The notes under the pieces were generated by a model that worked only from the letters and a program-made list of their open reading frames with translations, was not told where the DNA came from and did no database searches. A program made the translations under genes and the position numbers. From an uncultured archaeon (GTDB lineage Archaea > Asgardarchaeota > Heimdallarchaeia > Heimdallarchaeales > Heimdallarchaeaceae): DNA of 34,700 nt. The stretch is taken from NCBI GenBank assembly GCA_964549075.1, contig CAZJUB010000007.1:4214-38913 (forward strand). Reading direction: 5' to 3'. This document shows, in pieces, positions 1-34,700 of the stretch (position 1 is its first letter; each line of letters begins with the position of its first letter).

Positions 1-483
1 TCTGGATTAGTCATACCCTATGGTACTGATATTGAATTTTTTGGATATCGAAGCCCGATTGTAGACAGATTGCCCACAGAAGAAGATTTGAAAGAGTTTA
101 TTCAAAGCATGATGAAAATCAAAGATTTCAAGATGATACTTCCATCAAAATATCTAGAAGAACATAAACCAAAAGATTTAGGTTACATGAAAACTGGTAG
201 CTGGTCTCCTGATAGGAGATTAGACCTTTGGACAAAAGACGAAGATAATCAAAAATTGGAACGGTTATGCCAAGAAGCTCGTTGGTATTTTGCTCATCTC
301 CCAGAGACAGATATTACAGAAGAGATGTGGAAACATCTACTCCTTGCTGAAAATAGTGATGGACGTGGTTGGGACCCTCTACCAGAAAGACGGCTAGAAT
401 GCTTCTCTCATGCGTATGATGCGATTCATTTAGTAAAACAAAAATACTTGGACAGATACATTCGTAAAACTACTAAGAAATAA
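1..483 (+). CDS. Glycoside hydrolase family 57 protein (alpha-galactosidase-like subgroup), C-terminal part; 5'-truncated by the window edge
   Basis: Frame 1 is open from base 1 (SGLVIPYGTDIEFFGYRSPIVDRLPTEE...), so the TTG at 70 is not the start. The motifs GTDIEFFGY (GH57 acid/base region), SWSPD..LDLW and LLAENSDGRGWDPLPERRL resemble the Thermococcales GH57 alpha-galactosidase type. Confidence 0.75.
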   Translation, partial: SGLVIPYGTDIEFFGYRSPIVDRLPTEEDLKEFIQSMMKIKDFKMILPSKYLEEHKPKDLGYMKTGSWSPDRRLDLWTKDEDNQKLERLCQEARWYFAHLPETDITEEMWKHLLLAENSDGRGWDPLPERRLECFSHAYDAIHLVKQKYLDRYIRKTTKK

Positions 484-562
484 ATTTCAAGCAACAACAA
501 TCTTTATATTATTCTATTCATAATGCTATTTATTCGTTTAATGCCTTTGAAGTTGGAGTAAA

Positions 563-1396
563 ATGGAAATCGAAATATTTATTCATGAAGAGAATTGTGA
601 TCATTGTCAACCTTCCTTGAAATTCTTAACAGCTGTTATAAGTGCTCTTAAGACAGATGAAGTAAAAGTCATCGTACATCAAGTTAGTAAAAATAGAGAG
701 TCAGCTGAGAAAAAAGGCATACTATTAAACCAACTACCAGCAATTTTACTTCCTTCAGGTTGTATTATCGCAGGTCCTCTTTCCCACGATTTAATAGGAG
801 TTTTAGTATGTAGTCTACTCTCAAAATCTAAAGTTCCTATTCAATCAATTGATAGATTCGAACTAAGTAAAAAAGAAGCACCGTTGTTGATAAATTTAGC
901 ATCTGCTATGATTGAATATCAAGCAGCTTATACTTTGAGAAGAGATAGATCGTATCTTTTTGTAATTAAAGAAAATACTGACCAAATTCCAATTGAAAGA
1001 TATGAACAATTATCTAAGAACACTAAAATGATGGTGCTAACAAACTTTGATAAAAAGCCAAATTCTGAGCTGTATGAATTAGGTTTAGATTCAAACGTGT
1101 TTTTAGGACATATCATCAGAGATAATATTATTCTTGCAGCAAATTTAATAATTTGGCGAGATAGATCAAACCACGTTAGTTATTTTCGTGTTAGAAAAGT
1201 TGAAGGGGAAAAATATGTAGGCACTTGTTCTTGTTTACTTGGAGATGGTAAACAAATGATAAGAGAGTTCTTCAAGCCCTTATTTTTAACATCCTCAACC
1301 ATTGATGCTGGTGGAGTAAAAGGCACAGGTCAAAATAGGATAGTTGCCAATGTAAAAGATGTGAGTAATGATTTAGAACAATTACTTCGAAGATAA
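563..1396 (+). CDS. Thioredoxin-fold (CxxC) protein fused to a DICT-like sensory domain
   Basis: The N-terminus IEIFIHEENCDHCQP...AEKKGILLNQLPAILL is a Trx/glutaredoxin fold with CDHC and a cis-Pro-like motif. The C-terminal part LSKKEAPLLINLASAMIEYQA...ERYEQLSKNTKMMVL resembles a DICT pattern. SD-like GGAG lies just upstream of the ATG. Confidence 0.6.
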   Translation: MEIEIFIHEENCDHCQPSLKFLTAVISALKTDEVKVIVHQVSKNRESAEKKGILLNQLPAILLPSGCIIAGPLSHDLIGVLVCSLLSKSKVPIQSIDRFELSKKEAPLLINLASAMIEYQAAYTLRRDRSYLFVIKENTDQIPIERYEQLSKNTKMMVLTNFDKKPNSELYELGLDSNVFLGHIIRDNIILAANLIIWRDRSNHVSYFRVRKVEGEKYVGTCSCLLGDGKQMIREFFKPLFLTSSTIDAGGVKGTGQNRIVANVKDVSNDLEQLLRR

Positions 1397-1410
1397 AATG
1401 ATTAAATGTC

Positions 1411-1584
1411 TTATTTTAGTTTTCCAAAACCATCACATCGACCGAACTTAATCATACAATCCTCTGTCTTTGTTACATAATATTTACAAAAATCACCCAT
1501 GATTGGTTCATATTTTTCACAGTCAGCATCAGGATTTCCAGTTTTATCTCCGTGTTTGCTTGGTGGTAGGGGTATGTCAGCCAT
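1411..1584 (-). CDS. Small cysteine-rich hypothetical protein (57 aa)
   Basis: The likely start is ATG at 1584 (MADIPLPPSKHG...), preceded by GTGGGTTGA. It has four Cys spaced C-x10-C-x9-C-x6-C and fills otherwise non-coding space. Confidence 0.55.
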   Translation of the reverse strand: MADIPLPPSKHGDKTGNPDADCEKYEPIMGDFCKYYVTKTEDCMIKFGRCDGFGKLK

Positions 1585-1645
1585 TATATCAACCCACTTG
1601 ATTACGAATTCTAAATACATTTTATACTTTTCCTTAGACTCTATT

Positions 1646-1792
1646 CTAACCTAAAATATAATGCGGATTAGTTCTTTCACAATTTGGACAAGTTTCATCA
1701 AATTTGCTCAGAGGGGTCCCACAACCACTACATTTGAAAGGTTTATCTTCCTTTTCAGATTTAGGCCTTGGTAATTTTTGTTCTCCAAACAT
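1646..1792 (-). CDS. Zinc-ribbon microprotein (48 aa), absent from the ORF track
   Basis: Manual translation: MFGEQKLPRPKSEKEDKPFKCSGCGTPLSKFDETCPNCERTNPHYILG*. It has a CxxC-x10-CxxC zinc-ribbon signature. ATG at 1792, TAG at 1648-1646. Confidence 0.75.
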   Translation of the reverse strand: MFGEQKLPRPKSEKEDKPFKCSGCGTPLSKFDETCPNCERTNPHYILG

Positions 1793-1926
1793 TGTTTACT
1801 ATTATTGAAGAAGTAGTTAATAATTATTACGAGAGAGGAAGAAGAAATTAATACTCATCCACAATGCTTATTACGGGACTACAACCACTTAATGTTTAAA
1901 GATACAGAACAAAACTGGCGGTTAAT

Positions 1927-3447
1927 ATGATAAAATTAATTGTAAAAATCGAAAAATTATTAGATTCTGAGCCAGAATACATGCTTATAAATAATGAACT
2001 CGCTCAGAAATTTGACATTCTGCCAGGTCAATTAATAGAGATTTCACCTTTTAACTTTGGTCTAAAAGTATATACTTCTGACAAGTATCCTGCTGATACT
2101 ATAGGAATTTCAAGTGTCATTGCAAAAGAATATGGTATACACAAAGGTGATGAAATCGTTTTAAAAGATCTAACAAATGAAAATATTATTCACTTAATTC
2201 ACAAAAAAATGAGAGGAGAACAGCTAAAAGAAGGTGAAATTTATTCTATTTTCGAATCCATAGACAAGAATCTTATGCATCCAACACAAATAGCTGTTTT
2301 AATGTCTCTATTTCAAGTACAAGGTTTAACTCTGGATGAAACTACTTCAGTAGCTAAAGCAATTATTAAGAATTCTGTAGTAATAAATCCAAAGAAAAAA
2401 CCAGTTGTTGACAAACATAGTATTGGTGGAATTGCAGGTAATAGAATCACTCCTATTATGATACCTATTCTTGCAGCTGCAGGTTTAACAGTTCCTAAGG
2501 TTTCAACAAGAGCTATAACATCACCAGCAGGTACCATCGACACTGTAGAATTACTAATGCCGTGTGAACTTAAACTTGAAGAAATGATAAAGGTTGTAGA
2601 TGACACAGGTGGTTGTATTGTTAGTGGTGAGAGTGTTGGTCTTGCTGATATTTCAGACAAAATTATATCAGTTTTAGAAACAATAAAAATTGATCCAAAA
2701 GAATTTATGGTTGCGAGTATTCTTTCTAAAAAAATCGCAGCAGGTTCAGAATATGTACTCATAGATTTACCAACTGGTAAAGGAGCAAAAGTTGTACATA
2801 GAGAGAATGCACAAGAACTAGGAAGTTTGTTTACTTCTATTGGCTATTCTTTGAAAATTAGACTGGATTGTATTATTAGTCCAGGAGATAGACCTATTGG
2901 GAGCATGATTGGTCCTGCTTTAGAAGCTAAAGATGTTCTTCGAATTTTAACTGATCAGTCTGGTAGTGCTGATTTGATGAGAAAAGCATTATCTCTCTCT
3001 GGAATCATTTTTGAAGCAAATAACTGGTGCCCTAGAGGGTATGGCTTTGAATTTTCAGAAGAGATATTAAAAAGTGGGAAAGCACTAGCTAAATTTAAAG
3101 AAATTGTAACAGCTCAAGGTGGAGATGAAAATATCTCTGTTGATGACATTCCCACTGCAAGTTATATTGAGAGTATAAAAGCTAATAGTGATGGAGTTGT
3201 TTATTCTGTTGACAGTTCAGCTATATCTACTTTAGCCAGACAAGCTGGAGCTCCTGCAGATAAAACAGCTGGTATCCATTTGAAAATAAAACGAGGAGAT
3301 CGTTTCAAAAAAGGAGACACTCTATTCGAAATACATTCGTCATCGGAAGGGCGTTTAACCTCCGCTACTGAGCTAGTGCCAGAATTCCAACCTATTGATA
3401 TGGAAAAAATGATTTTGGATATAATTCATGGACCAACGGAGTTGTAA
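1927..3447 (+). CDS. deoA: AMP phosphorylase (archaeal NMP phosphorylase, thymidine phosphorylase family)
   Basis: Motifs VDKHSIGG, KVSTRAITSPAGTIDTVE, SILSKKIAAG, IDLPTGKGAKV, IGPALEA and AGAPADKTAGI, plus the extra N-terminal beta domain typical of AMPpases; 506 aa. Confidence 0.9.
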   Translation: MIKLIVKIEKLLDSEPEYMLINNELAQKFDILPGQLIEISPFNFGLKVYTSDKYPADTIGISSVIAKEYGIHKGDEIVLKDLTNENIIHLIHKKMRGEQLKEGEIYSIFESIDKNLMHPTQIAVLMSLFQVQGLTLDETTSVAKAIIKNSVVINPKKKPVVDKHSIGGIAGNRITPIMIPILAAAGLTVPKVSTRAITSPAGTIDTVELLMPCELKLEEMIKVVDDTGGCIVSGESVGLADISDKIISVLETIKIDPKEFMVASILSKKIAAGSEYVLIDLPTGKGAKVVHRENAQELGSLFTSIGYSLKIRLDCIISPGDRPIGSMIGPALEAKDVLRILTDQSGSADLMRKALSLSGIIFEANNWCPRGYGFEFSEEILKSGKALAKFKEIVTAQGGDENISVDDIPTASYIESIKANSDGVVYSVDSSAISTLARQAGAPADKTAGIHLKIKRGDRFKKGDTLFEIHSSSEGRLTSATELVPEFQPIDMEKMILDIIHGPTEL

Positions 3448-3455
3448 TATTTCGA

Positions 3456-3980
3456 ATGTTGGATGAAAATAAAATAAATTTTCATTATCAAGCATTTTCT
3501 TCTCCTAAAAACATGAATATAGATCTCTATTTGCAGAAATTAAAATCCGTACAAGAGAGTAGCACCTATCTTCAAATTCTTGATCCAACTTTAATTATAA
3601 GTGAAAGACATTTGCAGATTGCAATTTATCATACTCTTAAATCATTCGAACAAAAACGCAATATTGCGAGAGACAAAACAACAGAACTCTTGTTAAGAAT
3701 TTCAGGAAAAAATCAAATATCAGATGCAATAAGATTATATGGTGTCAAGCCATCAACAAGTATAATTTTAATAGTAGCATTCAGTGATCACATAAGAAAT
3801 AATAAAGAAATAATTGAGAGATTTTTAAAATCAATTCAAATCTCCGATGAAGAAGAAATAAATATAAAATTCCCTTTACTTAGCATTAAAGAATTAAGTC
3901 AAAAATATCAGTGTGAAGAGAATTTAAAGGAAATTGAAAAACGAGTATTAGAAAATATGGCTGCACTTTCTGTTGCATAG
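3456..3980 (+). CDS. cgi121: KEOPS complex subunit Cgi121
   Basis: QILDPTLIISERHLQIAIYHT...NIARDKTTELLLRISGKNQISDAIRLYGVK matches the Cgi121/TPRKB signature; 8 bp downstream of the AMP phosphorylase. Confidence 0.88.
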   Translation: MLDENKINFHYQAFSSPKNMNIDLYLQKLKSVQESSTYLQILDPTLIISERHLQIAIYHTLKSFEQKRNIARDKTTELLLRISGKNQISDAIRLYGVKPSTSIILIVAFSDHIRNNKEIIERFLKSIQISDEEEINIKFPLLSIKELSQKYQCEENLKEIEKRVLENMAALSVA

Positions 3981-3981
3981 A

Positions 3982-5016
3982 TTAATATGAGGGAATCCAT
4001 GCTTTTAAAAGCTGAAAACCCAATTCTCGATATTGTTTAACTATATCCTCTATCCTTTCTAGTTGTTCTCTTTCTTTCTGAGGAGAGGAGAAGATTATTG
4101 GTTTGATTTTATGTACCATACCTGTTAAAGAACCAATACCAGCTGTACTATATGCTTTCTTCCCACTCCCAGTCCTATATTCATAATCTGGTTCTACAAG
4201 AAGTTTGTTGTACCATAAAGGATGAGCAGAAATAATTTTGAATCCTTCAGATGATTGGTAAGAAACTGGATCCATTATATGCTGATTGAATTTTTCGATT
4301 GCAGCTTTATTAGGATGAAAAACATTTCTGCTGATAATTCCTTTAACATAGGTTTGAACGCTTTCAGTTTGCTCTATTATGTGGAAAGGTAAAATAGTTG
4401 AGACTTCTGTTATTGTAGCATCTATCTTATCAGAATGATAGATTTTATCTGCTGTATATATTTTACCCAGAAGATCTAAAGGTAAACATAAACCATTGAT
4501 TTCGAGAGAATCTTCCAAGTAATTACCGCGATCAACTGCAAATTCAGAATAGTAAATTCCAGGACCAAATATAACTGCAATTCTTTCATCTGTTAATTCT
4601 TTGAAAGTTTGTGTTTCATCAGTAAGCATTACAATTGTATCTCTACGTAAATCCATTACTGGTCGATCTAAAAAAACACCTTTATTTGTTGTACCGATAA
4701 GTTTTGTCCAAGAAGTTACTATTAATAATGAATTTAGATTTCTAGATTCCATTTCTTGTAAACGCATACTTTTCTTGTTATTTTCAAGAGCAATTATTTC
4801 TTCATCTATTCGTTTTAGAACATGCTCAGCTTCAGGAAGTCTTCTTGGAAAACCTTCATCAGCCATAAATGCTATTAATTCTCTCAGTGGGATTTCTCCT
4901 GTATCAAAATCGTAGAAGTTTGCTCCAGAACCATAATATTGTTTAAGAAGCTGTAATAAATCGATTTTTTTCTGGATTTCTATGTATTCTTTTGAGTCTT
5001 CAACTTTAAGTGACAT
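3982..5016 (-). CDS. Hypothetical protein (344 aa, soluble)
   Basis: Long ORF with ATG start and normal composition; N-terminal helical/coiled segment followed by an alpha/beta body; no family recognised. Confidence 0.8.
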   Translation of the reverse strand: MSLKVEDSKEYIEIQKKIDLLQLLKQYYGSGANFYDFDTGEIPLRELIAFMADEGFPRRLPEAEHVLKRIDEEIIALENNKKSMRLQEMESRNLNSLLIVTSWTKLIGTTNKGVFLDRPVMDLRRDTIVMLTDETQTFKELTDERIAVIFGPGIYYSEFAVDRGNYLEDSLEINGLCLPLDLLGKIYTADKIYHSDKIDATITEVSTILPFHIIEQTESVQTYVKGIISRNVFHPNKAAIEKFNQHIMDPVSYQSSEGFKIISAHPLWYNKLLVEPDYEYRTGSGKKAYSTAGIGSLTGMVHKIKPIIFSSPQKEREQLERIEDIVKQYRELGFQLLKAWIPSY

Positions 5017-5103
5017 TGTTTAGCATACTTCCATAAATTGTACTGCAAGAACTGCTTTAGTTAATACATGTATTCATGTATTTATTCTTTTTGAGATATG
5101 TAA

Positions 5104-6087
5104 TCATGATGGATAGTTTCCAGTCTCAATTAAATAAGAAGCACTTTCAATTGCAAACAAAAGAGAATCTTCAACCGAGTTATTGTTGAAAAAAGAATGG
5201 ATAAATGCTCCATTAAAACAATCTCCCGCTCCAACAAATGTAGTCTTTTTAGTAAGATGTTTTGTTTTTAATTTAATTTGATTTTTTCCATAAAAAATAA
5301 CTTCATCAGCTGAATGAAATATGATTGGTATATGAAGGAATTCATATAGTTCTTGTGGATTTTTCTGAAATTGTCCAGTTAAGCATTTTAATTCTCTTTC
5401 ATTAAGTGATAGAAATTTATCCCCTTCTAACTTTTTCAATTCAGACAAAAAGATTTGAAGTTCTAGAAGTTTTTTAAAATGAGATATATCACTTGGATCA
5501 ATAAATAATATACCATCAAAATAAGTTGTTTTTTGGTCTTTCAAAATTGATAAAGGATCTGTTTGTTTGTGAATATACTCAAGGACATCTGAAGTCCATA
5601 AGCTTAATACAAGAGAACTATTCCACTCTATTGAAGTTGGATTTAGTGCAATGTTACTAACTGATTTTAACGGACTTTTTCTGTAACAATCTATAATATC
5701 AGCGGATAAATGTTCAGTAGAAAGATAACTTTTTACTGAATTAAATTGGATTTCACCTTCTTGAAGATTAATTATACCAGTAAAGTTTACTTCTGCATTT
5801 TTTATTGGTTTGATTTTCAGAGCTATTTTTTGCTCTTTTACTAGATTCTCATATAATGGTGAAGATGGACCAACAAAGGTAACAGAACGACCGAAATTGG
5901 AAAGAGTACGACACAAATTAAAACCATTTCCACCAGGAATAAGATTGATGGAGGTTTGTGAATGGTGAGAACCTAATGGAGGAAAGTTGGCAATTAAAGA
6001 GCTATTGTCTTCATTAAAAGGCAGAATATTGATATCTATAAAAGTTGGATCAAATCCACCGTAAATCATATCCTTATTTTTTATCAA
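5104..6087 (-). CDS. PfkB/ribokinase family carbohydrate or nucleoside kinase
   Basis: N-terminal PGGNGFNL...FVG motif, LNERE, and C-terminal TFVGAGDCFNGAF anion-hole motif. Start is TTG 6087 or ATG 6069. Confidence 0.85.
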   Translation of the reverse strand: MIKNKDMIYGGFDPTFIDINILPFNEDNSSLIANFPPLGSHHSQTSINLIPGGNGFNLCRTLSNFGRSVTFVGPSSPLYENLVKEQKIALKIKPIKNAEVNFTGIINLQEGEIQFNSVKSYLSTEHLSADIIDCYRKSPLKSVSNIALNPTSIEWNSSLVLSLWTSDVLEYIHKQTDPLSILKDQKTTYFDGILFIDPSDISHFKKLLELQIFLSELKKLEGDKFLSLNERELKCLTGQFQKNPQELYEFLHIPIIFHSADEVIFYGKNQIKLKTKHLTKKTTFVGAGDCFNGAFIHSFFNNNSVEDSLLFAIESASYLIETGNYPS

Positions 6088-6096
6088 TTGCTACAC

Positions 6097-8118
6097 TCAC
6101 ATTTTTTCTAGAGTATCAATTCCCATAACTTCAAACAAACTTTCAAGGCATTTTGTTATTGAATAAACCAGCAAGATTCGAGTTTCAAGAATATCTTTTT
6201 CTTGTGCAATAAGAACTGGACAAGAATCATAAAATTTGTGAAATGTTGATGCCAAAGAATAGGTAAAGTTAGCTACAGAATCAGGTTTTTTAGTGTTGTA
6301 GGATTTAATGAGTATATGTGGTAATTCTTCAATCATCTTGATAAGATCCCATTCTATTTCTGTTTTTATTTTCAAGCTTACATTTTTTGCATTAGCAATA
6401 ATTTCATTAAATTTAATGCCTTTTTCTGGAGCCTTAAGTAAAATATTTAATGCCCTAGCATATGAATATTGAAGAAAAGGACCGGAATTTTCATTTGGAT
6501 CTACTGCTTTTTTAACATCAAATTTAATTGTTTTTTGAGGATCCATTTTCAAGATATGATATTTAACGCTGCTTGAAGAGACTTTTTGCGCTATTTCATC
6601 CATTTGATCTTCTGGATATTCTCGAGGTTTTAGAATTTCATATATTTCCTTCTGAGTTAATTCATATATCTCATCTGGTGTAACATATTCAAATTCTCTT
6701 CCAGCCATTTTCCGTCCTATTAATGAGACATATTCATAATCATAGTGCTCAATTTTATCTGCAAGTTCAGGTTTTCCTAAAGCATACAATGCAAGTTTGA
6801 CACCTTGTTGAGCTAACTGCTGTTGTTTACTTATTACGTTATAACAGTAAGTGGCGTTAAATATATCCAGTTTATGCAGATGATAAACAATATCACGGCA
6901 AACATATAGTGTTATACCTTCAGAATTCACAATAATTAGATCAGGTATTTCATGTTTAATACCATATTTTTCCTTATATGATGTCTCAGATGCGATTTTA
7001 TCACAGAGAAGAATTCTTGCTTCGCCCTCGTGTCTGAGATATCCTTTTTTACTCAATTTATTTAGGATTTGAGGAACTTCACCAGACCAAGCATAAGCAG
7101 ATTCCCAATCATAATCATCAATGAATATATTTAACATCTTAAGCGTTTCAACATGTCCGGTTAAAACTTTCTCCGTTAATTCTCTAAACTGCCCTACTAC
7201 ACTCTTATCCTTACCTTCCTGATATTTTCTAACATATTCAGTTGTTTGAGAATTCAAATCTTCAATGTTGTCTGAAGTTTCCTTATACAGTATTTCATAC
7301 AATTTAGGTAGACGCTTTTTAAGTGAAGATTGTACTCTTAGAAGCTTACCTAACTGTGCAGAAATTTTATTTTCAGCATTATCAATTCTGTCAGAAGTCT
7401 TTAGTATTTTCTCGTATTCTTTTACCTCTTCGTTAGTAAGAGCATATTTTGAGGAAATTAAATTTTGATTAGGATTTGCAGATAGGAATAAAATCTTTAT
7501 TTGGTTAATTTCTAGCAAGGTATTCATAATTGCATATAATTTACCAATCCAAAGATCAATCTTTGAATCAGGGTGTACTTTGTTTTTTATTAACTGATAT
7601 CCAATTACTAAAGGAGCTATTTGTCTTCCTAAGTCATTAACGTAGTATCTCACATTTACTTTAGCGCCTAGAAATTTACATAAACGTCCTATAACATCTC
7701 CTATAATAGAACTTCGAGCATTACCTACATGCAAAGGACCAGTAGGATTAGAAGAAGTGTGCTCAACTATAATTCGCTCTTCCGATAAAAGAACATTGGC
7801 ACCATATTTCTCTTGTTCGAAAATATTCTGAAAGACTCTAGAAGTAAATTCCTCTTGTTTTAGAAATATGTTCAGAAATCCGCCTTGTAAAACTGATTTT
7901 TTTATGAAATCTGATTTGGGTAATTTTTCCAATATAAAATTTCCAATATCTTGTGGAGATTTATTCAAATCTTTTGCAACATTAAATAAAGGAAAACTAA
8001 AATCTCCAACTTCAGAAGATCGAGGAAATGTCCAAATAACTTCTAAATCTTCATCGAATTCTTTTTTTAGAATTTCAATTATTGATTCCTTGATTTCATC
8101 ATATACCCTTGGATACAT
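6097..8118 (-). CDS. argS: Arginine--tRNA ligase
   Basis: VEHTSSNPTGPLHVGNAR (HIGH region), YYVNDLGRQ, KMAGR (KMSKS-like), GPFLQYSYARA, and FHKFYDSCPVL in the DALR domain. Confidence 0.97.
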   Translation of the reverse strand: MYPRVYDEIKESIIEILKKEFDEDLEVIWTFPRSSEVGDFSFPLFNVAKDLNKSPQDIGNFILEKLPKSDFIKKSVLQGGFLNIFLKQEEFTSRVFQNIFEQEKYGANVLLSEERIIVEHTSSNPTGPLHVGNARSSIIGDVIGRLCKFLGAKVNVRYYVNDLGRQIAPLVIGYQLIKNKVHPDSKIDLWIGKLYAIMNTLLEINQIKILFLSANPNQNLISSKYALTNEEVKEYEKILKTSDRIDNAENKISAQLGKLLRVQSSLKKRLPKLYEILYKETSDNIEDLNSQTTEYVRKYQEGKDKSVVGQFRELTEKVLTGHVETLKMLNIFIDDYDWESAYAWSGEVPQILNKLSKKGYLRHEGEARILLCDKIASETSYKEKYGIKHEIPDLIIVNSEGITLYVCRDIVYHLHKLDIFNATYCYNVISKQQQLAQQGVKLALYALGKPELADKIEHYDYEYVSLIGRKMAGREFEYVTPDEIYELTQKEIYEILKPREYPEDQMDEIAQKVSSSSVKYHILKMDPQKTIKFDVKKAVDPNENSGPFLQYSYARALNILLKAPEKGIKFNEIIANAKNVSLKIKTEIEWDLIKMIEELPHILIKSYNTKKPDSVANFTYSLASTFHKFYDSCPVLIAQEKDILETRILLVYSITKCLESLFEVMGIDTLEKM

Positions 8119-8316
8119 AAAAGCTAGACACCATTATTTACTGTTAAGGACTAGTCTTAGACACTAATTTTACCTATTGAGACTTCGGAAGTATATACTT
8201 AAACTTTCCTTCCCAAGGTTGTTTTACATAGACTTTTATTTACTAGAAAAATGTGACACACTAACAGATATATACTAGTGTTTAAAAAAGCAAACAAGCT
8301 AGCAAAATGAATAAAA

Positions 8317-8655
8317 GTGATAAAATTGGAAAACGTAGCGGACGTAACTTTTGAGGAATTTGAAGAGATATTACAAACAGAAACTAAACCCATCATTGTT
8401 GATACATGGGCTCCATGGTGTGGTCCATGTAAAGGGATTGAACCTTTGTTTGTACATTTAGCAGAACAACATTCTGATAAAATAAGATTTGTTCGAATGA
8501 ATATGGATACAGAGTCAGCGTTTGCCCAGAAACACATGATTTCTAGCTTACCAACATTTGTAGTATTTAAAGATGGAAAACCTTTCAATTCCATAATAGG
8601 TGCAAAAAGGGATAAGTTAAAAGAACTTGTAGAAAAAACAGCTAAAAATAGCTAA
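8317..8655 (+). CDS. trxA: Thioredoxin
   Basis: VDTWAPWCGPCK active site and ISSLPTF cis-Pro loop; about 110 aa. Start is GTG 8317 or TTG 8326. Confidence 0.93.
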   Translation: MIKLENVADVTFEEFEEILQTETKPIIVDTWAPWCGPCKGIEPLFVHLAEQHSDKIRFVRMNMDTESAFAQKHMISSLPTFVVFKDGKPFNSIIGAKRDKLKELVEKTAKNS

Positions 8656-8722
8656 CGAAATCTTTTTTACGCTAAATTTTTAGGGTAGTTTCTTTCTTTT
8701 TCTATTAGACTATATCTAGTAA

Positions 8723-9358
8723 GTGAAAAAAGTGGCTTCTGAGCAAAGGAAATTTACTTTTCCAAATGGATTATATGAGTATTTGGTAAGAAAAGCGAAT
8801 GCAGCTGTTAGTGAGCTGTTCATTAGTATTTCTTTTCCTGTTTTGGAAATAAAATTTCTCAATGCAAGAAGGAAGGGCAGTCAGAAAACTGTCGATTGGT
8901 TATTTGAAGAACTTTCAAAAAGAATTGTCCGCGTAACCAGAAAATATCAGTTAAAAATTGATCAGGTTTCACATCGAAAAGATATTATGATTAATTTTAT
9001 CATGGAAAAGAGCTACCAACAGATAAACATAACAGGATATCACTACATACCGCTTAAATCCTTCGGAAATATTTTATCAATAGCAGTTTGGAGTTACATT
9101 GTATATATAACTGGGAACAAACCTAGTGAAAACGAAGAAGCACAGAGACTCCACAAAAAATACACAGAAAGTTTTGAGGAATTCAAAAATTATTGGAATA
9201 GAATGCCACGAAAGAAAAGACCTACTTATCAAAATTATGCATGTTATATTTGCGGAGAACCTGCTTTTGCACTCAATGTTTGGACCTATAAGACAAAAGA
9301 CAAAGATTTAGAGGTGACTACACCTGTCTGTAAAAAGCACCGAGATAGGTTAGTGTAG
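8723..9358 (+). CDS. Hypothetical basic protein with C-terminal CxxC...CxxH zinc finger
   Basis: CYICGEPA...TPVCKKH at the C-terminus; K/R-rich segment RMPRKKRP; GTG start. Confidence 0.7.
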   Translation: MKKVASEQRKFTFPNGLYEYLVRKANAAVSELFISISFPVLEIKFLNARRKGSQKTVDWLFEELSKRIVRVTRKYQLKIDQVSHRKDIMINFIMEKSYQQINITGYHYIPLKSFGNILSIAVWSYIVYITGNKPSENEEAQRLHKKYTESFEEFKNYWNRMPRKKRPTYQNYACYICGEPAFALNVWTYKTKDKDLEVTTPVCKKHRDRLV

Positions 9359-9404
9359 GTTAATATATGAGAAGGTTTAAATTTTACAGAGAGGTTCTAA
9401 CTTA

Positions 9405-9788
9405 ATGATAAATGGCTTATCTCAAGATAAAAAAACAAGACTACTTAGTATTTTAAGAGATATATCCAGAGAGTGCAGTTTGAGTGCTATCGCAGTGGTT
9501 AGTTCTGAAGGTCAAGAACTTGCATTTTTCGCAGAAAAAAGTACAGATCAGGTCATAATGGCAGCATTAGCTTCTGCATTAAATTCAGCTGGTCAACAGA
9601 CTGTAAACCAGATTAAATGCGGGAATCTTGACCAAGTTATAATTAAAGGAACAGAAGGTTTTGTTATTCTACTTAATCTTGATCAATTTATAGTTCTAGC
9701 AGCCTCCAAGGACATCTATAGTTTGGCATTAGCTATGAATGTACTTACAAAATATGGTAAAAATGTTTATCAGGTTCTTATTTCTTAG
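9405..9788 (+). CDS. Roadblock/LC7 (MglB/LAMTOR-like) domain protein
   Basis: AIAVVSSEGQEL...IMAALASAL...CGNLDQVIIKGTEGFVIL is the Roadblock pattern; SD GAGG upstream. Confidence 0.9.
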   Translation: MINGLSQDKKTRLLSILRDISRECSLSAIAVVSSEGQELAFFAEKSTDQVIMAALASALNSAGQQTVNQIKCGNLDQVIIKGTEGFVILLNLDQFIVLAASKDIYSLALAMNVLTKYGKNVYQVLIS

Positions 9789-12600
9789 GTTTTTTTATTC
9801 TTATTAGAACAAAAAATATTATACACACTGCTATGGATATGAAAACAAGAGTAGGTCCCCATGAGTAATCTTCTATTATATAGACAGTCCAAGTTTTTGT
9901 TTCGGAAGGTGATCGTATGGATAACAAATATGTACCACTTGGTATAGGATAATTTTGAGGGGAAAAAATGAAACTATAATTGCCATTATTATAATCAATT
10001 ATATCACGATAAATAATTTTTATATCATATGATTGCTCAGGCAAAGATTCCAATGTTAGAAAGAAATCCCAACCAATCAATGGTCCAAACGAGTTATTTG
10101 CTGATAGAGAGATTTCTACATAGTCAGTTTTTTTAATCTCAGTTGTACTAATTGAATATTGAGTTGATAAGTCTGAGATTGCAGAAGAATACATTATATT
10201 TTCGTATAATTTGTAATTATCACCAAAATATAAAGATGAAAACTTTAGTTCATAGTCTAATGTAAAATCATTAAATAAGTATGGGGAATTCATAAACATA
10301 TCAATGCTATTAGCTGCTATAATCAAATTTCCTCCATTAGATCTCAGATCGGAATAAACAAATCTATTAGCAATAGTACTAATTGTATCATTCATTTTTA
10401 GAACTTCAAGAGGGGAGCATAATGAGAGAATATCTAACATATTATAGGATCTCGTAAGTGGATTTATAATTGACGATACATCAAGAGTTTCATTTTCAAT
10501 TAAGAGAGAGTTGTATGTTATATTGAAAGAGTCTAAAATAGAGTTCAAACCGTTTAAATCACTAACTCTAGTTGGGAAAAGGATTAATGTTTTACCAGTA
10601 TAAATCCCACCTGTTTTAATATAATTGAGAATAGATTCTTCATCATAGTTGGAGTAAGTATGCAATATCGAACTGTTATAATTGATAATAGAAAGGATTT
10701 CGTATTGATTCAAGTCTATATTAGCTATTCCTAAAGGATCACCATCTTTTGGTAATATTGTTGGAATCAAACCGAAATATTTTGAAATGGTTAATAGATT
10801 GTTCAAATTTCCATACATCGAATAACGAACATCTTCACCAATTTCATTACAATCATACAAAATTCTCCCTTTTCCTTCAACAGCAAAGTATGATATATCC
10901 AATTCATAACCAGTCAAGCCATCATAAAAATTCACTGGAAAATTATTGTAGCCTAAAATACCTTGAGTTGTAGCCATATCTACTAAAATATCATATTGGG
11001 CAACGTGTGGAAAGCGTGGTACATAAGTGAAACGTAGGGAAGGTTTCTGAGTATCATAATATTGCACCGAAAATGAATTTATGGGATTATTTACATAAAC
11101 ACTAACATAAGAACTATCGTATTCATTTAGATGAAAAACCTCTCTAGTATAGGGGAGTTGTTTTGGCCAGATGGTCAAAGCAGGAGGATCAATTAAGTAT
11201 ATTGCTGCTTCTGTAGCATTAATAAGACCAGCTCCTTGATAAATAGGAGGAATGGTTAATTCTTTTTTCTCACCCAAAGGTGTAAGTATTTGAGGTGATA
11301 TATCATTCGATGTATCTAAAAATGAGGCTTTAATTGTAGATGATTTTTTATCAGGAAAATACGATTTCAATAAAGCGCAAACACCAGATACAACAGCGGT
11401 TGAATAACTTGTCCCTGATACTATCGTAGTATTTTGATGATTGTAAGCAGTTGTATTTAGTTTCACACCTGGTGCTACAACATCAGGCTTCATCCAAGTA
11501 TTTTGGAGATTAATATCATTAAAAACAAAATTATCCATAAGAGAATCATAATTGATAGCTACTGGACCAGCACTGCTATATTTGTAAAGTATGAAATTAT
11601 TATCGATTGCTCCTATAGTAATTGCTTTTTTAGCTATTCCAGGAGTTAATAATGTAAACATGTCGTTATAGCCAAATTCTTCTTTTCCTCTAGTATTTCC
11701 TGCTGCAACACAAACAAGAGTATTATTTCCAACAGCATTATCTACAGCTTCTATTTCTGGAGACTCTTTATCAGTTACAAATGTGCCTAAAGAGAGATTG
11801 ATAATATCTGCATTGTTTTCAATAGCCCAGTCAATACCTTGTATTAATAACTCGATTGTTCCCTCTCCATTGTAATCTAAAATTTTTCCTATTAAAAAAC
11901 TACAATTAGGAGCTACACCTCTAGAATATCCGTGAAGACCATTTGCTCCTATCAGACCAGCAACGCTTGTACCATGCCCGTTATCATCTTCTACATCCGC
12001 ATTATTGCTGATAAAGTTCCAAGAATCAATAACTCTCAATTTATTACTCATAGTTTCATTTAATGCAAGATGGTCAACCATTATACCTGAATCAAGAATG
12101 GCGACTTTGATACCACCTCCATAAAAACCAGCATCCCACAAATTATCAGCAGAAACCATCTCAGTGAAATTTGTTATTTCTTGAGTACAATTCAGTACAT
12201 TTAAAGAATATTCATCGTCTGTTTTGTATATCTTTGCGTTTTCCCAAACGCTAGCAATTATACCATCAAATATTAGCTCAAGTAATGTTGATTTCGAAAG
12301 AGTTACAACTACACCAGAATAGCTTACAAACGTATCGAAATTTTTACCGACTCGTCTAAGTATGTTGTACGAATCTCTTCCGTATGTTTTGATAAAGACT
12401 CTGAATTCATTTGTTAGATTTGATTCTATTATTTCATTCAATAACTGTTTTCCTTTGATAATATCTTTCAATTCTATCTTCTTATGTGGGCTGATAGAAG
12501 AGGTAAATTCTGTTTTTTGTGCGTACGATGAGTAAGTAAACATACAACAGCTAATAAAAAAGATAAACAAAACTTTCCTAAATTTAGGTTTTCGTAGCAC
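9778..12600 (-). CDS. Membrane-anchored S8 subtilisin-like serine protease with S1P/SKI-1-like architecture
   Basis: Signal peptide; catalytic motifs VAILDSG (Asp), GHGTSVAG (His), AAGN (oxyanion) and SGTSYST (Ser); KPDVVAPG; a later RILYD...QYEILSI...ILNYIKTGG domain; C-terminal TM helix followed by RIKKPKK. Confidence 0.9.
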   Translation of the reverse strand: MLRKPKFRKVLFIFFISCCMFTYSSYAQKTEFTSSISPHKKIELKDIIKGKQLLNEIIESNLTNEFRVFIKTYGRDSYNILRRVGKNFDTFVSYSGVVVTLSKSTLLELIFDGIIASVWENAKIYKTDDEYSLNVLNCTQEITNFTEMVSADNLWDAGFYGGGIKVAILDSGIMVDHLALNETMSNKLRVIDSWNFISNNADVEDDNGHGTSVAGLIGANGLHGYSRGVAPNCSFLIGKILDYNGEGTIELLIQGIDWAIENNADIINLSLGTFVTDKESPEIEAVDNAVGNNTLVCVAAGNTRGKEEFGYNDMFTLLTPGIAKKAITIGAIDNNFILYKYSSAGPVAINYDSLMDNFVFNDINLQNTWMKPDVVAPGVKLNTTAYNHQNTTIVSGTSYSTAVVSGVCALLKSYFPDKKSSTIKASFLDTSNDISPQILTPLGEKKELTIPPIYQGAGLINATEAAIYLIDPPALTIWPKQLPYTREVFHLNEYDSSYVSVYVNNPINSFSVQYYDTQKPSLRFTYVPRFPHVAQYDILVDMATTQGILGYNNFPVNFYDGLTGYELDISYFAVEGKGRILYDCNEIGEDVRYSMYGNLNNLLTISKYFGLIPTILPKDGDPLGIANIDLNQYEILSIINYNSSILHTYSNYDEESILNYIKTGGIYTGKTLILFPTRVSDLNGLNSILDSFNITYNSLLIENETLDVSSIINPLTRSYNMLDILSLCSPLEVLKMNDTISTIANRFVYSDLRSNGGNLIIAANSIDMFMNSPYLFNDFTLDYELKFSSLYFGDNYKLYENIMYSSAISDLSTQYSISTTEIKKTDYVEISLSANNSFGPLIGWDFFLTLESLPEQSYDIKIIYRDIIDYNNGNYSFIFSPQNYPIPSGTYLLSIRSPSETKTWTVYIIEDYSWGPTLVFISIAVCIIFFVLIRIKKPKK

Positions 12601-12645
12601 AAGAAGACTAGTCTATTTTCATATAAAAATTTAAGCACTTACTCT

Positions 12646-13509
12646 CTACTGATTTTTCTCCATGCTTGTAAGAGCATCTTGAAGACTGTTCAAAATAATA
12701 GTGGGAGCAGTTTCCTCTGTTAAAGTGCCTAAATCAGACATTTGAGTCACTCCCGTCATAACTAAACATGTGTCCATCCCCAAACGATTTGCGCCTAAAA
12801 TATCTGTTTCGATTCTATCACCAAACATGATAGTTTTTTCTATAGTAGAATTAGCTAGTTGTACAGCTGATTTATACATTTCAGGTTCTGGCTTTCCTAT
12901 TATTAATTCTATTTTTCTTCCAGATAATTCCTCTAAAATTTTAATCATAGCACCTCCACCTAGTATTAATCCTTTTACTGTAGGGAAAGTAAAATCAGCA
13001 TTTGTAGCAATAAATCTTATATGATCATAATTTTGAAGAAGATGTACAGCTCTAGTGATTTTAGTATAATTTAATGTTCGATCCATTCCGATTACAAGAC
13101 AATCTACTTTAGCAAAATCAAAATCAAAAATATCTTCATCTAGACTTTCTTTCCAGTTATTAAGCACATTCAAACCAACTGCTCTTAATTCACTTTTCAG
13201 ACCTTCCTCGCCAATAACATAAATATTTGCATTTGGAATATTATTAGCCATATATCTTGCTGTTAAATAAGAAGAAGTCAAAATATTTTCAGTTGAAATG
13301 ACAATACCCATATTCTTTAATTTTAATTGAAAATCTTCTCGAGTTTTTGTACTGTTGTTAGTTAAAATAAAAACTTGCTTTTGTTTTTCGGATAATAGTT
13401 TAAGAAAAGCTATTGCTCCATCCAAAGGTTCAGATTCTTTGTATAGAACTCCATCTCCATCAAAGAGGAAAGTACTAAAATCATCTAGCATATCGATCAA
13501 AATATTCAT
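12646..13509 (-). CDS. HAD-IIA family hydrolase (NagD-like phosphatase)
   Basis: Motifs FDGDGVL, LTNNS, FIATNAD, IGKPEP and FGDRIETDILGA. Confidence 0.93.
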   Translation of the reverse strand: MNILIDMLDDFSTFLFDGDGVLYKESEPLDGAIAFLKLLSEKQKQVFILTNNSTKTREDFQLKLKNMGIVISTENILTSSYLTARYMANNIPNANIYVIGEEGLKSELRAVGLNVLNNWKESLDEDIFDFDFAKVDCLVIGMDRTLNYTKITRAVHLLQNYDHIRFIATNADFTFPTVKGLILGGGAMIKILEELSGRKIELIIGKPEPEMYKSAVQLANSTIEKTIMFGDRIETDILGANRLGMDTCLVMTGVTQMSDLGTLTEETAPTIILNSLQDALTSMEKNQ

Positions 13510-13576
13510 GGAAAAGGATTATTTAACAATTATGAAATAATTACTTTAATCAAAATAAGGTGGAAGCAATTTCCAA

Positions 13577-13590
13577 ACTTTTATTATACA
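13577..13590 (+). promoter_or_regulatory. Putative archaeal TATA box for the 499-aa membrane protein gene
   Basis: AAACTTTTATTATA lies about 25 bp upstream of ATG 13610, in the divergent intergenic region. The AT-rich background weakens this call. Confidence 0.3.
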
Positions 13591-13609
13591 CTGAAGGAAA
13601 TACATAACC

Positions 13610-15109
13610 ATGTCATATGTCGAGAAGGCTTTCTACAAATATGTAAAAAACATTTTGACAAGTGGACTGCGTGTTCTCTTTAGTAAGAAGTATATCTTTT
13701 ATACAGTTGCTTTTATTTTGATTTCTATAACAACAACCGTCTTCTATCTTATTAGGAAGTATACCACCAACCTGATTCCAGAAGTAGTAGCTGAGGTTCT
13801 AATTTCTATTGAATTATCTATGGCAATTACTTACATTATATTCGGTTTATTTTTTTCTAAATATCCTTTCAAATACTGGGTACCACCAGCTTTTATTGTG
13901 ACTGCAGGAGGAGCAGTGATGTTTTTTTTCCTCCCTCAGATATCACCATATGTTGCTGCTATTAGTTATTTATGCTGGATTGTGGTTTCAGTCTTCCTAA
14001 CATTCTCATTATCAAGAAACTTTTGGGGTGGTAAGGTTCTCGGTAGTATTATGTTTTTAGGAAAAAAAGCTGACGAAGGTACCATAGTTTTCAGTGGTGT
14101 AGTTTTTTTCTTCACGTTGATTAATACTGCCATGGCAGGTTATGTTACATATGATACAATTAGAAGATTCATTATTTCAGGTTATTCTTCAGAATCACTT
14201 ACAAGCTTTGTTTTTATGCTAGTAACAATCTTTTTTGCAATAATTGCGATTATAATAGTTAATATAATCATTTTTGCTCTTGGCAAAACTGATGATGTAT
14301 TTTACACAATCCTTGCATTTTTCTATGTATTTTCTTCTTTTACTCTTTGGAAATTAGCAATTTATACATTCAGGTACAGAGATTCAACAAAGATAATTCC
14401 ATATGACAATATTGGAAGTATCATTGTAGCCTTATTTCTTATTTTATACTCTGTATCTAATTATGCTAAAAAAGTTAAAAGGATCGAAAAAAGACTAGAT
14501 ATAGAAGTTATCTTAGAGGAAGTGAAACCAAAAAAAAGGAAAGCTATTGAAGAATTTGAGGTAGAGAAAGAATGGGGTATGTTAAAAATACCTGGGTTTA
14601 TGGGTCCTTTGGGAGTTTTAATGACAATAATGGGTTTAATTTTAGGATATCATGTCACTATCCTGCAATTTATTGCAACTGAAGATTTCTTTACTCAGAC
14701 ATTTTTCTCTTTAAGCGATTTAGTCGGTTTAAAAGATAAATTTGCAATTATATTAATTCCTCTACTCATAATTTATTTTTTGTTTACTTACAGATGGTCA
14801 GAGAGATTTCGAAATTATGCTTCACCTGAACTCTATAGATTCGAATTTTTACCTCCTTTTGAAGAACTTGAAGAAAGATTAGAAAGAATCAAACGAGGAG
14901 AAGATTCATGGAAAACTTATGCCAATATGGTTCTTAAAGAAGGGGTAAAATTTGGCATGAAATCAGCTGCTACGAAAGTATTTGTTTCTCCTACAAAAAA
15001 AGTAGCTGGTGCTATAGGAGGAGCATACACCAAAACGAAAAGTGGAATCGGAAAAATCTTTAGAAGAAAGAAGAAAGCAGATGAAAACTTGGAGGAAGGA
15101 GATGAATAA
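13610..15109 (+). CDS. Polytopic integral membrane protein of unknown function
   Basis: About 11-12 hydrophobic segments, a charged loop (KKVKRIEKRL...) and a basic/amphipathic C-terminal tail. Confidence 0.8.
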   Translation: MSYVEKAFYKYVKNILTSGLRVLFSKKYIFYTVAFILISITTTVFYLIRKYTTNLIPEVVAEVLISIELSMAITYIIFGLFFSKYPFKYWVPPAFIVTAGGAVMFFFLPQISPYVAAISYLCWIVVSVFLTFSLSRNFWGGKVLGSIMFLGKKADEGTIVFSGVVFFFTLINTAMAGYVTYDTIRRFIISGYSSESLTSFVFMLVTIFFAIIAIIIVNIIIFALGKTDDVFYTILAFFYVFSSFTLWKLAIYTFRYRDSTKIIPYDNIGSIIVALFLILYSVSNYAKKVKRIEKRLDIEVILEEVKPKKRKAIEEFEVEKEWGMLKIPGFMGPLGVLMTIMGLILGYHVTILQFIATEDFFTQTFFSLSDLVGLKDKFAIILIPLLIIYFLFTYRWSERFRNYASPELYRFEFLPPFEELEERLERIKRGEDSWKTYANMVLKEGVKFGMKSAATKVFVSPTKKVAGAIGGAYTKTKSGIGKIFRRKKKADENLEEGDE

Positions 15110-15117
15110 AAGAGATT

Positions 15118-17235
15118 TTATTTATCAATCTCTAGTTTAGAAATATATTCTATGAAGAATTTTTTCACTTTTTTAGCTTCGCCTTCATAATACTTGAAGG
15201 ATCCAACAACCTCATGACCTCCACCTTCAACACCAGCATTAGGTAGTTTTTTCTGCATTAATTTTACTGCTTCAGGAAAGTTAATTTGAAGAGCTTTTGA
15301 CCTTAAAATAATGAAATCTGGTCCTTCACCTAACGTAACTACTGCTTTATCCTTATTCTCATTACAATAATAATCAAAAACCAATCCTGTCAACTTTCCA
15401 GGATTAGGAAATGTAAATTTGTGTGAAAAAAGTTCTACATCAATAGTAACCAATAGTACGTTGTTTTCCAATGTTTTAACATGGCTATTTGGTAATGTAT
15501 TCTTTAGTGCTTTGTCTAACAAACTTTTTGTCTCATTTCCAATTAAGTTAAACATATTGTTATGCCATTCTGGATCTGTTTCTACTCCAAATAATATTTT
15601 AATTAGATTGTAACCTTCTGAGTATCTAAGTTGATATACCTCAAAGTCAACAGAGAGACCTATTTTCTGTAAATCTCCAATCGAATATCCTTTCTTTTCC
15701 GCTAATTTTATATATTGATCTATTTCATTTCCTTCCACTCGATCCATTAAACCAGCAATAGCAGGCAAATGTTGTAACTCTTCGTGAATTTCAGGATATA
15801 TAATTCGAGCAAGTTCAAATCCTAGCATCCCAGCAGAAAGCTCATATCCTCCTCCTACAAAATAAGGATTTACAAGTATATCAACCAAATCTTTAATTTC
15901 ATTTTCAGGAAAATGATGATCTACAACAAGAATCTCTAAACCTAGGGATTTAATTTGTAGATAAGGAAATAAGGACTCTGTACTTGAGCCAAAATCCATA
16001 CAAATATATAATGGAAGTTTGTCTCCAAACCTTTCTTGGTCTGATAAAGCAAAATCTAGATCCTTTGTTACGTCAATAACATCAAAAAAAGGAGGTTTAT
16101 TAGGAAGACGTTTAAGACGGATTCGAATTGTATCAGCATCATATCCTTCTTGAAGCATGAGCTTCTGAATTGCATGTTGTACAGCAAAACCTGCAATTGT
16201 TCCATCAGCATCAGCATGATTACGAACATATATGGGTTGTCCTGTAAATACTGCTTTTCTAATTCTCTTTGCTACTTCTACTAAATCTGGCTTTAGTTTT
16301 TCTAGTAACTGACTCTTAATCGAGAATTTAAAATCAGCAGGTACTGATTTATCATCTAATGCTTTTTCTATTTCTTCCAACATTCCAACTGTTTCAGAAG
16401 TATTTAATTCTTCCATATCACTTACTTCAATTTGAAGAATTTCTCGATGCTTGTTGATTTCTCCAAAGACATTTACAACCATATCTTCAGTGATTTCAGG
16501 AAATGCTCTTTCACCAGGTCTTATAAAAGCTGCAGAGCTAATTGTTCCAGAAGGATCTACCAAGGTAAACCTTGTTGGTCCAGAAGTCTGAAGAATTGAA
16601 ACTACTTTAGCGTTTATAGAGATAAACGAACCTTCCATACCTTCTTTTAAATCTTTAATTTGAAACTTTCTTACCTTACCTCTTAAGGATTCCACAGTAT
16701 AATCGTCAAGATGAACAGGTATTCCGAACAATTTTCCTTGCTCATTTATGAAATTAATTCTTACGATAATTTCTTCACCAATATCCCAAGCATAATCTTG
16801 AGTGATATCTTTGGTTCTAATTAAGACGTTAAGATTGGGAGCTAGAGAAACAAAAACACCAATGTTCTTTACACTTTCCACTCTAGAAAGCATTAACATG
16901 TCTTTTCTAATTAGCTGTGAATCTATAGGAGGTTTTAATCTATAGACTAATGGTATTTTTCTATCCTCACATTTTGGACATAATCCAGAAGCAGAGGGAA
17001 CAGTTAGAATTTTTCTACATGAACTACAATATTTCACTGTCTTTTTACCATTACAAGTTGGGCATTTTTCGCGAATGATAATTTTACCCTTTCCATTACA
17101 TTGTTCACAAATATCTCCCCCCTCATCTCCACCTAGTGTGAATGAAGTCTTGCCTATTCCAAGACAACTGGGACATATCATTTTTTCTTTGATAATCTTA
17201 CCATGACCTTTACATGTTGGACATGTTGAACTCAA
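15118..17235 (-). CDS. Archaeal RecJ-like DHH exonuclease with DnaJ-type Zn finger and S1/OB folds (COG1107-type)
   Basis: Repeated CxxCxGxG (CPTCKGHG, CPSCLGIG, CEQCNGKG, CPTCNGK); S1-like GVFVSL; OB fold QTSGPTRFTL; DHH motifs NHADADG, MDFGS, VDHH and GGGH. SD AGGTGA precedes the TTG. Confidence 0.92.
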   Translation of the reverse strand: MSSTCPTCKGHGKIIKEKMICPSCLGIGKTSFTLGGDEGGDICEQCNGKGKIIIREKCPTCNGKKTVKYCSSCRKILTVPSASGLCPKCEDRKIPLVYRLKPPIDSQLIRKDMLMLSRVESVKNIGVFVSLAPNLNVLIRTKDITQDYAWDIGEEIIVRINFINEQGKLFGIPVHLDDYTVESLRGKVRKFQIKDLKEGMEGSFISINAKVVSILQTSGPTRFTLVDPSGTISSAAFIRPGERAFPEITEDMVVNVFGEINKHREILQIEVSDMEELNTSETVGMLEEIEKALDDKSVPADFKFSIKSQLLEKLKPDLVEVAKRIRKAVFTGQPIYVRNHADADGTIAGFAVQHAIQKLMLQEGYDADTIRIRLKRLPNKPPFFDVIDVTKDLDFALSDQERFGDKLPLYICMDFGSSTESLFPYLQIKSLGLEILVVDHHFPENEIKDLVDILVNPYFVGGGYELSAGMLGFELARIIYPEIHEELQHLPAIAGLMDRVEGNEIDQYIKLAEKKGYSIGDLQKIGLSVDFEVYQLRYSEGYNLIKILFGVETDPEWHNNMFNLIGNETKSLLDKALKNTLPNSHVKTLENNVLLVTIDVELFSHKFTFPNPGKLTGLVFDYYCNENKDKAVVTLGEGPDFIILRSKALQINFPEAVKLMQKKLPNAGVEGGGHEVVGSFKYYEGEAKKVKKFFIEYISKLEIDK

Positions 17236-17300
17236 ATCATTTCACCTTTATAATACGATTGAAAAAGAGATAATGTATAGAAAAGAATTATGATATTAGT

Positions 17301-17687
17301 TCAATCAGGAATGAGAGCAATTTCACTATAATTTAGCAACCTAGTAAATATAAGATTTCCAATCTCAAGTTTAAGCTTATCAGGGTCCTCTGCATATCTT
17401 TCTGCTGCACTATAAATTTTCATAGAAAGTTCAGCATCTCCGAAGACATAATGAATGTAAAAAGCTAAATCTCGAGTCCCCGAAGATTGATCAAATTCTT
17501 CACAAGAACAAACATGTGCTTTTAAAACCTCAGGTTCGAGATTAGTTACACATTCATACAACTCTTCTAATGTTGTACAAGTACAAAGAACACCTTTGGT
17601 ATGAGGAGAAATGAATTGGAACCTTGCATTAGGACCTTCTTCTCCACTGGCCATTTTTGCCAATACTTTCAGAGTTGTTAAATCCAC
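17301..17687 (-). CDS. DUF5752-like small helical protein
   Basis: FQFISPHTKG..CTCTTLEELYECVTNLEPEVLKAH....DLAFYIHYVFGDAELSMKI follows the recalled F.F...G..A.sLeEl....l..H....Df..wi..v.gD.eLa..i pattern. SD GAGGT precedes the GTG. Confidence 0.6.
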   Translation of the reverse strand: MDLTTLKVLAKMASGEEGPNARFQFISPHTKGVLCTCTTLEELYECVTNLEPEVLKAHVCSCEEFDQSSGTRDLAFYIHYVFGDAELSMKIYSAAERYAEDPDKLKLEIGNLIFTRLLNYSEIALIPD

Positions 17688-17711
17688 AATTTTGACCTCA
17701 GTTAAATTTTC

Positions 17712-18101
17712 TTATCTAATCATCATTGGAGATAAACTTTGTAATAATCGCTTAATATTATGCTCCAATAATCCTCTGTTTTCTTCTTTTGTGGTTATTA
17801 TTACAGCATAGTAGTCATCACCAATAGGTCGAAGATAAACTAAATGATCTCTTTCTTCTATTGTTACACTCATGAGAGTGAAATCTTTCATTAATTGTTG
17901 TAATGACTCCTTAGCCAATGAGAGCATTTTCTCACTTAACCATTGAATCACGAGTCTTTCAAATTTTTGCGATGATTCTGCTAAGAGCAAAGCATCTTTA
18001 GCATAGATAATCGAGCATCCTAATACTCCTTCAGTGTTTGATTCAAACTCGTGCAACATTTGTTCGATTTGTTGTCCAGACAGACTCATTGCATCCACCA
18101 A
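17712..18101 (-). CDS. Roadblock/LC7-like domain protein
   Basis: Helix - TEGVLGCSIIYAKDALLLAES - helix - SVTIEERDHLVYLRPIGDDYYAVIITTKEENRGLL gives the alpha-beta-beta-alpha-beta-beta-beta-alpha topology. Confidence 0.8.
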   Translation of the reverse strand: MVDAMSLSGQQIEQMLHEFESNTEGVLGCSIIYAKDALLLAESSQKFERLVIQWLSEKMLSLAKESLQQLMKDFTLMSVTIEERDHLVYLRPIGDDYYAVIITTKEENRGLLEHNIKRLLQSLSPMMIR

Positions 18102-18218
18102 TTCTTGGGTAACTACTAGAATTAATAGTATATCAATCTTATCTTTATTCTCGCTGATTCATAAGATATGAAAGAAAAGAGTATTTAAGCACAAAGATAA
18201 CTGCTTAAGTTAGCTTTA

Positions 18219-19133
18219 TTAAAATAATTTCTCAACAAAAACAGAAATTCTTTTGAGATGGGGAGTTAATGCTTCTAATTCTTCTTTGTTTTGACTATAT
18301 ACAATTGATTTTGTTGTCTGCTTCTCTGAGAGGTATATCAATACATAGTAAAATGTTTCATTTATTTGTATTCGTTTAATTTGACTTTGCAATCCTCCTG
18401 TTTCAACTTTTACTTCTGAAGGATGCGCTATAATATATTGTACCAATGGAAAGATATCGTTGAAAGGTTTTCTACTAAAAACAAAGGATATAAGTTGGTT
18501 TTCTTTTGCAATTGCAAATAGACTTGCTATAAGAGTTTTATAACCGAGAAAGAAATTGATCAAAGTTTTTTTTAGTGAAGTAAGCTTTTCCTGCGGGAGT
18601 TGAGAGTCTTCGGTTAGCATTTCAACAAAAAAATCTTCAATTTTTATTTCAGGAACTTGAATTTCAGGAATTACTGGAAGATCTACTGGCATTACTATTG
18701 CTTCATCAGCTTTTTGTTTTTTCTTTCTAATTTCTGCAACTATATCAAGTGGAATGATTGTATCTTCAATGTCTATTAGTGACTTAACTTGATCAATATC
18801 GTTATCTTCTATCAAGATTTCATATCTCAAAGCGATATTTTTCAAAAGAATTTGCTCATTTTCAGCTGAGATTTCTTCTTTAGTAATAACTACTAAAAGT
18901 CTATTATCAAATAACTTCCAAAAGAGGAATTTACATGTACCGAAATCAATAGATTTCACTTCTTCATGACCTATAGCATATGTATAGCTGTAAAGTGCTG
19001 ATATAAAACCAAAAACGAGAACATCATCAATATTTAAGAAATCAACAAATTTCTCGTTAAATAGACTCACACCTTCTTCAAGAATATGGATTGAGTACAA
19101 AACGTCTTTGAACTCTGATAAATCAGCACTCAT
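18219..19133 (-). CDS. Longin-like domain protein with a possible C-terminal roadblock-like domain
   Basis: N-terminal SIHILEEGVSLFNEKF...DDVLVFGFISALYSY...VKSIDFGTCKFLF...LLVVIT is the Asgard longin pattern. A Pro/Val/Glu linker leads to a second alpha/beta domain. Confidence 0.65.
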   Translation of the reverse strand: MSADLSEFKDVLYSIHILEEGVSLFNEKFVDFLNIDDVLVFGFISALYSYTYAIGHEEVKSIDFGTCKFLFWKLFDNRLLVVITKEEISAENEQILLKNIALRYEILIEDNDIDQVKSLIDIEDTIIPLDIVAEIRKKKQKADEAIVMPVDLPVIPEIQVPEIKIEDFFVEMLTEDSQLPQEKLTSLKKTLINFFLGYKTLIASLFAIAKENQLISFVFSRKPFNDIFPLVQYIIAHPSEVKVETGGLQSQIKRIQINETFYYVLIYLSEKQTTKSIVYSQNKEELEALTPHLKRISVFVEKLF

Positions 19134-19177
19134 TAATTTGAAATAGGATTATAGGTTTTTTACCTTTATTATATTTC

Positions 19178-19708
19178 TCAAGCAGTAAAATCCTCTATTG
19201 ATGATTGAGAATAAAACGATAATCCAATTGACTCAAGATTAGATTTGATATAATCGTCAGTTGAGCTAAAAAGATACAGATTCCTATTCCAGACATGTTC
19301 TAGCTCTTTATCTTCAAGTAAAACACTATTCTTTCTCCAATTCTTTCTCCTGTTTTTATAAATACCATAATCTTTTGAAAGGACAAGGTAACCAACGAAA
19401 ATATAATTTCGCGATACATGAGTGAATCCTTTCCTTTTTAATTCTCTTTTTATTAATATCTTAATATAGGTGCTCAATTGGTCAAAAAATTTGTCCTCCA
19501 CACTAGCGGTAACATTTTCATAGTGTTTGAATTCAAAAACGATATAGAAAGTTTTGTTATTGTAAGAACGTTTAGCCAAAATGTCGACTCTTTTATTAGC
19601 GATAATTCGTTCTTCCCAGACTTCAAAACTATTCTTCTTTAAAAAGGAAGCTATTTTATGTTGCACATCTCTCCATTCAGGAGTTTGTTTATCATCAGGA
19701 TTACTCAT
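19178..19708 (-). CDS. PD-(D/E)XK restriction-endonuclease-like protein with C-terminal PIP-like motif
   Basis: VQHKIASFLKKNSFEVWEE...KRVDILAK...VFEFKH gives the D..ExK core; the protein ends in QSSIEDFTA. The likely start ATG 19708 overlaps the TPR stop (ATGA); ATG 19723 is an alternative. Confidence 0.75.
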   Translation of the reverse strand: MSNPDDKQTPEWRDVQHKIASFLKKNSFEVWEERIIANKRVDILAKRSYNNKTFYIVFEFKHYENVTASVEDKFFDQLSTYIKILIKRELKRKGFTHVSRNYIFVGYLVLSKDYGIYKNRRKNWRKNSVLLEDKELEHVWNRNLYLFSSTDDYIKSNLESIGLSFYSQSSIEDFTA

Positions 19709-21480
19709 ATTGAATTTTCCCATTCTTCAAATTTTGCAGCTGTTTTATAATCTTTATTTTTCATTGATATGTCTTTAGCTTTCTGATAACACTCTTTTGC
19801 TTCGTTTTTTAGTTTAAGTTCCTCATAAAGAATTCCAAGATTTGCCCAAGATATCGCTTTATCTGGTTCAATCTCTATAGCTTTCTGATATGAAGCTATA
19901 GCTTCATCATAACGCTTCATCTCTTTAAGTACATTTCCAAGATTGTTCAAAGCTGCATGATCTTTTGGATTTAATTCAAGAACTTTATGGTAAGTTTCTT
20001 CAGCTTTTTTATACAGCGAAAGTTCTTGGTAAGCTAATCCTAAATTGAATTGGATACGTGGATCGTTGGGGTCCAATGATATGACTTTACGAAATGCTTC
20101 ACTTGCCCCTAAGTAATCCTTAGCCTTCATCAACAAATCTCCAATTTTATTCCAAAGAGTTGCTTCATCCCATGGAAGATAAGAAGACACCATTTTTAGT
20201 ATTTTTACTAATCTTTTATCGTCATGTAAAACTGTCAGAATAGAGGTGATTTTCTGTAGGTATTTTTGAACAGATTTTCCAGTCATAAGAAGCTCTTCAT
20301 ACATTCCAATAGCTTCATCGATTCGCCCCATTCGTTCATAAACTAAAGCTAAATTCTCAAGTATCTGAGTATTTTCTGGAAATTTAGATACTCCAATTTG
20401 TAAGACCTCTAAAGCATTATCAAATCTTTTCTTGGACATCAATCCATCAACGAAACTTAATATGGCTTCAGCTGAAGACATTAATTGTGCTTGTTTAATA
20501 AAATATTCATATTCATTTAAGGACTCAATAGTGGAAAATGCTCTCCCCACTAAATTCCAACATTCTAAACACATTGGATCTAATGTTAAAGCAGTTTTCA
20601 GAGCTTTTATGGTTTGTTCGTTCTTATGTTGTAATAAGAAACATTCTGCTAGCTCATTCCAATATTCAGGTATATCATTTTTTATCTGAACTGCTTTCTT
20701 AAAATATTCTTCAGCTATTAAGTAGTGTTGTCCTTCCATTGCTGCTTTTCCAGTGAAGAAAAGAATGACATGACTATCTGGTTGTTTGACTGCTACGCTT
20801 GAGAACAAAATAAAGGCTTCATCTGTATTGCCATTTGCTAAAGCTTCTTGACCATTAACAAAGTCTTTGTTAGCGTAAAGATTACGCAATTCTTGTTCAA
20901 AATGCTGACGAAGATCAGATGACATTTGCACTCTTCGACCTAATGAACCTAAAGAAGTGTGTTCTGGATAAGCCGAGGAGATATTAAGAATCCTATAAGC
21001 ATTAGCTGTAGAATCCTTCTTTTCTTTCTTCGCAGATTCAAGAAAATCAGGGGGAAGATGAAGATAACACTCCATTGCCTTGTTATGCTTTCCTTTAAGA
21101 ATATATATTGACATCAGATTTGCCCATGCAAAACGATTTTCTGGATTATATTTAGTAAGATAATCATAGATTTCTATGGCAAGATCATATTCTTTTAGCT
21201 CAGTAAGAAGATTACCAAGTATGAGAACTTCATTTTCTTTTTCATAAGGGAGGTTTTTTATTTCTTTTTCAATTTTTAACTTAATCTTATCAAAATTATC
21301 GGTGAATTCTCTTAGAAATTTATCATTTTTGAATTCGAAAAGACTGTATCCAGTTTCACCTGGAGGATAACTCGCATATATCTTATCAGTAGAATGAACA
21401 ATATCAGAAGCTATAGTCTCCAATAGAACGGTTGTATTTTCCAACAATTCATCTATATTTCTAATATTTTCTTGAGTCAT
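19705..21480 (-). CDS. Tetratricopeptide repeat protein
   Basis: Many TPR units, e.g. ALNNLGNVLKEMKRYDEAIASYQKAIEIEPD and QFNLGLAYQELSLYKKAEETYHKVLELNPK. Confidence 0.95.
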   Translation of the reverse strand: MTQENIRNIDELLENTTVLLETIASDIVHSTDKIYASYPPGETGYSLFEFKNDKFLREFTDNFDKIKLKIEKEIKNLPYEKENEVLILGNLLTELKEYDLAIEIYDYLTKYNPENRFAWANLMSIYILKGKHNKAMECYLHLPPDFLESAKKEKKDSTANAYRILNISSAYPEHTSLGSLGRRVQMSSDLRQHFEQELRNLYANKDFVNGQEALANGNTDEAFILFSSVAVKQPDSHVILFFTGKAAMEGQHYLIAEEYFKKAVQIKNDIPEYWNELAECFLLQHKNEQTIKALKTALTLDPMCLECWNLVGRAFSTIESLNEYEYFIKQAQLMSSAEAILSFVDGLMSKKRFDNALEVLQIGVSKFPENTQILENLALVYERMGRIDEAIGMYEELLMTGKSVQKYLQKITSILTVLHDDKRLVKILKMVSSYLPWDEATLWNKIGDLLMKAKDYLGASEAFRKVISLDPNDPRIQFNLGLAYQELSLYKKAEETYHKVLELNPKDHAALNNLGNVLKEMKRYDEAIASYQKAIEIEPDKAISWANLGILYEELKLKNEAKECYQKAKDISMKNKDYKTAAKFEEWENSI

Positions 21481-21771
21481 AGCTTCCCAACCAGACCTTT
21501 CCCCAGTTAGAAATTGTTTCTAAATGATTGCTTTTTGATTGTGAGCTAATTGTTAAACTAGCTCTTCTATTTATGTTATATTTAAACATTACTAGCTGTT
21601 TATAGCAGTCTAGTCTAAAGCTTTCCATTATTATTATGTGCAAAGTAATTTATAAATTAATGCTATTTACATTAAAAATATTTGTTCTTATTTGTTGAAA
21701 CTAACTTAGTATTTTTTATGAATCACTTGTTCAAAACAAAGTCTTTTAATTTTACAAACGACTGTATAATC

Positions 21772-22185
21772 ATGTTATTTGAGTTTTTAAATCGTTTAAA
21801 GAAGAGACTTCAATTCACTGAACCATTAAATGTTAATTCAGAACCTTTCAATCGTTTTGGAAGATCTTACGAAATATGTCAATGGGCTCCTTCCTCTTTT
21901 AATTCTCAAACAACCCGCTGTGTAGCTGTTACTGAACAAGACAGTGAAAAGGAAGGAAATAAAAACTCTGATAAAGTTCGTTTATCGAGATTTGATTTCT
22001 ATCAAACCACTGAATCACATTACTATGCACCTGTAGCTCTTGGTATTTGGTGTGCTAATTGGGAGATGGGATGTGAATCGCTAGGAATGAAAGGACATTT
22101 TGCAGTTCTACCAAATAACGAGAATGATAAAAAAGCTCTATTACCTAAATATGGTGTAAGTTGGATTGTGGAGGATAGAATTTAA
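21772..22185 (+). pseudogene. Nitroreductase-family C-terminal fragment (probable truncated gene)
   Basis: EICQWAPSSFNSQTTRC and VALGIWCANWEMGCESLGMKGHF are nitroreductase-fold motifs. The N-terminal FMN-binding part appears absent and upstream sequence looks non-coding. Confidence 0.55.
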
Positions 22186-22277
22186 TCTTCATAAGTACGT
22201 AAAATAATTTATCGAATAATCAACATACTCCCTTGACAAAGCTTATATTTCCTAGTAAGAACAAAGCAAAGAGGTTA

Positions 22278-24410
22278 ATGTCTGATCATTTCTTAGATGG
22301 GGGAGAAAGTGAGTACTCTTTTTGTCCTAATTGTGGAAAGATTCTTCCTAGAGGAAGTGGTGAACAACAATGTTCTAAGTGTAAAAAAATCTCAAAAGCA
22401 ATAGCTAAAGAAGGGTCATCTAAATCAATTAAAACTTCTAAGACAATTGATCCACGTGTTAAGGAAGAAAGATCTGGATTGGATAATTGGGAAAGCTTCT
22501 TTCCATATTTAACCATTAGACCTCTACAAAAAACAATTATGGAAACCATAACGCAAGATAGTAAAAGAAAAAATCATTTTGTTCTCCAAGCTGCAAATGG
22601 TGTAGGTAAAACTATAGCTGTTTTAGCATCTATTCTTCCAATCAGTTTTGCAAAAAATAAAACTATAGTATATTGTTGTCGTACTCATCAACAAATGAGT
22701 AGAGTTGTAGAAGAACTAAAGATGATCAAACAACTCAAATCTGTTTCTGGAATTGCACTTAGAGGGAGAAAAGAATTGTGTTTACATCCTATAATCAAGA
22801 AATTTGCTGTTGATTCAACTAATGCAGCAGATATATGTAGATATTTGAAAAAAGAAGGAAAGTGTAAATATTTTGCAAATATGGGTAAAAAAGATAAACA
22901 AGAAAAGATGAAAGAAACCACTCATAATCAAATACTTGATAGCTCTGAAATTCTAAATATTGGTAAATCATTAGAAATGTGCCCATTTGAAATATCAAAA
23001 AGAATGATTTCTAGCTCTAAAGTAATTGCAGCTAGTTATCAATACATCTTCAACCCTAGCATTAGAACTACAATTTTACAAAGCCTTGAAAAGGATTTAG
23101 GTGATATAATCTTAATAATTGATGAAGCTCATAATCTACCCTCAACAGCAGTAGATATTAGTAGCAGTACTCTTTCTAATTATTCAATAGATCATGCTCA
23201 AAATGAAGCTTTGAAATATAAAACTGGAGAGATTTATGATTTCTTGGAAGCAATGTCTTCAGTTTTACTTGAGGATACCAAGGATTTGAATATCGAAGAA
23301 GAAGTGAGTATGAATCCTAGTGATTTTCTTACAAAGGTCGAAAAACGATCTATGCAAAAAATTGATGATAAATTTATTCAAGCTTTAGAGAGATTGGGAG
23401 ATTTTGTCAAAGAAATTCAAGCTAGTCAAAATAAAGCTCCAATTTCATTTACCTCAGCTGTAGCTAGCTATTTGGAACAATTACTTACAAATAGAGATAA
23501 GAAAAACTATGCTTTTTTTCAAACAAAAACTAGAACAAAGAGCGGTGATACTAACTCAAAATTAATATCATTATCCCTTGATCCCAGAACGATAACCAAA
23601 GAGATTTTTGACAAATCATATCTAACAGTTTCTCTCTCAGGGACTCTAGATCCATTTGAAGCATATATCTCATTAGTAGGTATCCCTGAATCTCATATAA
23701 GAACATTGAATCTGCCTTCTCCTTATGAAAAGGAAAATCATGTAACATTAGTCATAGACAAAATTTCATCAAAAATGGAAGATCGTATTCCTATTACGTT
23801 CATAAAAATGGTTGAAGTTATCAGTACTGTTGTAAACTCGACACCTAAAAATACTGGTATTTTTTGTGCAAGTTACTCCATTATGAAAAGTATTCTTGAT
23901 ATTGGTCTTGAAAGAAGTCTTTCAAAACCTTTATTCACAGCACATCAAGGAATGTCTTCTTTAGATAATGACGAACTACTAGAAGATTTCAAAAAACAAT
24001 CTCGAAAAAAAGGAGCAGCTTTAATTTCCGTTTTAGGAGGAAGATCTTCTGAAGGAAGTGACTACCCGGGGGCAGAAATGCAAAGTGTAATAGTAGTAGG
24101 TATACCTTATGCAAAACCCACTCCATCTGTTCAAGCTTCAATCGAATATTTGGGGAGTCAATTTCCAACCAAGGGGAGAGAATTTGGATATAATATCCCA
24201 GCATTAACAAGAGCTTCACAAGCAGCTGGGAGACCAATAAGAAGTCTAGAAGATTATGCTGTAATAGTTCTTATGGATTACCGTTTTATCAGGCACTATT
24301 ATAAAAAACACTTACCTAATTGGCTAAAGGAAAATCTGCATCTAGTTCAAGCTGAAGCAAATATAATCGAAGAAAAGATAAAGAAATTTTATCAATTTCA
24401 TGAAAACTAA
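22278..24410 (+). CDS. xpd: XPD/Rad3 family Fe-S SF2 DNA helicase with N-terminal zinc ribbon
   Basis: Q motif RPLQ; Walker A QAANGVGKT; RTHQQ; Fe-S Cys in ELCLHP, DICRY, KCKYF and MCPFE; IDEAHNL; SGTL; SEGSDY; QAAGRPIRS; MDYRF. SD GAGGT precedes ATG 22278. Confidence 0.9.
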   Translation: MSDHFLDGGESEYSFCPNCGKILPRGSGEQQCSKCKKISKAIAKEGSSKSIKTSKTIDPRVKEERSGLDNWESFFPYLTIRPLQKTIMETITQDSKRKNHFVLQAANGVGKTIAVLASILPISFAKNKTIVYCCRTHQQMSRVVEELKMIKQLKSVSGIALRGRKELCLHPIIKKFAVDSTNAADICRYLKKEGKCKYFANMGKKDKQEKMKETTHNQILDSSEILNIGKSLEMCPFEISKRMISSSKVIAASYQYIFNPSIRTTILQSLEKDLGDIILIIDEAHNLPSTAVDISSSTLSNYSIDHAQNEALKYKTGEIYDFLEAMSSVLLEDTKDLNIEEEVSMNPSDFLTKVEKRSMQKIDDKFIQALERLGDFVKEIQASQNKAPISFTSAVASYLEQLLTNRDKKNYAFFQTKTRTKSGDTNSKLISLSLDPRTITKEIFDKSYLTVSLSGTLDPFEAYISLVGIPESHIRTLNLPSPYEKENHVTLVIDKISSKMEDRIPITFIKMVEVISTVVNSTPKNTGIFCASYSIMKSILDIGLERSLSKPLFTAHQGMSSLDNDELLEDFKKQSRKKGAALISVLGGRSSEGSDYPGAEMQSVIVVGIPYAKPTPSVQASIEYLGSQFPTKGREFGYNIPALTRASQAAGRPIRSLEDYAVIVLMDYRFIRHYYKKHLPNWLKENLHLVQAEANIIEEKIKKFYQFHEN

Positions 24411-24465
24411 AAAATTTGTTTAGTACTTGAGAAACAATTTTATTCTTTCTTTCTTTTTAAAACAT

Positions 24466-24921
24466 ATGAAAGTAATTTTTGAACCAGTTGATAATCAACA
24501 ATTATTTAGTCAACTTGAACAAATTGCTCAAAGATACAATACTCAAGTTAGAAAACATGATATTGGTGAAGGACACATTATTTTTGTAAAATCACGTATT
24601 AAAATAACTGAAAAAATCAGAAATAACAAACATTCGATTCATGTTTGGGGTGCAACTGAAGAAGATATCACTTTTCTAAAACGATTCTGGGGAGATCCGG
24701 TACAAGTATTAAAAGAAGGTTTAACACCAGCACAATTTGCTGATGAACTAGCAGATATTCCTTTTGCAGAAAATCTGTCAAAAACTGATTTATTAAAAAC
24801 ACTTGATATTACTGATAGAGAATACAACCAACTTGAGAGATTTATCCAAAGAATGGTTCGAAGATCTAATGTATCACCTGAAATGAAAAAAGCTTCAGAG
24901 ATATTAGATAAAATAAATTAG
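24466..24921 (+). CDS. Hypothetical protein (151 aa)
   Basis: Likely ATG at 24466 with TTTTATT about 25 bp upstream; alpha/beta N-terminus and helical C-terminus; no family recognised. Confidence 0.75.
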   Translation: MKVIFEPVDNQQLFSQLEQIAQRYNTQVRKHDIGEGHIIFVKSRIKITEKIRNNKHSIHVWGATEEDITFLKRFWGDPVQVLKEGLTPAQFADELADIPFAENLSKTDLLKTLDITDREYNQLERFIQRMVRRSNVSPEMKKASEILDKIN

Positions 24922-24981
24922 AGTTTTATTTTTTGGTGTCGACGATACATATTTATTAAGGGAAAATTTGTATGTATACTC

Positions 24982-27006
24982 ATGCTAAGAAAAAAACATT
25001 TTAGTTTAATAGTTATTTTGTCGCTACTTTTACCACTATTTGCTACTTTTAATGGTGTCAATCAAACAACAGCTGTTACTCAAATTCCTAGTAACATAGA
25101 AGAAATAGTGACAAATGCTATAACAACACAGACATTTACTGGTACAACAAATATAACTACATTTGTAGGTCCAGATAACGCATATAAGGTTGTTTTAAGC
25201 TCAATTAAGAATGCTCAAACTTCATTTTATTTAGAGGTATATACTCTTTCAAGTGAACCTCTTGTTAATGAACTAATTAGAGCCCACAATAGAGGAGTTG
25301 ATGTCGTAGTCCAACTCTCTGATGACCGAGTAAATAGTTATGAAGATGATTATACTGAGGAAGCAGCATGGAGATTATACGATGCAGGAATAGATGTCTA
25401 TTGGACAAGTAGTTCCTTTACTTTCACTCATGCTAAATTCTGGATTGTAGACAGTCAACAAACATTTGTTTACTCAGGTAATTGGGCACCATCAAGTATT
25501 CCCCAATATGAAGGTGCTAGAACAAACAGAGAGATGGGATTAATTTTCAACGATGCAAGTATTGCTACTTATTATGAGAATGTATTCTTTGACGATGGAG
25601 CTATTTCGACAGCTTATACACCAATCCCTCATACTGGTTCTCTTCAAGCTAATGAAACAACAGGTACATACGAACATCCCTTTGATTACTCTACTTTTGT
25701 AGAATATGCAGAAGTGACTCCTATTTTTGCTCCAGATAACGCGTATGATCTTCTTTCCAACCTTGTCCAATCAGCAACAACAAGTCTTGATCTTGAACTA
25801 CAATACATCAAATTTGATTGTGACTTATTGAATGATGTCATAGATGCAGCTCTTAGAGGTGTAGCTGTAAGAGTTCTTATTCCAGAACCAACAGATTCCG
25901 GTGAAAATGTAACAGAAGTTTTAATCAATAATGGTGCTCAGGTAAGATTCTTTCTAGGACTTGGCCATAATCATAACAAATATGTCTCTGTTGATGGAGA
26001 AACAGTTCAAGTTTCCAGTATCAATTGGTCAAATAACTCTATTGAAAATAATAGAGAATCAGGTGCAATTGTTAAGAATTCTAATATCGCTGCCTACTTT
26101 AAAACTGTGTTTGATTATGATTGGGCTAACAGTGAAGTTCCAGTAGGTTATGCAGCACCTGTAGCACTATTATCTCCAAAGACAGGTGGTATTGCTTCTG
26201 GTGATTATATATTCCAGGTTTCATTTGCTGTAAACACTTATACAGAAGGAGAATTATCTATTGATGGTTCCTCTGAACATGTTTGGTCAGCTCCTGATGG
26301 AGTTGTTAGCACAAGTGTAAATACAAAATCATTTAATGATGGTATTCACACCGTAAAAGTTGTTGGAACACCAACTGTTGGAGATCCGATTGAAGTAGAA
26401 ACTAAAATTAACATTATTAATGCTAAAGATTGGTACGTGCTTATTACTGAAGTTAGGTATGATGCTATTGTAGAACCAAATGATGAATTCGTAGAAATTT
26501 ACAACGATTTTGATTTTGCTGTTTATTTAGAAGGATGGCAATTTACTGACAATGAAGGAAAATACAATCTTCCTGTTGATGCACAGATAGCTTCAGAACA
26601 GGTTTTAGTGTTCTGTTCTGATAGTGCAGCATTAGATAATGCTATGAATGACCTTGGTATAACCTTTGGTGCTGCTGACTATGGATTGGGAGATATTCAA
26701 TTAGCAAACTCAGGCGACGAGATTATTCTAAAAGATCCTTCTGGCACAATAAGAGATGGTGTTGCTTGGGGGACAGGTAGCATACCCGGAGTCGTTTCAT
26801 GGTCCGGTCCTTCTACAGGAGAAGATAAGACTCTCCAACGTGAATATGGTAACGTTGATACTGATAATTGCAACAATGATTTCATCATTGCAGCTCCAAC
26901 ACCTGGAGAAAATCCTGATCTAACACCAGAATTAACACCTTTGATGGTTTTACCTCTCTTAAGTGTTGCAGCTTTAGTTATTGTCTTTTTGAGAAAAAAG
27001 AGATAA
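24982..27006 (+). CDS. Secreted, membrane-anchored phospholipase D superfamily protein with Ig-like and lamin-tail domains
   Basis: Signal peptide; two HKD motifs (HAKFWIVD...SGNW, HNKYVSVD...SINW); Ig-like segment ...FNDGIHTVKVVG; LTD VLITEVRYD..NDEFVEIYN...LANSGDEIILKD; C-terminal TM plus RKKR. Confidence 0.9.
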   Translation: MLRKKHFSLIVILSLLLPLFATFNGVNQTTAVTQIPSNIEEIVTNAITTQTFTGTTNITTFVGPDNAYKVVLSSIKNAQTSFYLEVYTLSSEPLVNELIRAHNRGVDVVVQLSDDRVNSYEDDYTEEAAWRLYDAGIDVYWTSSSFTFTHAKFWIVDSQQTFVYSGNWAPSSIPQYEGARTNREMGLIFNDASIATYYENVFFDDGAISTAYTPIPHTGSLQANETTGTYEHPFDYSTFVEYAEVTPIFAPDNAYDLLSNLVQSATTSLDLELQYIKFDCDLLNDVIDAALRGVAVRVLIPEPTDSGENVTEVLINNGAQVRFFLGLGHNHNKYVSVDGETVQVSSINWSNNSIENNRESGAIVKNSNIAAYFKTVFDYDWANSEVPVGYAAPVALLSPKTGGIASGDYIFQVSFAVNTYTEGELSIDGSSEHVWSAPDGVVSTSVNTKSFNDGIHTVKVVGTPTVGDPIEVETKINIINAKDWYVLITEVRYDAIVEPNDEFVEIYNDFDFAVYLEGWQFTDNEGKYNLPVDAQIASEQVLVFCSDSAALDNAMNDLGITFGAADYGLGDIQLANSGDEIILKDPSGTIRDGVAWGTGSIPGVVSWSGPSTGEDKTLQREYGNVDTDNCNNDFIIAAPTPGENPDLTPELTPLMVLPLLSVAALVIVFLRKKR

Positions 27007-27033
27007 CTTTTTCCTCTTTTTTTATATTTTTAT
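27007..27033 (+). terminator. Putative oligo-T archaeal terminator
   Basis: CTTTTTCCTCTTTTTTTATATTTTTAT immediately after the PLD stop codon. Confidence 0.35.
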
Positions 27034-27058
27034 ATTGAAAAACCCTTTATTGTATAAC

Positions 27059-28201
27059 ATGAACCTCGCTAATCAAGTTGTTTATTTCTCAGATAGAGAA
27101 CAAACATTTGAATCCATGATACTCTATATGGACTTAGATGCCTTTTTTGCATCAGTTGAAATAAGAGAGAATCCGAAATTAGCGGGAAAACCTTTAGTTG
27201 TAGGTGGAAATCCTAAAACAAAGCGAGGAGTCGTTAGTACTTGTTCATATGAAGCTAGAGAGTTTGGAATTCATTCAGGAATGCCAATTAATCAAGCGTT
27301 GAAACTATGTCCACATTTAACCATGGTAAGAGGTTCATACAATCTTTATGGAGAAGTATCAAAACGCATAATGAAAATTCTAGAGCATTATTCTCCAATT
27401 ATGAAAATAGCAGGTAATGATGAAGCTTATTTGGATTTAACCAATGTTGTTGCAGATTATGATGAAGCAAAAAAATTAGCAATGGAGTTAAAAGACGATA
27501 TTTATGCTAGTGAAGGTTTAACTTGTTCCATAGGTGTTGCTCCTAATAGAATTTTAGCAAAAATTGCGTCAGATTCAGATAAACCTGATGGATTAGTTGT
27601 TGTAAAACCTCTAGAAATTGCTGAATTTCTTGCTCCCTTAAAAATATCTATTATTCCTGGAGTTGGTAAAAAAAGTTCTGAGATTTTTGCTAAAGAGAAC
27701 ATCAAATTGTGCAGAGATCTTGCTGTAATTCCACATCAACTTGCTTATCAAAAATTCGGTAAATATGGACTTAAGACTTGGAAGTTGGTAAACGGATATA
27801 ATACTGAAAACACTGAAGAAAAATTTGTGAAACATGAACGAAAGTCAATCAGTGAAGAACGTACATTTTTTGAGAGATATAGTTCTTGGGAAGAAATTTG
27901 GCATAAAATTGACTCTTCAATTGATACCATAATAACAAGACTTACAATGAAAAATATGAGTTTTAAAACAATTACTCTAAAAATCCGTTTCAAGAATTTT
28001 GAGACTTATACTCGAGCACATTCTCTTACCAGTTATAATACAGCTCCTAAACATGTTAGAATTGTGGTTAAAAAACTTCTTGAGGAATTTGAAAATATGA
28101 AACCTGAGGATATCAGATTAGTAGGTGTGAAAATCTCTAATTTAAGAAAAATAGATGACAACCAAAAAACTTTATCACAATTTTTTAATAAGATGGATTA
28201 G
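27059..28201 (+). CDS. dinB: Y-family DNA polymerase IV (DinB/Dpo4) with C-terminal PIP box
   Basis: MDLDAFFASVE, STCSYEAREFG, DEAYLD, CSIGVAPNRILAKIASD.DKPDG, IPGVGKKS and little finger ...IRLVGV; terminal QKTLSQFF. Start is ATG 27059 or 27116. Confidence 0.95.
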   Translation: MNLANQVVYFSDREQTFESMILYMDLDAFFASVEIRENPKLAGKPLVVGGNPKTKRGVVSTCSYEAREFGIHSGMPINQALKLCPHLTMVRGSYNLYGEVSKRIMKILEHYSPIMKIAGNDEAYLDLTNVVADYDEAKKLAMELKDDIYASEGLTCSIGVAPNRILAKIASDSDKPDGLVVVKPLEIAEFLAPLKISIIPGVGKKSSEIFAKENIKLCRDLAVIPHQLAYQKFGKYGLKTWKLVNGYNTENTEEKFVKHERKSISEERTFFERYSSWEEIWHKIDSSIDTIITRLTMKNMSFKTITLKIRFKNFETYTRAHSLTSYNTAPKHVRIVVKKLLEEFENMKPEDIRLVGVKISNLRKIDDNQKTLSQFFNKMD

Positions 28202-28226
28202 TTGGTAATTGAGAAAGGAGCTCGTA

Positions 28227-29570
28227 ATGTCTAGCGAAATTCCCGATTGGTTTGTATTAAAAGATCCAGGAGACATTACAGTAGATGCTACTAGTTGGAA
28301 TCGTTATGCGAATGCCAGATTACAACGCTTAATTGACGAAGATGTATGGAGTATTTCTAAACCTTCATGGATGAATGATGAAGAATGGTATCAAACCAAA
28401 GTAGAAGAAATTGGTGGTCATATATTATTAAGATTAGCAGTTTCTAAAGATCCTAGGTTAACTTCATGGTTGGTTGAAGTAGAAGGAGATCTCTTTGAAT
28501 TCCGTTTTATGAGCAGTCCGAGTTTTGAACAAAAGGTCTGTGTGTTAAAGGAGCTCTATGATGAAGAAAATGTAAAAACTATAGAAGAGCTTGATCAGTT
28601 GTTTAAAATAAATTTATATCGACTTTTCAATTTGGCAGATGTTCCAGTTAAAACTAAAAGACAACCAAAGAGTAAATATGGAACTCTTATCAAAGATCTA
28701 GATCGCAGGATTGCAGTCAAATTTTATAAAATTCCTTCTGTAGTTTCAGCAAAAAAAGTTTTACTTTACAAAGGTTGGGGTATTGTAAGATTAGCTGATA
28801 TTAGGTTGGCTGTTAAAAGAGAATTCGAGCGACAATTAAAAATAGTGATAGAAAAATCAAAGAAGATTGTAGAGTCAAATAAAAATCTTGATGATACTAT
28901 CAAGCCTATAAGAGACAAAATTACCGAAATAGCTAGACAAACCAAATTAACAAGTGATTTATCAAGCTTAGGAATTGGAGAAGGAGAAGATATTTTCTCT
29001 AAACCAGAACTATTTCCTCCTTGTATTTTGGAACTAATCAGTATATTGAAATCCAGAGGTCACTTATCTCACATTGAAAATTGGCAACTTGGCACATTCC
29101 TTAAGAAAGCTGGAATGTCTATTGAAGACCAGCAAAGATTTTGGTATAATAATTCAGTAGATAATGTTGGGGTGTCATTTGAAGAATTTGTACGAAGAGT
29201 AGGTTATCAAATAAAACACATTTACGGAGAAGTTGGAGGTGGTATAGATTACAGTCCTCCTAGTTGTAAAACCTGTATAAATGGATACTTTTGTTATTGG
29301 GCTCATAAAAAACTTGAAGATATTTCTGATGACATCAGAATAAGAATGAGAGATAGGAATCAAGAGGTGGTTGAGAGAACAATTGAAGACATCTCTAAAC
29401 TAATTATTAATCAACGTTTTCAAGCTGCATGTGGAAGATATTTTACACTCTTAACTGGTTGGAAAAAAGAAAGTATCTCACACATGTTAAGTTACACTAC
29501 TCAAGCTTACAGATGGTATTCATCTAGAAAGCAGAAGAAGGAAGCGCAGGAGGAGAAAAAAGATGAGTAG
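28227..29570 (+). CDS. priL: DNA primase large subunit (eukaryote-like Fe-S C-terminal domain)
   Basis: HILLRLA...EGDLFEFRF; FPPCI; HLSH...LGTFLK; YQIKHIYG...DYSPPSC; FCYW; FQAACGRYF. SD AAGGAG precedes ATG 28227. Confidence 0.92.
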   Translation: MSSEIPDWFVLKDPGDITVDATSWNRYANARLQRLIDEDVWSISKPSWMNDEEWYQTKVEEIGGHILLRLAVSKDPRLTSWLVEVEGDLFEFRFMSSPSFEQKVCVLKELYDEENVKTIEELDQLFKINLYRLFNLADVPVKTKRQPKSKYGTLIKDLDRRIAVKFYKIPSVVSAKKVLLYKGWGIVRLADIRLAVKREFERQLKIVIEKSKKIVESNKNLDDTIKPIRDKITEIARQTKLTSDLSSLGIGEGEDIFSKPELFPPCILELISILKSRGHLSHIENWQLGTFLKKAGMSIEDQQRFWYNNSVDNVGVSFEEFVRRVGYQIKHIYGEVGGGIDYSPPSCKTCINGYFCYWAHKKLEDISDDIRIRMRDRNQEVVERTIEDISKLIINQRFQAACGRYFTLLTGWKKESISHMLSYTTQAYRWYSSRKQKKEAQEEKKDE

Positions 29571-30540
29571 AGAACTTACTGATGAGATTCTATCAAGATA
29601 TTATGATGAAAAATTTCCTATGGATTACTTCATGTCTTTCATCGGTTTATCAAATTTTCAGAATAGGGAATTTGGTTTTGTTGTAGGGGAAAATAGATTT
29701 GTGAGGAATATATCTTTCTCCAACACAGGAGAATTAAAGAATTTTATGGTTCAAAATAGTGTAAGACATGCTTATGTTGGAGCTGTTTATGATAAACCTC
29801 CATCAAAAAATAATCCAATTCAGAAAATCAAATGGCAATCGAGAGAATTTATCTATGATATAGATATTGATGAATATGATTTGGTTCGAACTTGTGGTTG
29901 CCATGGAGATGTCTATTGTAAAGATTGCTGGTCTCTTGTTCAAGAAGCAGCTCTTTTTATTGATGAAACTATGAAAGAGGATTTTGGTTTTAAAGAAGTT
30001 ATTTGGTTTTTCTCTGGGAGAAGAGGAGTCCATGGTTGGGTAATGGATAAAATAACAAAAGATTTTGATCAATCTCAACGCGTAGCAATTCTTAATTATC
30101 TCACGTTCATCCATGACGAGAAACGAACACAATCCATAGAAGAAATCCCAAATGAAGCAAAACCACTTAGGAATAGAATCTATGCATTAGTTGCAAAAGC
30201 TTTTTTGGATAGAGCTACACCTGACAATCTCAAAGAAATAGGTATGTCAGCTAGAAAAGCAAATGAGATTGTAAGTAGGATAAAGACTATTGAAAACTTC
30301 GATCATAATCAATACAATATTTTAATTCCTAATGATACTGTCATCAGAAATAAACTCTCGGAAGAATTCATTTTAAGAAGATATCCTAGAATTGATAGAA
30401 AAGTTACAATGGATACAAGAAGAGTAAGTAGGATGCCCTATTCAATTCATGGTAAAACGGGACAAATAGCTATAGAAATTAAAAACATAGAAAAATTTTA
30501 CCCTGATTCAGCACCTACAGTATGGGATACGATGATATAA
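29563..30540 (+). CDS. priS: DNA primase small (catalytic) subunit
   Basis: NREFGF; REFIYDIDIDEYD (motif I); Zn site RTCGC...CKDCW; FSGRRGVHGW (motif II); PRIDRKVT..RRVSRMPYSIHGKTG (motif III). Overlaps priL by 8 bp. Confidence 0.96.
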   Translation: MSRELTDEILSRYYDEKFPMDYFMSFIGLSNFQNREFGFVVGENRFVRNISFSNTGELKNFMVQNSVRHAYVGAVYDKPPSKNNPIQKIKWQSREFIYDIDIDEYDLVRTCGCHGDVYCKDCWSLVQEAALFIDETMKEDFGFKEVIWFFSGRRGVHGWVMDKITKDFDQSQRVAILNYLTFIHDEKRTQSIEEIPNEAKPLRNRIYALVAKAFLDRATPDNLKEIGMSARKANEIVSRIKTIENFDHNQYNILIPNDTVIRNKLSEEFILRRYPRIDRKVTMDTRRVSRMPYSIHGKTGQIAIEIKNIEKFYPDSAPTVWDTMI

Positions 30541-30552
30541 AAAGTTGTAGGG

Positions 30553-31740
30553 TTAAAAATCAGCGTATAAGAACGGTGCTTTTTTGGGAAAAAGTGTTTC
30601 AAATTTCTCTTTTGCTTCTGAAGATAATTTTCCCCAACCTTTGAATTCAAAATCATCAAGATTATAACATCCATAAACAATAGCTGACAATCCTTGAATA
30701 GTTAATTCGCAATCAAATTGTTCTGCCTCTGTAACCTTCAGAACACCACCTTCACTTTTTAGATTGAAAGTTCTATTATTCCAATCACAATATTCATCCA
30801 CAATTTTTACAGAGATATTACCAGAACCAACATTTAATCCATTCATTTTTTCAACTTGTATAATTCGACCCATACATGAAGGAACCCATTCTCTGTTTAT
30901 TATTTTCCCTTTCTCTCCCCAGAATGTGTCGTTTACCCATGTTTCTGGATGTTCATTAGGTTTTATATTCATCAAGTGTATTTCATGTACTTGATCTGCA
31001 TGAATTGCAAGGAATTGTAATAATAGATACTTTCCTAAAGAATTACTATAAAAGAAGTCTCTAACTTTGATTTCCTTCCAGAAACCAGTGATACGAAAAG
31101 TCATTACACCAATTACATTGTTATCAGATTTAGCAACAGCAACCCATTCTCTTGCAGTTTCTTTATATCTTATAATCTCTGTTGTATGTTTTATCCCCAT
31201 ACCATGGATAGAATTTTGGAGCTCTTTGATATATTTCTCAAATAATTCAAAACCTTCATCAAAAGTATATCGTTCAACAGTACCAGGTAATTCTTTATCG
31301 AGAAGTCCAGTAATTTGCTTAGGAGAGAATATGGCTGTTCTAATCTGTGGAAAGCTAATATATCCAAATTTCTCGTAATATGATTCTTTGAAAGGCCAAA
31401 GAGTCGAAAATACATAGTTTTTTTCCTTCATGTGTTCAAATGATTTTATCATAAGTTTCTTAGAATATCCTTTTCTTCTTGCTTCTGGTTCTGTAGCAAC
31501 GTTCTGAAGTCCACACATAGCCTTTATTACTCCACGGACATTCTGAGGTATTGGTTTGCAGATAATAGCTGAAACTGGTTTTCCATTTTCATATAATATA
31601 AATGATGTATCATCTTTGAAGTACGATTTCAACTTCGTAAGACTCTCAACATCACCAGGAGTAGGGTAAAATGCGTAGAAAGCCATCTTAATTGCTTCAT
31701 CATTTTGACCATCGGTCTCTTTGATTTCGATTTTGTCCAT
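30553..31740 (-). CDS. Eis-family GNAT acetyltransferase (two GNAT domains plus SCP2-like domain)
   Basis: VATEPEARRKGYSKKLM acetyl-CoA motif; STLWPFKESYYEKFGY; MGRII; VDEYCDWNN; C-terminal ..ADF. Confidence 0.88.
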   Translation of the reverse strand: MDKIEIKETDGQNDEAIKMAFYAFYPTPGDVESLTKLKSYFKDDTSFILYENGKPVSAIICKPIPQNVRGVIKAMCGLQNVATEPEARRKGYSKKLMIKSFEHMKEKNYVFSTLWPFKESYYEKFGYISFPQIRTAIFSPKQITGLLDKELPGTVERYTFDEGFELFEKYIKELQNSIHGMGIKHTTEIIRYKETAREWVAVAKSDNNVIGVMTFRITGFWKEIKVRDFFYSNSLGKYLLLQFLAIHADQVHEIHLMNIKPNEHPETWVNDTFWGEKGKIINREWVPSCMGRIIQVEKMNGLNVGSGNISVKIVDEYCDWNNRTFNLKSEGGVLKVTEAEQFDCELTIQGLSAIVYGCYNLDDFEFKGWGKLSSEAKEKFETLFPKKAPFLYADF

Positions 31741-31802
31741 AAGAGCATTCAGAATTGAACTCTTAAAAGATTATTGCAAAGGAATTAGTTTTGGTTGAAC
31801 AG

Positions 31803-31815
31803 ATTTTTATATTTT
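31803..31815 (+). promoter_or_regulatory. Putative TATA box of alaS
   Basis: ATTTTTATATTTT lies about 30 bp upstream of ATG 31843, in the divergent eis/alaS intergenic region. Confidence 0.3.
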
Positions 31816-31842
31816 ATAGTTTCATTTGCTTTTAGAATTATT

Positions 31843-34602
31843 ATGTCAATTTCCAAAGACGAGCTTGAGAAGAACTTCAAAAAAGAGAATTATGAAGTAG
31901 AACTTTTCAAAGAAAGAGGCTATATTCGAAAACAATGTCCTATCTGTAAACACAACTTTTGGACATTAGTACCTGATTCAGAAACTTGTGGTGATACTCG
32001 TTGTTCTGGAGGATACAAGTTCCTAAATAAAAAGGGAAAAAACTTGGATTTTGATCAGACAATTAGAAGTTTAACAAATTTCTTTGTAAAAAATGGGCAT
32101 ACTGCAATAAAGGATTACCCAGTTGTTTCAAGATGGAGAGCTGATATGGATTTTACAATTGCGTCTATAGCAGATTTTCAGCCTTGGGTTTTGGAAGGGG
32201 TAATTGATCCCCCTGCAAATCCACTCGTTGTTCCACAAATGTGTATTAGAACTGGTGGAGAATTTTCAGATATTGATAATATAGGTAAAACAGCTCGTCA
32301 CTTAACCAGTTTTGTTATGTTTGGACAACATGCATTTAATTCTCCAACTCTTACAACTGGTTATTGGATGGATAGATGCATAGAATTGAACTTCAAATAT
32401 TTAACTGAAGAACTAGATCTTAAACCAGTAGATATTAACTATGTAGAAGGTATATGGTCAGGGGGAGGTAATTTCGGGCCGAATCTTGAAGCTATGGCAT
32501 TTGGTACAGAATTAGTTAATAACGTATTCATTGCTTATGGATTTACGAATGGTAAAGTAAAGAAACTAGATATGCAAGTGATAGATGTAGGTTGGGGTTT
32601 AGAACGTACATCTTGGTTTAGCCAAGGAACACCTACTATCTATGATGCAATATTTCCCAAAGCAATAGATTATCTAAAAAAAGAAAATGATTATACTATC
32701 GAACAAAGTTTACTTCTAGAATATAGCAGACTTTCAGGTTTACTAGCAGTTGAAGAAGTAAAAGATTTGAAAGATGAAAGAATAAGTCTTGCCAAGAAAC
32801 TTGGAATGTCATATGACGAGATGATTGAAAAGATAGGACCACTTGAATCAATGTATGCAATAGCTGATCATGCAAGAACTCTATCCATGACAATTGCTGA
32901 TGGCGCAATCCCTTCGAATGTTGGAGGAGGATATAATCTGCGAGTCCTTCTACGTAGAATCATTGCTCTTAAGGAATTATTTAAACTGCAATTTTCACTT
33001 TCTGAATTATTTGATTTGCAGATTAATCACTTATCTGTATCTTATCCTAGAGTCGGTGAGCATCGAAATCAAATCCACAAAATAATTGATCTTGAAGTAA
33101 AAAGATATGAAGAAACAAAAATTTCTGGAAGAAGAATTGTAAATCAACTCCTTGAAAAGAGTCAGGAAATTGATTTCAATACACTCGTTGATTTGTACCA
33201 AAACAATGGGATTAATCCTCTCATGATAAAAGAACTTGCAAAAGAGAAAAAGGTTGAAGTTGAGGTTCCAGATGATTTTTATATAAAATTGGAAGAATAC
33301 CTCTCTAAACAAATAAAGAAAGAAGAACCTGAAGAATCAAAATTACCTAAAATAGACAAAGACTTAGTTACTATTCCATTATACTATGCTGATGTTTATC
33401 AAACTAAATTTACTGCAAAAGTTTTAGATGTAGTAGATGACTATAATCTAATCTTAGATCAAACTCTCTTTTATCCGACTGGAGGAGGACAAATTCATGA
33501 TACTGGAAAAATTATTTTTAAGGAAAAAGAATATACTGTTATTGATGTTTTTCGTGTTGGATCGACGATAGTTCATAGACTGAAAGAAAAATGCGATTTA
33601 CCTATAGGAACAGAGATTAAGGGTGAAATTGATGGTAAAAGAAGATTAGCGATTATGCGCCATCATACAGCTGTTCATGTTGTAAATAACGCTGCAAAGA
33701 AGGTTCTTGGAGATCACATTTGGCAAGCAGGAGCAGACAAAACACCAGAAAAAGCTCGTTTAGATGTTACTCATTTTCAAGCAATTTCCTTTGAAGAACT
33801 TCAGAAAATTGAAAAATTAGCTAATAAGGTTGTCTTTGAGAATCGAAAAATTGAGAAGGAAGATCGTGAAAGAGATGAAGCTGAGAAGGATTATGGTTTT
33901 CAAATCTACCAAGGAGGAGTAGTGCCTGGAAAGATCCTTCATATAGTTACAGTTGATTCATGGGACACAGAAGCATGTGGTGGAACTCATCTTGATAACA
34001 CTGGAGATATAGGAATCATAAAACTTATTGGAAGTGAAAGAATACAAGATGGAATTGTCAGGTTAGAAATTCTAGCTGGAGAACCTGCACTTAACTATAT
34101 TCAAAATCAAGAGAAGATTCTAAAGGAATCTGCACAAATTTTAAGTGTAGAACCAAAGATACTACCTAAAACAATTAGAAGATTTTTCAATGAATGGAAA
34201 GAACAAAAGAAGACAATAGAATCACTGAATAAAAAGATTGCAAGAATCCAATATTCTTCAAAAAAAGTGGAAACTAAGAAAATAAAATCAACAGATGTTA
34301 TTGTAAAAAAAATATCTGGTAATCAGAAAGAACTAATAGTACAAGCATCAACAGCTGTTCAAAATTTTGATGATGGGATTTGTATTCTTATTTCATCTGA
34401 AGATGATAAAATAACAATTGTGGGGTGTAAAAGCAAGCAATCAAGAGCAGATATTGTTAATATTGTAAAGGAACTATCTCTTATTGTGGGAGGTTCTGGT
34501 GGAGGAAAAGGGGATTTGGCATTAGGTGGAGGACCTAATATCAAAAAAATAGATGATGTAATGTCACAAGTTTATTCCATAATAGAATCAAATATAGGAT
34601 GA
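31843..34602 (+). CDS. alaS: Alanine--tRNA ligase (archaeal type)
   Basis: N-terminal Cys motif CPICKHNFWT..CGD; FTIASIADFQP; WSGGGNFGP; DVGWGLER; IADHART; editing motifs HHTAVH and EACGGTH; C-Ala GGSGGGK. ATG 31843 is preferred over TTG 31795. Confidence 0.98.
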   Translation: MSISKDELEKNFKKENYEVELFKERGYIRKQCPICKHNFWTLVPDSETCGDTRCSGGYKFLNKKGKNLDFDQTIRSLTNFFVKNGHTAIKDYPVVSRWRADMDFTIASIADFQPWVLEGVIDPPANPLVVPQMCIRTGGEFSDIDNIGKTARHLTSFVMFGQHAFNSPTLTTGYWMDRCIELNFKYLTEELDLKPVDINYVEGIWSGGGNFGPNLEAMAFGTELVNNVFIAYGFTNGKVKKLDMQVIDVGWGLERTSWFSQGTPTIYDAIFPKAIDYLKKENDYTIEQSLLLEYSRLSGLLAVEEVKDLKDERISLAKKLGMSYDEMIEKIGPLESMYAIADHARTLSMTIADGAIPSNVGGGYNLRVLLRRIIALKELFKLQFSLSELFDLQINHLSVSYPRVGEHRNQIHKIIDLEVKRYEETKISGRRIVNQLLEKSQEIDFNTLVDLYQNNGINPLMIKELAKEKKVEVEVPDDFYIKLEEYLSKQIKKEEPEESKLPKIDKDLVTIPLYYADVYQTKFTAKVLDVVDDYNLILDQTLFYPTGGGQIHDTGKIIFKEKEYTVIDVFRVGSTIVHRLKEKCDLPIGTEIKGEIDGKRRLAIMRHHTAVHVVNNAAKKVLGDHIWQAGADKTPEKARLDVTHFQAISFEELQKIEKLANKVVFENRKIEKEDRERDEAEKDYGFQIYQGGVVPGKILHIVTVDSWDTEACGGTHLDNTGDIGIIKLIGSERIQDGIVRLEILAGEPALNYIQNQEKILKESAQILSVEPKILPKTIRRFFNEWKEQKKTIESLNKKIARIQYSSKKVETKKIKSTDVIVKKISGNQKELIVQASTAVQNFDDGICILISSEDDKITIVGCKSKQSRADIVNIVKELSLIVGGSGGGKGDLALGGGPNIKKIDDVMSQVYSIIESNIG

Positions 34603-34700
34603 GTACAAGTCTGATTACACACTAGTACCTACACATTTTATTTTTCCACATTTTTCCTTTTCAACGTTGATTGAGATAATGAACGAATCTCTATTGGTAC

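What the first reader, a model, noticed from the sequence alone, without database searches (positions are those of the whole stretch)
28227..29570. PriL resembles eukaryotic PRIM2 along its whole length rather than a typical archaeal PriL
Seen: GHILLRLAVSKDPRLTSWLVEVEGDLFEFRF, YKIPSVVSAKKVLLYKGWGIV, FPPCI...HLSHIENWQLGTFLKKAGMSIEDQQRFW, YQIKHIYGEVGGGIDYSPPSC, FCYWAH and a late FQAACGRYF. Recalled human PRIM2 segments are SHFILRLAY...WFIQQEMDLLRFRF, KVYLEDGFAYV, FPPCM...HLRH...GLFLKGIG, YNIRHSFGKEG...DYTPFSC, GCPFRH and YQVACQKYF. The distal Fe-S Cys, after a helical spacer of roughly 45 aa, follows the eukaryotic layout, whereas typical archaeal PriL clusters its last cysteines. Inference: this is close to the ancestor of the Pol alpha-primase p58 subunit. 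Eukaryote-like primases may already be reported in some Asgard lineages, so novelty is uncertain.
Basis: partly seen in the sequence, partly recalled or inferred. Interest (0 to 1): 0.7.

Follow-up and report, generated by a model that had tools for sequence, protein, structure and literature searches.

The report
Known eukaryote-like Asgard primase large subunit
This is the ordinary, single-copy primase large subunit of a Heimdall-family Asgard archaeon; it really is built like the human protein, but two 2025 papers already described this class.

Summary
ORF 28227-29570 (+) encodes a 447-aa PriL. It is followed, with an 8-nt overlap, by priS. It is the only PriL found in its 89.7%-complete genome.

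It matches eukaryotic PRIM2 over residues 12-441 (profile-profile E 1.7e-52). It matches ordinary archaeal PriL only over residues 161-358 (E 3e-20).

The four Fe-S cysteines are C266, C347, C356 and C402. The gap from the third to the fourth cysteine is 46 residues. The median is 46 in Heimdall-type PriL, 40 in eukaryotes, and 6-12 in 116 ordinary archaeal PriL.

ML trees separate Heimdall-type plus eukaryotic PriL from ordinary archaeal PriL with 100/100 support.

This is already published: PMC12770985 and PMC12680538 describe the "Heimdall group/clan" primase. This scan also reached the same verdict on other genomes.

The window's lineage is not shown to be the nearest relative of eukaryotes.

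One extra point: its family replaces the near-universal Arg that is essential for initiation in human and yeast primase (human R306) with Asn285.

The parts
28227..29570 (+). priL: 447-aa DNA primase large (regulatory) subunit of the Heimdall (eukaryote-like) type, stop codon included
   Evidence: ORF. Pfam PF04104 E 1.3e-38 over residues 162-423. Full-length profile match to eukaryotic PRIM2. Start ATG 28227 is preceded by GGAG at 28217-28220 and agrees with most homologues.
29022..29024 (+). Cys266 (FPPC), first 4Fe-4S ligand candidate
   Evidence: Aligned to human Cys287. Cys in 319 of 319 aligned PriL/PRIM2. Human ligands are named in PMC8514734.
29265..29267 (+). Cys347 (PPSC), second ligand candidate
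   Evidence: Aligned to human Cys367. Cys in 319 of 319.
29292..29294 (+). Cys356 (FCYW), third ligand candidate; 9 residues after Cys347, as in ordinary archaeal PriL (the eukaryotic median is 17)
   Evidence: Cys in 318 of 319 rows.
29295..29429 (+). 45-residue segment between the third and fourth cysteines (residues 357-401). It is shared with eukaryotic PRIM2 and absent from ordinary archaeal PriL.
   Evidence: Spacing table and alignment block. The Pfam profile is matched to its last positions only in this type. It is described as part of the added helices around the Fe-S cluster in PMC12770985 and PMC12680538.
29430..29432 (+). Cys402 (QAAC), fourth ligand candidate
   Evidence: Aligned to human Cys424. 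Cys in 113 of 113 Heimdall-type and 81 of 81 eukaryote-type rows.
29079..29081 (+). Asn285, at the position of human Arg306 (which binds the beta/gamma phosphates of the initiating nucleotide)
   Evidence: Alignment. Role of R306 from PMC5333051 and PMC5700102.
29563..30540 (+). priS: 325-aa catalytic primase subunit. Its ATG overlaps the priL stop by 8 nt, and GAGGAG lies at 29550-29555.
   Evidence: PF01896 E 9.6e-33. TIGR00335 scores 180 bits against a cut-off of 143.5. Eukaryotic PRIM1 chains score 1.3e-43 to 3.5e-37, archaeal PriS chains 2.6e-19 to 6e-13. YVG at 71-73, DIDID at 99-103, Zn cysteines at 111, 113, 119 and 122.
27035..28201 (+). dinB-type Y-family DNA polymerase gene directly upstream (25 nt before the priL ATG), probably in the same transcription unit
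   Evidence: Pfam IMS, IMS_C and IMS_HHH. The same gene lies upstream of priL in 7 of 7 same-family loci examined.

Best explanation
The gene encodes the regulatory large subunit (PriL) of the one replicative primase of a Heimdallarchaeaceae archaeon. It belongs to the published 'Heimdall group/clan' of eukaryote-like primases. It is co-expressed with the catalytic subunit PriS from an overlapping gene pair.

By analogy with human and yeast primase, the N-terminal helical domain docks on PriS. The C-terminal domain holds a 4Fe-4S cluster through C266, C347, C356 and C402, and supplies the initiation site that holds the template and the 5' nucleotide during dinucleotide synthesis.

Two added stretches make the C-terminal domain eukaryote-like: about 45 residues between the third and fourth cysteine, and about 13 residues after the fourth. 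The published models describe these as helices that enclose the cluster. The primer is presumably handed to PolD or PolB, not to a Pol alpha.

Shown here: gene order, homology, cysteine layout, tree position and single copy. Inferred from the family: cluster binding, initiation role, helices and hand-off.
For: Gene and family:
- ORF and overlap with priS.
- PF04104 and PF01896 above their cut-offs.
- One PriL match and one PriS match in the own genome, which is 3.23 Mb and 89.7% complete.
- Relatives that carry names are Heimdallarchaeaceae, Heimdallarchaeota or Kariarchaeaceae MAG proteins; 46 hits, best 96% identity.

Resemblance to eukaryotes:
- PDB hits at E<=1 are all eukaryotic.
- Profile A1 finds 25 eukaryotic chains and 0 of 6 archaeal PriL chains.
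- hhalign E 1.7e-52 over 404 columns against eukaryotes, versus 3e-20 over 174 columns against Loki-type PriL.
- Of the best 150 representatives in a search of 1.84 billion proteins, 67 fit the Heimdall-type profile best, 83 a metazoan PRIM2 profile, and 0 the ordinary archaeal profile.

Cysteine layout and domain end:
- Cysteine spacing.
- The Pfam profile is matched to its end (position 252 or beyond) in 46 of 149 Asgard genomes with a match. This includes 33 of 34 genomes of the window's class; the 34th is cut by a contig end. These are my hand counts from the table.
- No match reaches beyond position 232 in 40 and 41 matching genomes of two non-Asgard phyla.

Trees:
- Split of 33 ordinary archaeal rows from 57 Heimdall-type plus eukaryote-type rows, 100/100.
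- SH-aLRT 100 in the quick tree and in the core-columns-only tree.

Partner and downstream polymerases:
- PriS is also eukaryote-like and carries the Y-x-G motif of the Heimdall group.
- PolD DP2 and DP1, and two PolB-family frames, are in the own genome.

Published support:
- PMC12770985 (abstract; sections 14, 15, 16, 20 read).
- PMC12680538 (abstract and passages read). It used a PriL of Ca. Heimdallarchaeum endolithica and reports a yeast two-hybrid interaction of Heimdallarchaeal PriL with the DP2 C-terminal domain.
Against: - No 3D model was obtained. The helical nature of the added stretches, and the position of C402 and of the extra C350 relative to the cluster, rest on alignment and on published models of relatives.
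- The position of human Arg306, called critical or essential for initiation, is Asn here. The initiation-site role of this C-terminal domain may therefore not work exactly as in human primase.
- In the characterised relative Gerd_ePriSL, PriL only slightly enhanced primer synthesis.
- Most eukaryote-type rows in my tree carry no names. They were labelled by best-fitting profile; only P0101, P0264 and P0274 are named eukaryotic proteins.
- Thermococci/Methanobacteriota, DPANN and Thermoplasmatota were not sampled, except through PDB chains.
- The bootstrap of the careful tree had not fully settled (correlation 0.915).
Confidence: 0.93

Rival explanations
1. The gene is a eukaryote-to-archaeon transfer (or a transfer from a eukaryote-like virus), not a descendant of the archaeal stock from which PRIM2 arose.
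For: My trees are unrooted, so direction cannot be read from them. PMC12770985 itself says that horizontal transfer before eukaryogenesis cannot be excluded. An unlabelled metagenomic clade, possibly from mobile elements, sits next to eukaryotes with weak 88/72 support.
Against: - The type occurs in 46 of 149 matching Asgard genomes. This includes 33 of 34 genomes of the window's class and six further family codes.
- It is the only PriL of the genome.
- It keeps the archaeal priL-priS neighbourhood in 18 of 30 Heimdall-type loci examined.
- It keeps the archaeal C2-x8-C3 spacing, while eukaryotes have a median of 17.
- Eukaryote-type rows form one 100/100 clade that holds no Heimdall-type row.
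Confidence: 0.04
2. In this family the PriL C-terminal domain no longer forms the initiating-nucleotide site in the human way. The site was either rebuilt with other residues or moved to another factor, as PriX did in Sulfolobus.
For: - Asn285 stands where Arg is found in 81 of 81 eukaryote-type, 121 of 125 ordinary archaeal and 64 of 113 Heimdall-type rows.
- All 40 compared rows (besides the query) that are at least 48% identical to the query have Asn there; all but two (P0016, P0013: Q-V-G) carry the motif H-x-x-N-W-Q-L-G.
- Family-specific columns are N309, C350 and M420, plus basic K361, R377 and R404.
- Precedent of PriX replacing the PriL C-terminal domain (PMC5700102).
Against: - No PriX family match in the own genome; the control rang in Sulfolobus.
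- His282, the equivalent of human His303 that stacks on the initiating base, is kept, as are the four cysteines and the flanking motifs.
- The domain is under clear conservation: 96% to 48% identity within the family.
- No structure or assay was available.
Confidence: 0.25
3. The resemblance is chance or compositional, and this is an ordinary archaeal PriL.
For: None found.
Against: E-values of 1e-22 to 1e-52 to eukaryotic proteins over nearly the full length. Scores of only 21-59 bits against five NCBIfam archaeal PriL models, whose cut-offs are 339-479, while a Loki-type PriL scores 221-335 on four of them and 47 on the fifth (NF003051). Tree split 100/100.
Confidence: 0.01

Closest known systems
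Heimdall-clan PriL of Ca. Heimdallarchaeum endolithica (Feng et al. 2025, PMC12680538)
   Same: Probably the same family: the relatives that carry names are named Heimdallarchaeaceae. [quoted passage not shown] All sequence-level points are reproduced here.
   Different: I did not hold that protein by name, so identity to it is not measured. The paper's main text does not mention the Arg-to-Asn change; I searched its text for 'triphosphate', 'arginine' and 'R306'. Its supplements were not read.
Gerd_ePriL of Ca. Gerdarchaeota archaeon B18_G1 (Li et al. 2025, PMC12770985)
   Same: Same Heimdall group. Fe-S cysteines C252, C334, C343 and C388 give spacings of 82/9/45, against 81/9/46 here. It lies next to a PriS with a Y-x-G motif.
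   Different: That genome also has two Loki-type PriL copies, whereas this one has a single PriL match. Rows of the window's class outside its family have Arg at position 285, so the characterised enzyme may differ from this one at that residue. I could not check Gerd_ePriL itself.
Human PRIM2 / p58 of Pol alpha-primase (PDB 4rr2_B, 5f0q_A and others)
   Same: Alignable over query residues 12-441. C266, C347 and C402 align with Cys287, Cys367 and Cys424 by HMMER, and C356 with Cys384 by MAFFT. His282 equals His303. The long spacer before the last cysteine is shared.
   Different: - The loop between the second and third cysteine is 9 residues, not 17.
- Asn285 replaces Arg306, and Ser281 replaces Arg302.
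- Leu288 and Val325 stand where human has Tyr309 and Tyr345.
- The N and C ends are shorter (447 against about 509 aa).
- It falls outside the 100/100 eukaryote clade.
- The partner polymerases in the genome are PolD and PolB. No Pol alpha is reported in Asgard genomes.
Ordinary archaeal PriL (Loki group; Saccharolobus solfataricus PriL, PDB 5of3_B)
   Same: Same superfamily (PF04104). The same first three cysteine motifs (FPPC, PPSC, then Cys 9 residues on), a conserved H-P motif after the last cysteine, and priS next door.
   Different: These proteins are 329-442 aa long. The last cysteine follows the third after 6-12 residues, and the first-to-second spacing is 68-73 instead of 80-83. The N-terminal domain is not alignable by profile to the query's group.

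Membership tests
PriL/PRIM2 superfamily (Pfam PF04104, DNA_primase_lrg) | Profile match above the curated cut-off | tested here: met
   133.3 bits against a cut-off of 22.4, residues 162-423, profile positions 3-265 of 266.
PriL/PRIM2 superfamily (Pfam PF04104, DNA_primase_lrg) | Four conserved cysteines of the 4Fe-4S domain | tested here: met
   C266, C347, C356 and C402 are invariant in 28 relatives. They lie in columns that are Cys in 302-319 of 319 aligned proteins.
PriL/PRIM2 superfamily (Pfam PF04104, DNA_primase_lrg) | Actual binding of a 4Fe-4S cluster | not testable with these tools
   Needs protein.
Heimdall-group (Asgard-eukaryotic) PriL, as defined in PMC12770985 and PMC12680538 | Groups with eukaryotic PRIM2, apart from other archaeal PriL | tested here: met
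   100/100 split in the careful tree. SH-aLRT 100 in the quick tree and in the core-only tree.
Heimdall-group (Asgard-eukaryotic) PriL, as defined in PMC12770985 and PMC12680538 | Extra C-terminal segment (three helices) around the Fe-S cluster | tested here: inconclusive
   The added sequence is there: 45 residues between the third and fourth cysteine, more after the fourth, and the Pfam profile is matched to its end. Whether it forms three helices that enclose the cluster could not be modelled here.
Heimdall-group (Asgard-eukaryotic) PriL, as defined in PMC12770985 and PMC12680538 | PriL longer than PriS; adjacent PriS with motif Y-x-G about 25 residues before the DxD motif | tested here: met
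   447 against 325 aa. YVG at 71-73 and DIDID at 99-103. Motif definition.
Heimdall-group (Asgard-eukaryotic) PriL, as defined in PMC12770985 and PMC12680538 | Short (<9 nt) primers, dNTP preference | not testable with these tools
   Biochemistry reported only for Gerd_ePriSL.
Eukaryotic PRIM2 (p58 of Pol alpha-primase) | Falls inside the eukaryotic clade | tested here: not met
   The eukaryote-type rows form a 100/100 clade that excludes the query.
Eukaryotic PRIM2 (p58 of Pol alpha-primase) | Arg306 equivalent that binds the triphosphate of the initiating nucleotide | tested here: not met
   Asn285 here, against Arg in 81 of 81 eukaryote-type rows.
Eukaryotic PRIM2 (p58 of Pol alpha-primase) | Stable complex with Pol alpha and its B subunit | not tested
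   The own genome has PolD (DP1, DP2) and two PolB-family frames. I did not classify the PolB frames. PMC12770985 states that no Pol alpha was identified in Asgard genomes.
Ordinary archaeal PriL (NCBIfam PriL equivalogs; Loki group) | Score at or near the curated cut-off of an archaeal PriL model over the full length | tested here: not met
   21-59 bits against cut-offs of 339-479, matching only residues about 141-369. A Loki-type PriL scores 221-335 bits over its full length on four of these five models and 47 bits on the fifth (NF003051).
Ordinary archaeal PriL (NCBIfam PriL equivalogs; Loki group) | Last three cysteines clustered (C-x8-C-x5 to x11-C) | tested here: not met
   The third-to-fourth distance is 46 here, against 6-12 in 116 ordinary archaeal PriL.

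The most novel reading that the evidence does not exclude
In Heimdallarchaeaceae the initiation site of the eukaryote-like PriL C-terminal domain has been rebuilt. The arginine that is essential for dinucleotide synthesis in human and yeast primase, and is near-universal in archaeal PriL, is replaced by a conserved Asn-Trp pair. Alongside it are a fifth cysteine (C350) next to the cluster ligands and family-specific basic residues (K361, R377, R404) in or beside the eukaryote-type insertion. This primase would then hold its first nucleotide in a way not seen in any characterised primase.
Probability: 0.2. Interest if true: 0.45.

Novelty: already known. Interest (0 to 1): 0.22.

Why it matters
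The eukaryote-like primase of Heimdall-type Asgard archaea is evidence that part of the eukaryotic replisome took shape in archaea before eukaryotes arose. That case has been made in print, with trees, predicted structures, yeast two-hybrid assays and enzymology on a relative. This window adds one more confirmed member.

Three smaller points remain useful:
- A family-wide loss of the initiation arginine. This can be tested with recombinant protein, and it matters when choosing which Heimdall primase to use as a model.
- A conserved dinB-priL-priS gene order in this family.
- An annotation gap. No NCBIfam PriL model comes near its cut-off, and the named database relatives are all called 'hypothetical protein'.

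Tried and rejected
- **Structure prediction.** Asked five times and never accepted. There is therefore no AlphaFold model, no fold search and no superposition on p58C or on the Sulfolobus PriL C-terminal domain.
- **The listing of cluster members.** I labelled them by best-fitting profile instead, and got names for one eukaryotic representative and its relatives.
- **The search for related loci with the 15-row Loki-type alignment.** An 8-row alignment worked, but returned mostly Bathyarchaeia and Jord/Frey/Hermod/Thor records. Thermococci, DPANN and Thermoplasmatota are therefore unsampled.
- **AU test.** I asked whether eukaryotes plus the query's trio can form one clade. It did not finish in four 300-s calls, so nothing can be said from it.
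- **Origin of the clade next to eukaryotes (P0104 type).** Its relatives carry no organism names. No match at E<=1e-40 in 400 Asgard species genomes. None in viral contigs with a single-protein pattern. Its metagenome records are not held for whole-record searches. A RadA-like neighbour has no match at E<=1e-60 in 121 Asgard genomes. PHROGs gave only nucleotidyltransferase and recombinase-type hits. The origin is left open.
- **Other blanks.** The ESM Atlas holds no model of this protein. Rfam, tRNA and tandem-repeat scans of the window found nothing.
- **Rejected readings.** Chance resemblance; ordinary archaeal PriL; a second hidden PriL in the assembled part of the genome; a PriX-like helper.
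Full report
**What is there.** The window has about 32% G+C. It carries a same-strand run: an XPD-type helicase gene, an unassigned 164-aa ORF, a PLD/LTD protein, dinB, priL and priS.

- priL runs from ATG 28227 to the stop at 29568-29570 and encodes 447 aa.
- A TTG at 28209 opens the mechanical ORF. GGAG at 28217-28220 lies 6 nt before the ATG, and most homologues begin at the same Met-Ser.
- The priS ATG (29563) overlaps the priL stop by 8 nt, with GAGGAG 7 nt upstream. This suggests coupled translation; that is an inference.
- Pfam assigns PriL to PF04104 (E 1.3e-38) and PriS to PF01896 (E 9.6e-33).
- The genome holding the window is 3.23 Mb in 217 contigs and 89.7% complete. It has exactly one match to each family, both in this window.
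- Relatives that carry a name come from Heimdallarchaeaceae, Heimdallarchaeota or Kariarchaeaceae MAGs. There were 46 hits, the best at 96% identity, and all named ones are called 'hypothetical protein'.

**Check of the observation.** All quoted strings are present. The recalled human strings are seen in the PDB chains aligned.

- The single sequence finds 25 PDB chains at E<=1, all eukaryotic primase large subunits. The best is 8g99_C at 1.1e-22, aligned to query 55-439.
- The PDB copy does hold six archaeal PriL chains. A profile of ordinary archaeal PriL (A2) finds them at 1.6e-36 to 1e-3.
- A profile of the query's relatives (A1) finds none of those six at E<=1. It finds 25 eukaryotic chains down to 5.3e-50.
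- Profile-profile comparison:
  - A1 against 19 eukaryote-type PRIM2: E 1.7e-52, 404 columns, query 12-441.
  - A1 against A2: E 3e-20, 174 columns, query 161-358.
  - Eukaryote-type against A2: E 4e-17.
- A search of 1.84 billion representatives gave 1021 hits. Of the best 150, 67 fit the Heimdall-type profile best, 83 a profile of named metazoan PRIM2, and none the ordinary archaeal profile. One of the 83 was looked up and is a sponge PRIM2 with named animal relatives.
- Five NCBIfam archaeal PriL models give the query 21-59 bits, against cut-offs of 339-479. A Freyarchaeia-titled Loki-type PriL scores 221-335 bits on four of them and 47 bits on the fifth.
- The ESM Atlas feature search ranks eukaryotic PRIM2 clusters first (0.97) and archaeal clusters at 0.88 and 0.87. 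This is a lead only.

**Cysteine layout.** In 28 relatives the invariant cysteines are C266, C347, C356 and C402; C350 is not invariant. Human PRIM2 ligates its cluster through Cys287, Cys367, Cys384 and Cys424 (passage of PMC8514734). In the HMMER alignment, C266, C347 and C402 face Cys287, Cys367 and Cys424. MAFFT puts C356 in the column of Cys384.

I aligned 319 proteins: 113 Heimdall-type, 81 eukaryote-type and 125 ordinary archaeal. Nine archaeal rows and one eukaryote-type row lacking a Cys in one column were left out of the spacing table. The distances between cysteines are:

| Distance | Heimdall-type | Eukaryote-type | Ordinary archaeal |
|---|---|---|---|
| first to second | 80-83 | median 79 | 68-73 |
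| second to third | 9-11 | median 17 | 9 |
| third to fourth | 39-66 (median 46) | 31-43 (median 40) | 6-12 |

The ordinary archaeal rows used are 15 Loki-type Asgard, 69 named mostly Bathyarchaeia, and 16 plus 16 from two non-Asgard phyla. After the fourth cysteine all groups share an H-P motif. It follows within 4-5 residues in ordinary archaea and after about 17 residues in the other two groups (alignment block). In the query this motif reads H-M.

The query therefore has the eukaryotic first-to-second and third-to-fourth spacings, but the archaeal second-to-third loop.

**Distribution.** I sampled 151 Asgard species genomes, of which 149 have a PF04104 match.

- By my hand count of the table, 46 genomes have a match reaching profile position 252 or beyond, with frames of 423-498 aa.
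- These are 33 of the 34 genomes of the window's class (the 34th match is cut by a contig end), plus 13 genomes of six other family codes.
- The other matches end at position 245 or before; most lie in frames of about 345-444 aa.
- In 41 genomes of the phylum of a MAG titled Archaeoglobaceae (40 with a match), and in 41 genomes of the phylum of a MAG titled Bathyarchaeota (41 with a match), no match goes beyond position 232.

**Trees.** From the 319 candidates I dropped truncated ORFs, loci proteins under 320 aa and database proteins under 400 aa. I then thinned by identity to 90 rows: 42 Heimdall-type, 15 eukaryote-type, 12 Loki-type Asgard, 5 named Bathyarchaeia, and 7 plus 9 from the two other phyla.

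- The careful tree used IQ-TREE with LG+C20+F+G4 PMSF on 450 columns. A branch with 100/100 support separates the 33 ordinary archaeal rows from the other 57.
- The 15 eukaryote-type rows form a 100/100 clade.
- The query groups with P0036 and P0052 (100/94), then with a Kariarchaeaceae-named protein.
- The sister of eukaryotes is a clade of six unnamed metagenomic rows, with weak 88/72 support.
- The bootstrap had not fully settled (correlation 0.915).
- With only the core shared by all groups (query 161-358, 196 columns, quick search), the same split has SH-aLRT 100 and the eukaryote clade 98.
- Labels of unnamed rows come from profile fit, so they are not independent of similarity.

**PriS.** PriS is also closer to eukaryotic PRIM1 (1.3e-43 to 3.5e-37, covering residues 7-320) than to archaeal PriS chains (2.6e-19 to 6e-13). 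It has YVG at 71-73, 26 residues before DIDID at 99-103. This is the Y-x-G signature that PMC12770985 gives for the Heimdall group. A PriS relative lies within the 1.5-kb flank in 18 of 30 other Heimdall-type loci.

**How it most likely works.** Established knowledge of the family is taken from PMC5333051 and PMC5700102 (passages read).

- PriS catalyses primer synthesis.
- The PriL C-terminal domain supplies the initiation site and holds the 5' triphosphate end and the template.
- The Fe-S cluster is part of that domain's fold.

For the Heimdall type, PMC12770985 (sections read) reports the following for a Gerdarchaeota enzyme:

- three added C-terminal helices that are thought to shield the cluster;
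- a more colour-stable protein;
- primers under 9 nt;
- a preference for dNTPs.

PMC12680538 (passages) reports the same structural gain for a Heimdallarchaeum PriL, and a two-hybrid interaction with the C-terminal domain of PolD DP2. The own genome has DP2, DP1 and two PolB-family frames and no PriX match. Applying all of this to the window's protein is inference.

[quoted passage not shown] It is called essential for initiation, together with yeast R355. The query has Asn285 at this position, inside H-I-E-N-W-Q-L-G. The flanking His282 (human His303) and the Q-x-G residues anchor the alignment.

- The column is Arg in 81 of 81 eukaryote-type rows, 121 of 125 ordinary archaeal rows and 64 of 113 Heimdall-type rows.
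- It is Asn in 42 Heimdall-type rows. These include every row at least 48% identical to the query, and all 7 loci of the window's genus and family. Rows of the same order outside the family have Arg.
- Other family-specific columns are W286, N309, C350 and M420, plus basic K361, R377 and R404.
- Neither 2025 paper's main text mentions this. Their supplements were not read.

**Comparison and novelty.** The protein meets every sequence-level feature of the published Heimdall-group PriL. It is not a member of the eukaryotic clade, and it fails the features of ordinary archaeal PriL. The central claim has been in print since 2025, so the finding is a sound confirmation and not a discovery.

Noticed in passing
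window 29079-29084 (Asn285-Trp286 of PriL): The arginine equivalent to human PRIM2 Arg306 is Asn here and in all 42 close relatives compared. It is Arg in 81/81 eukaryote-type and 121/125 ordinary archaeal PriL. The change is confined to the window's family plus two other rows.
   Followed up: partly
window 29274-29276 (Cys350 of PriL): A fifth cysteine lies three residues after the second Fe-S ligand (S-C-K-T-C). It is present in 40 of 42 rows of the Asn285 subgroup and is mostly Ile, Leu or Met elsewhere. Whether it lies near the cluster is unknown.
   Followed up: partly
window 27035-30540: The gene order dinB-priL-priS (a Y-family polymerase gene 25 nt upstream of priL) recurs in 7 of 7 loci of the window's genus and family. 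It is seen in none of the other 23 Heimdall-type loci, within their 1-1.5 kb flanks.
   Followed up: partly
window 28227-29570; relatives P0004, P0012, P0020, P0022, P0024, P0027, P0035: Public records name this PriL type 'hypothetical protein'. No NCBIfam PriL model comes near its cut-off for it: 21-59 bits against 339-479. This is an annotation gap for Heimdall-type PriL.
   Followed up: yes
proteins P0096, P0099, P0104, P0108, P0116, P0158; loci L163:9980-11383 and L164:9830-11176: An unnamed metagenomic PriL clade sits next to eukaryotes in the tree, with weak 88/72 support. It lacks the conserved Arg, and in part the conserved His. It was not found at E<=1e-40 in 400 Asgard genomes. One 99-kb contig carries it beside an intein-bearing class II RNR, two CCA-type nucleotidyltransferases and a RadA-like gene. 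On the other contig, 9 of 10 ORFs have no Pfam family. A mobile-element or viral origin, and long-branch attraction, are both possible.
   Followed up: partly
loci L055, L069, L084, L126 (genome contigs records): Records titled Archaeoglobaceae, Desulfaltia, Krumholzibacteriaceae and Methylomirabilota carry Jord/Frey-like or Bathyarchaeia-like PriL genes. The Archaeoglobaceae-titled genome G151 has a second, different PriL on another contig. These look like mis-binned contigs.
   Followed up: no
G031 (two places): One Asgard genome of another family holds two Heimdall-type PriL matches on different contigs. Its contamination estimate is 11%, so duplication and mixed bins cannot be told apart.
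   Followed up: no
window 15118-17235 (-): A 705-aa ORF combines a DnaJ-type zinc-finger repeat, an OB fold and a DHH domain, the latter two below Pfam's cut-offs. It may be a RecJ/Cdc45-like replication or repair nuclease.
   Followed up: no
window 3456-3980 (+), 9405-9788 (+), 22233-24410 (+), 24982-27006 (+): Other genes of note are a CGI-121 (KEOPS) homologue, a Roadblock/LC7 protein, an XPD-type helicase, and a 674-aa protein with two PLD domains plus a lamin-tail domain and hydrophobic ends.
   Followed up: no
own genome G000:C14:27226-28035 (-) and G000:C2:21712-24015 (+): The PolD DP2 match lies in a 1728-aa open frame. One PolB-family match is split into two stretches within a 1351-aa frame. 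The sizes suggest inteins or insertions; this was not examined.
   Followed up: no
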